Shown one piece after another: positions 1 to 64,000 of a stretch of DNA of 64,000 nt. The position numbers and the translations under genes are program-made. Under the pieces are notes generated by a model that was not told where the DNA came from, made no database searches, and saw only the letters and a list, made by a program, of their open reading frames with translations. Origin of the DNA: a candidate division FCPU426 bacterium (lineage in GTDB: Bacteria; Oederibacteriota; Muellerivitia; Muellerivitales; Muellerivitaceae); contig CAVYSE010000009.1 of NCBI GenBank assembly GCA_963771075.1, positions 64,001 through 128,000 on the forward strand, written 5' to 3'. Every line of letters starts with the position of its first letter. The stretch's first letter is position 1.

Positions 1-345
1 ACGTATCTCGAGAAAAACGTTTCGATCTTGGTAAGGATCCTTCGGTATCAAGAGCAGGCGGACCTCTTTTTCCATACCTAGAAGCTTTTCCTCCAGTTTC
101 GGCAATTCGTCGGAGGCGAGGTTTCTCATTTCAGGATCACCATCGGACAATAACACTTTCGCTTCATCCCTTTCTTTTAGGCATTGGAAATATTCTCCCG
201 CCTTTAAAGCTAAAAGACTTAGGTCGGAATGTTCTTTAGTTAATTTTTGAAGTTCAGCCGACCCGGACAAGGTATCGGGACGCATGAGCCTTTCGGAAAG
301 CTCCGAATATCGTCTTTGGGCTTGAATTAATTTAGATTCGATCAT
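1..345 (-). CDS. prfA: Peptide chain release factor 1, N-terminal part (runs off the window start)
   Basis: Manual translation from ATG at 345: MIESKLIQAQRRYSELSERL...LLLIPKDPYQDRNVFLEIR, matching the RF1 PKDPxDxxNVxLEIR motif. Conserved rho-rpmE-prfA order. Confidence 0.93.
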   Translation of the reverse strand, partial: MIESKLIQAQRRYSELSERLMRPDTLSGSAELQKLTKEHSDLSLLALKAGEYFQCLKERDEAKVLLSDGDPEMRNLASDELPKLEEKLLGMEKEVRLLLIPKDPYQDRNVFLEIR

Positions 346-375
346 ACTCAACCTATAAGTTTGAATTTCTTTAAC

Positions 376-414
376 AAAAAATAAAAAACGCCCTTGAGGG
401 ATTCAAGGGCGTTT
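376..414 (-). terminator. Intrinsic terminator after rpmE
   Basis: AAACGCCCTTGA-loop-TCAAGGGCGTTT stem followed by T-runs on the minus strand. Confidence 0.8.
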
Positions 415-432
415 GAATATGGGGGGGAAAAG

Positions 433-747
433 CTATTTAGTTGTTTTATCGGCGGGAGGAGGTGCAGCGGCTCGTTTTGCCTTTTTGGCCGCTGCGGCCA
501 CGGCCTTCGCTTCTAAACGGGCCTGGTTCTCTGCCTGGGCGGTGGCAGCAGAGGCAGATTTCTTTTGAAACTTTTCAACGCGTCCGGCCATATCCAAAAG
601 CTTAATTTTTCCCGTAAAAAAGGGATGGCAAGCGGAGCAAACTTCCACCGAGTAACCTTCTCCTTTGGTGGTTGCCGTTTCAATTACATTTCCGCAAGCA
701 CAGGTAATGCGGGCCTTTTGATATTTTGGATGGATTCCTGTTTGCAT
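433..747 (-). CDS. rpmE: 50S ribosomal protein L31 (Zn-binding type) with Ala/Lys-rich C-terminal tail
   Basis: IHPKY...CACG...VEVCSACHPFFTGK...GRVEKF motifs. GGAG SD upstream of ATG 747. Confidence 0.97.
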   Translation of the reverse strand: MQTGIHPKYQKARITCACGNVIETATTKGEGYSVEVCSACHPFFTGKIKLLDMAGRVEKFQKKSASAATAQAENQARLEAKAVAAAAKKAKRAAAPPPADKTTK

Positions 748-893
748 CACGACACTCCGATCAATGGGCTTTTTCCTATTGGCCGCCTAAAGTAGCGGTT
801 CAGGGTGAGTTAGTTTAGGCGAAAACCACTAAAAATCAATATTTATAGCTAACGATATCGAAAAACCATAGGCACCCAAGGCACCTTCTAACT

Positions 894-1838
894 CTATTGG
901 ACTAGATAAAGCAAAGGATTTTGAGGTTTACCATCTACCCGGATTTCAAAGTGAAGATGGGGACCTGTGACATTCCCTGATTCCCCCACTTTCCCAATCA
1001 GTTCGCCCCTTTTCACAACTTTTCCGACTTTCACCAAAATTTTATCCAAATGGGCATAGTAGGAAGTGATACCTTGCCCATGATTCAGGATTATCAATCG
1101 GCCATATCCTGCTCGGGTCCCCGCAAATATGACTTTACCATCCTGAGATGCAACTACACGAGCTCCCAAGCCCGGCGCTAGATCTAGTCCTTCATGAAAA
1201 ACGACCTGATGGGTAATGGGATGCATTCGTTTTCCGAAACCATCCGCAAACCGGCCGGTAGTGGGCTTTAAAAAGCCCCTTTGTAACTGTAGGGATATCA
1301 AGGCAATCCATCGCGGATCACGGGAGGAAAGATAAGGGGCCCCGGGCAACAACAGGATATCCCCCGGGTGAACATCTTCATCCCCTCGGATACGGTTCAT
1401 CTTTAAAAGGTCCCGAAAAGGGATTCCATACGCACGTGCGATGTCGGATAGACCTTGGCCCAACAATATCACGTGAAATATTCCGTCTTTTGAGGGAACC
1501 AGCAAATCCGTCCCTGCGGGTGGAATCCGACCATCGTTTGCTTGATTAAGACTGCGAAGGGTAGTCTCCATTAATCCCATTCGGGTCGCGATGGTCTGAA
1601 AGGTGTCCCCCGCCACTGGGTGGTAAATCGCAAAAGTTAAACCAGGGACATGCGAGTGGGGAATTTCCTCGAGTGAAACAGGCGAAGGGGGAGGCGAGGC
1701 CGTCAGGAGGTCTTTAAGCCTTGGACTCCCCTCATAAACCGTCCAAAAAAGCATACCTAACCAAAGAAAAAACAGGACCGCCGAGATTATCGCAAAAACG
1801 GTGACGGCCCCCCGTCCTGGATGTCGGGGTTCCCTCAT
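894..1838 (-). CDS. Membrane-anchored LysM-LysM-M23 peptidoglycan endopeptidase
   Basis: N-terminal TM segment, two LysM-like repeats, intact M23 motifs HEGLD, YAHL and GPHLHFE. Confidence 0.9.
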   Translation of the reverse strand: MREPRHPGRGAVTVFAIISAVLFFLWLGMLFWTVYEGSPRLKDLLTASPPPSPVSLEEIPHSHVPGLTFAIYHPVAGDTFQTIATRMGLMETTLRSLNQANDGRIPPAGTDLLVPSKDGIFHVILLGQGLSDIARAYGIPFRDLLKMNRIRGDEDVHPGDILLLPGAPYLSSRDPRWIALISLQLQRGFLKPTTGRFADGFGKRMHPITHQVVFHEGLDLAPGLGARVVASQDGKVIFAGTRAGYGRLIILNHGQGITSYYAHLDKILVKVGKVVKRGELIGKVGESGNVTGPHLHFEIRVDGKPQNPLLYLVQ

Positions 1839-1841
1839 GGC

Positions 1842-3101
1842 TTAATCGTTTAGGGTTCCCTTCATGGATTCCAGGAAAGCCTTGTTCGTTTTGGCGCGGC
1901 GCATCTTGTCCAATAAAAATTCCATGGCCTCGACTGGATTGTTGGGGTTTAGGATTTTTCGTAGAATCCAAACCTTGTTCAATTCCTCTTCGGTCATGAG
2001 CAATTCCTCACGCCGGGTTCCAGACCGTGTGATGTCAAAGGCCGGGAAAACACGCCGGTCGGCCAGTTTACGGTCCAGAATGATTTCCATATTACCTGTA
2101 CCTTTGAATTCCTCAAAAATTACTTCATCCATGCGGCTTCCGGTATCAATCAGGGCGGTCGCGATAATAGTTAAGCTGCCCCCTTCCTCGAGATCACGCG
2201 CAGCTCCGAAGAATCGCTTGGGGCGTTGAAGAGCGTTCGAGTCCACTCCGCCGGAAAGCACCTTTCCCGATGATGGTACGATCGTATTGTAAGCTCGGCC
2301 CAGACGGGTGATGGAATCCAGCAAAATCACCACATCCCGTTTATGCTCCACTAGCCGTTTGGCTTTTTCAATGATGATTTCGGCCACCGTCACATGCCGC
2401 TCGGGTGGCTCGTCAAAAGTGGAGGAAACCACCTCGCCTTTGACAGAGCGTTGCATATCGGTCACTTCCTCAGGTCGTTCATCAATCAAAAGTACGATCA
2501 AATAAACCTCAGGATGGTTTTTGGTGATACTGTTGGCGATTTTTTGAAGGAGAATTGTTTTACCCGTGCGGGGAGGGGCGACCACTAGACCGCGTTGTCC
2601 TTTTCCCAGAGGGATGAGAAGATCCATCACACGAGTGGAAAGATCGTCCGGGGTGGTTTCTAGCCAAATGCGCTTATTGGGATAGACGGGGGTCATGTTG
2701 TCAAAAAGAACTTTTTGTTTCACGGCCTCGGGCGGATCAAAATTGATGGTATCCACTTTCAGTAGCGCGAAATAACGTTCCCCTTCCTTGGGCGGCCGGA
2801 CTTGGCCTGTAACCGTGTCGCCGGTTCGAAGGTTAAAACGCCTTATTTGAGATGGGGAAACATAGATATCATCCGGGCCCGGAAGGTAATTGTAATTTGC
2901 CGACCGAAGAAATCCGAAACCGTCAGGCAGTATTTCCAGTACCCCCTCGGCGTTAATCACGCCATTGCGCTGAGTCTGGGTTTCCAAGAGCTTGAAGATG
3001 AGGTCCTGCTTCTTCATGGCGCTGATTCCCTCGAGCTTCAACTCCCCCGCCATTTCCGTCAATTCGGCGATAGTCTTTTTCTTCAAGTCGGCGATATCCA
3101 T
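1842..3101 (-). CDS. rho: Transcription termination factor Rho
   Basis: [33 protein letters not shown] and [10 protein letters not shown] motifs. Confidence 0.99.
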
Positions 3102-3328
3102 AAAAGCTTCTTTCCTTTCAAAAAGTGTTGTTTTAATTCCCAGCGCGAGTTCAAGGTGATGAGCGATTACTGCCTGGCGAAAAGCCCGGCAATGTCAGTT
3201 TGAAGGAAGTTCCAGAGGTTAAAAAAAATCGGAATAACCGCTCGTTAATGGATTTAATTCGGGCTTGGGAAACGAACCACCGGGGGTTCAACGAAAGACT
3301 GGCAACTGCTTTTCGTTAATGACAATTC

Positions 3329-3358
3329 ATCCTATTCCACATTCTTTAAAAGTGTCAA
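3329..3358 (-). promoter_or_regulatory. Sigma70-type promoter of rho
   Basis: TTGACA-18 nt-TAGGAT on the minus strand. Confidence 0.6.
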
Positions 3359-3381
3359 CCCTTTTTTAGCCCGGGATTTTC

Positions 3382-4776
3382 TTAAAGGGGATAAGCCACG
3401 ACTTGGTTTCGTCCCCGCGACTTCGCCGCATAGAGCGCCTGATCGGCCTTGGCGATCAGATCTAACATTGTCGAGGAATCCTGCGGGAATGTGGCTACTC
3501 CCACCGAAATGGTCACCTGGGTCGTTTCCTTCCCCACGGGGAAAGGATGGCTTTCCACCGCCTTCCTCAATTTTTCCGCCAGTTCCATGGCCTGCTCCTT
3601 AGAGGTTTCCGCAGCCACCAATACCATTTCCTCTCCGCCATAGCGGGCCGCCAAGTGGGTCACGTCGGATTTTACCTGTAAAATTTTAGCCATTTCCATT
3701 AAGACATGGTCCCCGGCCACATGCCCAAACGTATCGTTATAGTGTTTGAAATGATCTATATCCATGATCAATAGGCTCAACTCGGATGAATACCGGGTGG
3801 CCAGAACAATTTCCTCCTCCAAACGCAGTTTAAAATGACGGTGGGAAAAAAGTTTAGTTAATCCGTCGGTGATCGATAACTTTTGAACTTTCTCATAAAG
3901 CAGGGATTTTTGCAGGCCGATCGAAATTTGGTTGCAAAAAACCTGGAGGTTGGAGAATTTTTCCTCGTCCATAAAATCCTCGTGAGCCGAAAAGGAACAA
4001 AGAAATCCGATCACCCTTTCCTGCACCAAGAAAGGCAGAAAGACGAAGGAGCGGATGGGAAGGTGTTTCCATTTGGAAAAATGCGGGTCGTCGGACAAGG
4101 AACGTATCCAGAGGGGTTTACATTCCCGCGTCAATTTGGCTCCCAACTGGTGGGAATCAGGTTCGATCTCCAAGGTTTTTAGGAAATTCTCATCACAGCC
4201 CGAGGCAATGCGCGATTCATACCGACGGCCATCGTTGGAAACCGCCCCCATCATAAAATGGGGAAGTTCGAACATTCTTTCGGTGAAATCCCTCGCAAGT
4301 TCGATCATCTCCTGGACATTCAGGGTGCTGCCAGCCTCCTTAATGACATCGTAGAGGTGTTCCACCTGATGCAGTTGTTTCTCAATTTGTATATTCTGTT
4401 GGTGTAGCCTCTCCGCTTCCAGTTTTTTCAAATCCAGCTGTCTTTTCCGTTGCTCAAACTCCTGATCAAAATTCCGGCGGGTGCGATCCTGGACGGCTTG
4501 GATAAAATCAGGTGTTAACAAAAGGGAAAAAACCGACAACAGTTCCGGCACCACCAAGTTTTGGTGAGGCCCCCCCGTCATTAGTTTGAGGATAGCCGCG
4601 CCCAGGGCATAAACCAAAAAAAACCAACGGGCGCTGTTGGGATAGGCAAACCGGTAAGGGACGATAAAAAGAATGGGTAAAGAAAGAGCATAAGGACCAA
4701 ATCCAGGTAAATAGCTCAAGCCTAACACCACCGCCCCCAGTGCCAATCCGCAAATCATTTCCACTCGATCGGTCAC
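3382..4776 (-). CDS. Membrane sensor diguanylate cyclase (TM - coiled coil - GAF - GGDEF), no I-site
   Basis: TDGLT, DIDHFKHYND.FGHVAGD, RYGGEEM and ADQALY motifs. GAF-like middle region and hydrophobic N-terminus. GTG start overlaps the upstream stop. Confidence 0.92.
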   Translation of the reverse strand: MTDRVEMICGLALGAVVLGLSYLPGFGPYALSLPILFIVPYRFAYPNSARWFFLVYALGAAILKLMTGGPHQNLVVPELLSVFSLLLTPDFIQAVQDRTRRNFDQEFEQRKRQLDLKKLEAERLHQQNIQIEKQLHQVEHLYDVIKEAGSTLNVQEMIELARDFTERMFELPHFMMGAVSNDGRRYESRIASGCDENFLKTLEIEPDSHQLGAKLTRECKPLWIRSLSDDPHFSKWKHLPIRSFVFLPFLVQERVIGFLCSFSAHEDFMDEEKFSNLQVFCNQISIGLQKSLLYEKVQKLSITDGLTKLFSHRHFKLRLEEEIVLATRYSSELSLLIMDIDHFKHYNDTFGHVAGDHVLMEMAKILQVKSDVTHLAARYGGEEMVLVAAETSKEQAMELAEKLRKAVESHPFPVGKETTQVTISVGVATFPQDSSTMLDLIAKADQALYAAKSRGRNQVVAYPL

Positions 4777-6245
4777 GAAGGACCTCCCGGGCGGGCCAAC
4801 CTAACGCAATTTTTCCCTTCGCCTTTCGCCTGGTAGAGCGCCTGATCCGCAGCGTCAATGAATTTTTCCACTTCTTTGAACTCCGGCACCAATTCCGCCA
4901 CGCCGATGGAAACCGTAACATGGGTGGATTCCTGGGAAGCAATGATTTCCTGTTCTTCTATTTTCTCGCGTATTCTTTCGGCAACGGTTTGAGCACCGAC
5001 CGCGGGGGTCTTGAGCAGAAGAACCGAGAATTCCTCCCCCCCATAGCGGGCGACCAGATCCACCGTCCGAACCGACTCTTTCAACACCTGCGCTACTACC
5101 TTTAACACCCGGTCCCCAACCAGATGGCCATAACGGTCGTTATAGGTCTTGAAATTATCCACATCCAACATGAGCAAACTGAGCGGCAGTTTATGTTCTT
5201 GGGCCCGGAACACCTCATCCCGGAGCCTTTCCTTGTAATAACGTTGGACATAAAGGCCGGTCAGGCCATCCGTAATCGCCAATTCGATGGTCTGCCGGTA
5301 AAGCGCCACATGTTCAAGCGCCACCGTACCCAAATCAGCGAAGTTTGATAGAAGGCGCGCATCCTCCTGGCGAAAGGCTCCCGATAAATCCGATTCCATG
5401 CGGATCAAGCCCAGCATTTCAGACCCAGCCATCAGGGGGGCCGAAACTAAGCTTTTCACCCCCGTATGGGAACCCAGGGTTTGGAAACGGAAATCCTTGG
5501 AAGCATCCCCCACAACGAGGGGTTTGCTTTGACCCATCACCCAAGCGTTGAAGGCTTCCTGCGGGTTCAATCGCTCGCGATTCAAGCGCACGTCCATTTC
5601 CGTGTCAGGGCTATAGCGGACGGCATGAAGGGCTTTGCCGATACTGCTGTCAAACAAGAGCAAAGAATAAACCCCCCCGTGCACCAGAAAGGTTTTCGAG
5701 ATCGTCTCAATGAGCAGCACCACCACTTCCTGTGTTTTGACGGTCATCGCCAGGCTACGGGCCAACTCGTTCAATGCGGTATAACGTTGGATCTTGATTT
5801 GATTCGCCGAGAACGCGGCCCGGTCCTTATCAAAGGCCCTTTGGGTGTCGTTAACTGCCATTTCGGTTTCTTCCAGCGTATTATTAAAGTCGAATTCCCT
5901 CCTTTCCTTTTCCAAACTCCGCCGGTGCCAGAAATAAAGATTGAACCCCAGGACCGCCAAGAAAAAGAAAAAGGGAACCCAGGAATAATCGGAATCCAAA
6001 AGGTTGAGCAAATTCGCTAAAACAGCCCCGGCCGAAAGAACAATGGTGATCGTCATGTTGAAATAAATCATGGATAGGGCAAGAGGCACAAAAATCAGAA
6101 AAAGGGCCGATCCCAGGTTTCCCCCGTGAGCATCGGTCCAATAGCAATAAAACATGACCGTAAAAAAAGTTCCCAGAACCCAAATCCATTTTTGGGTAGG
6201 GGTGGCCTTTTGAAGCTGTTCGATGATTTTCTCATGAAGGATCAT
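4773..6245 (-). CDS. Membrane sensor diguanylate cyclase (TM - coiled coil - GAF - GGDEF), I-site present
   Basis: TDGLTGL, DVDNFKTYND.YGHLVGD and RTVDLVARYGGEEF motifs. Start placed at ATG 6245 (ATGA overlap with the coaE stop). Confidence 0.92.
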   Translation of the reverse strand: MILHEKIIEQLQKATPTQKWIWVLGTFFTVMFYCYWTDAHGGNLGSALFLIFVPLALSMIYFNMTITIVLSAGAVLANLLNLLDSDYSWVPFFFFLAVLGFNLYFWHRRSLEKERREFDFNNTLEETEMAVNDTQRAFDKDRAAFSANQIKIQRYTALNELARSLAMTVKTQEVVVLLIETISKTFLVHGGVYSLLLFDSSIGKALHAVRYSPDTEMDVRLNRERLNPQEAFNAWVMGQSKPLVVGDASKDFRFQTLGSHTGVKSLVSAPLMAGSEMLGLIRMESDLSGAFRQEDARLLSNFADLGTVALEHVALYRQTIELAITDGLTGLYVQRYYKERLRDEVFRAQEHKLPLSLLMLDVDNFKTYNDRYGHLVGDRVLKVVAQVLKESVRTVDLVARYGGEEFSVLLLKTPAVGAQTVAERIREKIEEQEIIASQESTHVTVSIGVAELVPEFKEVEKFIDAADQALYQAKGEGKNCVRLARPGGPS

Positions 6246-6901
6246 TGTTTTCCAAAATACTCGGTTTTCCAGGAACGCGCAGACTTCCCGTCCATACGCT
6301 TCAGCCATTTTTTCAATTCCCGGTGAAGCGTCGGAATATCTTTGTTATTGCGCACCACCCAATTGGATGACATCTCCCGTTTCCGAGCGGACCATTGTAA
6401 TTTCTCCCGCCGAAGGGATTCGGCCGCGGTCCAACCCCTACGGGCAAGCCGAAGCCGCCTTTTTCGGGTCTGGGCCGAGATACATAAGACCCCGTCAAAC
6501 CAGCGATAATAACCGCCTTCATAAATCAAGGGAACCTCCACCACCGCCAAACGGGGAGGACGAAGCCTTGAAGCAAGCTTTTTTGCCCAAACTCCGACCC
6601 GGCGACGAATTTCAGGGTGAGTCGTCCGGTTTAACCGGTATTGCTGGCGGCCGTCTTGAAAAACCACCTCGGCTAATTTCGCCCGATCAACCCGGCCCTT
6701 TTTACCCAATATTCCCTTCCCAAAAAGGGAAACGAGCCGGTCCCGAAAGGTTTTTTCCCTTAAAAGCTGATGCCCCAATCGGTCGGTCTGCAAGGTGGGG
6801 ATGCCCGCCGATTTTATAAAAGAGAGGGCCGCACTCTTTCCGGCCCCCGGGGCGCCCGTCAACCCGATGAATAAGGTTCGGGAGACCTTGGCTTTCGCCA
6901 T
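6242..6901 (-). CDS. coaE: Dephospho-CoA kinase
   Basis: IGLTGAPGAGKS P-loop, VDRAKLAEVVF, THPEIR and VEVPLIYE motifs. Confidence 0.93.
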   Translation of the reverse strand: MAKAKVSRTLFIGLTGAPGAGKSAALSFIKSAGIPTLQTDRLGHQLLREKTFRDRLVSLFGKGILGKKGRVDRAKLAEVVFQDGRQQYRLNRTTHPEIRRRVGVWAKKLASRLRPPRLAVVEVPLIYEGGYYRWFDGVLCISAQTRKRRLRLARRGWTAAESLRREKLQWSARKREMSSNWVVRNNKDIPTLHRELKKWLKRMDGKSARSWKTEYFGKQ

Positions 6902-7753
6902 TTATGATCCAGATTGCTGTTGGAAGGCGTTGTAGGTATTTTGCATGAGCATTGCGATCGTCATCAGTCCCACCCCCCCCGGAACGGGGGATATGGCCGA
7001 AGCAACTTGGGAAACAGGCCTGAAGTCGACATCCCCGCATAATTTTTCCCCGGGAGGACGGTTCGTCCCAACGTCCACTACCACTGCGCCCGGCTTAACC
7101 ATATCCGCCGTGATAAAACGCGCTTTCCCAATGGCCGCCACTAGCAGGTCCGCGCGTCGGGTTTCCGCCCCCAAATCCTTGGTACGGCTGTGGCACATGG
7201 TCACCGTGGCATGCTCCGCCAATAACATTTGGGCCATGGGTTTCCCCACCATGTTGCTGCGTCCTACCACCACCGCGTTGGAACCTTGGATGGGTATTTT
7301 ATAGTGATGAAGCATTTCCATCACGCCATAAGGCGTGCAGGATTTGGGCCCAGGAAAACCCGCAACGAGCCTTCCCAAATTATCGGGATGCAAACCATCC
7401 ACGTCTTTTTGAGGGTCAATCGTCAATAGGACCTTGTTCGCATCGAAGCCTTTGGGAAGGGGCAATTGGACGAGCAAGCCGTGAAGGGCGGGATCTTGAT
7501 TGTACCTCCGCACCCATTCCAATAGTTCTTCCTGGGTGGTGCTATCCGGAAGCCGCGTGACGACCGAATGAAATCCAATTTCCTGGCAGGCCTTTTCCTT
7601 GTTGGCGACATAAATTTTCGAGCCTGGATCTTCCCCCACCAAGATCACCGCCAACCCGGGACGCGGTGAACCCGCGGGGATAGCCCCCGCAATGGATCTC
7701 AAGCGGTCTTTGACCGCCATCGAAACAACTTTTCCATCCAATAACATCGCCAT
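6902..7753 (-). CDS. folD: Bifunctional methylenetetrahydrofolate dehydrogenase/cyclohydrolase
   Basis: LLDGK, YVANK, LVQLPLP, KDVDG, GRSNMVGKP and PVPGGVG motifs. Confidence 0.98.
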   Translation of the reverse strand: MAMLLDGKVVSMAVKDRLRSIAGAIPAGSPRPGLAVILVGEDPGSKIYVANKEKACQEIGFHSVVTRLPDSTTQEELLEWVRRYNQDPALHGLLVQLPLPKGFDANKVLLTIDPQKDVDGLHPDNLGRLVAGFPGPKSCTPYGVMEMLHHYKIPIQGSNAVVVGRSNMVGKPMAQMLLAEHATVTMCHSRTKDLGAETRRADLLVAAIGKARFITADMVKPGAVVVDVGTNRPPGEKLCGDVDFRPVSQVASAISPVPGGVGLMTIAMLMQNTYNAFQQQSGS

Positions 7754-7862
7754 TAAGGCTTTCCTCCCCCGAACGGTCAAACGAGTGCATTTTAGCCTTG
7801 GGTCGAACCGAATTCCACGGCATATCCAAACGCCGATCCAGGCCTTTTCGCCTTTTGTTTTT

Positions 7863-8411
7863 TTAACGGTTCGTCATGAGGGCCAACGATTCGACCGATC
7901 GCTGGATTTCGGAAAGATCAAAGGGTTTTAACACCACCGTCAAAGGCCCGAGTTTCATGGCCTCCACCAACATCTCGCTGTCGGGATAAGCCGTGACGAT
8001 GACCACCAGGGATTTCAGGTTTAATTTCTTGATTTCCTTGAAAACTTCCACCCCGTTCATCCCGGGCATCTTCAAGTCGAGAAAAATGAAATCGTAATAT
8101 GACCGTGATGCCGCTTCCAAGCCCTCTGCGCCGCTATGCACCATCTCCACAACGTACTTGCGCTTATCAAGAGCCTTGGAAAAAAGATCGCAAATAGCCG
8201 ACTCATCATCAACGACGAGGATTTTCTTTTGGCTTGGGGAGGATCCCTTTTCAAGCCACTTATCGATCAACTCTTTTTTGAAACGCCATTCGCTGGCAAC
8301 TTTGAAAGAGGGGATCTCGCCCTGCTGGGCCAGCTTGTATATCGTCGTCGTGGTAATTTTTAAATAGGTCGACAACTCTTGGGCCGTCATAATTTCGTCG
8401 TTTTGAATCAT
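7863..8411 (-). CDS. Excisionase-like HTH (HTH_17) fused to a C-terminal receiver domain
   Basis: IMTAQELSTYLKITTTTIYKLAQQGEIPSFKV..EWRF, then ILVVDDE...FLDLKMPGMNG...TAY...KPF. Confidence 0.88.
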   Translation of the reverse strand: MIQNDEIMTAQELSTYLKITTTTIYKLAQQGEIPSFKVASEWRFKKELIDKWLEKGSSPSQKKILVVDDESAICDLFSKALDKRKYVVEMVHSGAEGLEAASRSYYDFIFLDLKMPGMNGVEVFKEIKKLNLKSLVVIVTAYPDSEMLVEAMKLGPLTVVLKPFDLSEIQRSVESLALMTNR

Positions 8412-8654
8412 GCCTTTTAAAGGTTCCTTCAAGAATTGCGCAGAGTCTTAGCTACCGAATAAATACTTCACTTATTATACCGTAAATCATTTTTGCAACC
8501 CCAACTCTTTGGCCACCCGGTGATTTCTGAATATGATCACTGACAAAGTTCTGGGTTAAAATCATACCCTTTTATTCGGATCATTCTTTACCAAGTACTA
8601 TTTTCTCAAACACTTGGTTAAATGGGATTTCTGCAATTCTATATGATTCTACCC

Positions 8655-8972
8655 TTACGCCTGTTTTTGGACGGTATCAATATAAGAGCGTTCAATCTCA
8701 ATCTTGGTGTTCTCTGCCACCTTGAGAATGATGGTTTGTTCTTTAATGTCGGCCACAACACCATAAACGCCCCCCCGGGTCAGGACCCGGTCTCCCCTCT
8801 GGATGGAGTTAAGCAAAGCTTCCCTTTTCTTACGTTCCTTGGATTGGGGAACAATCATGATGAAATAAAACAAACCCACGATCAGAATCATGGGCAAAAA
8901 CGAGATGATTCCGGCCATCGGGGATGTTCCAGCGACAGAGGATGCGGCAGTTTGAGCGAATGCGGTTCCCAT
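8655..8972 (-). CDS. yajC: Preprotein translocase subunit YajC
   Basis: FYFIMIVPQSK...GDRVLTRGGVYG motif and typical size. Confidence 0.93.
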   Translation of the reverse strand: MGTAFAQTAASSVAGTSPMAGIISFLPMILIVGLFYFIMIVPQSKERKKREALLNSIQRGDRVLTRGGVYGVVADIKEQTIILKVAENTKIEIERSYIDTVQKQA

Positions 8973-9066
8973 GATTAACTCCCGGTCTGTAAACTTTTAA
9001 GATTCTAAAACCGAAAAGGTTTTAACGGATTCCTTTACCAAATGCCATTAAAACTTGAGAAACTTT

Positions 9067-9879
9067 TTAATGTTCGTCTAATACACCATAACGAATGGAT
9101 TTTATCTTTCCCTCTTTGTCAATTAGGACTTCTAACTTGTCAGCAAAACCCAGGCCGTTGTCATGGTTATAACGCAAAACCCTGAGCCCATCCCGTTTAT
9201 CCTGCCCCTCATAAGAAAAATAAACGTTTTGAAAAGCGTTTCGCACATCCCCCACGCCAGAATCAAAGGAAATTCCATCCGGAGTCAATATCCTGAGATC
9301 TCCTTCCTTTTGGGGAGAGTCCAGTTTAACAATTCCCCGGCTCATGTCCTCATAACGAAGCAGGGTTAGGTTCTTAACCGCATATAGGTTTCGCGCGGTC
9401 CCTGATATTTTGCGGCTTTCCACCTTTTTGGATATTGGCCACTTTTGGTCCTCCGCCAGGGTAAAGATCTCATTGAGCCCATATCGGACACCTTTATACC
9501 ATCCCTCGCCATTGGCAAAATCAACCACTAATAAATCGGCGGTATCTTTGTTTTTTTGAGCCGCATCCTGGGCCTTTTTAGTAGCGTCCGCCTGGAAGGC
9601 TTCCATTTGCTCTTTCTTCTTATCGTTATTTTGACTTTCTTCCTTCTTTTCTGCCCACGGTGTTTGAGTACCCTGGAATTTCATCTTTTCCATATCCAAT
9701 TTCAATTTTTCGTTCTCAAGCTGAAGTCGTTCGATTTCCAATTGTTTCTTTTCCATTTCCAGGTCGGAAGCGGTCAAGGTGGCCACAGGTGTCGTGCTTA
9801 AGGGATTATCCTGAGAAAAAACCTTATAAGTCGAAAAAAACAGAGCTAAACCAATCAAACTGATCAACACATTTCGCAT
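9067..9879 (-). CDS. Hypothetical exported protein with a coiled-coil segment
   Basis: Signal-peptide-like N-terminus MRNVLISLIGLALFF, GGGAGA SD, charged heptad region. No recognisable family. Confidence 0.75.
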   Translation of the reverse strand: MRNVLISLIGLALFFSTYKVFSQDNPLSTTPVATLTASDLEMEKKQLEIERLQLENEKLKLDMEKMKFQGTQTPWAEKKEESQNNDKKKEQMEAFQADATKKAQDAAQKNKDTADLLVVDFANGEGWYKGVRYGLNEIFTLAEDQKWPISKKVESRKISGTARNLYAVKNLTLLRYEDMSRGIVKLDSPQKEGDLRILTPDGISFDSGVGDVRNAFQNVYFSYEGQDKRDGLRVLRYNHDNGLGFADKLEVLIDKEGKIKSIRYGVLDEH

Positions 9880-10002
9880 TTGAATCTCCCAAACATGGTT
9901 GTTGACTAAAAACATCTTACTCATAAGTGACCAAGAAAAACAAAAGACCTTTTAAAATTAAAAGTTCATACCAAGAGATAAAACTTAAGGCTTATTTAGG
10001 CA

Positions 10003-10039
10003 TAAAAAAACCCCGTCCCACAATGCGGGACGGGGTTTT
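10003..10039 (-). terminator. Intrinsic terminator after the putative porin gene
   Basis: AAAACCCCGTCCCGC-ATT-GTGGGACGGGGTTTTTTT on the minus strand. Confidence 0.85.
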
Positions 10040-10050
10040 CGAACAACGAC

Positions 10051-11166
10051 TTAAAACTTGTAGGACAAATCAGCCTCAGACACGGTCACGATGGCGCCAC
10101 CATTATTATTATTGGAACCGCCAACCACATTCTCGTTCCCATAAAATATTCCATTTCCGGGCTGAACATTAGCAATGGAATTTTCCAAAGAGGTCGGACT
10201 TACAACGACATCCAAGGTGAAATTCTGCCAGTTGATCGAAGCGCCCGTATTGAAATTAAACGCGGTAGTATTTAGCGCATTATAAAGCTGCTTGGAGATG
10301 CCGGTGCGAAGAGTCAACCAGTCGGCAACTTTGGATTCAACGTTGCCGGTCCAGGCTAGGATGTAGTTATCCGCCGAGCCCTCGGTACCGACATAATCAA
10401 TCATCAAGCCGGTGGAAACCAAACCCTTGCCATCGTTGACCTTGCGGTTTGCGGCCAAGCCAACCACAACGTTTGAATCGCTTTGATTCGCAATGAAGGC
10501 GGGGTTCGACAGCAGGGCTAAATCCGCGAACATGCGCAAGTCATTATTGGCATCCAGATCCTTCTGGGCCAAAGCGCCGGCCGAAATGACAGAAGGCGCG
10601 TTCGATGCGGACGTGCCACCTGCGTATGCGCTAGCCATTTCATATCCGAGGTGGAAATTGATCTGGCTGAACGTGTCGGCGGTTACTCCCATGCCTAATT
10701 TAATGGCAATATCTCGGCCATAGTTGTTCCCGCTATCTCCCGCGGCGACCAGGCCGTTATAACCAGTATCGGAATAATCCACACCCACACCCAACGTAAG
10801 ACCGCTGAAATTATTGGCCCACAGGAGGTTCATCCTGTTGTTAGGAGCAGTGGCGGGTGTCGTACCAAGCGGGTTTTGAGAAGCTTGCTCAACTCCCGTA
10901 TAGTTCGCGTAAATCCCCATGGCTCCGATGGCGTCATCCTTCATGATCAAGCCACCCCAAACCGTGCCACCGGCAGGAATCAACCCACGAATATTGATGA
11001 TATTGCTGTAATCGTAGGCCTTGTTGGGATACAAGAAAACGGAATCCAAATCCTCATTCACGAAGAGGTTTGAACCCATCCCATCCAACCTGGCGCTCGC
11101 GAAAACCTTCATGGAGGCCCCCATCGCCATAAGACCAACCAAAAGCATCAAAAGACTTTTCTTCAT
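10051..11166 (-). CDS. Putative major outer-membrane beta-barrel protein (porin-like)
   Basis: Signal peptide MKKSLLMLLVGLMAMGASMKVFA, Gly/Asn/Ala-rich amphipathic beta strands, C-terminal ...ADLSYKF (BAM-type terminal Phe). AAGGAG SD, own promoter and terminator. Confidence 0.75.
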   Translation of the reverse strand: MKKSLLMLLVGLMAMGASMKVFASARLDGMGSNLFVNEDLDSVFLYPNKAYDYSNIINIRGLIPAGGTVWGGLIMKDDAIGAMGIYANYTGVEQASQNPLGTTPATAPNNRMNLLWANNFSGLTLGVGVDYSDTGYNGLVAAGDSGNNYGRDIAIKLGMGVTADTFSQINFHLGYEMASAYAGGTSASNAPSVISAGALAQKDLDANNDLRMFADLALLSNPAFIANQSDSNVVVGLAANRKVNDGKGLVSTGLMIDYVGTEGSADNYILAWTGNVESKVADWLTLRTGISKQLYNALNTTAFNFNTGASINWQNFTLDVVVSPTSLENSIANVQPGNGIFYGNENVVGGSNNNNGGAIVTVSEADLSYKF

Positions 11167-11191
11167 TCTCTCTCTCCTTAAAGCGCAAAGT

Positions 11192-11308
11192 GTTAGGGTT
11201 ACACTCCTCAGGGACGAGTGTGCTTCCCTACCTAAACAGCCCCGAAGGGCTGTTACAGCCACGTTACAAAGTTAGGGTAACACTCCTCAGGGACGAGTGT
11301 GTTTCCCT
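11192..11308. repeat. Tandem 38-bp direct repeat (36/38 identical, period 79 bp) in the porin 5' leader
   Basis: GTTAGGGTTACACTCCTCAGGGACGAGTGTGCTTCCCT (11192-11229) versus GTTAGGGTAACACTCCTCAGGGACGAGTGTGTTTCCCT (11271-11308). Confidence 0.95.
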
Positions 11309-11502
11309 TCCTTGTAAGCCCCAACCGGGGCCCCTTCCGACTAAGCCTTGTAAAAGTTAGTAAATAACCTAAACAAGTCTTAATTTTTGAGGATGGTCCG
11401 GGTTTTAGACCCTTCCACCCAAATTACGGACCTCCTCAGGGAGAAGCCCGATTTCATTACAAAAAGGCATTGGCCAAACAAATGCCTTTAATAAACGAAA
11501 AA

Positions 11503-11531
11503 ACTATAAGTCTGTCCCATAGGCCTGTCAA
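11503..11531 (-). promoter_or_regulatory. Near-consensus sigma70 promoter of the porin gene (TSS about 11496)
   Basis: TTGACA-17 nt-TATAGT on the minus strand. Confidence 0.8.
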
Positions 11532-11642
11532 GGTTGAAAAGACCATGATTAGGGCAAAATCCACCCTATAAAGCATAAAAAGTTTACTTTCCAACTAAAT
11601 GTAGTGGTTTTTTTAACTCGAGCAGGCAAAAAGAAGCATTTT

Positions 11643-13493
<1,851 letters not shown>

Positions 13494-13564
13494 TGTTTTT
13501 GCCTTTTCCTAATTCGACTCGCTTTATCTTCCAGGCTGGCATGGTACCACGGGCTTTTGAGGCT

Positions 13565-14407
13565 TTACAACGAAGCTTCAGAATCCAAAGCCTTTGATAA
13601 TTCCATCAGTTTTTCAATGCCCAAAGTTTCACCCCTAATCTGCGGGTTCAAACCGGTCTTTTTCAAGGCGCTATCGATTTGGCTCGCATCCTTCCCCAAG
13701 CTTTTCAGGGAATTGGTGATGACCTTGCGGCGGGTTTGAAAGATTGCCCTCACCAAGTTGAAAAAGTCCCTTTCGAGCCCCTTTTCTAGTGGCAACTGGG
13801 GCTTCAATGAAAGTTCAACGAAGGTTGAATCCACTTTGGGACGGGGCTTAAAGCATTTAGCCGGCACTTCTACCACCCGCTTAACCACTGAGTAATATTG
13901 GGCGCAAATGGTCAAAGCCCCGTATTCCTTGGTTCCCGGTTCGGCTTCCAGCCGGTCCGCCACTTCTTTTTGGATCATTAGGTAGATTCGACGCACCAGA
14001 GGATGGTATTGGGTCAAGATTCGGGTCAAAAGGGAAGTCGTAATGTAATAGGGGATGTTGCCGGCTACCGTTAATTTTCCAGGTGGCGGCGGTGCCAGTG
14101 GGGCCAAGTCGATCTTTAAAATATCCCCCTTTACCAACTGAACCATGGGAGTGGCCCCATATTTTCTCTCAAGCATCGCAAAAAGCTTGTGGTCCACCTC
14201 TACCACAGTTAGAGGTCTTTCCTTCTTGATCAACCTCTCGGTCAGCGCCCCGTAACCTCCCCCTACCTCCAGGAGAATGTCACCGGGGGGACAAAGAATG
14301 GCCTTCTCGATCTCATCGAGAATTCGGTTGTCAGTCAGAAAGTTCTGCCCCGCGGACTTACGGGGTCTGTAGGAATATTCCTCAAATAGCGTCTTGATGG
14401 AGGTCAT
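13565..14407 (-). CDS. rsmA: 16S rRNA (adenine-N6,N6)-dimethyltransferase
   Basis: GQNFL, LEVGGGYGALT, GNIPYYIT and FKPRPKVDS motifs. Follows pdxA. Confidence 0.96.
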   Translation of the reverse strand: MTSIKTLFEEYSYRPRKSAGQNFLTDNRILDEIEKAILCPPGDILLEVGGGYGALTERLIKKERPLTVVEVDHKLFAMLERKYGATPMVQLVKGDILKIDLAPLAPPPPGKLTVAGNIPYYITTSLLTRILTQYHPLVRRIYLMIQKEVADRLEAEPGTKEYGALTICAQYYSVVKRVVEVPAKCFKPRPKVDSTFVELSLKPQLPLEKGLERDFFNLVRAIFQTRRKVITNSLKSLGKDASQIDSALKKTGLNPQIRGETLGIEKLMELSKALDSEASL

Positions 14408-15408
14408 TGGGCCTTTTCGCTTAGCTCTCCGGCCAGGCGAATAGCCGCAACCATGCTGGAAGGGTCGGCTTTCCCCTTTCCGGCGATGTCAAATGCCGTT
14501 CCGTGGTCAGGGGAGGTGCGGATGAAAGGTAACCCTAGGGTCATGTTGACCCCCTGGTCGAAGACCGCCAGCTTGAAAGGAATCAATCCCTGGTCATGGT
14601 ACATGCATAAAACCGCGTCGTAGTGGCCCTTTGAAACCCAATAGAAAAGGGTATCGGGTGGGTGGGGACCGGAAACATCCCACCCCTGCCTTCGGGCCTT
14701 GGCGATGACGGGGGCTAAAACTGTTTTTTCCTCCTTGCCAAACGCCCCATTTTCACCCGCGTGGGGGTTCAAAGCCGCCACCGCAATTCTTGGGTTTTTA
14801 ATCTTGAACATTTTCTGAAGACTTTGGTGAGTCAAGGCCAACTTTTCCCAAACTTTGTGCCGGTTGATGCCTTTAACCGCGTCCCAAAGGGACAAATGAA
14901 TGGACTGAAGGGTAATCCGGAAGGGGCCTCCCACCATCATCATGGCGAAATCCTTTCGGTCCGACAGGTGAGCCAAAAGTTCGGTATGGCCTGGAAACAC
15001 ACACCCCGCCTTGTGGATGGCTTCTTTGCTGATAGGAGCCGTAACCAAAGCGGCGGCCTTGCCTTCCAAGGCCAATTGGGCACCTTTGATGATGTAATGC
15101 ACCGCGGCGGTACCGGAAGCGGCGGAAACTTTGCCCCAAGCCGATTTGTCCGCCCCACCCAGGTCCAGGACCCCCACCCTCCCCTTACAAATAAGGGTCG
15201 GACCCTCGTTTTCGATTTTTTCCAGCGGAAGATTCACCCTGAAACGCTTGGCGCAGGCCTTGAGGTAGGCGTAATCCCCGACGATGCAATAGAAATTCTT
15301 TGATGTGGGCGGAAGTTTGGCGAGAGCCTTTAAAGTGACTTCCGATCCAATCCCCGATGGGTCGCCCATGGAAAGGGCTATGACCGGCTTCGCGTCAAAA
15401 GATTTCAT
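14404..15408 (-). CDS. pdxA: 4-hydroxythreonine-4-phosphate dehydrogenase
   Basis: MGDPSGIGSEV, PGHTE, LNPHAGE, MYHDQGL and RTSPDHGTAFDIAG motifs. Confidence 0.97.
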   Translation of the reverse strand: MKSFDAKPVIALSMGDPSGIGSEVTLKALAKLPPTSKNFYCIVGDYAYLKACAKRFRVNLPLEKIENEGPTLICKGRVGVLDLGGADKSAWGKVSAASGTAAVHYIIKGAQLALEGKAAALVTAPISKEAIHKAGCVFPGHTELLAHLSDRKDFAMMMVGGPFRITLQSIHLSLWDAVKGINRHKVWEKLALTHQSLQKMFKIKNPRIAVAALNPHAGENGAFGKEEKTVLAPVIAKARRQGWDVSGPHPPDTLFYWVSKGHYDAVLCMYHDQGLIPFKLAVFDQGVNMTLGLPFIRTSPDHGTAFDIAGKGKADPSSMVAAIRLAGELSEKAQ

Positions 15409-15444
15409 GCCCCCCCCGGGGTTTATTAAAAGCACGCCTTCAAT

Positions 15445-15599
15445 TTCACCACAGCGGCACGGAGACACAGAGAAAATTGAATTTTTTTACTTTTCTCCCT
15501 GATTAGTTGTGAGATTTGATTTTCCCTTCAGCCTTTTCTTTTTATTTGATAAATATCTTTGATTAGTTGTTCTCTGAGTGCCTGTGACTCTGAGCTGGA
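15445..15599. repeat. Degenerate 9-mer-periodic inverted-repeat element
   Basis: TTCACCACAGCGGCACGGAGACACAGAGAAAA ... TTCTCTGAGTGCCTGTGACTCTGAGCTGGA flanking an AT-rich spacer. Confidence 0.7.
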
Positions 15600-15609
15600 T
15601 TAGTCTTTC

Positions 15610-16938
15610 TTACAACACCTTCGCGGCCAGCGCAGCCAGTTGGGAACGTTCGCTCTTGGACAGAGTGATATGCCCGAACATCTCATTACCCTTGAACCTT
15701 TCGGCCAGGTACACAATCCCATTGGAGGAGGCATCTAGGTAGGGATTGTCGATCTGGTATGGATCCCCGGTCATGACGACTTTCGTACCCACCCCTGCCC
15801 GGGAAACAATGGTTTTGATCTCGTGGGGGGTGAGGTTCTGGGCCTCATCCACGATCAAGAACTGCTTCGGGATCGAACGCCCACGGATATAGGTAAGAGC
15901 TTCAAGTTCTAGCTTGTGGGAGTCCAATAGATATTGGACCTTGTCATCCACTTCCTCGGCGTCGTTCTGCAAATGGCCTTTATCCAATATAAATTCCAGG
16001 TTGTCGAAAATCGGCTGCATCCAATTCATCAGTTTCTCGTCTTTGCTTCCAGGCAGGTATCCGATGTCCTTTCCGAGGGGAACAATAGGGCGAGAAACCA
16101 GAACCCTGCGGTACTTTTTTTCATCCAGACTCTTCAATAGGCCGGCGGCCAGGGCCAAAAGGGTCTTTCCCGTTCCCGCCGAACCCACCAAGGTTACCAT
16201 GCTGATGCGGTCGTTCAATAGCAGGTTCAGGGCGAAATATTGCTCCAAGTTCAAAGCCTTGATGCCCCAGGCCTCCGGGTCCTTGAACCAGAGGGACTGG
16301 GCTTCCTTCAGTCCGTCCCGGTAAATGCCCCGGGCGGTTTTGGACTCATGGATGTCGCTCTTTAAAAGCAAAAACTCGTTCTCGTAAAACTTGCTCTGTT
16401 CCATATAGGGAACCAAGGAGAGTTTCCCCGACTTATAAAACTCATCGACCTCCGAGTCCTTGACGGTTACGGTGGTCCAGCCCGCGTACAATTCGTCGAT
16501 GTTGACCTTGTTCGTCTCGTAATCTTCCGACTCCACGCCCAGGGCATCGGCCTTGACGCGCACGTTGATGTCCTTGGTGACGAAACGCACATTCTCGCCC
16601 TTTTCCTTCAGCGCCAGGGCAATGCCAATGATATTGTTGTCGATTTTCATGTGTGAAAGGGAAGCTGGCAGGTGATTGGCGGGGGTCGAGATGTCCACCC
16701 GCAAAAGGCCACCATTCTCCAAGGGTACTCCCGCCGGAAGGTTTCCCTTTTTGCGCAGGTCGTCCAGTTTACGGGCCACTTCCCGGGCGTTTCGGCCCCG
16801 CTCATCCTGGTATTTCTTGAAGGTATCCAGTTCCTCGATAACCCCCAGGGGGATCACCACAATGTTGTCCTCGAAAGACTCAATGGCGTGAGGGTTGTGG
16901 ATAAGAACGTTGGTGTCGAGTACGAAGGTTTTTTTCAT
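15610..16938 (-). CDS. PIN-PhoH (PhoH2/YlaK-like) RNase-ATPase
   Basis: N-terminal PIN domain FVLDTNVL...VIEELD...TKD. PhoH domain GSAGTGKT, IGYLPG, YIRGRS, DEAQN and GDPYQID. Confidence 0.93.
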   Translation of the reverse strand: MKKTFVLDTNVLIHNPHAIESFEDNIVVIPLGVIEELDTFKKYQDERGRNAREVARKLDDLRKKGNLPAGVPLENGGLLRVDISTPANHLPASLSHMKIDNNIIGIALALKEKGENVRFVTKDINVRVKADALGVESEDYETNKVNIDELYAGWTTVTVKDSEVDEFYKSGKLSLVPYMEQSKFYENEFLLLKSDIHESKTARGIYRDGLKEAQSLWFKDPEAWGIKALNLEQYFALNLLLNDRISMVTLVGSAGTGKTLLALAAGLLKSLDEKKYRRVLVSRPIVPLGKDIGYLPGSKDEKLMNWMQPIFDNLEFILDKGHLQNDAEEVDDKVQYLLDSHKLELEALTYIRGRSIPKQFLIVDEAQNLTPHEIKTIVSRAGVGTKVVMTGDPYQIDNPYLDASSNGIVYLAERFKGNEMFGHITLSKSERSQLAALAAKVL

Positions 16939-17107
16939 GCCACCCTCACATGATTTAAGAATTGATAAAGGAGTTGGCATAGGGCCGATCTCCTTGAAAC
17001 CATTTTAAACGGTGAATCTGCCCATACCGACCTTCCAATCTGAAAAAATGATACTGAGTTCGGCATTGAGCCGATTTCATTTGATTTCATTAATAACATG
17101 AATCGGT

Positions 17108-17806
17108 TCATGGTTTGGGGGCCTCCCGATGTAATAGATGGGGCTTCACCAGAATGAAACAGGTCCGGGCCAGATCAATAGCCCGGTGATAGGTCTCAGA
17201 AAATACGACGGACAAAGGCAGGACTTGCGGCCAAACAAAGGAGGTAAGGAACATTAAGCCAATCATATTTCCCGCGAAAATGAAAATCAAGGAAAAGGCC
17301 ACACCGCTTTCTTTCAAGTCCGATTGGGGATGGGAAAGGGAATAAACGGTTAGGGCGATGTGAAAGGCGTAGGTAAACCCGATCATTCCCACGAGATAAA
17401 TCTTAAAGGGTTCGGCCGCGATCAGGTAGAGCCCAACCGTAACAGCCGTGTAAAAAGGGAAGACATAGGGGGCCAAGCTGATCAACACGCTCGATTTGTT
17501 GACCATTGTGGAACCGCCTGTCGTGGTGGCGTGTACCGCCGTCACCTTGCCCCCCATAAGGAGCGCGGCCAGGGCATGGGTGAGTTCGTGGGCCAAAACG
17601 TGGGTTAGGATGGGCTTGTAAAAAGCGAAATGGATAATCAGGTAGAGGACAAACCCTGACAAGAAGACAATCGTATATTTATTGCCCCACGGAATACCCG
17701 CCCAGGCGTGGACCAAAACCCAACCGATCGATATCGACAGCCAAATCAAAAGAATGGCGAAGAACCATTTCACTAAAAATAAACCAATGGATTTATGCAG
17801 GGCCAA
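17108..17806 (-). CDS. Membrane protein with HExxH motif, M50B-like metallopeptidase
   Basis: Multiple TM segments, LAHELTHALA, ISLAPY..P and downstream QSD. Confidence 0.7.
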   Translation of the reverse strand: MALHKSIGLFLVKWFFAILLIWLSISIGWVLVHAWAGIPWGNKYTIVFLSGFVLYLIIHFAFYKPILTHVLAHELTHALAALLMGGKVTAVHATTTGGSTMVNKSSVLISLAPYVFPFYTAVTVGLYLIAAEPFKIYLVGMIGFTYAFHIALTVYSLSHPQSDLKESGVAFSLIFIFAGNMIGLMFLTSFVWPQVLPLSVVFSETYHRAIDLARTCFILVKPHLLHREAPKP

Positions 17807-17833
17807 GAATCACCTTTTAATTCAATTGGAAGT

Positions 17834-18757
17834 TTATCCCTCTATCGATTCTTCTTCGGATTCAAGTGTGAATTCATTGATGGGAATTTCCGTCGCAATC
17901 TTATAGACCACTTCCCGGGGCAAGCCCCGCATTCGAGAGACCGCCTTGACCGCCTCGGTCTTGGAAAGCCCCTGTACTTTTATGAATTCCAATAATTGGT
18001 CTGCGATGGAAACCCCTACCCATTTTTCCTGGTCCGTGTGGTCAACCCTCTCGCCGCCTTCGATGACAATCACGAATTCACCCATGGGTTCATGGGTTTT
18101 GAAATGCTTCCACAATTCCTGGAGTGTGCCCCTCACGAATTCCTCATGTAGCTTCGTCAATTCCCTTCCCACGCAAGCTTGCCGGTTGCCGAACACATTC
18201 ATCATGTCCTTGAGGCTGTTGCGAAGCCGATGGGGCGACTCAAAGAAGACCAGGGTCCGTTCCTCGGACCGGAGCCCCAGCAGAGCGCTCCGACGGTCGG
18301 CGGGTTTGGAAGGCAGGAACCCTAAAAAGGTAAAGGGAGTCGTGGGAAAACCCGATACCGGCAGTGAAGCTAAAAGTGAAGAAGCTCCGGGCACAGGTAC
18401 CACTCGGAAGCCCTTTTGAATAGTCTCACGAACCACCTTGTCCCCAGGGTCCGAAATGCCAGGCATGCCCGCATCCGTCACTAACGCGACCGCCTGTCCC
18501 TTTTCCAGGGCCATGAGAATTTCCTCCACTCGTTTAGTCTCGTTATGCTCAAAACAAGAAATGAGCTTGGGCGGGGTAATCGCAAAATGGTTGAGCAGTT
18601 TCAGGGTATTTCGGGTGTCCTCGGCAGCGATCAACTGAACCTGTCCCAAGACTTTCAAAGCCCGAAAGGTCATGTCCTCAAGATTGCCGATGGGAGTGGC
18701 GACCAAGTAAAGGGTGGAAGGAAGAACCGCGTTTTTTTCAGCGTTTTTTTCTGACAC
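17834..18757 (-). CDS. rsmI: 16S rRNA (cytidine-1402-2'-O)-methyltransferase
   Basis: LYLVATPIGNLEDMT, AAEDTR, DAGMPGISDPG, FESPHR and RELTKLHEE motifs. Confidence 0.97.
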   Translation of the reverse strand: MSEKNAEKNAVLPSTLYLVATPIGNLEDMTFRALKVLGQVQLIAAEDTRNTLKLLNHFAITPPKLISCFEHNETKRVEEILMALEKGQAVALVTDAGMPGISDPGDKVVRETIQKGFRVVPVPGASSLLASLPVSGFPTTPFTFLGFLPSKPADRRSALLGLRSEERTLVFFESPHRLRNSLKDMMNVFGNRQACVGRELTKLHEEFVRGTLQELWKHFKTHEPMGEFVIVIEGGERVDHTDQEKWVGVSIADQLLEFIKVQGLSKTEAVKAVSRMRGLPREVVYKIATEIPINEFTLESEEESIEG

Positions 18758-19487
18758 GGGAAGCCTTCCTGCGTGGGAGTTTTTTGGATTGACGCCGGGA
18801 TGTCGTGGTATTTATCGAAACACTCTCAGGCTTAGATTGAATATAGGCCTTCTGGGAACTTATGAAATTTGGTTTTTCGGCTTTGCTGACATCAGAAAAT
18901 AAATTTTTCTCTGTGTCTTTGTGTCTCTGGGGTGAATATTTAAATATCACTTTAACCTTTTCCAGCCCTTCCCAAACGGCCCAACCGATCCCGATTCCAA
19001 AAAGATACCCTCCCAAAACATCGGATGGGTAATGCAGGCCCAAGTAGATTCGGGACAGCCCGACCGCCAGGGCGATCAAAACGAAAAGCCCTTGATAGAG
19101 GGGAAAGGCCCTGGCCAGGAGATACATGGAAGAACCCATATTGGCCGCGTGGCTGGAGGGGAAGGAAAAGGCGGCGCTTCCACCCACTGGGGTCAGTACA
19201 CCCGGCAGGGCGTTGCAAGGCCGGACCCGCTGAACCCAATATTTCAAAAGATGGCTGGAACCCTGGTCCGAAAGAGTCACGGCCACCAAAAGGCTCAAAA
19301 ACAGCCAACGCCCCCTGGCCCCGCCCCAGATCAACTGATAAAGAAGAAAAATTGCAATGGTTAAAAGAATTCCTAAATGCCGAAAATCGGTAACGTATGC
19401 AAAAAAAGAATCCATGATGGGACAGGAACAGGTCTCATTCACAAACCGGAAAAGGCCTACATCAAGTGGGTAGAGTAACTGTCCCAA
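18738..19487 (-). CDS. PAP2-family phosphatase (undecaprenyl-PP phosphatase-like); C-terminal tail reads through a repeat element
   Basis: K...RVRP, SFPSSHA and SRIYLGLHYPSDV motifs. Confidence 0.9.
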   Translation of the reverse strand: MGQLLYPLDVGLFRFVNETCSCPIMDSFFAYVTDFRHLGILLTIAIFLLYQLIWGGARGRWLFLSLLVAVTLSDQGSSHLLKYWVQRVRPCNALPGVLTPVGGSAAFSFPSSHAANMGSSMYLLARAFPLYQGLFVLIALAVGLSRIYLGLHYPSDVLGGYLFGIGIGWAVWEGLEKVKVIFKYSPQRHKDTEKNLFSDVSKAEKPNFISSQKAYIQSKPESVSINTTTSRRQSKKLPRRKASRVRKKR

Positions 19488-19490
19488 AGC

Positions 19491-20600
19491 CTATACCGCC
19501 ACCGGCACTGGATCCTGGTCGGTCATGGCTCGTTGAATCTCCTCAAGGGTTTTCAAAACCCAATCCGCGTCATCAGAGGTCAAAAGTTTCTGCCTCATTT
19601 CCCTCGCGCCCTCGAACCCCTTGATGTAATGGGAAAGGTGTTTGCGCATTTCCATCAACCCCATCCGTTCGCCCTTGACCTCGATGGAACAACGCAATTG
19701 TTCCGCCGCCACCCCCAGCTTGAATTTAAGGGATGGTTTACGGCCGGGCTTCCCGGTCTCGAGAAAGTGGTTGATCTCCTCGAAGATCCAAGGAGCGCCC
19801 ATACTGCCCCGACCGATCATGATGCCGTCACACCCTGTTTCCAGGAAGAGTTTGTAAGCGTCCAGCGCATTCCGCACGTCGCCGTTGCCGATGATGGGTA
19901 TCTTCGCTTTTTCCTTAAGCCGTTTGATGATTTCCCAATTGGCCTTGCCTTCAAACATCTGGTTGCGGGTGCGGGCATGGACCGCCAGAGCCGAAGCTCC
20001 CGCGGACGTGACCGCGTCCAAAAGATCAAAAACAGAGTTATCCATCGCGTCGTAACCGGCCCGGGTCTTGACCGTAATGGGCACCTTGCCCCCCGTGGCC
20101 TTGACCATGGCTTCCACGATCCAACCCGCCCTTTGGGGTTCTTTCAATACCGCAGCGCCGGAGTCGCATTTCAGGATCTTGCCCACAGGGCACCCGAAAT
20201 TGATGTCGATAAGGTCCGGTTTGATTTCCTCGGCCACCTTGGCAGCAGCTTCCCCCATGATGCCGGGGTCCCCCCCGAAAAGTTGCACCCCCACGGGTCT
20301 CTCCGGTTCCGTGAATTCCATCAACTCATGGGTCTTGTCGCTTCCATGCATCAAGGCCCGGGAGCTGACCATTTCGGTTACCACCATGGCGGCCCCGTGC
20401 CGCCGGGCCAGGCGGCGGAAGGCGGTATCGGTGTAACCCGCCATAGGCGCCAGGAAGACCCGTCCATTCAGCGTGAGGGAACCCATCTTGAACTCATGGG
20501 GGTTCTTGCCCAGCTCTTCAAGGGATGGGCCATTCATTTCGGCCTCAGGAAGTGAAGGTTCCGCTTTATCGGGATCAGGATTTCGGGGCAGTACGCTCAT
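19491..20600 (-). CDS. dusB: tRNA-dihydrouridine synthase
   Basis: LAPMAGYTD, QLFG, DINFGCP, VHART, GNGDV and GIMIGRG motifs. GAGGA SD before ATG 20600. Confidence 0.94.
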   Translation of the reverse strand: MSVLPRNPDPDKAEPSLPEAEMNGPSLEELGKNPHEFKMGSLTLNGRVFLAPMAGYTDTAFRRLARRHGAAMVVTEMVSSRALMHGSDKTHELMEFTEPERPVGVQLFGGDPGIMGEAAAKVAEEIKPDLIDINFGCPVGKILKCDSGAAVLKEPQRAGWIVEAMVKATGGKVPITVKTRAGYDAMDNSVFDLLDAVTSAGASALAVHARTRNQMFEGKANWEIIKRLKEKAKIPIIGNGDVRNALDAYKLFLETGCDGIMIGRGSMGAPWIFEEINHFLETGKPGRKPSLKFKLGVAAEQLRCSIEVKGERMGLMEMRKHLSHYIKGFEGAREMRQKLLTSDDADWVLKTLEEIQRAMTDQDPVPVAV

Positions 20601-20633
20601 GTAATTCCTCAAAGGATTTAAAAAACCAAAATC

Positions 20634-20742
20634 AAACGCAAAGCCGCAAAAACGCCAAGAAAAACCACCTGCAAAGGGTTAAGGCAAATTTTCGGAGAAT
20701 ATCGTAATTTAGAAGGTCTATGCGTCTTAAAGTCTTTGCGTT
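20634..20742. repeat. Degenerate 9-mer-periodic inverted-repeat element
   Basis: AAACGCAAAGCCGCAAAAACGCCAAG ... CTATGCGTCTTAAAGTCTTTGCGTT. Confidence 0.65.
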
Positions 20743-20764
20743 GGACGTCGGTTTGTTGTTATTT

Positions 20765-21793
20765 TTATTCTAACAAGAAGGGTGAGTGGCTTAAAGGGGA
20801 GGCCATGGCGGTAGCGGATAAATCAGAACTTTTGCCCAGGGCAAGCTGATAGGCGCCCAGGCCCGCGATCATGGCGGCGTTATCCGAGCAATATTTCGGT
20901 GGCGGCACCCTCAAATGAACACCCCGGGAATCAGCCTCGGCTTTCAAGACCCTCCGCAAGGCCGAGTTGCAGGCGACTCCGCCCCCCACGACTAGGCTCT
21001 TGGGATGGAACTCATCCAGGAATTTCCGGACCCGATACAACACCTCTTCCAGCACGGTGTTTTGAAAACGGGCCGCCAACAAGACCTTGTCCTTATCGTC
21101 TTTCAGGGGATGGTGCTTGATCTCCAATCCCACGGCGGTTTTGAGGCCGCTAAAAGAAAAATCGAGGGTCTTATCTTTCATTCGCGAGACTGGAAATGTC
21201 ATTTTGACTTCCGGAACCTGTGCCGCCAGCTTCTCAATCATGGGACCCCCGGGATAACCTAGCCCCATCAGTTTGGCCACCTTATCGAAAGCTTCCCCGG
21301 CCGCGTCATCGCGCGTGCAGGCCAGGAGCCGGTAATCTCCCCAGGTTTCCATCAGGTAAAGTTCAGTGTGACCCCCGGAGGCCACCAGGCCCAACGCGGG
21401 GAAAGAAACGGGATCGTCGTCCAGCCGTGCCGCGTATAGATGGGCCTCGATGTGGTGGATGGCTACAAAGGGAATTTTCAAGCGGAAGGCCATGCCCTTG
21501 GCGGCTGAAACGCCCACCAGTAGGGCTCCGATCAACCCGGGCGCAGTGGTTACGGCGATTCCCCCCAGGTCGTCCCATCCTACCTGGGCCTGCCGCAGCA
21601 CTTCCCGTGCGAGAAAAGGGAGACTTTCCAAATGCTGGCGGGATGCCACCTCGGGCACCACCCCGCCATAGCGGGCATGGACCAAGGTCTGGCTGGCAAC
21701 CTCGTTGGCCAGGACCCGGTAGCCATCTTGGACAATGGCGGCCGAGGTTTCATCGCAGGAGGATTCAATTCCAAGCACTAATTGGTTCGTCAT
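20765..21793 (-). CDS. tsaD: tRNA N6-adenosine threonylcarbamoyltransferase
   Basis: LGIESSCDET, GGVVPE, HHIEAH, SGGHT, DDAAGEAFDK, FSFSGLKT and DNAAMI motifs. Confidence 0.98.
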   Translation of the reverse strand: MTNQLVLGIESSCDETSAAIVQDGYRVLANEVASQTLVHARYGGVVPEVASRQHLESLPFLAREVLRQAQVGWDDLGGIAVTTAPGLIGALLVGVSAAKGMAFRLKIPFVAIHHIEAHLYAARLDDDPVSFPALGLVASGGHTELYLMETWGDYRLLACTRDDAAGEAFDKVAKLMGLGYPGGPMIEKLAAQVPEVKMTFPVSRMKDKTLDFSFSGLKTAVGLEIKHHPLKDDKDKVLLAARFQNTVLEEVLYRVRKFLDEFHPKSLVVGGGVACNSALRRVLKAEADSRGVHLRVPPPKYCSDNAAMIAGLGAYQLALGKSSDLSATAMASPLSHSPFLLE

Positions 21794-21934
21794 TCATTAA
21801 CTCCAGGTTCTTATCGGAAACGGAACTATACACTTGCCAAAGTCCAAAAACGAACAAAAAACGGGACCCGTCAGATCTGGAAATATCCCGATTAGAGTCA
21901 AACGGCGGGGCAAAAAGCCCGAAATATAAAGCAT

Positions 21935-21963
21935 TTGGAGGATTAAAATCCATCCGCTATAAT
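21935..21963 (+). promoter_or_regulatory. Probable sigma70 promoter of the YfhO-like gene
   Basis: TTGGAG-17 nt-TATAAT. Confidence 0.5.
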
Positions 21964-22043
21964 TCGGTTCGATTTGAAAAAGGCCGACCCGTTTTTAGTC
22001 CCTTCTTCTCAAACCCCGCGCCAAAAGGTATTTCGGTGATCCC

Positions 22044-24335
22044 TTGAAACAAATATTCGAAAGAGTGGCGAATTGGTTTAACACGAATCCGATCAAGGGC
22101 GCCTTCATCATCCTTGCCGGAGCGGTCCTGATTCTTTTCGGGAAAGCCCTCTTTGACCCAGACCTGCTCTTTTCCATTCCCCAAGGAGATTTGGCGGGCC
22201 AGTTTCTCGCTTGGAGGGAATTCGGCTTTTCCGAGTTGAAGTCTGGACACCTGGTCTTTTGGAACCCTTACATCTATTGCGGCGCCCCCTATTTCTCGGG
22301 TTTCCAGTCAGCCCTCCTCTACCCCCCCAACTGGCTCTTCATGGTCATGCCGCTCATCATGGGCCTGAATTTTTCCGCGGCGCTCCACATTTTCCTGGGC
22401 GGATTCTTTTGCTTCCTTTGGCTTTCCCAGACCCGTACCTCCTTTCTTCCCAGCCTCTTTGGCGCCTTCGCTTTCATGTTCGGGGGCGCTTTCTTCCTGC
22501 ATGTTTACCCCGGTCACCTTCCCAACCTATGCACCATGGCCTGGATACCGCTCGTTTTCTTGTTTCTTGACCGGTATTTCGACTCTCTCAAGCTCAAATG
22601 GCTTTTGTCCGGCATGGGAGCCTTAGGCTTGGAGCTCCTATCGGGGCATGTCCAGTATTTTTACTACACCCTGCTTTTCAGCGGATTCTATTATTTTGTC
22701 CGTTTGCTCATGGACCGACGTCAATGGGTCGTGAAATCCATCGGGGGGTTGGCCTTGGTTCTGGGTTCCTTTCTCCTAACTGCGGTTCAAGGAATCCCCG
22801 GTGTTCAAGCGGCCATCGAGAATCCACGCCCCACGCCCGACTCCTCCGCGGCCCACCGTCTCTATTCTTTTCCGGTCGAAAACCTGTTGACCTTTTTCAC
22901 CTCCGGCTTAAACGGGAATATCTCCCATTTTAACTGCTGGTCTTTCGTCGACATCTGGTGGGAATCGTGCCTCTTCATGGGATTGACGGTTTTCCTTTTC
23001 GCCTTTTACGGCATCTTCGCCAAACCCATCAGCGGTAAATGGGCGCTGATCGCCCTGGCCGCATTCGCGCTTCTTGTCACCCTGGGCTATAACACACCCT
23101 TTTACACCATTTTTTCCAGCGTGATCCCCTTCATCAAATTGTTCAAGGGCAGTTACAAGGCGGGGGTCTTTATCCAATTGGCCTTTGGCGTCTTGGCCGC
23201 GCGGGCCCTGGATGTTTGGATCAAGGATAACCACCCTCCAGCCTGGCCCGGCTGGCTGGCCTTCGTCATGAGCTTGGTCTTTCTTTTTTCCATACCTCGC
23301 ATTGACAGCCTCACGTTCGGGCAAATCTTGGAGGTTTTCAATTCACCTCTCGACACCCAACCGGGGAATTTCGGCCTTCAACGCATGGCGGTACAAGAAA
23401 TCAATCTTTTGGGCGCCTCATCCCTGGCCATTCTCTTCGCTGGCCTTTGGATCTTTACCCAAAAACGCCCTTCCTACCGGCCAGCCCTGGCCTTTTTGGG
23501 CATCGCGAACCTTTTCTTTTTCGCCCTTTCCGTCCTTCCCTTTTTCGATTCCAAGGTCCTGGTCAGCGACGGGACTTTGCTGGCTAAAAACGTCTCCCCC
23601 ATGGCGGGGGAAAACCGGATTTATTGGTATAACCAAGCCGACCGCGCTTTATTTTCCCGGTTAAAAAACGTCATTGGGGACGACCCTTCCCTTCCCCAAA
23701 GATATGCGCGCCTCATCAACATCCAGGACAATCGTTTCGATTATTCACGCTTCGTCGTTGATTTTTCCGAGCCCAAGCCCAAATTGATCCGGATGGCCAT
23801 CAGTATCGACCAAGTCGAAACCGGGTATAAGATCAACCGGGTTCCAGGCCCCCAGTTGGCCAGGGCAGCGTTATACGATGATTGGGAACTCGCTCCCTCT
23901 CCCGAGGCGGCTTTGATCCGGGCTCTCGCTCCCGATTTTGATATGTTCCATAAGGTCGTCCTGGAAAGTGCCCCCCATCCGCTCCCCGTCAAGGGGAAGG
24001 ACAGCGGTCAGGTGGTCGTGACGGATGTGAATTCGGATATTTTGGAAATCAAGGCGGTGACGGACCGGCCCCAAATACTGTTGGTGACCGAGAACTACGC
24101 GAATGGTTGGCAGGTGAAGCCATTTCCGGATAGCGTCCAACAAAACTACGAAATCCTTCCCGGGGACTCGATCCATCGGGCCATCCCACTCTTGGCGGGA
24201 ACACACCACTTTTATCTTCAATACAAAGCGCCGGGATTTGAAACGGGACTTTGGATCTCGGTGGTCTCCCTGCTCGCCTATGGTTTGACTTGGGTCTGGG
24301 TCTTGCGCCGTAGAGAAAGAATCGAGGCGGTCTAG
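22044..24335 (+). CDS. YfhO-like polytopic membrane protein (probable GT-C glycosyltransferase), paralog 1
   Basis: N-terminal D..QF..W....G...WNPY..CG.P......LLYPPNW, many TM helices, C-terminal ENYANGW...RAIPL.AG.H...L.Y domain and final TM. Confidence 0.8.
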   Translation: MKQIFERVANWFNTNPIKGAFIILAGAVLILFGKALFDPDLLFSIPQGDLAGQFLAWREFGFSELKSGHLVFWNPYIYCGAPYFSGFQSALLYPPNWLFMVMPLIMGLNFSAALHIFLGGFFCFLWLSQTRTSFLPSLFGAFAFMFGGAFFLHVYPGHLPNLCTMAWIPLVFLFLDRYFDSLKLKWLLSGMGALGLELLSGHVQYFYYTLLFSGFYYFVRLLMDRRQWVVKSIGGLALVLGSFLLTAVQGIPGVQAAIENPRPTPDSSAAHRLYSFPVENLLTFFTSGLNGNISHFNCWSFVDIWWESCLFMGLTVFLFAFYGIFAKPISGKWALIALAAFALLVTLGYNTPFYTIFSSVIPFIKLFKGSYKAGVFIQLAFGVLAARALDVWIKDNHPPAWPGWLAFVMSLVFLFSIPRIDSLTFGQILEVFNSPLDTQPGNFGLQRMAVQEINLLGASSLAILFAGLWIFTQKRPSYRPALAFLGIANLFFFALSVLPFFDSKVLVSDGTLLAKNVSPMAGENRIYWYNQADRALFSRLKNVIGDDPSLPQRYARLINIQDNRFDYSRFVVDFSEPKPKLIRMAISIDQVETGYKINRVPGPQLARAALYDDWELAPSPEAALIRALAPDFDMFHKVVLESAPHPLPVKGKDSGQVVVTDVNSDILEIKAVTDRPQILLVTENYANGWQVKPFPDSVQQNYEILPGDSIHRAIPLLAGTHHFYLQYKAPGFETGLWISVVSLLAYGLTWVWVLRRRERIEAV

Positions 24336-24372
24336 GCGCATTCTGGATTTTATACAAAATCCGTTTTAATTA

Positions 24373-25512
24373 TTATTGGCCAACCACTTCCGAAAGATAA
24401 ACCAATTGAACACCCTGTTGCTGGATCTTGGGGAGGGCCTGGAGAAGGGTTTCCAGGGTCACCGCCTTGAAATGGCCGATGGCCACGGCGGTTCCCTGCT
24501 TCTTGGCGATGGCCAGGGCCCGGTCCAACTGTTTCAAAATGGCATGCGCCTGTACCTTGTCGTCCAAAAAAACATCCCGTTTGGCGTGGGGCAACCCGAG
24601 ACGCTCGGCTTCCGCCTCGGCAACCGTCTTGGGCGAGGTCCGGGAATCGAGGAAGAAGAGCCCCCTCTTCCCCAAAAATGCGCAAACCTCATCCATGAGG
24701 GCTTTGTTCTCGCTCGCCAAACTCCCCATATGGTTGTTCATGCCCACCGCGCCAGGCAAAACCTCAAACGCCGCCTCCAGGTTTTGTCCGACCTTATCCG
24801 ATGACATGCCCCTTTTCAGGTATTCAGGGTAGGCGTTCTTGGGGAATTTTTCATGGCCTTCCATGGGCATATGGCAGATGACTTCCACCCCGTGGCCCGG
24901 GGCCTCCTCCGCCAGCTGCTTGCCGAATTCGGTGGAGGGGATCAGGGCCAGGGTCACCGGAACCTTGAAGGCGTAGAGGTTTTCCAAAGCCTGACCTTTT
25001 TGGTAACCCCCGTCGTCGATGACCAGACTGAGGCGGGGCTTGTGGGTTTGGAGGAAGGTGATGGTAATGGGGGTCCATTGGCCGTCATAAGCGAAAACAT
25101 AACTGTAAAAGGTGGCTTGCCGCTGGGTGTCCTCGCCCGTCGTGGAATGGCCCTCGACCGCCCCGGCTGTTTCGGCGGCCTGCCGCAATTGGTCCGCCAA
25201 CTGTTCGGGGGTGTAGCGACGGGGCAGGCGGAAGATTTCTTGGTAGACCGGCAGGGTCAAGTCCCCCAGGGTGAAATCCTTTTGGAGGATATCCCCTTCC
25301 CGCATTCTCAGAATCCCCAACTGGCGGAGCTTTTGCTCCAGGGCCGTGCGGAGATTTTCGGCGTCCTGCGGGCTGTGCCGGACGGACGGGGCTGGAACCG
25401 TCTTGGGGGGCTTCTCATGGCCCGACCGGAGGATCGAATAGACCACGACGCCTGCCAATCCCAGCCCCAGGATCAACAGCGGGAGGATTATGAGCAGGAA
25501 CCTTTTATTCAT
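24373..25512 (-). CDS. Divergent polysaccharide deacetylase (YibQ-like)
   Basis: LVIDDGGY, HMPME, GMNNHMGS, FLDSRT, RDVFLD and AIGH motifs. Typical position after ctpA. Confidence 0.92.
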   Translation of the reverse strand: MNKRFLLIILPLLILGLGLAGVVVYSILRSGHEKPPKTVPAPSVRHSPQDAENLRTALEQKLRQLGILRMREGDILQKDFTLGDLTLPVYQEIFRLPRRYTPEQLADQLRQAAETAGAVEGHSTTGEDTQRQATFYSYVFAYDGQWTPITITFLQTHKPRLSLVIDDGGYQKGQALENLYAFKVPVTLALIPSTEFGKQLAEEAPGHGVEVICHMPMEGHEKFPKNAYPEYLKRGMSSDKVGQNLEAAFEVLPGAVGMNNHMGSLASENKALMDEVCAFLGKRGLFFLDSRTSPKTVAEAEAERLGLPHAKRDVFLDDKVQAHAILKQLDRALAIAKKQGTAVAIGHFKAVTLETLLQALPKIQQQGVQLVYLSEVVGQ

Positions 25513-25537
25513 AGCCGCGAACCCCGCTTGAAAAGAA

Positions 25538-27096
25538 CTATTCGTTTTCCTTCAATTTATTGCGTTCTTCCTCGAGCTTTTTCTCGCCCGCCTTCTCGTC
25601 CGGCTCGGCCTTCTTGGGGTATTTGGCGTAAAGGGCCTTGCTGATTTTTCCCCCGTTATGAATGATGTCGACCGCCACCGCGACCTGATTGTCGGCCAGC
25701 ACGGCTTCTTCGCGCGCTTCCTTCTCGCCCAGCTTGGCCCGCACCAGCTCCACCCGCAGGCTGGTCTTCAGGTATTGCTCGTCCTTCTTCAGCTCTTCCT
25801 TGTCGATTTTTTTGCCGGTTTTGACGCAATAGTCGTAAAACCCATCCATGGTCTCCGGGGAAATCGGCATCCCGGCGCGAAACATCCAGTCCTCCTATTG
25901 ATCAGATATCTTGGCGTACTTTTCAGCCAACTGCTGGCTGTAAACCTTGATGGTGGATTCGGTGGCGTCGTGGTCCTTCAGGTTCAGGTCCGGATCGATG
26001 CCGATGCCGTGGATACAGACACCCGAGGGGGTGTAGTACTTGGCCATGGTCAACCGAAGGGCCGCCCCATCGCTGTTGTCCAGGGGCAGGATGGTCTGCA
26101 CGGAGCCCTTACCGAAACTCTTGGAGCCGATGAGGACCGCCCTTTTCCAGTCCTTCAGGGCCCCCGCGACGATCTCCGCGCCCGAGGCGCTTCCCTCGTT
26201 GATCATGGCCACCACCGGCAGAAGCTTGAGCTGAATTTTTCGTCATCTTGCGACTTGAAGAGCTGGTTCTGGTTCTCGCTGCGTCCCTTGGTGGACACGA
26301 TGGTGTCCCCCGGGTGACCGAAATAATTGGAGACGCCGACCGCCTCGTTCAGGAGCCCCCCCGGATCGTTGCGCAGGTCGACGATCAAACCCTTGAGGGG
26401 CTTTTGTTTCTCCAAATTCTTGACCGCGCTCACGAAATCGTCGGTGGTGTTGTCGATAAACTCCGAGATTCGGACGTACCCGATGCAGTCGGGCAGGAGG
26501 TAGGAATGGATGCTCTCGATCTTGATGGCGTCCCGCACCAACGTCACGTCAAAGGGCTCGTTGAGGCCCTGCCGCAATATGGAGATGGTGACTTTGGTTC
26601 CGATTTGGCCCCGCAGGCGCTTGACCGCGTCGTTGATTCCCATCATGTCGGTTTTCTCATCGCCGATCTTGACGATCTTATCCCCAGCCTTGATGCCGGC
26701 CCGGTCCGCGGGGGTTCCCTCGATGGGGGAAATAACAGTCAGGTGCTCATCCTTGATGGCGATCTCGATCCCCAACCCGCCGAAGGAGCCCGAGGTTTCA
26801 GTCTGCATTTCCTTGTAATCCTCGGGGGGCATAAACTGGCTGAAGGGGTCCAGGGTGTTGACCATGCCTTGAATGGCCCCGTAGATGAGGTCCTTGGGGT
26901 TGGTCTTGTCCTCGTCCACGTACTTCTGGCGGATGATGGTCAGGGCGTCCACGAATGGGTTGAGGTACTTATAAACATCCTCCGAAGTCCCGGCGTTCTT
27001 GGGGGCCGATTGGGTCAGGGTCCCCGCGGCGAAGCTAACCCCGGACAAAAGAATAATCAGGGCGGCGACGGTGTAAAGGCTGGGGCGACGGTTCAT
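25538..27096 (-). CDS. ctpA: Carboxyl-terminal processing protease (S41, PDZ); frameshift near 26230 and in-frame TAG at 25895-25897
   Basis: [21 protein letters not shown], then in another frame [24 protein letters not shown] and GIDPD. C-terminal [11 protein letters not shown] motif lies in the last fragment. Confidence 0.88.
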
Positions 27097-27201
27097 GCAT
27101 ATCCTCCAAAGAAATAGTACAAAACTCAGTTGAGGCTCGAATTGACCAACACAGGGTTTCCCGGATAAGAATCATCCCCTCTCCCCGGAGGAAGGTTCGC
27201 C

Positions 27202-28554
27202 TTAATGCTGGTGTGTCAGCCAGCGCACCGGGTCCTCGGGTAAGCCGTCATGGCGAATCTCGAAATAAAGACTGGTTCCCCATTGGTCGGCGTAAAGCGA
27301 GCCGGTGTCCCCCACGGTACCCTAAGATCTGTCCCTGGGCTACCTCCGTTCCCTCGGCCACACTGAGTTCGGCGGCCTGGGCGTAGAGGGAATAATAACC
27401 TTTGCCATGGTCTAAAATCACCAGTTTTCCATAACCTTTGAACCAATCGGCATACCGGACCAACCCCTTCGCCACCGCCCGAATTGGCGTCCCCGCGGGG
27501 CGGCAATCTGGATGCCGGTATTATCGACCATTTCATTGAATTCCTTGTTCTTGCTTCTCCCAAAGTTCAACATGATCTTACCTGAGACGGGCCAGGGGAT
27601 CTTTCCCCGGACCACTTTCAACCCCGCGCCTTCGGCGGTTTGACCGGCAGGCGACGAATTCTTCGCGGTCTTCGCCTCGGCTTTTGCTTCCGCCGCCTGC
27701 TGGCTGGCGATCTTGGCTTGGCTTATCAGGCTCGAGAATTTTTGCTGGAGTTCACCTGCCGCCTCGTTGAGCTCGGAAAGCAGCTGTTCCTGGTTCTCCT
27801 TTTGACGCTTCAAGGAGGCCAAAAACACCGAGCGGTTCCTTTTTTTCTGGCCCAGCTCTTTTTCCTGGCGTCCCAGGCTGCCCAGGAGTTTTTCCTTGCG
27901 CCTGCCCTCCGCAACCCACTCGGTGGAAGCCGTCTCCAAATCCGTTTCGCTCTCCAATGTGCCTTCCATCAGCTTCTCGTTGCTTTGGGCCAAAAGGGTC
28001 TCGAACTTGAGCTTGCGGGCCAGGTCGGCGGGGTTTTCGCTGGAAAGCAGCCCCCCCAGCAGGGGTTGGCGGAAGGACATGCGGTAAAGGGCGCGGAGCC
28101 GCTGTTGGAGGAGAGTCCGGTCCTGCTCCAGGAGCAGGCGGTTTTGCATCATGGTGGACTGGAGCCGGTCCAGACGGTCCCGGGTTTCGTCCAGCTCTTC
28201 CTGGTTGGCTTCCTTTTCCCGGCGCAATTTACCCAGGGCCTGGTCCACCTGCTGAAGGTGGGAGAGGACGTTTTTTTCCCTGGCCTCGGTGAGCTTCTTG
28301 ATCTTTTTCTGCTGCTCAATTTTCTTCTTGATCGCGGCAAGGTTTTTCTTGTTCTGGTGGATGTCATGCTTGATGGCCGTCAAATCAACGGGGGTGGCGG
28401 AAGGGCTGCCAGCGGGCGCCACCGTGTCCTGTGCGAAGGCGGGATTGGCGGCCTCAAAAAGGAGAGGTAGAAGAATCCCTATACCAAGGTTAAAAAAACA
28501 TTTCGTGATTATGGAAAATGCCTCTTTCAGGTTGTTTCTGTATCGACGGGCCAT
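27202..28554 (-). CDS. envC: Murein hydrolase activator EnvC (coiled coil + degenerate M23); two compensating frameshifts near 27497 and 27322
   Basis: Long coiled coil, WPVSG, reconstructed ...GYGKLVILDHG..YYSLYAQ...VGDTG...SLYFEIR...DPVRWL with stop at 27202. Lacks M23 Zn ligands as in EnvC. Follows ftsEX. Confidence 0.88.
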
Positions 28555-28624
28555 TGGCTTTTAAAACCTTTATCGATTACTGATTTTCTCCGTGTTTCTG
28601 TGGTAAATGCCTTTAGAGATATGC

Positions 28625-29527
28625 TTACCTCAGATCGCCAGCCCATTCTTTGCGTACCGCCCAAAGGGACCCGGCAAAGCCAAGCATTGCCCCCAACAAA
28701 ACAAGGGTTAAGTAAAGACTTCCCCAATCCATGCCGGGCAGGTTGATGAACATTTCCATTCCCCCGGACTTGGGCAAGAACCATCCCAGGGCCAATTTAA
28801 GCGACTCCAAGACCAACATTCCCAAACCCGCCCCCAATAATCCCTTCACCAGGCCCTCCCAAAGGTAAGGGCCCCACCGCATCCAGGAGGGAGCGCCCAG
28901 GCGGGAAAGCAAAACCCATTCCTCCCGTCGTGCCCAGAGGGCCAGCGTCAGGGCATTGGAAACGATAAAAAGGGCCGTCAAAAAGACGAAAGCGCCCAGG
29001 AACCAGCCTACCCAACGGGCCAAGCGGCTCAGGTTTGAAACCGCCTCCCATTCTCCCTTGCCATAATCGACCTCTTCCACCGCCGGGTCTTTTTTCATGG
29101 CTTCCACCAGGTCGTCGATCTTTTCCGATACGTCCTTTTTCAGGACCACGCTCAGGGAATCGGTCAGGGGATTCTCCCCCAGTGCCTGGACCATGCGGTC
29201 CACATCCGGATCCTTGCGGAAATCTTTCAGGGCCTCATCCTTGCCCACCACCCGTACCGAGGCCACGCGGGGGTCAGCGGACAGGCGTTCCTGTAGCCTT
29301 TGAAGGTCGGAGGGTACCGCGCCGGGGGTCAGGAATATCGCCATCTCGAATTTCTGGCGGGCAGAAAGGAGAGCGTTATCCAAAACCTTGGAAATTCCCA
29401 GGAACAGGGAGACCTGAACCAGGGCGGCCGCCACGATGACCACCACCGCGGTGGAAAGCCCGGGAAAGCGGAATAACTGCGACAGGCCTTCTTTGAGTAC
29501 ATAAACCAGTTTTTGCCAGGAATTCAT
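28625..29527 (-). CDS. ftsX: Cell division permease-like protein FtsX
   Basis: Four TM segments, periplasmic NPLTDS, IVSNALTL..ARREE..L.RLGA motif. Confidence 0.9.
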   Translation of the reverse strand: MNSWQKLVYVLKEGLSQLFRFPGLSTAVVVIVAAALVQVSLFLGISKVLDNALLSARQKFEMAIFLTPGAVPSDLQRLQERLSADPRVASVRVVGKDEALKDFRKDPDVDRMVQALGENPLTDSLSVVLKKDVSEKIDDLVEAMKKDPAVEEVDYGKGEWEAVSNLSRLARWVGWFLGAFVFLTALFIVSNALTLALWARREEWVLLSRLGAPSWMRWGPYLWEGLVKGLLGAGLGMLVLESLKLALGWFLPKSGGMEMFINLPGMDWGSLYLTLVLLGAMLGFAGSLWAVRKEWAGDLR

Positions 29528-30219
29528 GGGGTTGGCACCTCAACAGGGGATATCCTGCCTTCCGCCAGTCGATACCATTGAATGATGCCCTTTAAGGCTG
29601 GTATGGATTGCTCGACCTCCGGAAAGGCCTGTTTGGAGGTCAATACGAGTGTCGCACCGGTCTTGCGTAATTCCCCGAGTAGCTTTAATAGAACGAGCGC
29701 CGTAGCCGAATCCAACCCCTGTAGGGGTTCATCCGCCAGGAACAATTTTGGCCGGAAGATCATCGCGCGAAGCGATAGCACCATCTTTTGCTGGGCCGAA
29801 GAAAGGTCCGTCGGTTTTGCCTCCATCTTTTCGCCGAGGCCCGCATTCTCCAACAGTTTGCGAATGGAATCCCTCTGCCCTTCGGGGTGGATACCCTTCA
29901 CTTGAAGGGTGAAAAGGATGTTTTGCTCGACCGTCTTGTCGGAAAAAAGGTGCAGGTCGGGAAAAGCCATACCGACCTCATTCAGCCAGTCTTTTTTTTC
30001 TTTGGGTGTAAGACCATAGGGATCGCCGGGGCCCACCCGCAAGACGCCTGAGGTTGGCTTCTCTTCCCCGCCCAGCATCTTGAGAAAGGTGCTTTTACCG
30101 CTGTTGTTCTCGCCAAGTATCACGTTGAAGGACGCTTCCGGAAATGAAAAGAAGGCGTCGTCGAGGACCTTGACGCCCGAAGGATGGACCTTGGTAAGGT
30201 GAAAAGCTTGGATCATCAT
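29524..30219 (-). CDS. ftsE: FtsE-like ABC ATPase subunit with degenerate motifs
   Basis: Walker A GENNSGKST, Walker B LADEP, KTVEQNI. ATGA-coupled to ftsX. Confidence 0.8.
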   Translation of the reverse strand: MMIQAFHLTKVHPSGVKVLDDAFFSFPEASFNVILGENNSGKSTFLKMLGGEEKPTSGVLRVGPGDPYGLTPKEKKDWLNEVGMAFPDLHLFSDKTVEQNILFTLQVKGIHPEGQRDSIRKLLENAGLGEKMEAKPTDLSSAQQKMVLSLRAMIFRPKLFLADEPLQGLDSATALVLLKLLGELRKTGATLVLTSKQAFPEVEQSIPALKGIIQWYRLAEGRISPVEVPTP

Positions 30220-30453
30220 AATTAGCTTTAAGTTAAGGCAGGAGTGCCGGGCAAGCAAGGAAAAATCCGGTCAAAAGGCTTTTCACCAAAAAGGTCACAT
30301 GCCGCAATTCCATTAAGCTTTCAAAGCATGCGGTATAGTCTCGATTTCTTTGGCCTCCCGACCCAAAGGCGACCAAGGACACTAAGTGGAAAGTTAATTT
30401 GCGAAACACGCAGATTTAACTTCGTATTCATTATGTGTTTCGTGGCAAGAGCT

Positions 30454-31380
30454 TTATTTTTTGGTTTCCTGTAAATCTTCCGGTTTGACGGGTTCGGTAT
30501 GCACGAAGACTTCCTGCACCCCTAAACGTGATTCCTTCACCACCGCGATCACCCGATGGGTCAATGCATGGGACTCAGAAATCGTCATGGTAGGGCTCAC
30601 CTGAATGTGCAGGTCCACATGGATATGACCGGGCATACCGTGGCTTCGTACCTTATGGCAAGCCAGTATGCCGGGAACGGACCGAACGACCTCTTTGACC
30701 TGTTCCGGGTCCAACATTACCCGGTCGGAAAGGACACTCAAGGATTGGTTGACGATCCTCATGGCCGCCCCGGCCACTATGACTACAACGATCAGGGAGG
30801 CAAGCCAATCCACCCAACCCAATCCAAAATGGGCCCCCGCCAAGGCCATAAACACTGCCGCGGCGGAGAGGGTGTCGCTACCAGTATGGGCGCTGTCGGC
30901 GGAAAGAAGCGAACTGCCCAGTTGTTTGGCGTTCTTACCCTCGAACCATGATATCCAGGCGCTGATAAGCATGGCGGCCGCCATCACGGCGAAGGAAAGA
31001 ATATTCGGGTCTGGGGCGGGGGCATGGGAAAAAAACCGTCCCAGTACCCTTTCCAAAATTTCCACGCAGGCCACCCCCATCAGGATGGCGATCACGAGCG
31101 AGGCGACGACCTCGAATTTCTGATGGCCGTAGGGGTGGTCCTCATCGGCCGGTTTGGAAGCGATCGAAACGCTCACCAACCCCACGACGTTGGCCGCGGC
31201 GTCCAAGAGCGAATGAACCCCATCCGCGACCATTGACAGGGAGTTCACGACCATACCCACCACGATCTTCCCAAAAGAGACCAAAAGGTTGGAGAGCAAA
31301 GTGAGGCTTAAAACTTGAAAAACTTTCCGATATTTATTCAAGGTTGTGGCCGATGGGGAGGTTTGATCCATTGGGTTCAT
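30454..31380 (-). CDS. Cation diffusion facilitator (FieF-like) metal efflux transporter
   Basis: ADGVHSLLD, KPADEDHPYGHQKFE, ADSAHTGSD, VDLHI and VFVHTEP motifs. Confidence 0.93.
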   Translation of the reverse strand: MNPMDQTSPSATTLNKYRKVFQVLSLTLLSNLLVSFGKIVVGMVVNSLSMVADGVHSLLDAAANVVGLVSVSIASKPADEDHPYGHQKFEVVASLVIAILMGVACVEILERVLGRFFSHAPAPDPNILSFAVMAAAMLISAWISWFEGKNAKQLGSSLLSADSAHTGSDTLSAAAVFMALAGAHFGLGWVDWLASLIVVVIVAGAAMRIVNQSLSVLSDRVMLDPEQVKEVVRSVPGILACHKVRSHGMPGHIHVDLHIQVSPTMTISESHALTHRVIAVVKESRLGVQEVFVHTEPVKPEDLQETKK

Positions 31381-31427
31381 TCTAACGGCCTGCCTAGTTG
31401 CCTGAGTTCAAAAACTTCAATCATTGT

Positions 31428-31544
31428 CGTTAAGACGCCAAGACGCTAAGAAAAGCGAAACCTTTGATTTTAAATGATCAAATCCGTCGAAATTGATTTC
31501 GACTCTCACCTAAAAAAAGCGTTCTTGGCGGTCTTCGCGGTAAA
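31428..31544. repeat. Degenerate 9-mer-periodic inverted-repeat element
   Basis: CGTTAAGACGCCAAGACGCTAAGAAAA ... TTCTTGGCGGTCTTCGCGGTAAA. Confidence 0.65.
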
Positions 31545-31568
31545 CCTTTTGAAGTTTATGTTTTATCT

Positions 31569-32576
31569 TTATTCGGTCTTCCCGCGTTTTTGAGCCCGAA
31601 GAATATGTTTCGCGATTTGAATGTTTTTATCGTGTTCTTGTAGGGTCGTGGCGAAAAGATCCGACCCATCACCCTTCGAAACGTAATAAAGATAGGGCAC
31701 TTGAGCGGGTTGGGCCACGGCTTGCAAGGATGCAAAACCCGGATTACAGATGGGCGTGGGCGGCAAACCCCTGTGCTGGTAAGTGTTATAAGGCGTTTTG
31801 ATATCTAACTGCTCGTGGGTAAACCAAGGGTTCTTGCTGTTGATGACATAGTTGAGGGTAGCGTTGACCTCAAGTCGCATCTTTTGCCTGAGACGGTTAT
31901 ACATGATCCCCGCGATAACGGGCCTTTCGGAATCGAGCTTGGCTTCTTTCTCGACGATCGAAGCCAGAATCACCCCTTGGTAAAGGGTCAACCCTTGCTT
32001 CTTCAACTGGTTTTCGAAATCATCCCCCATTTCTTGTTGGAATTGATGAACCAATAGGCCGATGAGATCGGAAATACTCGCCCCAACAGGAATCTGATAG
32101 CTTTCGGGATATAGAAATCCTTCCAAGCTCGAGCCGGTAATACCAAAGCTCTTTAAAAGTTCTTTATCATTGGCTTCCTTGAGAAAATCTGCCGCTGTAC
32201 AAACCTTCAAATTTTCTAATTCCACCCCGATCTGCTCGGCAGTATAGCCTTCCGGGACCTTGAGGACTAAAAGCTCACTCTTACCCGCGGTTAAGACATC
32301 CAAAACTTCCCAAAAGCTCATGCGAGGGTTGAGGCGGTACAGCCCAGCCTTTAATTTGCGGTCGGCATGGGTGAACTTGGCTGCCAAACGGAAGGGGGTG
32401 GAAAAGGTAAGGATTCCCTTTCCTTTCAACAATTCTCCGATGCTTCTGGCGGTGGATTTGGAATAAATGGCAATATCCACATCCGAACCCAAGCGGTAGA
32501 AGGGAGGGATAAAGAAGATCAAACCAGCGAGCGCCAGCATCCCGAACGCGATTCCGTACCATTTGAGGATTTTCAT
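31569..32576 (-). CDS. mltG: Endolytic transglycosylase MltG
   Basis: LKAGLY, VPEG, LEGFLYPESY, LASIVEKE and PYNTY..GLPPTPICNPG motifs. Confidence 0.96.
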   Translation of the reverse strand: MKILKWYGIAFGMLALAGLIFFIPPFYRLGSDVDIAIYSKSTARSIGELLKGKGILTFSTPFRLAAKFTHADRKLKAGLYRLNPRMSFWEVLDVLTAGKSELLVLKVPEGYTAEQIGVELENLKVCTAADFLKEANDKELLKSFGITGSSLEGFLYPESYQIPVGASISDLIGLLVHQFQQEMGDDFENQLKKQGLTLYQGVILASIVEKEAKLDSERPVIAGIMYNRLRQKMRLEVNATLNYVINSKNPWFTHEQLDIKTPYNTYQHRGLPPTPICNPGFASLQAVAQPAQVPYLYYVSKGDGSDLFATTLQEHDKNIQIAKHILRAQKRGKTE

Positions 32577-33003
32577 TGCTCCTCCAAAGGGATTAAAGGC
32601 GCACCCGCGAGGGCGGATTGAAGCAATAGGGCCGCCGCGACCTTGTCGATCTTTCCTTTACGATTCTCCCGGCGCACATCTCCCTCAATCATAGCCCGCT
32701 CGGCTTGCTTGCTGGTCAGCCTTTCATCCAGGAAAAAAACAGGCAGATTCAGCCAGCCGGCCAGTTTGGCCGTGAATTCCCTGACCTTTTGGGTTGTCTT
32801 GCTATCCGTGCCATCCATGTTGAGGGGCAAACCCACGATGACTTGGGTGACCTCATACTGGTTCACCAGAGCGCCGATGGCGGCGATGTCTTTTTGGGTT
32901 CCGGCGGATTTAAGGACGGTGAGGGGCTGGGCGGTAAGGCCTAAGGGGTCGGAAAGTGCGACGCCGATACGGACATGGCCCAGATCCAGAGCCAGCCATC
33001 GCT

Positions 33004-33007
<4 letters not shown>
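32573..33007 (-). CDS. ruvX: Holliday junction resolvase-like/pre-16S maturation nuclease YqgF
   Basis: LALDLG..RIGVALSD, VGLPLNMDG, DERLTS and IDKVAA motifs. Conserved alaS-ruvX-mltG order. Confidence 0.95.
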
Positions 33008-35790
<2,783 letters not shown>

Positions 35791-35793
35791 TCC

Positions 35794-36312
35794 TTAGTTT
35801 TCCCCATCCTCAGGAAGTTCGGGATTATAGCTGAAAACCTTTTGAACGGCGAGGCGGGATGAGCTGTAGGAAAAACCCCTTCTCAAAAGAAAAGACAGGG
35901 CTTTTTCCGGCCCCTTGGGAGTTGGTTTGGCTTCAGTGCCTATAAAACGTCTTTTTTTGCCACGAAGAAGATCGAGGGCGGATTTCGCTTCCTCCGCCCC
36001 GCCGAACTCCTCGGCCAGGGCCCTTTCGCCGATTTGGCCCGCCAGGCCCCGCTTGTGAAACGCCGCCCGGATCCGCGTCGGCCCCCATCCCATACGCCTT
36101 CGGGAAGCCACAAAAGCATCGGCTGAGCGTTGGTCATTGATAAAACCCTTGGCGGCGAGAAATTCCAGGACTTTGGACTGGATGTCGGCCGGCACCGCCC
36201 GCGTTTTAAATTTCTCACTTAGTTCATGGGAAGTCCGGTCCCTTCGGCTTAAAAGCCCAAGGGCGTAATGGCGCGCTTCCTCATAAGTAAAAAGGGGAGC
36301 AGGTTTTTTCAA
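35794..36312 (-). CDS. recX: Regulatory protein RecX
   Basis: ALGLLSRRDRTSHEL, GFINDQR.A, GPTRIR and FLLRRGFS motifs. Upstream of alaS. Confidence 0.9.
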   Translation of the reverse strand: MKKPAPLFTYEEARHYALGLLSRRDRTSHELSEKFKTRAVPADIQSKVLEFLAAKGFINDQRSADAFVASRRRMGWGPTRIRAAFHKRGLAGQIGERALAEEFGGAEEAKSALDLLRGKKRRFIGTEAKPTPKGPEKALSFLLRRGFSYSSSRLAVQKVFSYNPELPEDGEN

Positions 36313-36321
36313 AAAGCAGTT

Positions 36322-36636
36322 CTATTGGGGCGAAACATTTCCGGTAGCTGGGTCATATTGGACACCACCCGGAATATGGTCGATAAAATCAGGCACCAAA
36401 TCCTGAAGCGAGGCGGGAAGGGTTCCTTTCTGGCTCTTATAGTTGGTTATGGCGGCCCGTACGGTATCGACATTGGCGTGGCCCATGACTTGCCTGGCCT
36501 TATCCTCGTCATTTTTCAGGCTTTGGGTATAACCCGGCAGGGTGGCATCCTGGGGCGCGGTTTCGATAGTTTGCCACATGTAATAGCCGATGCCTCCTAT
36601 GACGACCACGACCACCACGAACAGAACCTTACCCAT
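36322..36636 (-). CDS. Small membrane-anchored hypothetical protein with a pilin/GspG-like head
   Basis: N-terminal TM segment, VRAAITNYKSQKGTLPASLQDLVP..I..IP and YDPATGNV. Confidence 0.7.
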   Translation of the reverse strand: MGKVLFVVVVVVIGGIGYYMWQTIETAPQDATLPGYTQSLKNDEDKARQVMGHANVDTVRAAITNYKSQKGTLPASLQDLVPDFIDHIPGGVQYDPATGNVSPQ

Positions 36637-37387
36637 TTTTTCCTCCCTTGCGGCCGCGAACCGGAGCGGCTTTTCTCAAGATGGCGTCCATTTCCCGGAC
36701 CGCCAGCATCAATCCTACCATGGAAGCGCGGGCGATGATGTTGTGACCAATGTTTAAATCCTCGATTTCCGACAAGGCGGCGATGGGAGCCACGTTGGCA
36801 TAGGTTAATCCGTGCCCTGCGTGGACCTGAAGCCCCAGGGACTGGGCATATCGGGCCCCCGCGGCCAGTTTTACGAACTCCGTTTGTTCGTTCTTTCCCT
36901 GACGGCAGGCTTGGCTATAAGCTCCAGTATGAAGCTCCACATAAAGCACCCCTAGGCGCGAGGCGAGATCGAGGGTGTTCTTGTCCGGCAGGATAAAAAG
37001 GGAAACGGGAATGCCCTTGGACTGAAGCAGGTCCACGGCCTTTTGGAATCGGCCCATATGGCGGGCCAGGTCGAGCCCTCCCTCGGTGGTCAGTTCCTGC
37101 CGGCGCTCGGGAACCAGGGTGGCTTGGTCGGGTTTGACCCGAAGGGCGAAGTCCACCATCTCCGGGGTGGCGGCCATTTCAAGATTTAACTTGGTATGTA
37201 GGACTTTTCTCAAGGCAACCACATCCGCGTCCTGAATATGGCGTCGGTCCTCCCGCAGGTGGACGGTAATGCCTATGGCTCCGCCTTTTTCGGCCAGGCG
37301 GGCCGCCTGGATCGGGTCCGGCTCATCCTCCCGGCGGGCCTGCCGGAGAGTTGCAATATGGTCGATGTTCACACAAAGGTTCGCCAT
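36629..37387 (-). CDS. pdxJ: Pyridoxine 5'-phosphate synthase
   Basis: VNIDHIATLRQAR, HLREDRRHI, LNLEMA, TTEGGL, ELHTG, AGHGL and NIGH motifs. Confidence 0.98.
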   Translation of the reverse strand: MANLCVNIDHIATLRQARREDEPDPIQAARLAEKGGAIGITVHLREDRRHIQDADVVALRKVLHTKLNLEMAATPEMVDFALRVKPDQATLVPERRQELTTEGGLDLARHMGRFQKAVDLLQSKGIPVSLFILPDKNTLDLASRLGVLYVELHTGAYSQACRQGKNEQTEFVKLAAGARYAQSLGLQVHAGHGLTYANVAPIAALSEIEDLNIGHNIIARASMVGLMLAVREMDAILRKAAPVRGRKGGKNG

Positions 37388-37395
37388 GGGACTCC

Positions 37396-37782
37396 TTATC
37401 TCCTACGGCTTGGGGGCTTCGCGGGGATCAGGGGAATCTTTAAGGGTTGGACATTGGCGGCCACGTCCCTCGGCAGGGGCTTCACCTGGGGATGGACCAG
37501 GACTTCCGATTCATCCGGAGTGGTCCCCTTGAGGCTGACCACCGCCGTCAAGTCGTCCCCATCCAGATCCAAAACACTTTCCTTGCGGCCTGTCAAAACC
37601 ACCGGGACGGAGGTGCGTACGCGCGGGTCCACGGTCACGCCCGGGGGTATATCGGTAAGTTCCACCGACACGGTCACCCGGCGATCGATAATCTGCCGGG
37701 TCCCCACGTAGGCCCAAAGGGCGATGGCGATGAAAAGGGCCAGTATCTTGAGGCCCAAGTTCTCAAACAGCCAGCGGTTCAT
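37396..37782 (-). CDS. cdaR: Short CdaR/YbbR-like regulator of diadenylate cyclase
   Basis: N...KILALFIAIALWAYV N-terminus typical of YbbR proteins, single YbbR-like domain, directly after cdaA. Confidence 0.8.
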   Translation of the reverse strand: MNRWLFENLGLKILALFIAIALWAYVGTRQIIDRRVTVSVELTDIPPGVTVDPRVRTSVPVVLTGRKESVLDLDGDDLTAVVSLKGTTPDESEVLVHPQVKPLPRDVAANVQPLKIPLIPAKPPSRRR

Positions 37783-37795
37783 AAAACCTCACTTC

Positions 37796-37897
37796 ATAAG
37801 TTTGAGTGATAAGTTTCTAAGTTGGGGTCGGTTATTTTACCCTCGTTCAATTAACCTTCCGAAACTTAAAACCCAAAACTCGAAACTTAGAACTTTA
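37796..37897. repeat. 7-mer-periodic inverted-repeat element between cdaA and cdaR
   Basis: ATAAGTT TGAGTGA TAAGTTT CTAAGTT ... AAACTTA AAACCCA AAACTCG AAACTTA GAACTTT. Confidence 0.7.
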
Positions 37898-37904
37898 AAT
37901 TACC

Positions 37905-38672
37905 TTAATCAACTTTCGTTCCGTAAAGGGTTAACATCTCTTCCAGCGTTTCCGCGTCGATTTCCGGAGTGATCTTTCCCGCCATGGTGAAGGAGATATG
38001 GTGTTTTTCCTCGGAAACCACGATGGCCAGTGCGTCGGTTTCCTCGCTGATCCCAACGGCAGCCCGGTGCCGGGTGCCATAGGATTTGCTCAGGTGTGGG
38101 TTCTGGCTCAAGGGCAGGATACATCCCGCCGCCGCGATCTTTCCGCCCCGGATGATTACTGCCCCGTCATGCAGGGGAGAAGGGGGGGTGAAGAGGGTGA
38201 CGAGAAGCTCGCTGGTGACATCCGCCTCAATCTTGGTGCCGCTCTCAAAAACGCTTTGGAGGCTGTCATCCCGCTCGATGACCAGAAGCGCGCCATGCTT
38301 CGCCTTGACCAGTTCCCGCACGGCCGTGGTGATCTCTTTAAACATCAAAGCGTCGCCCTGGAAAACCCCGCCCCAGAACCCCCCTCCCCGTCCGATCTGG
38401 GTGATGATACGGCGCAGATCCGGTTGAAAAACCACCACGAAGGCGATGATGAAAAAAGGGCCCAAGTTACTCAGAAGCCAATCCAGTGTGAGAAGGTGAA
38501 TTTGGCTGGCGGCGACCGTGATCACGAAAAGAATGGTAAAACCCAGGACAATCCGGGTGGCTCGCACCTCCCGGATTAACAAGAGTAATTGATACATCAA
38601 ATAGGCGACCACCAATATGTCCAGGAGGTCAAGCCAACGTATATTGGCCAGCAAAGCGGACAAATTGTTCAT
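37905..38672 (-). CDS. cdaA: Membrane diadenylate cyclase CdaA/DacA
   Basis: Three TM segments, VFQPDLRR, GALLVIER, PLHDGAVII, GTRHRAAVG and VVSEE motifs. Confidence 0.96.
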   Translation of the reverse strand: MNNLSALLANIRWLDLLDILVVAYLMYQLLLLIREVRATRIVLGFTILFVITVAASQIHLLTLDWLLSNLGPFFIIAFVVVFQPDLRRIITQIGRGGGFWGGVFQGDALMFKEITTAVRELVKAKHGALLVIERDDSLQSVFESGTKIEADVTSELLVTLFTPPSPLHDGAVIIRGGKIAAAGCILPLSQNPHLSKSYGTRHRAAVGISEETDALAIVVSEEKHHISFTMAGKITPEIDAETLEEMLTLYGTKVD

Positions 38673-39646
38673 GGCCTGTTCAAACCCCGGTCGTTACGGA
38701 TGGCATCGGCTATTTTTACCACACGGACCATGCTTTGAACATCATGAACCCTCACAAAATCAGCCCCCGCGAGGACACCCGCCGTAACGGCGGCGGCCGT
38801 GGCCTCAAGGCGCTCTGCCGGAGGCAGGCCACCAGTGAGCTGACCAAGAGTGGATTTGCGGGAGGGAGCATATAGCAGGGGCAGGCCCAGAGCCTTGAAT
38901 TCCCAAAGCCGGCGGGTAAGCTCGATATTGTGCCAGGGGGTCTTGCCGAACCCGAAACCCGGGTCGAGTATGAGCTTTTCCCGGGAAATCCCCTTGGATT
39001 CGGCGAAGGCCGTCCTTTCCCTGAAAAAGGCCAGGAGCTCTCCAATGAGATCGCCGTACCTGGGATTTTTTTGCATGGTCCTGGGCTTGCCTTTCATGTG
39101 CATGAGAACGACCCGGACCCCCAGCCTGCTTACGATGGTGGCCATTTGGGGATCGGCCCGCAGGGCTGAAATGTCATTCACCAGGCCGGCTCCCTCCCTC
39201 ACCCCCCTCAAGGCCACCTGAGCCTTGGTGGTATCGATCGATAAGGGCAACTTAATTTTCTTGGCTAAAAGTCGGATAACGGGAAGGACCCTTTTGATCT
39301 CCTCCGCGAGGCTAACTCCTTTGGAGCCAGGCCGGGTCGATTCGCCCCCCACGTCGATCATGTCCGCTCCCTCGGATTGCATTTGAAGGGCCCGGTCCAA
39401 GGCCGCCTGGGGATCCTGGGACTTTCCCGCATCTGAAAACGAGTCGGGGGTCACGTTGAGGATGCCCACCACCCGGGTGCGTTTCGGGATCCGGGCGAAA
39501 CCCTTGAGGCCTATACGGATTTGTTCGGCAAGTTGGGGGTGGGTGGTGGAGAGACTCCGGGCAATCTTTAAATTTTTTCCAGAGGTGGCGGACCAATGAA
39601 TTGGAGGGGTGGCGTCTTTGAAGAATAAACCGCATTTGATCACCAA
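38669..39646 (-). CDS. folP: Dihydropteroate synthase (start uncertain, short N-terminal extension)
   Basis: GILNVTPDSFSD, DVGGESTRPG, SIDT, LDPGFGFGK, SRKS and RVHDV motifs. Confidence 0.96.
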   Translation of the reverse strand: MVIKCGLFFKDATPPIHWSATSGKNLKIARSLSTTHPQLAEQIRIGLKGFARIPKRTRVVGILNVTPDSFSDAGKSQDPQAALDRALQMQSEGADMIDVGGESTRPGSKGVSLAEEIKRVLPVIRLLAKKIKLPLSIDTTKAQVALRGVREGAGLVNDISALRADPQMATIVSRLGVRVVLMHMKGKPRTMQKNPRYGDLIGELLAFFRERTAFAESKGISREKLILDPGFGFGKTPWHNIELTRRLWEFKALGLPLLYAPSRKSTLGQLTGGLPPAERLEATAAAVTAGVLAGADFVRVHDVQSMVRVVKIADAIRNDRGLNRP

Positions 39647-39727
39647 ATCGGGGGGAGAGAACCACCTAAAGGAGGGGCGGGTTGAAGGATGCGGAAGGAA
39701 AAGCCGGTTTCAGACCCCATCCTTCGC

Positions 39728-40285
39728 TTATTTCCCGATCAACTGGAGGGCTTCCATGCGGGTGGCCACGTTCTTTTCAAATACGCCCCGGACTGCCGAG
39801 GTGGTCATCATAGCTCCGGGCTTTTTGACACCTCGCATGGTCATGCAAAGATGTTGGGCTTCCACGATCACCAGGGCGCCATGGGGTTTCAATGACTTCA
39901 TGAGGGTATCGGCGACCTGGGTGGTAATGCGTTCCTGGAGTTGGGGCCGGCGGGAAACGGTCTCCACGATGCGGGCCAGCTTGGAAAGCCCGCAAAGACG
40001 GTCCTTGCGGGGAGCGTAGGCCACATGGGCCTTGCCGTAAAAAGGAAGCAAGTGATGCTCGCACATGGAATAAAAGGGGATGTCCCTGAGGATGACCATC
40101 TCCTCATGGCCCTCGGTCTCAAAGATGGTGACCAGTTCTTGGGGATCGACCTCCAGGCCTGAAAAGACCTCCTCGTACATCTTGGCAACGCGTTTGGGAG
40201 TATCCCGCAAGCCTTCCCGGTCGGGGTTCTCACCCAAACCGATTAAGAGTTCCCGGATGGCCTTCTCGATGCGGGGCTTATCCAA
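39728..40285 (-). CDS. folE: GTP cyclohydrolase I
   Basis: [36 protein letters not shown] and HLCMTMRG motifs. Confidence 0.98.
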
Positions 40286-42222
40286 TGATGCGCCCTTCCA
40301 TGGCCTGGGAGGGGGCGGGCTGGGGGGTCAAGGTCGTACCCGCCGGTGCGGGGCTAGCGCCTGGAGGTGGTTCGGGAGCGGGCGGAGGCGTGGGGGCCTT
40401 GGGGGCCAGGGGCTTCATTTTTTTCCCGGCCAGGATCAAATCGACCTCGCTGGCGTCGAGCACTTCCCTTTCCAGCAGGGCCTCGGCCATGATCTTCAAA
40501 TATTTTCGGTTCTTCTTCAGGATGACCATGGCCTGCCGGTGGCAGGATTCCACGATTGCTTTGACCTCGTCATCGATGGACTGGGCGGTTCTCTCGGAAT
40601 AATTTTTTTCCTTCATCAGGTCCCTGCCGATAAAGACCATGTCGTCCTTGCTGCCCAGGGTGACCGATCCCAACTTCTCGCTCATGCCGTACTCGCAGAT
40701 CATGGCATGGGCGATCTGGGTAGCCCGGCTCAAGTCGTTTCCCGCGCCCGTTGTGACATCCCCAAAAACCAATTCCTCCGCCGTGCGCCCGCCCAATAGA
40801 GCCGTAATGCTATTCAACAGCTCGGTTTTGGAATTCAGAAACTTTTCCTCATTTGGCAGGTACCAAGTGGCCCCCAGGGCCGCGTGGCCCCGCGGAATGA
40901 TGGAAACCTTATGAACGGAATGGGACTTGTCGATCATCTTTCCCACGATGGTGTGGCCCGATTCGTGGTAGGCCACGATCTTCTTTTCGGCGTCGGTAAT
41001 GACGCGGGTACGCCTTTCGGGACCGGCCATGACCCGGTCGATGGCCTCCTCAAGTTCGGATAATTCCACGGCCTTTTTGTTCCGCCGGGCAGCGAGCAGG
41101 GCGGCCTCATTGATCAAGTTGGCGAGATCCGCGCCGGAGAAACCGGGCGTGCGCTTGGCGATGACGGATAAATCCACTCCCTCGGCCAGTTTCACGACAT
41201 TGGAATGCACCTTGAGGATCGCTTCCCGGCCACCGAGGTCGGGTCGGTCCACCACGATCTGGCGGTCAAACCGGCCGGGCCTTAATAAGGCAGGGTCCAG
41301 AACATCCATGCGGTTGGTGGCGGCAATGAGAATGACTCCGTTGTTGGTGTTGAACCCGTCCATTTCCACCAGCATGGCATTCAGGGTTTGTTCCCGTCTC
41401 GTCATGGCCCCCGCCGAGCCCCGCGCCCCTTTGGCGGCCTACCGCGTCGATTTCATCGATAAAGATGATGCAGGGAGCGTTCTTCTTGCCCTGCTCAAAA
41501 AGATCCCGTACCCGGGCGGCGCCGACCCCGACGAACATCTCCACGAAGTCCGATCCGGAAATAGAAAAGAAGGGAACTCCCGCCTCGCCCGCAACCGCCT
41601 TGGCCAAAAGGGTCTTTCCCGTTCCCGGGGGGCCCAAAAGAATGACGCCCTTGGGGATTTTCCCGCCAAGCTGTTGGTATTTCTTGGGGTCTTTGAGGAA
41701 GTCCACCACTTCCATCAATTCGGTCTTGGCCTCGTCTACCCCGGCCACGTCGGAAAAGGTGATCTTTTGGGAACCACTGGTCATGAGCCGGGCACGGCTC
41801 TTTCCAAAGGCCAAGGCACCCCCGCCGCCTCCCTGGGCCTGTCGCATGGTGAAAAAGAAGAACCCGAGCAAAAGAAAAATGGGGCCGAATTGGAGGAAGA
41901 TGGCCGTCCAAACCCCTTGCTTTTGGGGAGGTTGGGCGGTCACGGCCACATTTTGTTTCAAGAGAAGCTGGGTCAATTCAGGGTCATGGTCGTCCGGTTG
42001 GACCACGGTGAAATCTTCCCCGGTTTTGGTGGTTCCCAGGATCATGCGGTCCTCGGGATGGATATCGGCCTTTTGCACGTTCCCAGCCTGCACTTGGGCG
42101 ACGAATTTGGAATAATCCCAGGGGTCCGTTTTTTTGGGGTGGCTCTGGGATTGCTGGATGAAATACATGAAGACCACGAAAATGATCAGGAAAAGGGCGA
42201 TGGTTTTATAATTCTGGCTCAA
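40278..42222 (-). CDS. ftsH: ATP-dependent zinc metalloprotease FtsH, frameshifted near 41398
   Basis: [29 protein letters not shown] | [16 protein letters not shown] and AYHESGH motifs. Confidence 0.96.
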
Positions 42223-42302
42223 GGAAAACTCCTATCGTCGTTGAGGTGAGATCCCGCGTCTCGATAACCCTAGGAAGGTCAGGTGGGAGAAGCAAGGGCC
42301 GT

Positions 42303-42332
42303 ATCATATCCGAGGGGCTTTTCCCTTTGCAA
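42303..42332 (-). promoter_or_regulatory. Probable sigma70 promoter of ftsH
   Basis: TTGCAA-18 nt-TATGAT. Confidence 0.5.
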
Positions 42333-42380
42333 GAAGGCGGAAAACCAAGGAATTCGCGAAAAAGAAGTGCTTGGCAAAAG

Positions 42381-43370
42381 TCACTTTAACTTGGTTTTCT
42401 TGAGATAGACTTCCTGGCCCGAATGCCCTGCGATGAGTCCGAATCCCAAATCCCGGGGACCTTTTCGATCAAGGGACCAGACCCACCGGGCCTCCTCCAG
42501 CCTTTCAAAAGAAAGACCCCGGGCTTGGGGATCCAACCGTTCCAATTCCAGGCGAATCAATCTCCTTTGAATGGGAAGGGCGAGTAATTGGAATTTTCGA
42601 CGAGAAAGGAAATATTGATTGCGGGTTCTTTTTCCTCCCAGCCGAATGCATAAATCCTCCACCCATTTTCCCATCCAGGCATCCTCGCTGGAAAGGATTT
42701 CCCCCGTTTGGGCCAATTTGCTGTTTAAGTTCTTGTTCCATCGGGAGAGAAAGGGGAGAACCTCATGCCGGATCTGGTTCCGGCGGTAAAGGGTTTTGGC
42801 GTTGGAAGTATCCTCCCGCCAAGGGATGTTCCGCTTGTGCAAATACTTCCTCAAATCGTCTTTCGAGAAATGAAGGAGGGGACGCCAGATCCTCAAGGGA
42901 GTCGCGGGGTGTAACGTCAACTCCTGGACGGGGCGCAAACCCGAAAGGCCCCTGGGGCCGGCGCCCCGCAACAAGCGATCCAAAATGGTCTCCGCCTGGT
43001 CCTCCAAATGGTGTGCGACCGCGACTCCCCAAGCTTTTTCCTTTTTGACCAAAGATGAGAAAAAACCATACCGAACATCCCGGGCCCATTCCTGCAAGGT
43101 ATAACCGGATCTCTTTCCGATCCTCGCCCGCAAAACACGGCAGGGCAAACCCCATTCCCTCGCGAGGTTTCTCACGTGCTCTTCATCCTTTTGTGAATCC
43201 TTACCTCTTAAACCATAGTTGACATGCGCCACCCATAATCTTTTGGGAAAGCGGGGAAGGTTTTCGGTCAGGAGGGAAAGCAAGGCAAGTGAATCCGAAC
43301 CTCCGGATACCCCCACTACAAGCCTAGCGGAAGAGGAAAAAGGTGCGGTTGGAAAGGTCGTTAAGTTCAT
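42381..43370 (-). CDS. tilS: tRNA(Ile)-lysidine synthetase
   Basis: VGVSGGSDS, HVNYGLR, AHHLEDQAET, RPLL, EDTSN and RNQIRH motifs. Conserved tilS-ftsH order. Confidence 0.96.
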   Translation of the reverse strand: MNLTTFPTAPFSSSARLVVGVSGGSDSLALLSLLTENLPRFPKRLWVAHVNYGLRGKDSQKDEEHVRNLAREWGLPCRVLRARIGKRSGYTLQEWARDVRYGFFSSLVKKEKAWGVAVAHHLEDQAETILDRLLRGAGPRGLSGLRPVQELTLHPATPLRIWRPLLHFSKDDLRKYLHKRNIPWREDTSNAKTLYRRNQIRHEVLPFLSRWNKNLNSKLAQTGEILSSEDAWMGKWVEDLCIRLGGKRTRNQYFLSRRKFQLLALPIQRRLIRLELERLDPQARGLSFERLEEARWVWSLDRKGPRDLGFGLIAGHSGQEVYLKKTKLK

Positions 43371-43393
43371 GGGGATCAGGGGAACACGTTAAA

Positions 43394-43470
43394 TGGTAGC
43401 GGGGGAGAGACTCGAACTCTCGACCTACGGATTATGAAACCGTTGCTCTAGCCAGCTGAGCTACCCCGCC
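43394..43470 (-). tRNA. tRNA with CAT anticodon, most likely elongator tRNA-Met
   Basis: GGCGGGG TA GCTC AGCTGGCTA GAGC A ACGGT TTCATAA TCCGT AGGTC GAGAG TTCGAGT CTCTC CCCCGCT A CCA cloverleaf. Confidence 0.93.
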
Positions 43471-43511
43471 ATCCGGTCGGTGATTTCCCGGAGTTCCGGG
43501 AAGGGCAAGTG

Positions 43512-43540
43512 AATATGCCAATCTTCTTTTGACTTGTCAA
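43512..43540 (-). promoter_or_regulatory. Sigma70 promoter of tRNA-Met/tilS
   Basis: TTGACA-17 nt-CATATT with TG extended -10. Confidence 0.65.
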
Positions 43541-43629
43541 GGACGCCCCTTTGGGATGTCCCATGGGGCGGGGGAAATCAATCCGCCCAAGTACAAGTTT
43601 GAAACCATCCGGCCATTTGTTTTTGGGGG

Positions 43630-44067
43630 TTAACGATTCTTTTCTTTGCGTTCGTGATAAGCTTTTTTTAGCTCTTGGGCGATCACCGGATTCTTCATCA
43701 ATATCTTGTCGAAATCGTATTTTTGGAGGATGAAAAGCTCGGTCACTTCCTCCGCAATGATGGTAGCGCTTCGGGGTTCGTTGGAGATCAGCGCCATTTC
43801 CCCGAAAAATTCGTCGGTTTGAAGATCCGCAACCTTCAACTTTTTATTAAAGGTTTTCTTGATCCACACTGAAACCTTTCCCGAAGCAATGAGATAAAAA
43901 GCGTCGCCGGGATCGCCTTGTTTGATAATTTCATAACCTTTTTGAACCCGGATCATACGCAGGTGGCCGATCAACTCGTCCAACTCGTTCATTTTCAAGG
44001 ACTGGAAGAAATAGGTATTCTGGAGAACGTGGCGAAGGCGGCTGAAAATAGAGGCCGAGTCGGACAT
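43630..44067 (-). CDS. Stand-alone cyclic nucleotide-binding domain protein
   Basis: IIKQGDPGDAFYLIASGKV...FFGEMALI..EPRSATI; no DNA-binding domain. Confidence 0.9.
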   Translation of the reverse strand: MSDSASIFSRLRHVLQNTYFFQSLKMNELDELIGHLRMIRVQKGYEIIKQGDPGDAFYLIASGKVSVWIKKTFNKKLKVADLQTDEFFGEMALISNEPRSATIIAEEVTELFILQKYDFDKILMKNPVIAQELKKAYHERKEKNR

Positions 44068-44140
44068 GGAGTGCTCCCTCAAAAACGAGTGTGGATATAT
44101 TCAGTATATCAAAAAGGATTGGGCAGTTGGAGAAAAGGGA

Positions 44141-45028
44141 TTATCCCTTAGAGCCCTTAAACCATCCCCTATCTTTCAATCGGGAAAGGACCTCCCCCAC
44201 GGGAGCGCTTTTATTCATCACATAAAAGTGAATACCGGGTGCTCCCTTTTCAAGCAAATCAGCGCATTGCCGAACGGCGTAATCAATTCCTTTGCGAAGA
44301 ACGTAAGCCTTATCCTCCCGATAAGGTTTCAAACCTTCCGACAATTCGACGGGGATCCGGGTTCCAAAACTCCCGATTTTTTCCACCTGAGAGTAATCCG
44401 TGAGCAACCATAGGCCGGGCTGGACCGGAGCTTGAACGCCCAAAGCCCTCAGTTCTTGGACATATCGAAAATAATCTTGATTGTCGAAAAAAAGCTGGGT
44501 AACGACAAATTGCCCTCCAGCCTCAATTTTGCGTTTCAGGTTGATCCGGTCCCGAATCGGACCTCCCGCCTCGGGATGACCTTCGGGATATCCCGCCACC
44601 CCCAGACAGAATCCATAACCTTCTCCCCGGATGAACCGTAATAATTCCTCGGCGTAGCGGAACCCGTCTGGAGCCGGCTTGAAATCCACTTGCCCCTTGG
44701 GCGGATCGCCCCGAAGGGCCAAAATATTCTCCAATCCAGCGTCCCGCACTCGGGTCAGAACCTGTCGGATTTCCTCCTTGGAATGCCCCACACAGGTGAA
44801 ATGCATAAGGGGGAGAATATCCAAACCTTTCAAACGTACCGCGATATCGTAGGTCAAGTCCCGGCTGGAACCACCCGCCCCATAGGTGATGGACATGTAA
44901 TCGGGAGCCAATTGCTTGAGTTCTAAAACAATTCGGAAAAGTTCTTCCAAGTTGCCGTCCCTTTTCGGGGGAAAAAGTTCGAATGAAAGAACTGGCTTAT
45001 GTTGGTTGAATAAATCGATGATTTTCAT
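44141..45028 (-). CDS. metF: Methylenetetrahydrofolate reductase
   Basis: SFELFPPK, ITYGAGGS, HFTC, LALRGDPP, AGYPEGH, TQLFF and GIHFY motifs. Confidence 0.96.
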   Translation of the reverse strand: MKIIDLFNQHKPVLSFELFPPKRDGNLEELFRIVLELKQLAPDYMSITYGAGGSSRDLTYDIAVRLKGLDILPLMHFTCVGHSKEEIRQVLTRVRDAGLENILALRGDPPKGQVDFKPAPDGFRYAEELLRFIRGEGYGFCLGVAGYPEGHPEAGGPIRDRINLKRKIEAGGQFVVTQLFFDNQDYFRYVQELRALGVQAPVQPGLWLLTDYSQVEKIGSFGTRIPVELSEGLKPYREDKAYVLRKGIDYAVRQCADLLEKGAPGIHFYVMNKSAPVGEVLSRLKDRGWFKGSKG

Positions 45029-47343
45029 TGGATTCCCATCCGGAAGTTTTCACGTCTTTGGCCGAGCCAACAGAGTATAGCAAGATAAAGGAATACGGAA
45101 ATCAGAGTGACGACCCATCCGACGGAATAGGCCGCAGGTTTATATTCCAGGAGGAAATGATGCTTTCCAGCGCCTAAGGGGACGGCTTGGAGAAAATAAT
45201 CCCCCGGAATTAACTCGTAAGATCTGGGTCCATCCTTATCAAGCGGAAGGGCATGCCACCCGCGGCTGTAATTGTCGCTCACCAATAAAACAGCAGGCTT
45301 GGATATTTCCGCCCTTATTTCGATATGTTCCGAGTCAATTTCATTCCATGCTAGGGCGGCGTTTTTGGCCCCCCCATTCCCCGGGAAGGAAGGAATATTT
45401 TCCAATAACACTTTGTGAGCATAATCAAAATGAGGCTCGAAGAGGGCCTTTCGAGCAGTGGCGGGGTCAGGGAGAACATCCCATTGATTGAATAATTGAA
45501 ACCGAGCTACCCGAGGAAAAGACAGTTCCTGAAATTGAATCCCTTTTGCGTTTTCCACTAGCAAATATCTCAGCCGAACCAAACCAAAGATTGGGGCAAA
45601 TCGGGTAAAAACAGGCATGACGGAGAAGAGGCGATTATCATTCAAGCCCTGGCTGGAGGCCACAAACTGACCGTATCGCCGAAGGACCAAGGGTTCGTAT
45701 TCCCAAATATCATCCCCGCCTCCCACTAAAGAGTCGGAAGAGGTGCCATAGATCCGATCCTCGCCTGAATGGGTCGCGTTAAATTCTTTTAATGCGGCCA
45801 TCTTTTGCTCCCAATCGGTCATTGGAAATGTTGGCCGGTTCATCCGGGCAAAGACAAAAAGTTCAATAACGCACAATAAAAGCACACCATTATTCCTCCA
45901 GGAATTTTCCAGGCTGAACAAAGTGCCTATCAGGGCGAAGAGCACGGATCCCACCAAAAGGTTCGCCGCAAGATGGATTCCCGAATCCCGGCCAAAAGTT
46001 ACCCGCACAATGGGGTCCAACCCATTCATGGTTTTATTTAGCCAGGAGATTTGGGAAAAAAAATCAACCCAAATTCCCGGAAATAATCGAAGAACCCCCA
46101 ACAAACCCAAACCCAGAAATAAAAGGGCCAAAGACACAAGGCCAAGCGGACGGATCCATACACGCCAAGGCCTCACTTCATTAATGAGCGCATCCAAACC
46201 AGCTCCAGCGGACATCGCGATGATCAAAACCAAGAAAACACTCAACTTGCCCCATCCCCTAATCTCATTCGCGTGTGGCAACCAACGGTAAAGAATGCCG
46301 AAGAGGGGCGTCGCCGGTCCCAAAGCCAAGATCAAAACGGCCAAAGATAAAACCAAGTCGACCTTGAGCCTGGGATTACCTCGCCGGGTCCAGCCGATGA
46401 CCGCCAAAACAATGGCGGTCGCGCCCACATACAATGAAACTTCCCAGGGATACCACCTTCCCCAATAAAGACCCGGAACAAGTTTTCCAAAAAACTCGGG
46501 AAAGACCAACGTCCATAGGTTCTCAATGGGTAGGGAGAAGGAGGATGCCATTTTATAATCGATTGAAAGTCCACGCAGTCCCTCTTGCTCTGCCGCATAT
46601 CCAGTAAAAAACTGGACAGCGGAAATTCCGACGGCCAGTAAAATAGAGCCCAAAACCAAAACCGCTTTCAATCCCCTTTGACTGGTATGAATCATTCGTA
46701 AAAGGAAAAAGAGGATGGCGACTCCAAGTGTAAAAAAAACATACTGGGGATGCCCCGCCAAAATTTGCATGGAAAGTGCGAGGGTCAGAAGACTGGCCCA
46801 ACCAAGTTGGGCCCTTTCCAGGATGCCTTCCAACCCCAGGAAGATCAGGGGAATCCAGGCCATGGCGGAAAGGTTAGGAAGATGACCCGCGGACAAATGC
46901 AGGTAAAAGGCACCACTCCACATGAAGATCGCCCCTGAGGCGAAGGCTCCTCTCGGGGACAAACCCCGGAATCTAGCCCATGAATAGGTAAAACTTCCTG
47001 CAGCAATGATGTGAAAAACTAATATCCAATTAACCGCCTCGGCAAGGGGTAGCCAAAAATGGATCCAATTAGGCGGATATAAAAGAGCGGATTCAAAATT
47101 CCCAAAAAAGGGATTTCCGCAGAGATAATGGGGGTTCCATAACACCAGGTGTCCGGATTGAAGCTGGGAAAAACCATAGGACCGCCAGGAAAGAAAGTGG
47201 AGAAAAAGATCCCCCTGTTCCGTGGAAAGAACCCTTTGTGGTTGAAAAAGAACATCCGAGAAAAGCAGAAGATTAAGGACTAATATTCCGGACAGGCCCA
47301 GGAAATCGGCGGATTGAATTCGGATTCGCAGCAGTCGGCCCAT
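45025..47343 (-). CDS. YfhO-like polytopic membrane protein (probable GT-C glycosyltransferase), paralog 2 (start uncertain)
   Basis: GHLVLWNPHYLCGNPF...ALLYPPNW, GHLPNL..MAWIPL, GHPQY and DNYSRGW...AVPL.AG.H; clearly homologous to 22044..24335. Confidence 0.8.
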   Translation of the reverse strand: MGRLLRIRIQSADFLGLSGILVLNLLLFSDVLFQPQRVLSTEQGDLFLHFLSWRSYGFSQLQSGHLVLWNPHYLCGNPFFGNFESALLYPPNWIHFWLPLAEAVNWILVFHIIAAGSFTYSWARFRGLSPRGAFASGAIFMWSGAFYLHLSAGHLPNLSAMAWIPLIFLGLEGILERAQLGWASLLTLALSMQILAGHPQYVFFTLGVAILFFLLRMIHTSQRGLKAVLVLGSILLAVGISAVQFFTGYAAEQEGLRGLSIDYKMASSFSLPIENLWTLVFPEFFGKLVPGLYWGRWYPWEVSLYVGATAIVLAVIGWTRRGNPRLKVDLVLSLAVLILALGPATPLFGILYRWLPHANEIRGWGKLSVFLVLIIAMSAGAGLDALINEVRPWRVWIRPLGLVSLALLFLGLGLLGVLRLFPGIWVDFFSQISWLNKTMNGLDPIVRVTFGRDSGIHLAANLLVGSVLFALIGTLFSLENSWRNNGVLLLCVIELFVFARMNRPTFPMTDWEQKMAALKEFNATHSGEDRIYGTSSDSLVGGGDDIWEYEPLVLRRYGQFVASSQGLNDNRLFSVMPVFTRFAPIFGLVRLRYLLVENAKGIQFQELSFPRVARFQLFNQWDVLPDPATARKALFEPHFDYAHKVLLENIPSFPGNGGAKNAALAWNEIDSEHIEIRAEISKPAVLLVSDNYSRGWHALPLDKDGPRSYELIPGDYFLQAVPLGAGKHHFLLEYKPAAYSVGWVVTLISVFLYLAILCWLGQRRENFRMGIQ

Positions 47344-47450
47344 AAGGCCATGGAAACAAAAGGGGTTAAAAGCGTCAATAGCTTTTTTCCGGCCCAACAG
47401 GCTAAATCGCATGGTTGGGCGTGCTTGGGAGAAAACTTTCGTGGGAGAAA

Positions 47451-48350
47451 ATGCGCTCAATGGACACCATCTCGATAAACGGCCTGAAGATTGCCTGCAT
47501 CATCGGTATTTTTGACTGGGAAAGAAAGCAAAAGCAGGAGGTCTCCTTGGATTTGCGATTCCCCTGCGATAACCGCAAGGCGGCCCAAAAGGACCGGATC
47601 GAGGACACGGTTGATTACAAAAGGATCGCCAAGGCGACCATTACCTTTGTGGAAAAAAGTGAGTTCAAATTAGTAGAAACCATGGCGGAGCGCTTGGCGG
47701 AAATACTGCTCCAGCAGTTCGCCCTAACCGAGATTTTCTTAAAAGTTTCAAAACCTGGAGCCCTAAGGGGTTCCCAAAACGTAGGAGTTGAGATTCATCG
47801 CTTCCACCAAGGCGTGACGGAAACTCCGTGGATGGCCTTGGGACTGGGGTCCAATATCGATCCCCGCCAGAATTTAAACTTGGCCCTGGAAACATTGGAC
47901 CAGCGTTTTGGTCTTTTGGGTGCCTCCCATGTCTATGAGACCGCACCCGTCGGCTATACCCGTCAACCCGCTTTCTGGAACCTAGCCGCCGCCATTCATG
48001 ATCCAGGCGGATCGATCCCGACCATCCGCAGAGAGCTCCAGGCTATCGAGAAAAGTTCAGGGCGGATAAAAACATCCAAGTCGAATGGTCCTCGAACTTT
48101 GGATGTGGATTTGTTGCTAAGAGGGGAACTAGTCAACCTTAAAGGGTCAAAGAAAATCCCACATCCCGATTTGGATAAAAAGGCGTTTGTTCTATTTCCG
48201 CTATTGGAAATGATGCCTTGGGGAACCCATCCCGTTTCCGGTTTGAGTTTCGTTGAAATGGCCGCGTCTTTTCAGGACAAAAAACAAAAAATCCGCAGGT
48301 TGGGAAGGGATACCTTGGCCCCCTATTATCCCCGGACCTTTATCCGCTAA
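47451..48350 (+). CDS. folB: Fused dihydroneopterin aldolase / 6-hydroxymethyl-dihydropterin pyrophosphokinase (FolB-FolK)
   Basis: IGIFDWER..KQ, TVDY, LVETMAE and KPGA (FolB), then LGLGSNI, YETAPVG, GPRTLDVDLL, IPHP and FVLFPL (FolK). Confidence 0.93.
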   Translation: MRSMDTISINGLKIACIIGIFDWERKQKQEVSLDLRFPCDNRKAAQKDRIEDTVDYKRIAKATITFVEKSEFKLVETMAERLAEILLQQFALTEIFLKVSKPGALRGSQNVGVEIHRFHQGVTETPWMALGLGSNIDPRQNLNLALETLDQRFGLLGASHVYETAPVGYTRQPAFWNLAAAIHDPGGSIPTIRRELQAIEKSSGRIKTSKSNGPRTLDVDLLLRGELVNLKGSKKIPHPDLDKKAFVLFPLLEMMPWGTHPVSGLSFVEMAASFQDKKQKIRRLGRDTLAPYYPRTFIR

Positions 48351-49086
48351 ATCTTCCCCCGTCCACATCCAGGACTTGACCGGTCACGAAGGGATGGTGG
48401 GCCAGGAAAAGAACCGCCGCGGCAATATCCTCCGGGCGGCCCACCCTTTTCAAAGAGGTTTTTCTTAAAATTTCATGTTGACGCTTCTGAGTATAGGACT
48501 TGGGAAACACGATAGCGCCCGGCGAAACCGCGTTGACCCGGACATCCGGCCCCATTTCCCGGGCCATGAATCGGGTCAATCCCACCAAAGCGGCTTTGGA
48601 AGCGCAATATGCGGAATGATCCTTCAAGATGGGATGGGTTCCATAGATATCCGTGATATGGACGATCACTCCCTTGGCTCGTCGAAGCCAGGGATAGGCC
48701 GCCTCTGATAGGAAATAGGGAGAAATCGTATTTACCCGAATGATATTCTCCCAGACTTCCATTTGCGACCTTCCCAATGGGGTAGGTTTGAAAAGCGATG
48801 CGTTATTGACGAGGGCGTTCAACCTTCCCCATCGTCGGATCACCCGACGCACCATAAGCCCCGCCTCTTTGGGACGGTTCAGGTCACAAGCGAAGGGAAA
48901 GGCCTCCGCGCCCTCTTGTTGAAGCGTCCTACATAAAGCTTCGGCTCTTTGTTTGGACCGTTGGTAATGAATGGCAACCGCCCCGCCCTCCAGAACGATT
49001 TGACGGGAGATGGCCTGCCCGATAGGACTGGCGCCGCCAGTCACGAGAAAAACGGGGGGAGATGATTTGGTTTTGGTCAGCGTCAT
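48340..49086 (-). CDS. Short-chain dehydrogenase, pteridine reductase/FolM-like
   Basis: LVTGGASPIG, AIHY.RS, LVNNASLF..TP, HITD, YCASK, RVNAVSPG and FVTGQVL.VDGGR. Adjacent to folB-folK. Confidence 0.82.
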   Translation of the reverse strand: MTLTKTKSSPPVFLVTGGASPIGQAISRQIVLEGGAVAIHYQRSKQRAEALCRTLQQEGAEAFPFACDLNRPKEAGLMVRRVIRRWGRLNALVNNASLFKPTPLGRSQMEVWENIIRVNTISPYFLSEAAYPWLRRAKGVIVHITDIYGTHPILKDHSAYCASKAALVGLTRFMAREMGPDVRVNAVSPGAIVFPKSYTQKRQHEILRKTSLKRVGRPEDIAAAVLFLAHHPFVTGQVLDVDGGRFSG

Positions 49087-49123
49087 AGGTGAATTTTAGC
49101 AAGACAAGAGCGGGAAACAAACC

Positions 49124-49924
49124 TCAAGATTCTTCCCGCAGGTTCGATAGGGTTTTCGTGAGGACCGGGATGAATTTCCAATACCAGCTGGTTAAATGGA
49201 CCCCCGGAGTCTCGGGATGGCTTTGGCTGTAGAGTTTATGGGCCGATTCCCAAAGGATTGATCCCGGGCCGTTGCGGCGAAGATTTTTCTGAAATTCTCT
49301 TAAAAGAGCGGGTGGCCGGATTTCCGAGAAATCATTTAAGGCTTCCATTTGTAAATCATCATTCAAAACCAATAGATCCATGATCAAGGCCAGCGATTTC
49401 GCGCACTCGAATATTTTTTCCGGGCCAGTTTGGGGTCCGGTTTTGAGTTCCAGTCCCTCCGAGAGGATGAATCGGCCCACTTGGGGGATTTTCACTTCAT
49501 AGGAGGAATCTAAATATTTCACCTCCACGGCATGCGGATTTTCCAACAACAGCTGTGCCTTTCGGCTCGGCTGGGCCGCCAAACCGGACCGAGGCGCTTT
49601 TTGTCTGGGTTTGTGCGGGGGAAAAACGAATCGCAAATATCCCAGGTCTCCCCGAAAATAGAGGGAATCGGAATAAACTTTCTCATCCGAGATATGCCGC
49701 TTGTGAAAACCCCGACCAATCAAGTGCTGGTGAAGGCTCCGGCCAAAAGTACCGCCGCCCTTTTCCATGCCGAAAACGGTTTGGGCTTGGATGGAAGGAA
49801 CGAGTGTTTTTCCCATAAGCGACAGGTGATAGAGCTCGGCCGCCTTTTCTTCCAATAAAACCAAATGAGGGAGAAAGGGTTTTAGCCAAGGCAGCCAGGA
49901 AGCGATAGTGGCGGTCGCCCGCAT
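49124..49924 (-). CDS. Hypothetical protein, possibly a degenerate nucleotidyltransferase-fold protein
   Basis: 266-aa ORF with AGGAG SD. The family resemblance is from memory only. Confidence 0.65.
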   Translation of the reverse strand: MRATATIASWLPWLKPFLPHLVLLEEKAAELYHLSLMGKTLVPSIQAQTVFGMEKGGGTFGRSLHQHLIGRGFHKRHISDEKVYSDSLYFRGDLGYLRFVFPPHKPRQKAPRSGLAAQPSRKAQLLLENPHAVEVKYLDSSYEVKIPQVGRFILSEGLELKTGPQTGPEKIFECAKSLALIMDLLVLNDDLQMEALNDFSEIRPPALLREFQKNLRRNGPGSILWESAHKLYSQSHPETPGVHLTSWYWKFIPVLTKTLSNLREES

Positions 49925-49976
49925 TTTTTCTCCTGTCCAACGATGTCCAGGTCTTAGTTATTCAAAAATCTGCTTT

Positions 49977-50207
49977 TTATTCCCGGACTTGAAAACCCTT
50001 TCGCTCAAGGAGGCTGCGGATTTTGCCCCGGGCATCCCCCTGGATTTCCAAAACCATTCCCTTCACGGTTCCTCCTGCACCACAATGCCGCTTCAAGTAT
50101 CCCACCAATTCTTCCAGTTCTTCTTGTCGACGTGTAAAACCCCGGATCATGGTCATCTTTTTACCTGAACGGCCCTGGGTTTCCAACGCCATTTTCAAGT
50201 TTTCCAT
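49977..50207 (-). CDS. yciH: Translation initiation factor SUI1/YciH-like
   Basis: GRSGKKMTMIRG, LKRHCGAGGTVK and EIQGD motifs. Confidence 0.9.
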   Translation of the reverse strand: MENLKMALETQGRSGKKMTMIRGFTRRQEELEELVGYLKRHCGAGGTVKGMVLEIQGDARGKIRSLLERKGFQVRE

Positions 50208-50220
50208 GATCAATTCCCCA

Positions 50221-50256
50221 AAAAAAAAGCCACCCAGAAAACGGGGTGACTTTTTT
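50221..50256 (-). terminator. Intrinsic terminator after the tRNA pair
   Basis: AAAAAAGTCACCC-loop-GGGTGGCTTTTTTTT on the minus strand. Confidence 0.8.
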
Positions 50257-50261
50257 GATTT

Positions 50262-50338
<77 letters not shown>

Positions 50339-50386
50339 TCTTTTTGGCGCTACCAAGCGCCGGGACCGACAAATTTTTATCACAAT

Positions 50387-50474
50387 TGGTGCCGAGACCC
50401 GGAATCGAACCGGGACGGGCTTTAGGCCCGAGGGATTTTAAGTCCCTTGCGTCTGCCAGTTCCGCCATCTCGGC
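50387..50474 (-). tRNA. tRNA-Leu (TAA)
   Basis: GCCGAGATGGCGGAACTGGCAGACGCAAGGGACTTAAAATCCCT + long variable arm + CCCGGTTCGATTCCGGGTCTCGGCACCA. Confidence 0.97.
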
Positions 50475-50577
50475 CTGCGGCCCAATTCCATCAACACCTG
50501 ATCCACTCAATTAAGGTGAATGGACATCCAAGGCCATTCAAGTAAAAAGATGAATCAGACTGTTGAAAAGGAGGTTC

Positions 50578-50606
50578 AGGATAACTTTACGGCATAAGGA
50601 AGTCAA
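50578..50606 (-). promoter_or_regulatory. Probable sigma70 promoter of the tRNA-Leu/tRNA-fMet pair
   Basis: TTGACT-17 nt-TATCCT. Confidence 0.55.
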
Positions 50607-50625
50607 CCGGATTGGTTTTGTTTCC

Positions 50626-50913
50626 CTAATTGGATGGGTTTTTAGAAAATTTGTAGATAACTTCCCCTGGCCGCACAAGATTGAGCTCTTCCCTGGCTTG
50701 TTTCTCCAAAATGGCCGGATTTTTATCCACCGCGGAAACTTCCTCTTGATATCGAGAAATATCGGTTTGGAGCTGATGAATTTGTTTCGTCAAGATTTGC
50801 TTTTCTTGTTGCAACTCATAAAGCCGCCACAAACCTCTGTTTCCTGTCACCACCAGGTAAAGAATGATGAATGCCACCATTAACGGACCCCAATGCTTGG
50901 ATAAAGCTTTCAT
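50626..50913 (-). CDS. ftsB: Septum formation initiator FtsB/DivIC
   Basis: TM segment, G.RG, coiled coil and LEKQAREELNLVRPGEVIY. Confidence 0.88.
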   Translation of the reverse strand: MKALSKHWGPLMVAFIILYLVVTGNRGLWRLYELQQEKQILTKQIHQLQTDISRYQEEVSAVDKNPAILEKQAREELNLVRPGEVIYKFSKNPSN

Positions 50914-51749
50914 TGAAACTCCCAGGGTTTCAGAAGCTCTCGCCAGCCTCTTTTTCGTTCTCGTTCGAAAAGTTCCAGTAAAGGCTCGAGGGGTTGATTG
51001 AACAAGGTTATCTTATATTTGAGCAATTCCTTTTCAAGCGCCACGCTGGGAAGGGAGATGATGAAGACCAATCCCAGAAAAAACCAACTCACCAAAAAAG
51101 TCGACATAAGTAGGGATAATATAAGCAAGCCCAACAGCAAGCCCAATGAAAGAAAACTGTTTCCAAGAACCAGAAAAAAAGATTTGGTGACCACCTCGAA
51201 CACTCCCAGGTCTTGAAAAAAAAGTAGGGGCCATTGGTACATCGCCATCGAATAAAGGTATAGGACGACCCAAAAACTGAAACCTTCAAACACATATCCC
51301 ACTGGCCCCCATGCTCGAATAAGGCCCGGGAAAATCCTGAAATTCCAGTAACACAGAATGGCCATTCCAAGCCAAAGGGCCGATAGAATGACCGCCCGGA
51401 GGGAATAATATCGCATTCCTTCCCAAAAGTTCCAGAATTGGAACCTTTGTCCCGTGAAAATGCGAAAACAGCCATAGGCCCAACCTGTCGAATAGAAAAC
51501 CCCAAGAAAATAAAGGGTTAATAAGCCTGGAATAATTGGAACTTGGGTAGTTCCAAGCCATCCTGCTTTTTGAAAGGACCAAGCCAGGAGCATGACCCCT
51601 ACAAACCAAAGAATGTTGCACAATATTAACAAGCCCAAATGATCGTATAAACGCCAAAACCATGAATGTAATATTTGAGACCAAGAGGTCAAAACCCGAG
51701 GAATTTCCAGAGGAGAGTTTTCTTCTCTATCCACCGTAAGAGGGGGCAC
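50910..51749 (-). CDS. Integral membrane protein of unknown function (DUF624/YesL-like)
   Basis: About six TM segments with the pattern LLILCNILW...FWEG.R.Y..R...QWPLL; coupled to ftsB. Confidence 0.6.
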   Translation of the reverse strand: MPPLTVDREENSPLEIPRVLTSWSQILHSWFWRLYDHLGLLILCNILWFVGVMLLAWSFQKAGWLGTTQVPIIPGLLTLYFLGVFYSTGWAYGCFRIFTGQRFQFWNFWEGMRYYSLRAVILSALWLGMAILCYWNFRIFPGLIRAWGPVGYVFEGFSFWVVLYLYSMAMYQWPLLFFQDLGVFEVVTKSFFLVLGNSFLSLGLLLGLLILSLLMSTFLVSWFFLGLVFIISLPSVALEKELLKYKITLFNQPLEPLLELFERERKRGWRELLKPWEFQ

Positions 51750-51754
51750 GTCAA

Positions 51755-52114
51755 TCAGGCGAGTTCTTTCTCAAACTTTGGGATGGCTTTTTTCAACTCT
51801 AACCGGCCGCGTCCCAGGTTCCCATCCAGGTTGATCGCGAGAGTAACAAAGTAATTTTGCCCTACCATCATCATGATCATCGTTGCCTTGTCGGTTGTAA
51901 TTAGGATTTCAGCGGTATTTCCCAGTCCGAAATTCGAGGAAGCCCGCATGGCGTTTTTAATGATACTTGAATACTCCGCCCCCACCGCATTGATATCGAA
52001 AGTCGCATTATGGGATATTTGATCAATCACGATGCCATCCATTCCGACCAAACCAGCCCCGATGGCCCCTTCCACGTTGGAAATCGTCTCCTCGAGTATT
52101 TTTTTGAAATCCAT
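51755..52114 (-). CDS. Roadblock/LC7 domain protein (MglB/MglC-like)
   Basis: VEGAIGAGLVGMDGIVID...GNLGRGRLELKK; typical size. Confidence 0.88.
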   Translation of the reverse strand: MDFKKILEETISNVEGAIGAGLVGMDGIVIDQISHNATFDINAVGAEYSSIIKNAMRASSNFGLGNTAEILITTDKATMIMMMVGQNYFVTLAINLDGNLGRGRLELKKAIPKFEKELA

Positions 52115-52170
52115 TGAGTTGTCCTTACGGCCGAAGGAAAATGTTGATCACGTATCGTCTGAGGCTGTAA

Positions 52171-53562
52171 TTATATGTTTTTTTCGACTTTTTTCACCAT
52201 TGAATCAATAGAAAACCGCATTAATCCAAGATTGGTTTTTCCATTAGCCAGGATTACAAGTGTAGGGCCGTTAAAATAGACCAAAAGAATGTGGCCGCTC
52301 TCCGAAGTTATCATCAATTGTTGAACTTTGCCTTGTTGTAGAGCATCCACCGCTTGGCGTGAACTTTGTAATAACGGATAAATCTGTTTTGATGCTTCGG
52401 ATTGATAATCCGCCTCTTGGGGGGTAAACAATATTTTCCCTTCAGGGCCCACCCAATATCCCTTCAAGAATCCCTCTACGACGTTTAATTCCCTTAAAGC
52501 ATCCTTCATGGCGATTTTTTTATTATCGTCAAATGACCAGCCGGGGGTCTTATGTTCATTGATAGAAGAATTTACGGCCGAACCGGCCTGGGAAATATCT
52601 TTAATGGGTTCTTGATTTACGGGGGTGGATGCTTCTTTTACCGGTTCCGAAACAGGTGTTATCAATTCCTTAGCAGATTCATGCACGGCGGAGGAGGGGA
52701 CGCTTTTTTTCTCTTCTACCACCACATCATCCTTTCCACCCCGTCGCATGACTAAAAGGATATCCTCACTGGTGAACTTCGAATCATCCTCTTTTTTTGT
52801 TTTATGAGGGTTTTTCACCTCCATTTTGGGTTCCTCGACCAGAACATCTTCTTTTTGGTCGGGTGGTTGGGTAAATTCATTTTTCTTTAATTTCGCCTGG
52901 GAAGGTACGACCGCTGATTCCTTTTGTTGCCGCTCAACTGTTTCCGTGAGTTTCTGGCGAAGCATCAGGTTTTGAGGATCATCCGCCAAAAGCTCCTGTA
53001 AAACCTCAATCGCCTTGTCAAAATGACCTTGTTTGAGGTAAAGCTCAGCGAGTGTTAAAGTTGCGGTACTTTCTTTTACAGTAGCAGCCTTTGACTCGGG
53101 GATATTTTCTTTTTTAGAATCGGTTTGATGGCCTTGGTTTTCACCGGCCGCCTTTTCAATGGCAACCTTTAGTTCTTTTTGCGCGTCCTCGTCATCTGGG
53201 TTAAGGGTTAAAACCTTTTGAAATTCTTCAATTGCGGCCTGGAAATCTTTTTTCTCCAAATAAATAGAACCTAAAAGATTATGCGCCAATAGGTTGTCCG
53301 GATCAATTTCGAGAACCATCTTGAACTCATCCGCCGCCTCGGTGATCTTACCCTGTTCGCGTAATATACGGCCCAAGACCACCTGAGCCAGGGTATAAGA
53401 TGCGTGTTTTTGAAGGCCTTTTTTGCAAACTTCCAGGGCTTCTTTTAAATTACCATGCCTCCGGTAAGCATCCGCCAAGGGGGCGAAGACAAGCGAATCC
53501 GGATTTTCTTCAAGTTTCTTTTTAAGTTCGGAGATTTCAGGGTTTATGGAATCGTTCGTCAT
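52171..53562 (-). CDS. TPR protein with a C-terminal roadblock-like domain
   Basis: NPDSLVFAPLADAYR TPRs, TLTLAELYLKQGHFDKAI TPR, low-complexity linker, C-terminal ...LMITSESG...LVILA...TNLGLMR. Confidence 0.82.
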   Translation of the reverse strand: MTNDSINPEISELKKKLEENPDSLVFAPLADAYRRHGNLKEALEVCKKGLQKHASYTLAQVVLGRILREQGKITEAADEFKMVLEIDPDNLLAHNLLGSIYLEKKDFQAAIEEFQKVLTLNPDDEDAQKELKVAIEKAAGENQGHQTDSKKENIPESKAATVKESTATLTLAELYLKQGHFDKAIEVLQELLADDPQNLMLRQKLTETVERQQKESAVVPSQAKLKKNEFTQPPDQKEDVLVEEPKMEVKNPHKTKKEDDSKFTSEDILLVMRRGGKDDVVVEEKKSVPSSAVHESAKELITPVSEPVKEASTPVNQEPIKDISQAGSAVNSSINEHKTPGWSFDDNKKIAMKDALRELNVVEGFLKGYWVGPEGKILFTPQEADYQSEASKQIYPLLQSSRQAVDALQQGKVQQLMITSESGHILLVYFNGPTLVILANGKTNLGLMRFSIDSMVKKVEKNI

Positions 53563-53565
53563 GGA

Positions 53566-54678
53566 CTAGCTGGACTCGCAAGCTTCAGCTCTTACCTGTC
53601 TTAAAGCTGAAAAGATGGCAGATGAAGGCAAGTTTTTCTGAATGCTAACAAGCCCTATTTTCCTTGTCAATATAAATTGGGGTTTTCCCCCTTTGGTTTT
53701 CTTATCAAGAGCCATTTTCTCATACACGCTATGCAGGTCAAATGGCGTGAGCTTGCGCAAGAGTACCGCTCGCCGTAAAAGCGACTCTTGTCGATCCATT
53801 GTATCTTTATCGCATAAACCCAGCCGATTAGCTAATAAGGCAGCGAACCGCATTCCGACAGCAATCGCCTCCCCGTGGGTGATTTTTCCAAACTCGTAGA
53901 AGGCCTCTAATGCATGCCCCAAAGTATGCCCATAATTAAGCCAAGCTCGATTGCCCTTTTCCTTTTCGTCCTTGGAAACAATCGCAGCCTTTATCTCGGC
54001 GGACCGGGTGATGGAGTGTAGGAGGGAAGCGGGTTCCAAACGCAGAATCGCATCAAGTTTTTTTTCCAAATAATTGAAAAAACGGGCATCGTAAATAATT
54101 CCATATTTAATAATTTCTGCCAATCCCGTTCTAATATTTCTTTCATCCAAAGTGGAAAGAAGACCCGGATCAATCAATACACCCTTAGGTTGGTAAAAAC
54201 TTCCAATCAAGTTTTTGATTCCCCCAAAGTCTATTGCTGTTTTGCCTCCAATACTGGCGTCCACTTGGGAAAGAAGGGTTGTTGGAACATGCAGCAAGGA
54301 AATACCGCGCATATAAATGGATGCCGCGAACCCTCCCAAATCACCTACTACTCCCCCACCCAGAGTTAAAAGGCAGGCGTCCCGTTGAAACTTCAATTTT
54401 CGAAGCTGATCCAGAATGGCAAATAAGGAAACTTTGTTTTTATGAATTTCTCCGTTTGGGATTGAAAATAAATAGGTTGAAAGATGTTGATTCCCGAACT
54501 CTTTCAACAAAGCATTACCATACAATTTTTCAACACGTCTGTCAGTCAAGATCAAGACTTTCGAAGGATTAATATTTCGACGAATCCAGAATGAAGAAGA
54601 ATGGAACAATCCTTTCTGGATTAAAATGGTATATTGTTGAGTCGGGGTCGATAATTTGATGGTTTTTCCGTCTTTCAT
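53566..54678 (-). CDS. aroB: 3-dehydroquinate synthase
   Basis: LGGGVVGDLGGF, PTTLLSQVDASIGGKT, KNLIG, LNYGHTLGHALE and HGEAIA motifs. Confidence 0.98.
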   Translation of the reverse strand: MKDGKTIKLSTPTQQYTILIQKGLFHSSSFWIRRNINPSKVLILTDRRVEKLYGNALLKEFGNQHLSTYLFSIPNGEIHKNKVSLFAILDQLRKLKFQRDACLLTLGGGVVGDLGGFAASIYMRGISLLHVPTTLLSQVDASIGGKTAIDFGGIKNLIGSFYQPKGVLIDPGLLSTLDERNIRTGLAEIIKYGIIYDARFFNYLEKKLDAILRLEPASLLHSITRSAEIKAAIVSKDEKEKGNRAWLNYGHTLGHALEAFYEFGKITHGEAIAVGMRFAALLANRLGLCDKDTMDRQESLLRRAVLLRKLTPFDLHSVYEKMALDKKTKGGKPQFILTRKIGLVSIQKNLPSSAIFSALRQVRAEACESS

Positions 54679-55367
54679 TTTTTAACCTTGCCTTTATTCC
54701 TATGCCGATGAAGCCAAATTATAACCACTGTACAATAGATGAGCAGAAGTTCTCCTCCGACTACCCAAGGAAAGTTCTCTTTACCCACCACTGAGGGGCT
54801 TGAAATACAAAATAAAATTGCACAAATACCGATCAATCCTGCGATACCTATCGACCTCTTCCGCTCAGAACTCCATTCCGATCCAGTCAAAGAATTATCT
54901 ACCTTGGGAGATAAATTTGCGAACTCTCTTGTGAGTCGAATGATTTGAAGTGCCTTTTCATCTATTTCTTTAATAGCGGGCTCGCTCATCTCTAAATGAC
55001 CCCGATAAAATGCTTCCAGCTTATCCATTGTTCCTGAGAATTGATGAAGTTGAAGACGGCATTCATGACCGCGCATCCAAAACCAATCCCTCTGAAGAAC
55101 AGCCAATAATTCCGTATCTACCGATTCCCATTTGGAATCATCAGGTTCACGATTGAAAAGGACAAACTGTAATAAGGCTTTCTTTTGAGCAACTTCAAGA
55201 TTGTCAGGGGAGAGTCGAATATATTTATTTAAAAACTCCATTTGTTGAGTAATATTCCCGTTTTTCCCTTGTATTTCAGCGCCTTCTAATAGCGCCTCGA
55301 GTTCCGAAAGACCACAAGAGGAGCAGTGGTCGGCAAATTTATCATGACGACAATGAGGGCAGATCAA
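54675..55367 (-). CDS. Hypothetical protein: N-terminal CxxC...CxxC zinc ribbon, helical middle, two C-terminal TM segments
   Basis: CPHC..CSSC motif; overlaps both aroK and aroB. Confidence 0.65.
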   Translation of the reverse strand: MICPHCRHDKFADHCSSCGLSELEALLEGAEIQGKNGNITQQMEFLNKYIRLSPDNLEVAQKKALLQFVLFNREPDDSKWESVDTELLAVLQRDWFWMRGHECRLQLHQFSGTMDKLEAFYRGHLEMSEPAIKEIDEKALQIIRLTREFANLSPKVDNSLTGSEWSSERKRSIGIAGLIGICAILFCISSPSVVGKENFPWVVGGELLLIYCTVVIIWLHRHRNKGKVKK

Positions 55368-55893
55368 ACGGCTTTACCTTAGAAAAAGATTTCAATAATT
55401 CCATCGCCACTTCCTTTGGTGTTTTCTGATCGGTATCGATGGATTCATGGGCCAAAGCATAAAGAGCTTCTCTTTGTTGTAATAATCGCCTCATGTATTC
55501 CTTTGGATTTTCTTCTTTCGCCAAGAGGGGTCGTTTAAATAGATGGCTTTCCACTCTTTTATAACTCTGTTCAGGGGAAACTTTAAGCCAAACACACCAG
55601 CCTAATTTCAAAAACGCTTCCCTCATATTCGGGTTTAACCAAGCGCCACCGCCTAAAGATAAAACATGATAATTTCTTAGTCGAGCCCAGTCGAGCGCTT
55701 TCAATTCTTCATTCCGAAAATAACTCTCACCCATTGTTTCAAATATTTCGCTGACGGATTTATTGTTTTTCTCTTCGATCCAGTGGTCCATATCCCAATA
55801 ATGGAAGTGTATCAATTGGGCCAGTTCCCTTCCCGTCGTAGTCTTTCCCGAGCCCATAAAACCCAGAAGAATGATATTGGGAGAGAGTTTCAT
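55342..55893 (-). CDS. aroK: Shikimate kinase
   Basis: NIILLGFMGSGKTTTG, GESYFRNEE, SLGGG and RPLL motifs. Confidence 0.96.
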   Translation of the reverse strand: MKLSPNIILLGFMGSGKTTTGRELAQLIHFHYWDMDHWIEEKNNKSVSEIFETMGESYFRNEELKALDWARLRNYHVLSLGGGAWLNPNMREAFLKLGWCVWLKVSPEQSYKRVESHLFKRPLLAKEENPKEYMRRLLQQREALYALAHESIDTDQKTPKEVAMELLKSFSKVKPFDLPSLSS

Positions 55894-55898
55894 TTCTA

Positions 55899-57059
55899 TT
55901 AGTAATGTTGAAGATGCCGAAGATAAATTTTGTAACGGTCTTGGATTTCCGCCATAAAATCACCGCCCATTTTTTCTAAAAATGCATCGGCTAAAACCCA
56001 AGAAGTAATAGATTCACCAATCACCGAAGCCGCGGGCAATGCACAGGTGTCAGAACGTTCATAGGCGGCCTTCAATTCCTTTTTAGTGATTATATCGACG
56101 GAACGAAGGGCCTTACGAAGAGTAGATATGGGTTTTTTTGCCACCCGCATAATAATAGGTTCTCCATTCGATATACCACCTTCCAATCCACCCGCGCGAT
56201 TAGTCCGATGGTAAAAACCATGCTGTTTGCGATAGGCGATTTCATCGTGTACTTGCGACCCTCGTTTCCCCGAGTTTTCAAAACCATGTCCCACTTCCAC
56301 ACCTTTCACTGCTTGCAGACTCATCAGGGCTTGGGCCAATCGCCCGTCAAGTTTCCTGTCCCATTGAACATGACTACCCAAACCAACGGGAACACCCGTG
56401 GCAACCAATTCAAATACGCCTCCCAGGGTGTCCCCGTTATTTTGCGCCGCGTTAATTAACGCCACTGATTTTTTTGTTCCTGCGGGATCTAGCATTCGAA
56501 CCGGGGAAGCATCAGCTTTTTCATTTAATCGGCGATAATCCATTGGGTGAACATGGGAATAAACCGATCCCAATTGGATCACATGACTTTGAACAAGAAT
56601 TCCAAAGTTGGACAAAAATTGTTTGGCGACCGCGCCTGCAGCAACCCGAACGGTCGTCTCTCGAGCGCTGGCCCTTTCCAAGATATTACGAAGGTCACGT
56701 TGGTCATATTTCATGCCACCCGGAAGATCCGCGTGGCCAGGCCGGGGTCGGATTAGGGGATTACCTTTTTCGGAATCCTGAGGTTCCGGCGACATAATTT
56801 TTTCCCAATTGGAGTAATCCTTGTTCTTCACAAACAAGGTAATGGGAGACCCTAATGTCATTCCCTTTCGTATTCCGGAAATAATTTCAACTTGGTCCTT
56901 TTCGATAGCCATCCGGCCACCGCGACCATAACCTTGTTGCCGTCTTGCGAGTTCCTGGTTGATTCCATCCGAGCTAATTTTTAGGTTCGAGGGGAATCCC
57001 TCTAAAATAACAATTAAACCCTTACCATGGGACTCTCCAGCGGTTAAAAAACGAATCAT
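55899..57059 (-). CDS. aroC: Chorismate synthase
   Basis: TAGESHG, RPGHAD, ERASARET, NRAGGLEGGISNG, KPISTL and ERSD motifs. Confidence 0.98.
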   Translation of the reverse strand: MIRFLTAGESHGKGLIVILEGFPSNLKISSDGINQELARRQQGYGRGGRMAIEKDQVEIISGIRKGMTLGSPITLFVKNKDYSNWEKIMSPEPQDSEKGNPLIRPRPGHADLPGGMKYDQRDLRNILERASARETTVRVAAGAVAKQFLSNFGILVQSHVIQLGSVYSHVHPMDYRRLNEKADASPVRMLDPAGTKKSVALINAAQNNGDTLGGVFELVATGVPVGLGSHVQWDRKLDGRLAQALMSLQAVKGVEVGHGFENSGKRGSQVHDEIAYRKQHGFYHRTNRAGGLEGGISNGEPIIMRVAKKPISTLRKALRSVDIITKKELKAAYERSDTCALPAASVIGESITSWVLADAFLEKMGGDFMAEIQDRYKIYLRHLQHY

Positions 57060-57243
57060 GGAAACTCCAACAGAATTCTATTACGTAGATACCCACGGTC
57101 TAGCCCCGCGGCCCTAAAACCTAGGTTCAAGAAAATTTTGCTTTCCGCACCTTTGGAACGGTGGCTTTCATCCACGTCTAAACTCGTGGAACTCAAAGAT
57201 GGGTATTAGAATAAATTAAAAGAATGATCACTTAAGGTTGGGT

Positions 57244-59628
57244 TTAATCAGCCATGAGAGTAGGGGTGATGAAAATAACCAACTCCACCTTTTGTTTTGT
57301 ATAGGATTTTGATTGAAACAATCCCCCCAGAATTGGGATGCTCGATAAGAGCGGCACCCCCGAAACGCTATCTGTCATGGTTTCTCGCATTAATCCACCA
57401 ATAACAATGGTTTCACCGTTTTTCGTAGTAAGCGTACTGGTGGCTGTTTCAACGGAAGTTGGCGGAAGAGCGCCCGATCCCAACGCAGGACCCGTTTGAC
57501 TCGTAATGGACGCATTGATTTGTGAAGTAATACGTCCATCATCCGTGATTCGTGGTGTAACCTTTAGATCAATAGGCAAAGGCAAATTGGTATAAGTGGT
57601 CGTAAACTGAGCAGTTCCCCCTTGAACAACCGTTTCAGTCGTAGTGATGAGAACAACGTTTTCCACAACATTTATTTCCGCAGGAATCCCACTCCCCGTG
57701 GCGATTTTAGGTCTGGAGATAATCTTCCCCTTATTGTGGGTTTCCAGAGCAGACAAGGTCGCGTTGATATTTAAACCGCTGCGGATTGTGCCGAATTGAA
57801 AATTAGGCGGCGCTGCCCCAGCCGCAGGCAGACTGACCGCACCACTTAACGATGGATTGGCAGTCACATCTGTCGAACCAAGCGTCCATTGAACACCCAA
57901 ATCCAGATCGTTTTCACTGTCGACTTCCACTATATTCGACTCGATTAAGACCTGCGGGATTTTAACGTCAAATTCTTTGATGAGCTCCAGCAAAACTCCC
58001 ATATTACTGGCGACCTCCCAAATCACGAGACTTTGGGTCCGTGCGTCAATCTGAACCTTTCCAACGGGGGATAAATAGGGTGTCAGGATCGCTGCGGCAC
58101 TGGCAGGATCTGAATAATTCAAACGCACCATCTTGGTAATTCGATCGCTGGTCGTTCCCTCGTCCAGTTTTAAATCCTGTATGGTTTTTTTGTAGTCCTC
58201 AATATCAGCAACAGTGCCATTCAGTATTAAAACATTTCGAACAGTATCAGGCGTTGTTTTCAAATCATTGGTCGGCGATAAAATGGAACGAACCAAGGTA
58301 TCAAATTGCGCGGGAGTCATTCCCCCCGAAGGACTTAATATCTCGGTAACATGGGGTAAAATGTCCTTTTGCGACTTGATGCTGGCTTGTGCCCCAATAC
58401 GGATAGTGTTTCCTTGGACATCATAAGCGTAAGATCCTGGAGCCAGCAGAAGCGCAAGCGCAGTTTTGAGTGGAACATCCTTGAATTTCTCATTTACTAC
58501 GCCCGCTAAGCTTCCACCCAAGAAGTCGACATCAAATCCGGCCTCGCTGACCAAAGTTCTCAAAACAACGTTTAAATCTGCGTTTTCTATGTCCAGGGAT
58601 ACTAACTGATTAAGGTTTCCTCTTTTTTCGGTAGCCTTGGCTATTGGTTGAGGCGCCGATAAGGAAATCACCACTTGATTTAAATTCCTATCCACTTCAT
58701 AAACTGTTCCAGGCAATAGGGTTAGGAGAGCTTCTGAAATCGGAGAAAACCCCGGCCCTAGTTGACGCATTTCCCAAGAAACAAGCCCGCCTTTCTTTAA
58801 TTCAGAATCATCGTTTTTATATTTTTTGTCTTTCTCATTTACCTCGAGTCGAGTGTTTAAAAAGTGAATGATCAGCTTTTCAGGTTGGGACAATTTTCGA
58901 ACGACATATTTGGAGGGACCATCCGACGTCATAATAAATTTGATGCCGTTTTCAAAAGGTTTCACCGTGGCTTCAATTAACCGGGCAGAATTTTTCGAAT
59001 CAGAACTTAAGGCTTCCAAAGTCGAAGAAGAAGAAAGTGACGGTGTTATTGGTGTTGCAATTGTCGCCAATTTCTCAGTTTGTGCATTTTTTAAGGATGA
59101 AGTTGAGAAGTTGACTACGATATCATTTTTTTGTTTTGCCCAAGTCCAGTTCCCCAACCCATGGTTATCCAAGACAACCCAAGCGGTTCCGTTATGATCG
59201 GAAGAACGAATAGCGCTCAGGATGGAATTATCGGTCTTAATGGACTGCTTGATATTCAATCGGGTGTTAATTAATTTTATGATAATTTTTCCATCCGTGT
59301 TCCTTGAAATCTGAGGATCAGAAATATTGGAGCCCGAAAGTGTCAAGAGGAGATTTTGATCTTTCGGTGATAAAACAATCTTGGTTAATACTGCTTTTTC
59401 AGACTTAGTTGTGGCTTGGCTTTCAACCTTTTGTGCAGAAAGACTAGATAATGTCGTTTTGGTTTGTTCAGGAGTCGCGAGAGCCGTAGAGGAAAGAGGA
59501 GTAGGATTTTTAGTCCCCCCCAAATCAATATCGATTGAGTCACCCGCAAAGGATGCTTCAAAACCTGTCCCCGCGAATACAAAACCAATCAATATGGCCA
59601 GAAGAAAAGTTTTCAATTTAAGAAACAT
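57244..59628 (-). CDS. pilQ: Type IV pilus secretin PilQ
   Basis: AMIN-like N-terminal region, N0/N3 domains, PQVLIESNIVEV, KGKIISRP, GETIVIGGL, GVPLLSSIPILGGLF and ELVIFITP. Confidence 0.93.
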   Translation of the reverse strand: MFLKLKTFLLAILIGFVFAGTGFEASFAGDSIDIDLGGTKNPTPLSSTALATPEQTKTTLSSLSAQKVESQATTKSEKAVLTKIVLSPKDQNLLLTLSGSNISDPQISRNTDGKIIIKLINTRLNIKQSIKTDNSILSAIRSSDHNGTAWVVLDNHGLGNWTWAKQKNDIVVNFSTSSLKNAQTEKLATIATPITPSLSSSSTLEALSSDSKNSARLIEATVKPFENGIKFIMTSDGPSKYVVRKLSQPEKLIIHFLNTRLEVNEKDKKYKNDDSELKKGGLVSWEMRQLGPGFSPISEALLTLLPGTVYEVDRNLNQVVISLSAPQPIAKATEKRGNLNQLVSLDIENADLNVVLRTLVSEAGFDVDFLGGSLAGVVNEKFKDVPLKTALALLLAPGSYAYDVQGNTIRIGAQASIKSQKDILPHVTEILSPSGGMTPAQFDTLVRSILSPTNDLKTTPDTVRNVLILNGTVADIEDYKKTIQDLKLDEGTTSDRITKMVRLNYSDPASAAAILTPYLSPVGKVQIDARTQSLVIWEVASNMGVLLELIKEFDVKIPQVLIESNIVEVDSENDLDLGVQWTLGSTDVTANPSLSGAVSLPAAGAAPPNFQFGTIRSGLNINATLSALETHNKGKIISRPKIATGSGIPAEINVVENVVLITTTETVVQGGTAQFTTTYTNLPLPIDLKVTPRITDDGRITSQINASITSQTGPALGSGALPPTSVETATSTLTTKNGETIVIGGLMRETMTDSVSGVPLLSSIPILGGLFQSKSYTKQKVELVIFITPTLMAD

Positions 59629-59641
59629 GTTTGGTTCTCCT

Positions 59642-60064
59642 TTACCGCGGGTAGACGATTCTTTGATCTCCCTGACTCACCACTACCTTTTTGTCCAAAA
59701 CATCTCCGACTACACCATCTATCACCTTTCCGTTCCCATCAAACAGCATTCGATCTTTCAAGGTATACCGAACCGCAGGATTTCCCTTCCAAGTAAACAG
59801 GGCCATCCAAGAATCACCTAAACGGATAACACCGTGATAATCAAGTTCAGATAAAGTGACTTGGCTTGAGCGAGTTATGTTATTGAGTGGTTTAAAAGGA
59901 TCGCGTCCACGAAAAGTCGGAACATATGGGGCTTGAATTGAGAAATTAATAAACAAAGGCTCCGGAACATCTTGTTGTTGGGCCATTAAACGAGCCTTTG
60001 AAAAACACAACAACAAACAAAAAAGAATCTCTTTTCCCAATTTGAATTTATAGTAGGTTTTCAT
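59642..60064 (-). CDS. pilP: PilP-like pilus assembly protein
   Basis: Y....RDPFKP and LDYHGVI....ALF pattern; lies between pilO and pilQ. Confidence 0.7.
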   Translation of the reverse strand: MKTYYKFKLGKEILFCLLLCFSKARLMAQQQDVPEPLFINFSIQAPYVPTFRGRDPFKPLNNITRSSQVTLSELDYHGVIRLGDSWMALFTWKGNPAVRYTLKDRMLFDGNGKVIDGVVGDVLDKKVVVSQGDQRIVYPR

Positions 60065-60612
60065 GATTTCCCTTGAATTCCACAAACAGTTAATGTGGCC
60101 GTGAGGGTATAATTAGGTACAGTTGGATCAGAAAAAGGCACGAGTGCAAGATCCCTCACAGTTAATAATTGATTTGAAACACTTATTTGATACAGAAAAT
60201 CCAACAATCCTTTATAGCTCGTGTTAAACCGAACGGTGATCGGCACCTCCACCCAGGAATCCCGAGTGACATTTGAGGTCAAAAATTGAAAATTGGTAGT
60301 TACTAAATCCGAGTTTTTTTGTGCCAAATTCACATTTTCCATCAGCTTTATTTTATCGACCGCTTTCGGGATTCGGCTTTGAAGCCACTCCAATTCCCTT
60401 TGTACCGAATCTTCTCTTTTTTTGAACTCGACATATTTCGAAACGATCTTTTTAGCCTCATCCAAGTCTTTCTTCTTTTGGTCTAATGTGGATTGCAATT
60501 GGAGGATTTCAACATTAATAGGTTTTAGCATCAATTGATAATAACCAAACAAAATGATCAAAAAAGCTACTACGCCTAAAACTATCCACTGATAAAGACG
60601 AGTAAATTTCAT
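60061..60612 (-). CDS. pilO: Type IV pilus assembly protein PilO
   Basis: TM + coiled coil, RIP, EVPITV...SY..LLDFL motif. Confidence 0.87.
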   Translation of the reverse strand: MKFTRLYQWIVLGVVAFLIILFGYYQLMLKPINVEILQLQSTLDQKKKDLDEAKKIVSKYVEFKKREDSVQRELEWLQSRIPKAVDKIKLMENVNLAQKNSDLVTTNFQFLTSNVTRDSWVEVPITVRFNTSYKGLLDFLYQISVSNQLLTVRDLALVPFSDPTVPNYTLTATLTVCGIQGKS

Positions 60613-61175
60613 GATGGATTATCCGCCAGTTTGGTAATGATTTGAAACTGATGAATGGAACGATTCAAGCCGGCCACAGCATTAATGGACAAAAGATCTA
60701 AAGTAGAATCCTTGAAAGAACTACCCGGTTTCTGAAAGGCGTTGAAAAATTCCTCAAGGCTTGAATTACTAAAGGCATACCCTTTGAGAGTAAAAACATT
60801 GTCGTCTTTATCTTTTCCTTGGGTTACGCCCGTAAGCCATATTCCATCGGGTAATTTTGAGCCTATCAAGTCTAAGGCAGAAATCGCTTTTCGTTGGGAA
60901 TCCGTAATCGTTTTGAGGGTTTTTCGTATCCCATCCAAACTCGCTTCCTTAGTCTGAAGGTCTTTGACTTCCTTTATTTTTTCCTCATAACTTTTTGATT
61001 CCTCGTCTACTTGTTGAATCTTAATTTTCAAGTCCGCTTTCGCTTGCAATCGCAAACCATAAAACCAAATCATTCCGAGAACCAATAAAACCAATCCCGC
61101 CACGACACAAGCAATGATGAATAATTCTTGCCTTTTTTTCTTTTCTTTAACAGGTATTAAATTAATTCGAATCAT
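60609..61175 (-). CDS. pilN: Type IV pilus assembly protein PilN
   Basis: MIRINLIP, LPDGIWLT and LKGYA motifs. Confidence 0.92.
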   Translation of the reverse strand: MIRINLIPVKEKKKRQELFIIACVVAGLVLLVLGMIWFYGLRLQAKADLKIKIQQVDEESKSYEEKIKEVKDLQTKEASLDGIRKTLKTITDSQRKAISALDLIGSKLPDGIWLTGVTQGKDKDDNVFTLKGYAFSNSSLEEFFNAFQKPGSSFKDSTLDLLSINAVAGLNRSIHQFQIITKLADNPS

Positions 61176-62276
61176 TTAAGATTCCATTTGCCGAAGGGCC
61201 AAACCCAAACAAACCCCTAATTGAAAATCTTTTTCTGCGAGTTGTTCCGAATCGATGTTTTTTCCAACTTCTATATTCCTAAAAGGAGCAAAATGTTCAA
61301 CCGGAATCCCAAGTTTACTGGCTAAAAACCGATTCACATTCTTTAATTTCGCACTTCCACCCAATAAAACAACCCGTTCAACATTCTTTTTGCGCGATTG
61401 GGTTTCGTAATAATCAAAAGATCTTCTTATTTCACTCAATAGTTTGTTCAAAACAGGTGTCATAACATCAGACATCCTCAGAATCCTGTCATCTTTTTGT
61501 GCCGCACTTGAAAGGCTGAAATCATCTTCTTCCATGGATATCATCCCACTGGATCTTTTTAGCTCTTCCGCCTCAGAAAATTGAATATTGAATTCTTTCT
61601 GAATTTCTTTGGTGAAATCATTACCCGCAACCGGGATATCCCTGGTGAACCGGGTGTTGTTGCTTTCCAATATATTTATTGTTGTCAAGGATGCGCCCAT
61701 ATTGATCAAAGCAACCGTTTCATCATTGGTTTCCGCTCGATTCACTTCGTAGGCATTTTCGAGGGCAAAAGCGTCCACATCGATAACGGCAGGTACTAAT
61801 CCCGCTTGTTTTAAAAGGGTTAAATGTTGGTCCACTACATCGACTTTGGCGGCCACAAGCAAAACATCTAATTTTCTTTGTCCATCCTCTTGGATTTCAC
61901 CAAGAATTTGAAAGTCCAGCACCACCTGGTCTAAGTTCAAGGGAATATACTGCTCAGCCTCCCTGGGTATCGCTCCCTTCAATTCGTCCGCCGTCATAAA
62001 AGGAAGCTTAACGTATCGGATGATGACCGAGTCTCCCGAAAGCGATGTCACCACTCTTTTAGTTTTTATGCCGTTTTCTTTAAATAATTTTTTTATTACA
62101 TCGACTAAACCAGGTTTAGCCGATCCTTGAGCGTTTGATTCCTGGGCATCTTTTGGTATTTCTTGTATGCCCAAGGTGACTAAATGCCATTGATTCCCAT
62201 TTTTCTTTAAATGAATAGCCTTGACACTAGAAGTGCCAATATCAAGGCCTACTATGGATTTTGAAAACAAACTCAT
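61176..62276 (-). CDS. pilM: Type IV pilus assembly protein PilM
   Basis: VGLDIGTSSVK, EAEQYIP, VLLVAA, IDVDAFAL, EIRRSFDYY, LGG.A and GLALR motifs. Confidence 0.96.
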   Translation of the reverse strand: MSLFSKSIVGLDIGTSSVKAIHLKKNGNQWHLVTLGIQEIPKDAQESNAQGSAKPGLVDVIKKLFKENGIKTKRVVTSLSGDSVIIRYVKLPFMTADELKGAIPREAEQYIPLNLDQVVLDFQILGEIQEDGQRKLDVLLVAAKVDVVDQHLTLLKQAGLVPAVIDVDAFALENAYEVNRAETNDETVALINMGASLTTINILESNNTRFTRDIPVAGNDFTKEIQKEFNIQFSEAEELKRSSGMISMEEDDFSLSSAAQKDDRILRMSDVMTPVLNKLLSEIRRSFDYYETQSRKKNVERVVLLGGSAKLKNVNRFLASKLGIPVEHFAPFRNIEVGKNIDSEQLAEKDFQLGVCLGLALRQMES

Positions 62277-62440
62277 TCGATGAACCCCATGGTTTTGTTT
62301 AAATAACTATTTTTATACAACAAAGCTATTATCTATTGGAGAATCAAGAACAGTAAAGAGGAGATAATGGAAACATCATCATAATAATGGAATATTGAGA
62401 ACATTTGTTGTTTAAAACGCAAAAAATAAGGGTAAAAAGC

Positions 62441-62473
62441 AAAAAAGGGCAGTGCAATTTGCACCGCCCTTTT
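62441..62473 (-). terminator. Intrinsic terminator after pilA
   Basis: AAAAGGGCGGTGCA-AATT-GCACTGCCCTTTTTT on the minus strand. Confidence 0.82.
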
Positions 62474-62496
62474 CTTGTTAATAAAGTTAAATAATC

Positions 62497-62952
62497 TTAT
62501 TCAAACCCATAGAAAGAATAGGGAATAGCCTTCGAATCTTGCACGGTACTGTTCACATAAACAATACCGTTCGTGCTGTCATACAACCAGCCTGAAGTGG
62601 CGCCTGTTGGTGCTTGGGATTGCGCCGTAAGGGAAACTAGGTTTCCTTGCGGGTTAGTCGAGTTGGACACAAAAGCCCCCGTCACCTTCACCGGAGCTAA
62701 GGTCCCCATGTACTTACTGAAAGAGTAAGTACTGAAGGAATTAAGCGTCGATGGCCAAATTCCTTGTTGGTCCCCGTAGTAAATCGATGCGGCGGATTTC
62801 AAGCTTCCCAAGTTGCCCTTCGTGGCGCCTTCACGCGATTTCTCAAGCATCTGCGCGAATTTGGGAATAGCAATCGCCGCCAATATTCCAATGATCGCGA
62901 CAACAATCATCAGTTCAATTAGCGTAAATCCTTTAGTCTTTAAACGAATCAT
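62497..62952 (-). CDS. pilA: Type IVa major pilin
   Basis: KG|FTLIELMIVVAIIGILAAIAIPKF prepilin cleavage motif. AGGAGG SD, own promoter and terminator. Confidence 0.93.
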   Translation of the reverse strand: MIRLKTKGFTLIELMIVVAIIGILAAIAIPKFAQMLEKSREGATKGNLGSLKSAASIYYGDQQGIWPSTLNSFSTYSFSKYMGTLAPVKVTGAFVSNSTNPQGNLVSLTAQSQAPTGATSGWLYDSTNGIVYVNSTVQDSKAIPYSFYGFE

Positions 62953-63011
62953 CTTAATCCTCCTAAGTATCTACGAAAGCCCTTTGACCCAACACAAGGC
63001 TTTCTATTTAA

Positions 63012-63040
63012 ATTTTATCGTTTTTGGATAATTTTGTCAA
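63012..63040 (-). promoter_or_regulatory. Sigma70-type promoter of pilA
   Basis: TTGACA-17 nt-TAAAAT. Confidence 0.75.
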
Positions 63041-63051
63041 ACAACCAAGTA

Positions 63052-63999
63052 TTAACCGGCTAAGTTTCCAAGTTCAAACATGGGCATAAACATTGCAACA
63101 ACAATGAATCCTAAGGTAACGCCCAAAAAAAGAATCAATATAGGCTCGATAATAGTTGTCATACCCTCAACCGCTGTATCGACTTCATCTTCATAAAAAT
63201 CAGCTATTTTTGAAAGCATCGCGTCTAAAGCTCCGGTTTCTTCTCCAACATTAATCATTTGGGTTACCATCGCCGGGAAAACGCTACTTTCCCTGAGTGG
63301 TTGGGTAAGAGTTTTACCTTCCCTCACCGACTCTCGTGCTTTGGTAACCGCTCGTTCCACAACCAAATTACCAGAGGTTTTTGCCACCGTTTCTAAGGCA
63401 TCCATGATGGGAACCCCTGATTTTATGAGTGTTCCAAGAGTTCGGGCAAATTTCGCCACCGCGCTTTTTCGGACAAGAACCCCAAAAACAGGTAATTTGA
63501 GCATCATTAAATCCCAGTTATAGGCTCCAGTCTTCGTTTTTCGCCAAAGAGCGATAACCCAATAAAGAATGAATAAAAAAACTCCTAAAAAAATAGCCTT
63601 GTAACTGGAGAAAAAATGGCTCATGGCAATCACCACGAGCGTAGGTCCGGGAAGTTTTGCGCCAAACCCCGCAAAAACATCGGCAAAGGTCGGAATGACC
63701 TTTACCATCAAAAAAATAACGACCATGATCGCGATTGAAAATACTACGATTGGGTACATCATAGCCGACCGCACTTTACGGCTTACCCCCTCCGCTTTTT
63801 CCATATACTCAGACAAACGTTCAAATATAACATCCAAAATTCCGCCCTGTTCCCCCGCCTTCACCATGTTCACATAAAGGGTTGAAAAAGCCTTTGGATG
63901 TTTAGACATCGCTTCGGATAAAGGAATCCCGTTGGAAATATCATCTCGGATTCTCGACATAACCCTTCTAAAATCAGGGTTTTCGGCCTGTTCCGCGAC
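63052..63999 (-). CDS. pilC: Type IV pilus inner-membrane platform protein PilC (5' part outside window)
   Basis: HPKAF..LYVNMVKAGE.GG.LD, SAMMYP, FARTLGTL..SGVP, VGEETG.LD.ML and AMFMPMF; frame stays open to the window end. Confidence 0.95.
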   Translation of the reverse strand, partial: VAEQAENPDFRRVMSRIRDDISNGIPLSEAMSKHPKAFSTLYVNMVKAGEQGGILDVIFERLSEYMEKAEGVSRKVRSAMMYPIVVFSIAIMVVIFLMVKVIPTFADVFAGFGAKLPGPTLVVIAMSHFFSSYKAIFLGVFLFILYWVIALWRKTKTGAYNWDLMMLKLPVFGVLVRKSAVAKFARTLGTLIKSGVPIMDALETVAKTSGNLVVERAVTKARESVREGKTLTQPLRESSVFPAMVTQMINVGEETGALDAMLSKIADFYEDEVDTAVEGMTTIIEPILILFLGVTLGFIVVAMFMPMFELGNLAG

Positions 64000-64000
64000 A

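Follow-up and report, generated by a model that had tools for sequence, protein, structure and literature searches.

A CCCUGA-loop hairpin, apparently undescribed, in the leaders of outer-membrane barrel genes of an uncultured bacterial lineage

The porin-like gene and its leader

The window, that is, the whole 64,000-nt stretch of DNA analyzed, carries at 10051..11166 on the minus strand a gene of 371 aa assigned by profile and fold matches to PopA-like outer-membrane beta-barrels. The protein has no Pfam match. Among solved structures, its 33-sequence profile hits only PopA, the major outer-membrane protein of Bdellovibrio, significantly (PDB 9gf0/9ga1, E 7e-12). The predicted structure has 16 long strands (pLDDT 77); its top four Foldseek matches are PopA, with E about 1e-11, and the next one, at 2e-5, is six orders of magnitude weaker. 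Judging by the model, the product is a PopA-like 16-strand barrel. PMC12228718 describes PopA as 16-strand oligomeric barrels of Bdellovibrio (Bd0427, PDB 9GA1/9GF0), the PopA superfamily being marked by radial oligomers with a lipid chamber, and prefers the term "porin-like", as channel activity is unproven. The protein encoded here shares with PopA the 16-strand barrel and the best sequence-profile and fold match, although identity is about 14% and the likeness is known from sequence and predicted fold. Of the 32 genomes examined from the order, 26 have PopA-like relatives. The porin-like gene directly follows glmS (11643-13493 in the window) in many members of the family and also in a distant class (L416), and there are tandem arrays of two or three PopA-like genes (L008, L023, L003, L017, L029, L036).

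The ATG of the gene is at 11166 and is preceded by a leader of ~330 nt; all leader features are on the minus strand. Transcription probably starts near 11496, downstream of a sigma-70-type promoter, TTGACA-17-TATAGT (11503..11531), which matches the consensus at 11 of 12 positions. The leader would begin with a 5'-terminal hairpin (11452..11496), a predicted stabilizer that folding also yields in the other genus-g1 leaders reaching the transcription start. The word UCCCUGAGGAG then occurs three times, at 11442-11432, 11293-11283, and 11214-11204. Copy 1 (11427..11450) has an 8-bp stem and the loop UCCCUGAG and is one of two mutually exclusive folds, as its 3' half pairs with the strand at 11388..11400 in the alternative one. 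Copy 2 (11271..11308), preceded by a GC spacer hairpin (11318..11331), has an interrupted stem and the 9-nt loop GUCCCUGAG at 11294-11286, and its CCCUGA ends 120 nt upstream of the ATG. Copy 3 (11192..11229) is the ribosome-proximal and family-wide one; it follows a GC spacer hairpin with a UUCG loop (11236..11253), carries the same loop at 11215-11207, and its CCCUGA ends 41 nt upstream of the ATG. The Shine-Dalgarno sequence AAGGAG (11174..11179) is outside the hairpin and is kept in homologues.

An earlier sequence-only reading had described the promoter, three copies of the motif, two GC hairpins, and recurring linker words, and all of these were recovered on the minus strand where it had placed them. 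Its claim that three hairpins share one apical motif stands for the loop NYCCCUGAN, but the trailing GAG belongs to the stem and changes in homologues. The copy 1 hairpin is likewise present, with an 8-nt loop, but remains mostly unformed when the whole leader is folded (probability 0.18). The predicted fold of the 333-nt leader beats all 100 shuffles (z-score -4.6). The motif pattern has three matches in the window against 0.49 expected by chance, and the 11-mer occurs four times in the 4.39-Mb genome, three of them in this leader, with a Markov expectation of 1.9. A REP-like or mobile repeat was rejected given this copy number and the sense orientation.

Copies 2 and 3 are parts of a 52-nt repeat with 87% identity, 79 nt apart. 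The two linker words do each recur, as had been pointed out, but are not conserved: both occur twice in this leader, yet in none of eight other leaders of the same type, and hence are left-overs of duplication. The tandem unit and the linker words are the result of recent duplications. A hairpin with varying loop sequence precedes the element in homologues as well, and the loop sequence of the GC hairpin is not kept.

Conservation of the hairpin and its RNA nature

We gathered 69 upstream regions of homologues, 50 of which remained after removal of duplicates. Of these 50, 24 have a sigma-70-type promoter at a distance of 224-339 nt from the ATG; the 26 regions without it belong to downstream or lone paralogues or to cut contigs. 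Of the promoter-bearing PopA-like leaders, 22 of 24 display CCCUGA in the loop of a hairpin, 12-135 nt ahead of the start, a figure that is circular, as this set defined the motif; the same uniform test applied to the genome background passes 42 of 3,548 genes. The two misses have variant loops. Six of the 21 scorable regions without the canonical promoter pass as well (four cut contigs, one variant promoter, and one downstream paralogue). In 20 of the 22 leaders, 32-44 nt separate the nearest loop from the ATG. One exact copy is the commonest state (14/24 leaders), and three copies are found here and in one congener. A sister family has a CCCUUGG variant of the loop; outside the order, five of six distant PopA-like upstream regions lack CCCUGA and the sixth has it on a weak stem.

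An RNA model, R1, was run over 32 genomes with 150 candidates scored per genome. It returned three true leader copies among the 21 new matches inspected, the remaining 18 being in or against open frames or unconvincing; in this genome both matches with E<0.1 are in this leader. In most genera the body of the leader is of a different, highly conserved type (L051, L052, L053, L020, and 12 more; alignment A4): ~60-100 nt upstream of the tag there is a long hairpin with an interrupted stem and a U/G-rich loop of 7 nt, and further conserved blocks precede this hairpin. Downstream PopA-like paralogues sit after a terminator-like hairpin, mostly without the CCCUGA tag.

The covariation set consisted of 40 hairpins hand-picked from 60 candidate windows; seven copy-1-type hairpins were left out, as were 13 windows in which the match fell outside an apical loop or out of register. 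Double changes are seen at all six stem pairs, with 38 such cells against 9.2 in shuffles. In the 40 hairpins 90.8% of stem cells are paired, a figure inflated by the hand-picking, and the paired fraction drops to 28-58% in slid registers. In 57 hairpins from four gene families, with the register set by Watson-Crick pairs only, the mRNA strand has 38 G-U juxtapositions and 4 A-C ones. The reverse word is absent from the BBP2, Porin O/P, and small-barrel leaders and occurs 4 times, versus 51 for the forward word, in the PopA-like ones. Since the stems covary and favor G-U on the mRNA strand, the element is an RNA. Only six loop letters are fixed, while their neighbors vary. Thus, a covariation check in homologous leaders, suggested from the sequence alone, has yielded a conserved leader and promoter and covarying stems.

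In four metatranscriptome runs of one study there are contigs that match the stretch from 10078 to 11466 with 100% identity. One of these RNA contigs, 10986-11427, includes the start codon, all of copies 3 and 2, and the greater part of copy 1. A contig from a second study, at 11132-11384, has nine changes, none of them listed in the loops. In the four runs, identical contigs within a 4.6-kb stretch are seen only over the porin-like gene and its leader; their absence over glmS and the neighbors proves nothing. For runs X5 and X6 small shares were covered. The contigs are unstranded and hence speak for presence in RNA libraries, neither for the start site nor for the level. Another identical RNA contig lies at 16213-16441. 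Taken together, the RNA contigs over the leader and the covariation bear out the proposal of a structure-plus-loop site: it is a transcribed, conserved, and covarying cis-acting RNA before a major porin-like gene.

In nine genus-g1 leaders, the copy 1 hairpin is paired in 72 of 72 cells, not above shuffles, with one-sided changes in five of eight pairs and no double change; its loop variants are CCU, UUU, CUU, and CAU. The alternative fold is paired in 107 of 108 cells, again not above shuffles, and one pair has a double change. In ensemble energy the two folds are 0.4-11.6 kcal/mol apart, and forcing copy 1 raises the predicted accessibility of the Shine-Dalgarno sequence in all nine leaders, by 0.01-0.24. 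In 16 leaders of other genera, the middle hairpin has a 7-nt loop complementary to CCCUGAG at six of seven positions; this pairing holds in 85.7% of cells, with one double change coming from one sequence. According to these predictions, the alternative fold and the second loop could gate access to the tag.

The leader matches no known riboswitch class, in agreement with the sequence-only reading, as the Rfam search gave no matching family: in the window it found, at the gathering score, only three tRNAs, in the leader region six weak unrelated matches at E<=10, and in ten homologous loci four weak unrelated ones. The tRNA genes are on the minus strand at 43397-43470, 50265-50338, and 50390-50474. 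The same reading had offered a multi-site protein-binding leader or a tandem riboswitch. Protein binding is still the best reading, but the riboswitch is unsupported: a single copy is the commonest state, and the GC-hairpin loop and the linkers are not conserved. Nothing in the leader resembles the c-di-GMP or c-di-AMP aptamers suggested as a lead. Elsewhere, this genome and G004 each have two copies of a conserved non-coding element (G000:C11 about 355215 and 358969; L392), which we take to resemble the c-di-AMP (ydaO) riboswitch. A hammerhead-like arrangement in copy 2 (CUGAnGA beside GAAA) was rejected on visual inspection, as there is no stem I, copy 3 has no GAAA, and Rfam gave no match. 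The SLH motif, an orphan riboswitch candidate, is also a conserved structured leader before cell-surface genes, but, according to PMC6429828, it is found in Synergistaceae and Firmicutes before S-layer-homology genes, and on the grounds of lineage and gene type it differs from the tag. Searches of openly licensed papers and preprints brought up no description of the motif, while supplementary lists of candidate RNAs could contain it.

The same loop before other barrel genes

The loop is not special to the porin gene but recurs before three other beta-barrel families. In this genome, two further genes have a CCCUGA loop upstream: one for Porin O/P on C28, at a distance of 98 nt, and one for a BBP2 porin on C11, at 46 nt. 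This brings the barrel-like genes with the tag to three, whereas 120 permuted words average 0.075. By crude calls (39 barrel-like genes of 3,555), the tag is absent from 36 of the 39.

Among BBP2 genes, 13 of the 22 with a sigma-54 promoter, and 14 of all 28, pass the uniform test. The stems of the BBP2 tags are unrelated to those of the PopA-like leaders, while the loop is exact. It is found in exact form in seven of 14 genera and in 13 of 14 allowing one mismatch, counts that have to be read with the kinship of the compared genomes in mind. Permuted words yield a mean of 0.12 and a maximum of 2 in the same leaders, and a prior-free count of loop pentamers puts CCCUG first (14/22). The loop follows the -12 box at a distance of 33-54 nt and is within the inferred transcript. 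The sigma-54-type promoter itself, TGGCA-N6-TTGC, is conserved in 22 of 29 upstream regions of BBP2 genes (L134-L162; e.g. L135, G000:C11 about 376340-376360), and many yceI/Porin O/P operons share this word. In G002 the BBP2 match is in two frames (L160, G002:C14:104152-105160), with the promoter and the tag kept.

Among Porin O/P leaders, seven of 27 pass, six of these with a copy-1-like hairpin and from three genera. Small 8-strand-type barrels pass in three of 29 cases, all three being the discovery cases, and yceI, encoding an exported periplasmic protein in the Porin O/P operon, in only two of 25. In 2.0 of 4.0 Mb of the relative G004, six of 1,737 genes pass, the two strongest being barrels already identified, and 19 of the 20 barrel-like genes lack the tag. 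Across tagged genes, the loop is mostly 32-46 nt before the start. The pattern scan gave about 155 matches, and we inspected the loci of 70, including 40 that had been picked by eye for being intergenic; most were chance matches. As the gene caller covers only 78% of the genome, with many genes for ribosomal proteins missed, a link to high expression in general is possible.

Two further sets of genes are worth recording. In G021 (L113, G021:C107:27800-31700), two NHL-repeat lipoprotein genes upstream of the porin carry copies of the end of the porin leader; the lipoproteins have near-identical signal peptides, and one of the leaders has the loop CCAUGA. A CCCUGA hairpin is also found upstream of acireductone dioxygenase genes in two genomes (L240, L243). 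Their product is cytoplasmic, and these copies are due either to chance or to a wider regulon.

Overall, the tag looks like the mark of a post-transcriptional outer-membrane-protein regulon: on sequence grounds, it precedes at least three, and probably four, unrelated barrel families.

Candidate partners of the loop

A fixed six-letter loop on free stems, in most cases at much the same distance from the start, before unrelated genes with different promoters suggests a shared trans-acting partner, as does the constancy of the loop where no cis partner is seen; we regard such a partner as very probable. Our preferred explanation, to which we give slightly less than an even chance, is that the CCCUGA hairpins form an operator for one RNA-binding protein braking the translation of barrel mRNAs together. 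Such a protein would dock on the CCCUGA loops of several barrel mRNAs and, bound next to the upstream landing site of the ribosome, would hinder initiation with the Shine-Dalgarno sequence left uncovered, as at thrS; extra hairpin copies would raise avidity, and the purpose may be to limit the flux of abundant barrels into the envelope. The repeated copies, the short fixed word, and the failure to find Hfq or a complementary RNA favor a protein, whereas an RNA partner is favored by the YUNR word, by loop variants of the wobble type, and by a known case of porin repression without Hfq. The brake has counter-evidence in the predictions where forced copy 1 opens the Shine-Dalgarno sequence, and the shared regulon in the many barrel-like genes without the tag.

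A protein-read loop would have parallels. CsrA/RsmA proteins recognize GGA-loop sites with variable stems, several per leader, across a regulon. The element resembles these sites in its short loop word, variable stems, several copies per leader, and regulon, but here GGA is in the 3' stem arm and lost in many copies, and CsrA (PF02599) was not detected in this genome, which is 96.7% complete. Neither was Hfq. KhpA, KhpB, and one RRM protein are present, and are candidates only, as nothing ties them to the loop. The thrS operator of E. coli, as described in PMC9976931 and PMC3936740, also has two look-alike stem-loops read by their loops, upstream of an unoccluded ribosome-binding site, with the near one at -14 to -48 (-26 to -63 here). 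By contrast, thrS is a case of synthetase autoregulation via anticodon mimicry, while here several genes for exported barrels are tagged and there is no anticodon mimic.

Somewhat doubtful, but the best of the alternatives, is that an envelope-stress small RNA with the seed UCAGGG kisses the loop and would thereby repress the mRNAs of major barrels. Outer-membrane protein mRNAs are typical targets of such RNAs; RybB and MicA are sigma-E-dependent small RNAs that control them. As the tag would, sigma-E small RNAs give several unrelated outer-membrane protein mRNAs one post-transcriptional input near the translation start, but there the C-stretch is on the small RNA, whereas here the C-rich word is on the mRNA's own covarying hairpin, in one to three copies upstream of a free Shine-Dalgarno sequence. 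The lack of Hfq is not an obstacle, as the FoxI and FoxJ small RNAs of Fusobacterium control outer-membrane protein mRNAs without Hfq or ProQ, according to PMC11005410. CUGA has the form of a YUNR turn, by which contact between sense and antisense RNA is accelerated (PMC6562991), several loop variants are C-to-U or A-to-G changes tolerated by wobble pairing, the complementarity to a second loop in the 16 leaders described above fits RNA-RNA pairing, and the genome has 18 sigma-70-family matches. On the other hand, the variants CCCGGA, CCCUCA, CCCUAA, and CCAUGA break the pairing, and six fixed letters in a closed loop make a short seed.

The search for the complementary RNA itself also weighs against the kissing site. 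There are 553 non-genic UCAGGG sites in this genome, nine with a terminator, and 123 after stricter filtering. Comparison of this genome with 2.0 of 4.0 Mb of G004 (BLAST, synteny) revealed no conserved non-coding UCAGGG element, and visual inspection of 32 genomes showed no UCAGGG RNA recurring downstream of a presumed ECF promoter; with half of one relative covered, a short or 3'-derived RNA could escape these comparisons. rRNA has only scattered partial matches to the loop complement. A small RNA beside an AhbD-like gene was rejected as the partner, as it lacks the complementary word. At G000:C28:283455-283485, between two small secreted-protein genes and ~1.2 kb from a sigma-factor gene, there is a terminator-like hairpin with a UCCCUGA loop, possibly a decoy or a chance match.

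It is unlikely that the tag acts in the opposite direction, recruiting a factor that promotes mRNA stability, initiation, or delivery to the export machinery. The free Shine-Dalgarno sequence, opened further by forced copy 1 in all nine predictions, would suit this, as would the restriction of the identical RNA contigs to the gene and its leader, although contigs cannot rank expression. A delivery tag, however, should mark most barrels, and this one is missing from nearly all of them both here and in G004.

Still less credence can be given to pairing in cis of the loop with the Shine-Dalgarno region or the second loop, that is, a ligand- or temperature-dependent pseudoknot, which we consider improbable. 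On paper, UUCCCUGAG forms eight of nine pairs with UUUAAGGAG, the middle-loop pairing in other genera is frequent, and copy 1 has two conserved folds. Still, pairing with the gene's own Shine-Dalgarno sequence is at chance level when compared to 814 random Shine-Dalgarno windows (mean percentile 0.60 for 25 PopA-like leaders and 0.39 for 14 BBP2 leaders), the double change in the middle loop rests on a single sequence, BBP2 leaders have no consistent cis partner, and Rfam gave no match.

That the leader is simply a folded stabilizer like that of ompA, with a specially stable, partnerless loop, is very improbable. Long folded leaders are common on porin mRNAs, and the loop can close to a CCU triloop with 82.5% of inner cells paired, but these inner pairs do not covary, and a generic stable loop would neither be confined to barrels nor keep a fixed distance to the start codon.

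Hardly credible at all is a DNA role, with the stems being CIRCE-type operators bound by HrcA. The commonest stem, GCACTC-N9-GAGTGC, is the CIRCE core, comprising the inner six bases of each arm and the 9-base spacer of the consensus, TTAGCACTC-N9-GAGTGCTAA; hrcA is present in the genome, several of the 47 pattern matches in the genome collection are true CIRCE sites of unrelated bacteria, and six of 42 PopA-like hairpins reach 14-15 of 18 consensus positions. Yet the three leader copies fall below 14/18, none of the 27 copies before BBP2, Porin O/P, and small-barrel genes exceeds 8/18, the tag lacks the outer bases and is not linked to chaperone genes, its arms change while the spacer stays, which is the reverse of an operator, and the G-U bias is specific to the RNA strand. 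The only site with at least 14/18 in this genome is a perfect CIRCE before groES-groEL (L112, G000:C18:133048-133074).

Returning to the proposed protein-read operator, a bolder version is conceivable, though we hold it only tentatively: an undescribed sequence-specific RNA-binding protein would read CCCUGA as an "address" on barrel mRNAs, being a protein-only counterpart of the sigma-E brake or an export zip code, and some genera would gate the address by a decoy loop or an alternative fold.

The cis-acting RNA tag is real, apparently undescribed, and appears to define an outer-membrane-protein regulon, which could thus be delineated in an uncultured lineage by sequence analysis only. Where the control of outer-membrane protein mRNAs is known, small RNAs pair with the message, whereas here control would run through a portable hairpin tag, which moreover stands behind different promoters: sigma-70, sigma-54, and inside an operon. 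The hairpin provides a 30-40-nt bait with built-in controls for fishing out the partner. Few such systems are known, and, if this picture is true, they would be joined by a new sequence-specific bacterial RNA-binding regulator or by a small-RNA site presented in a loop.
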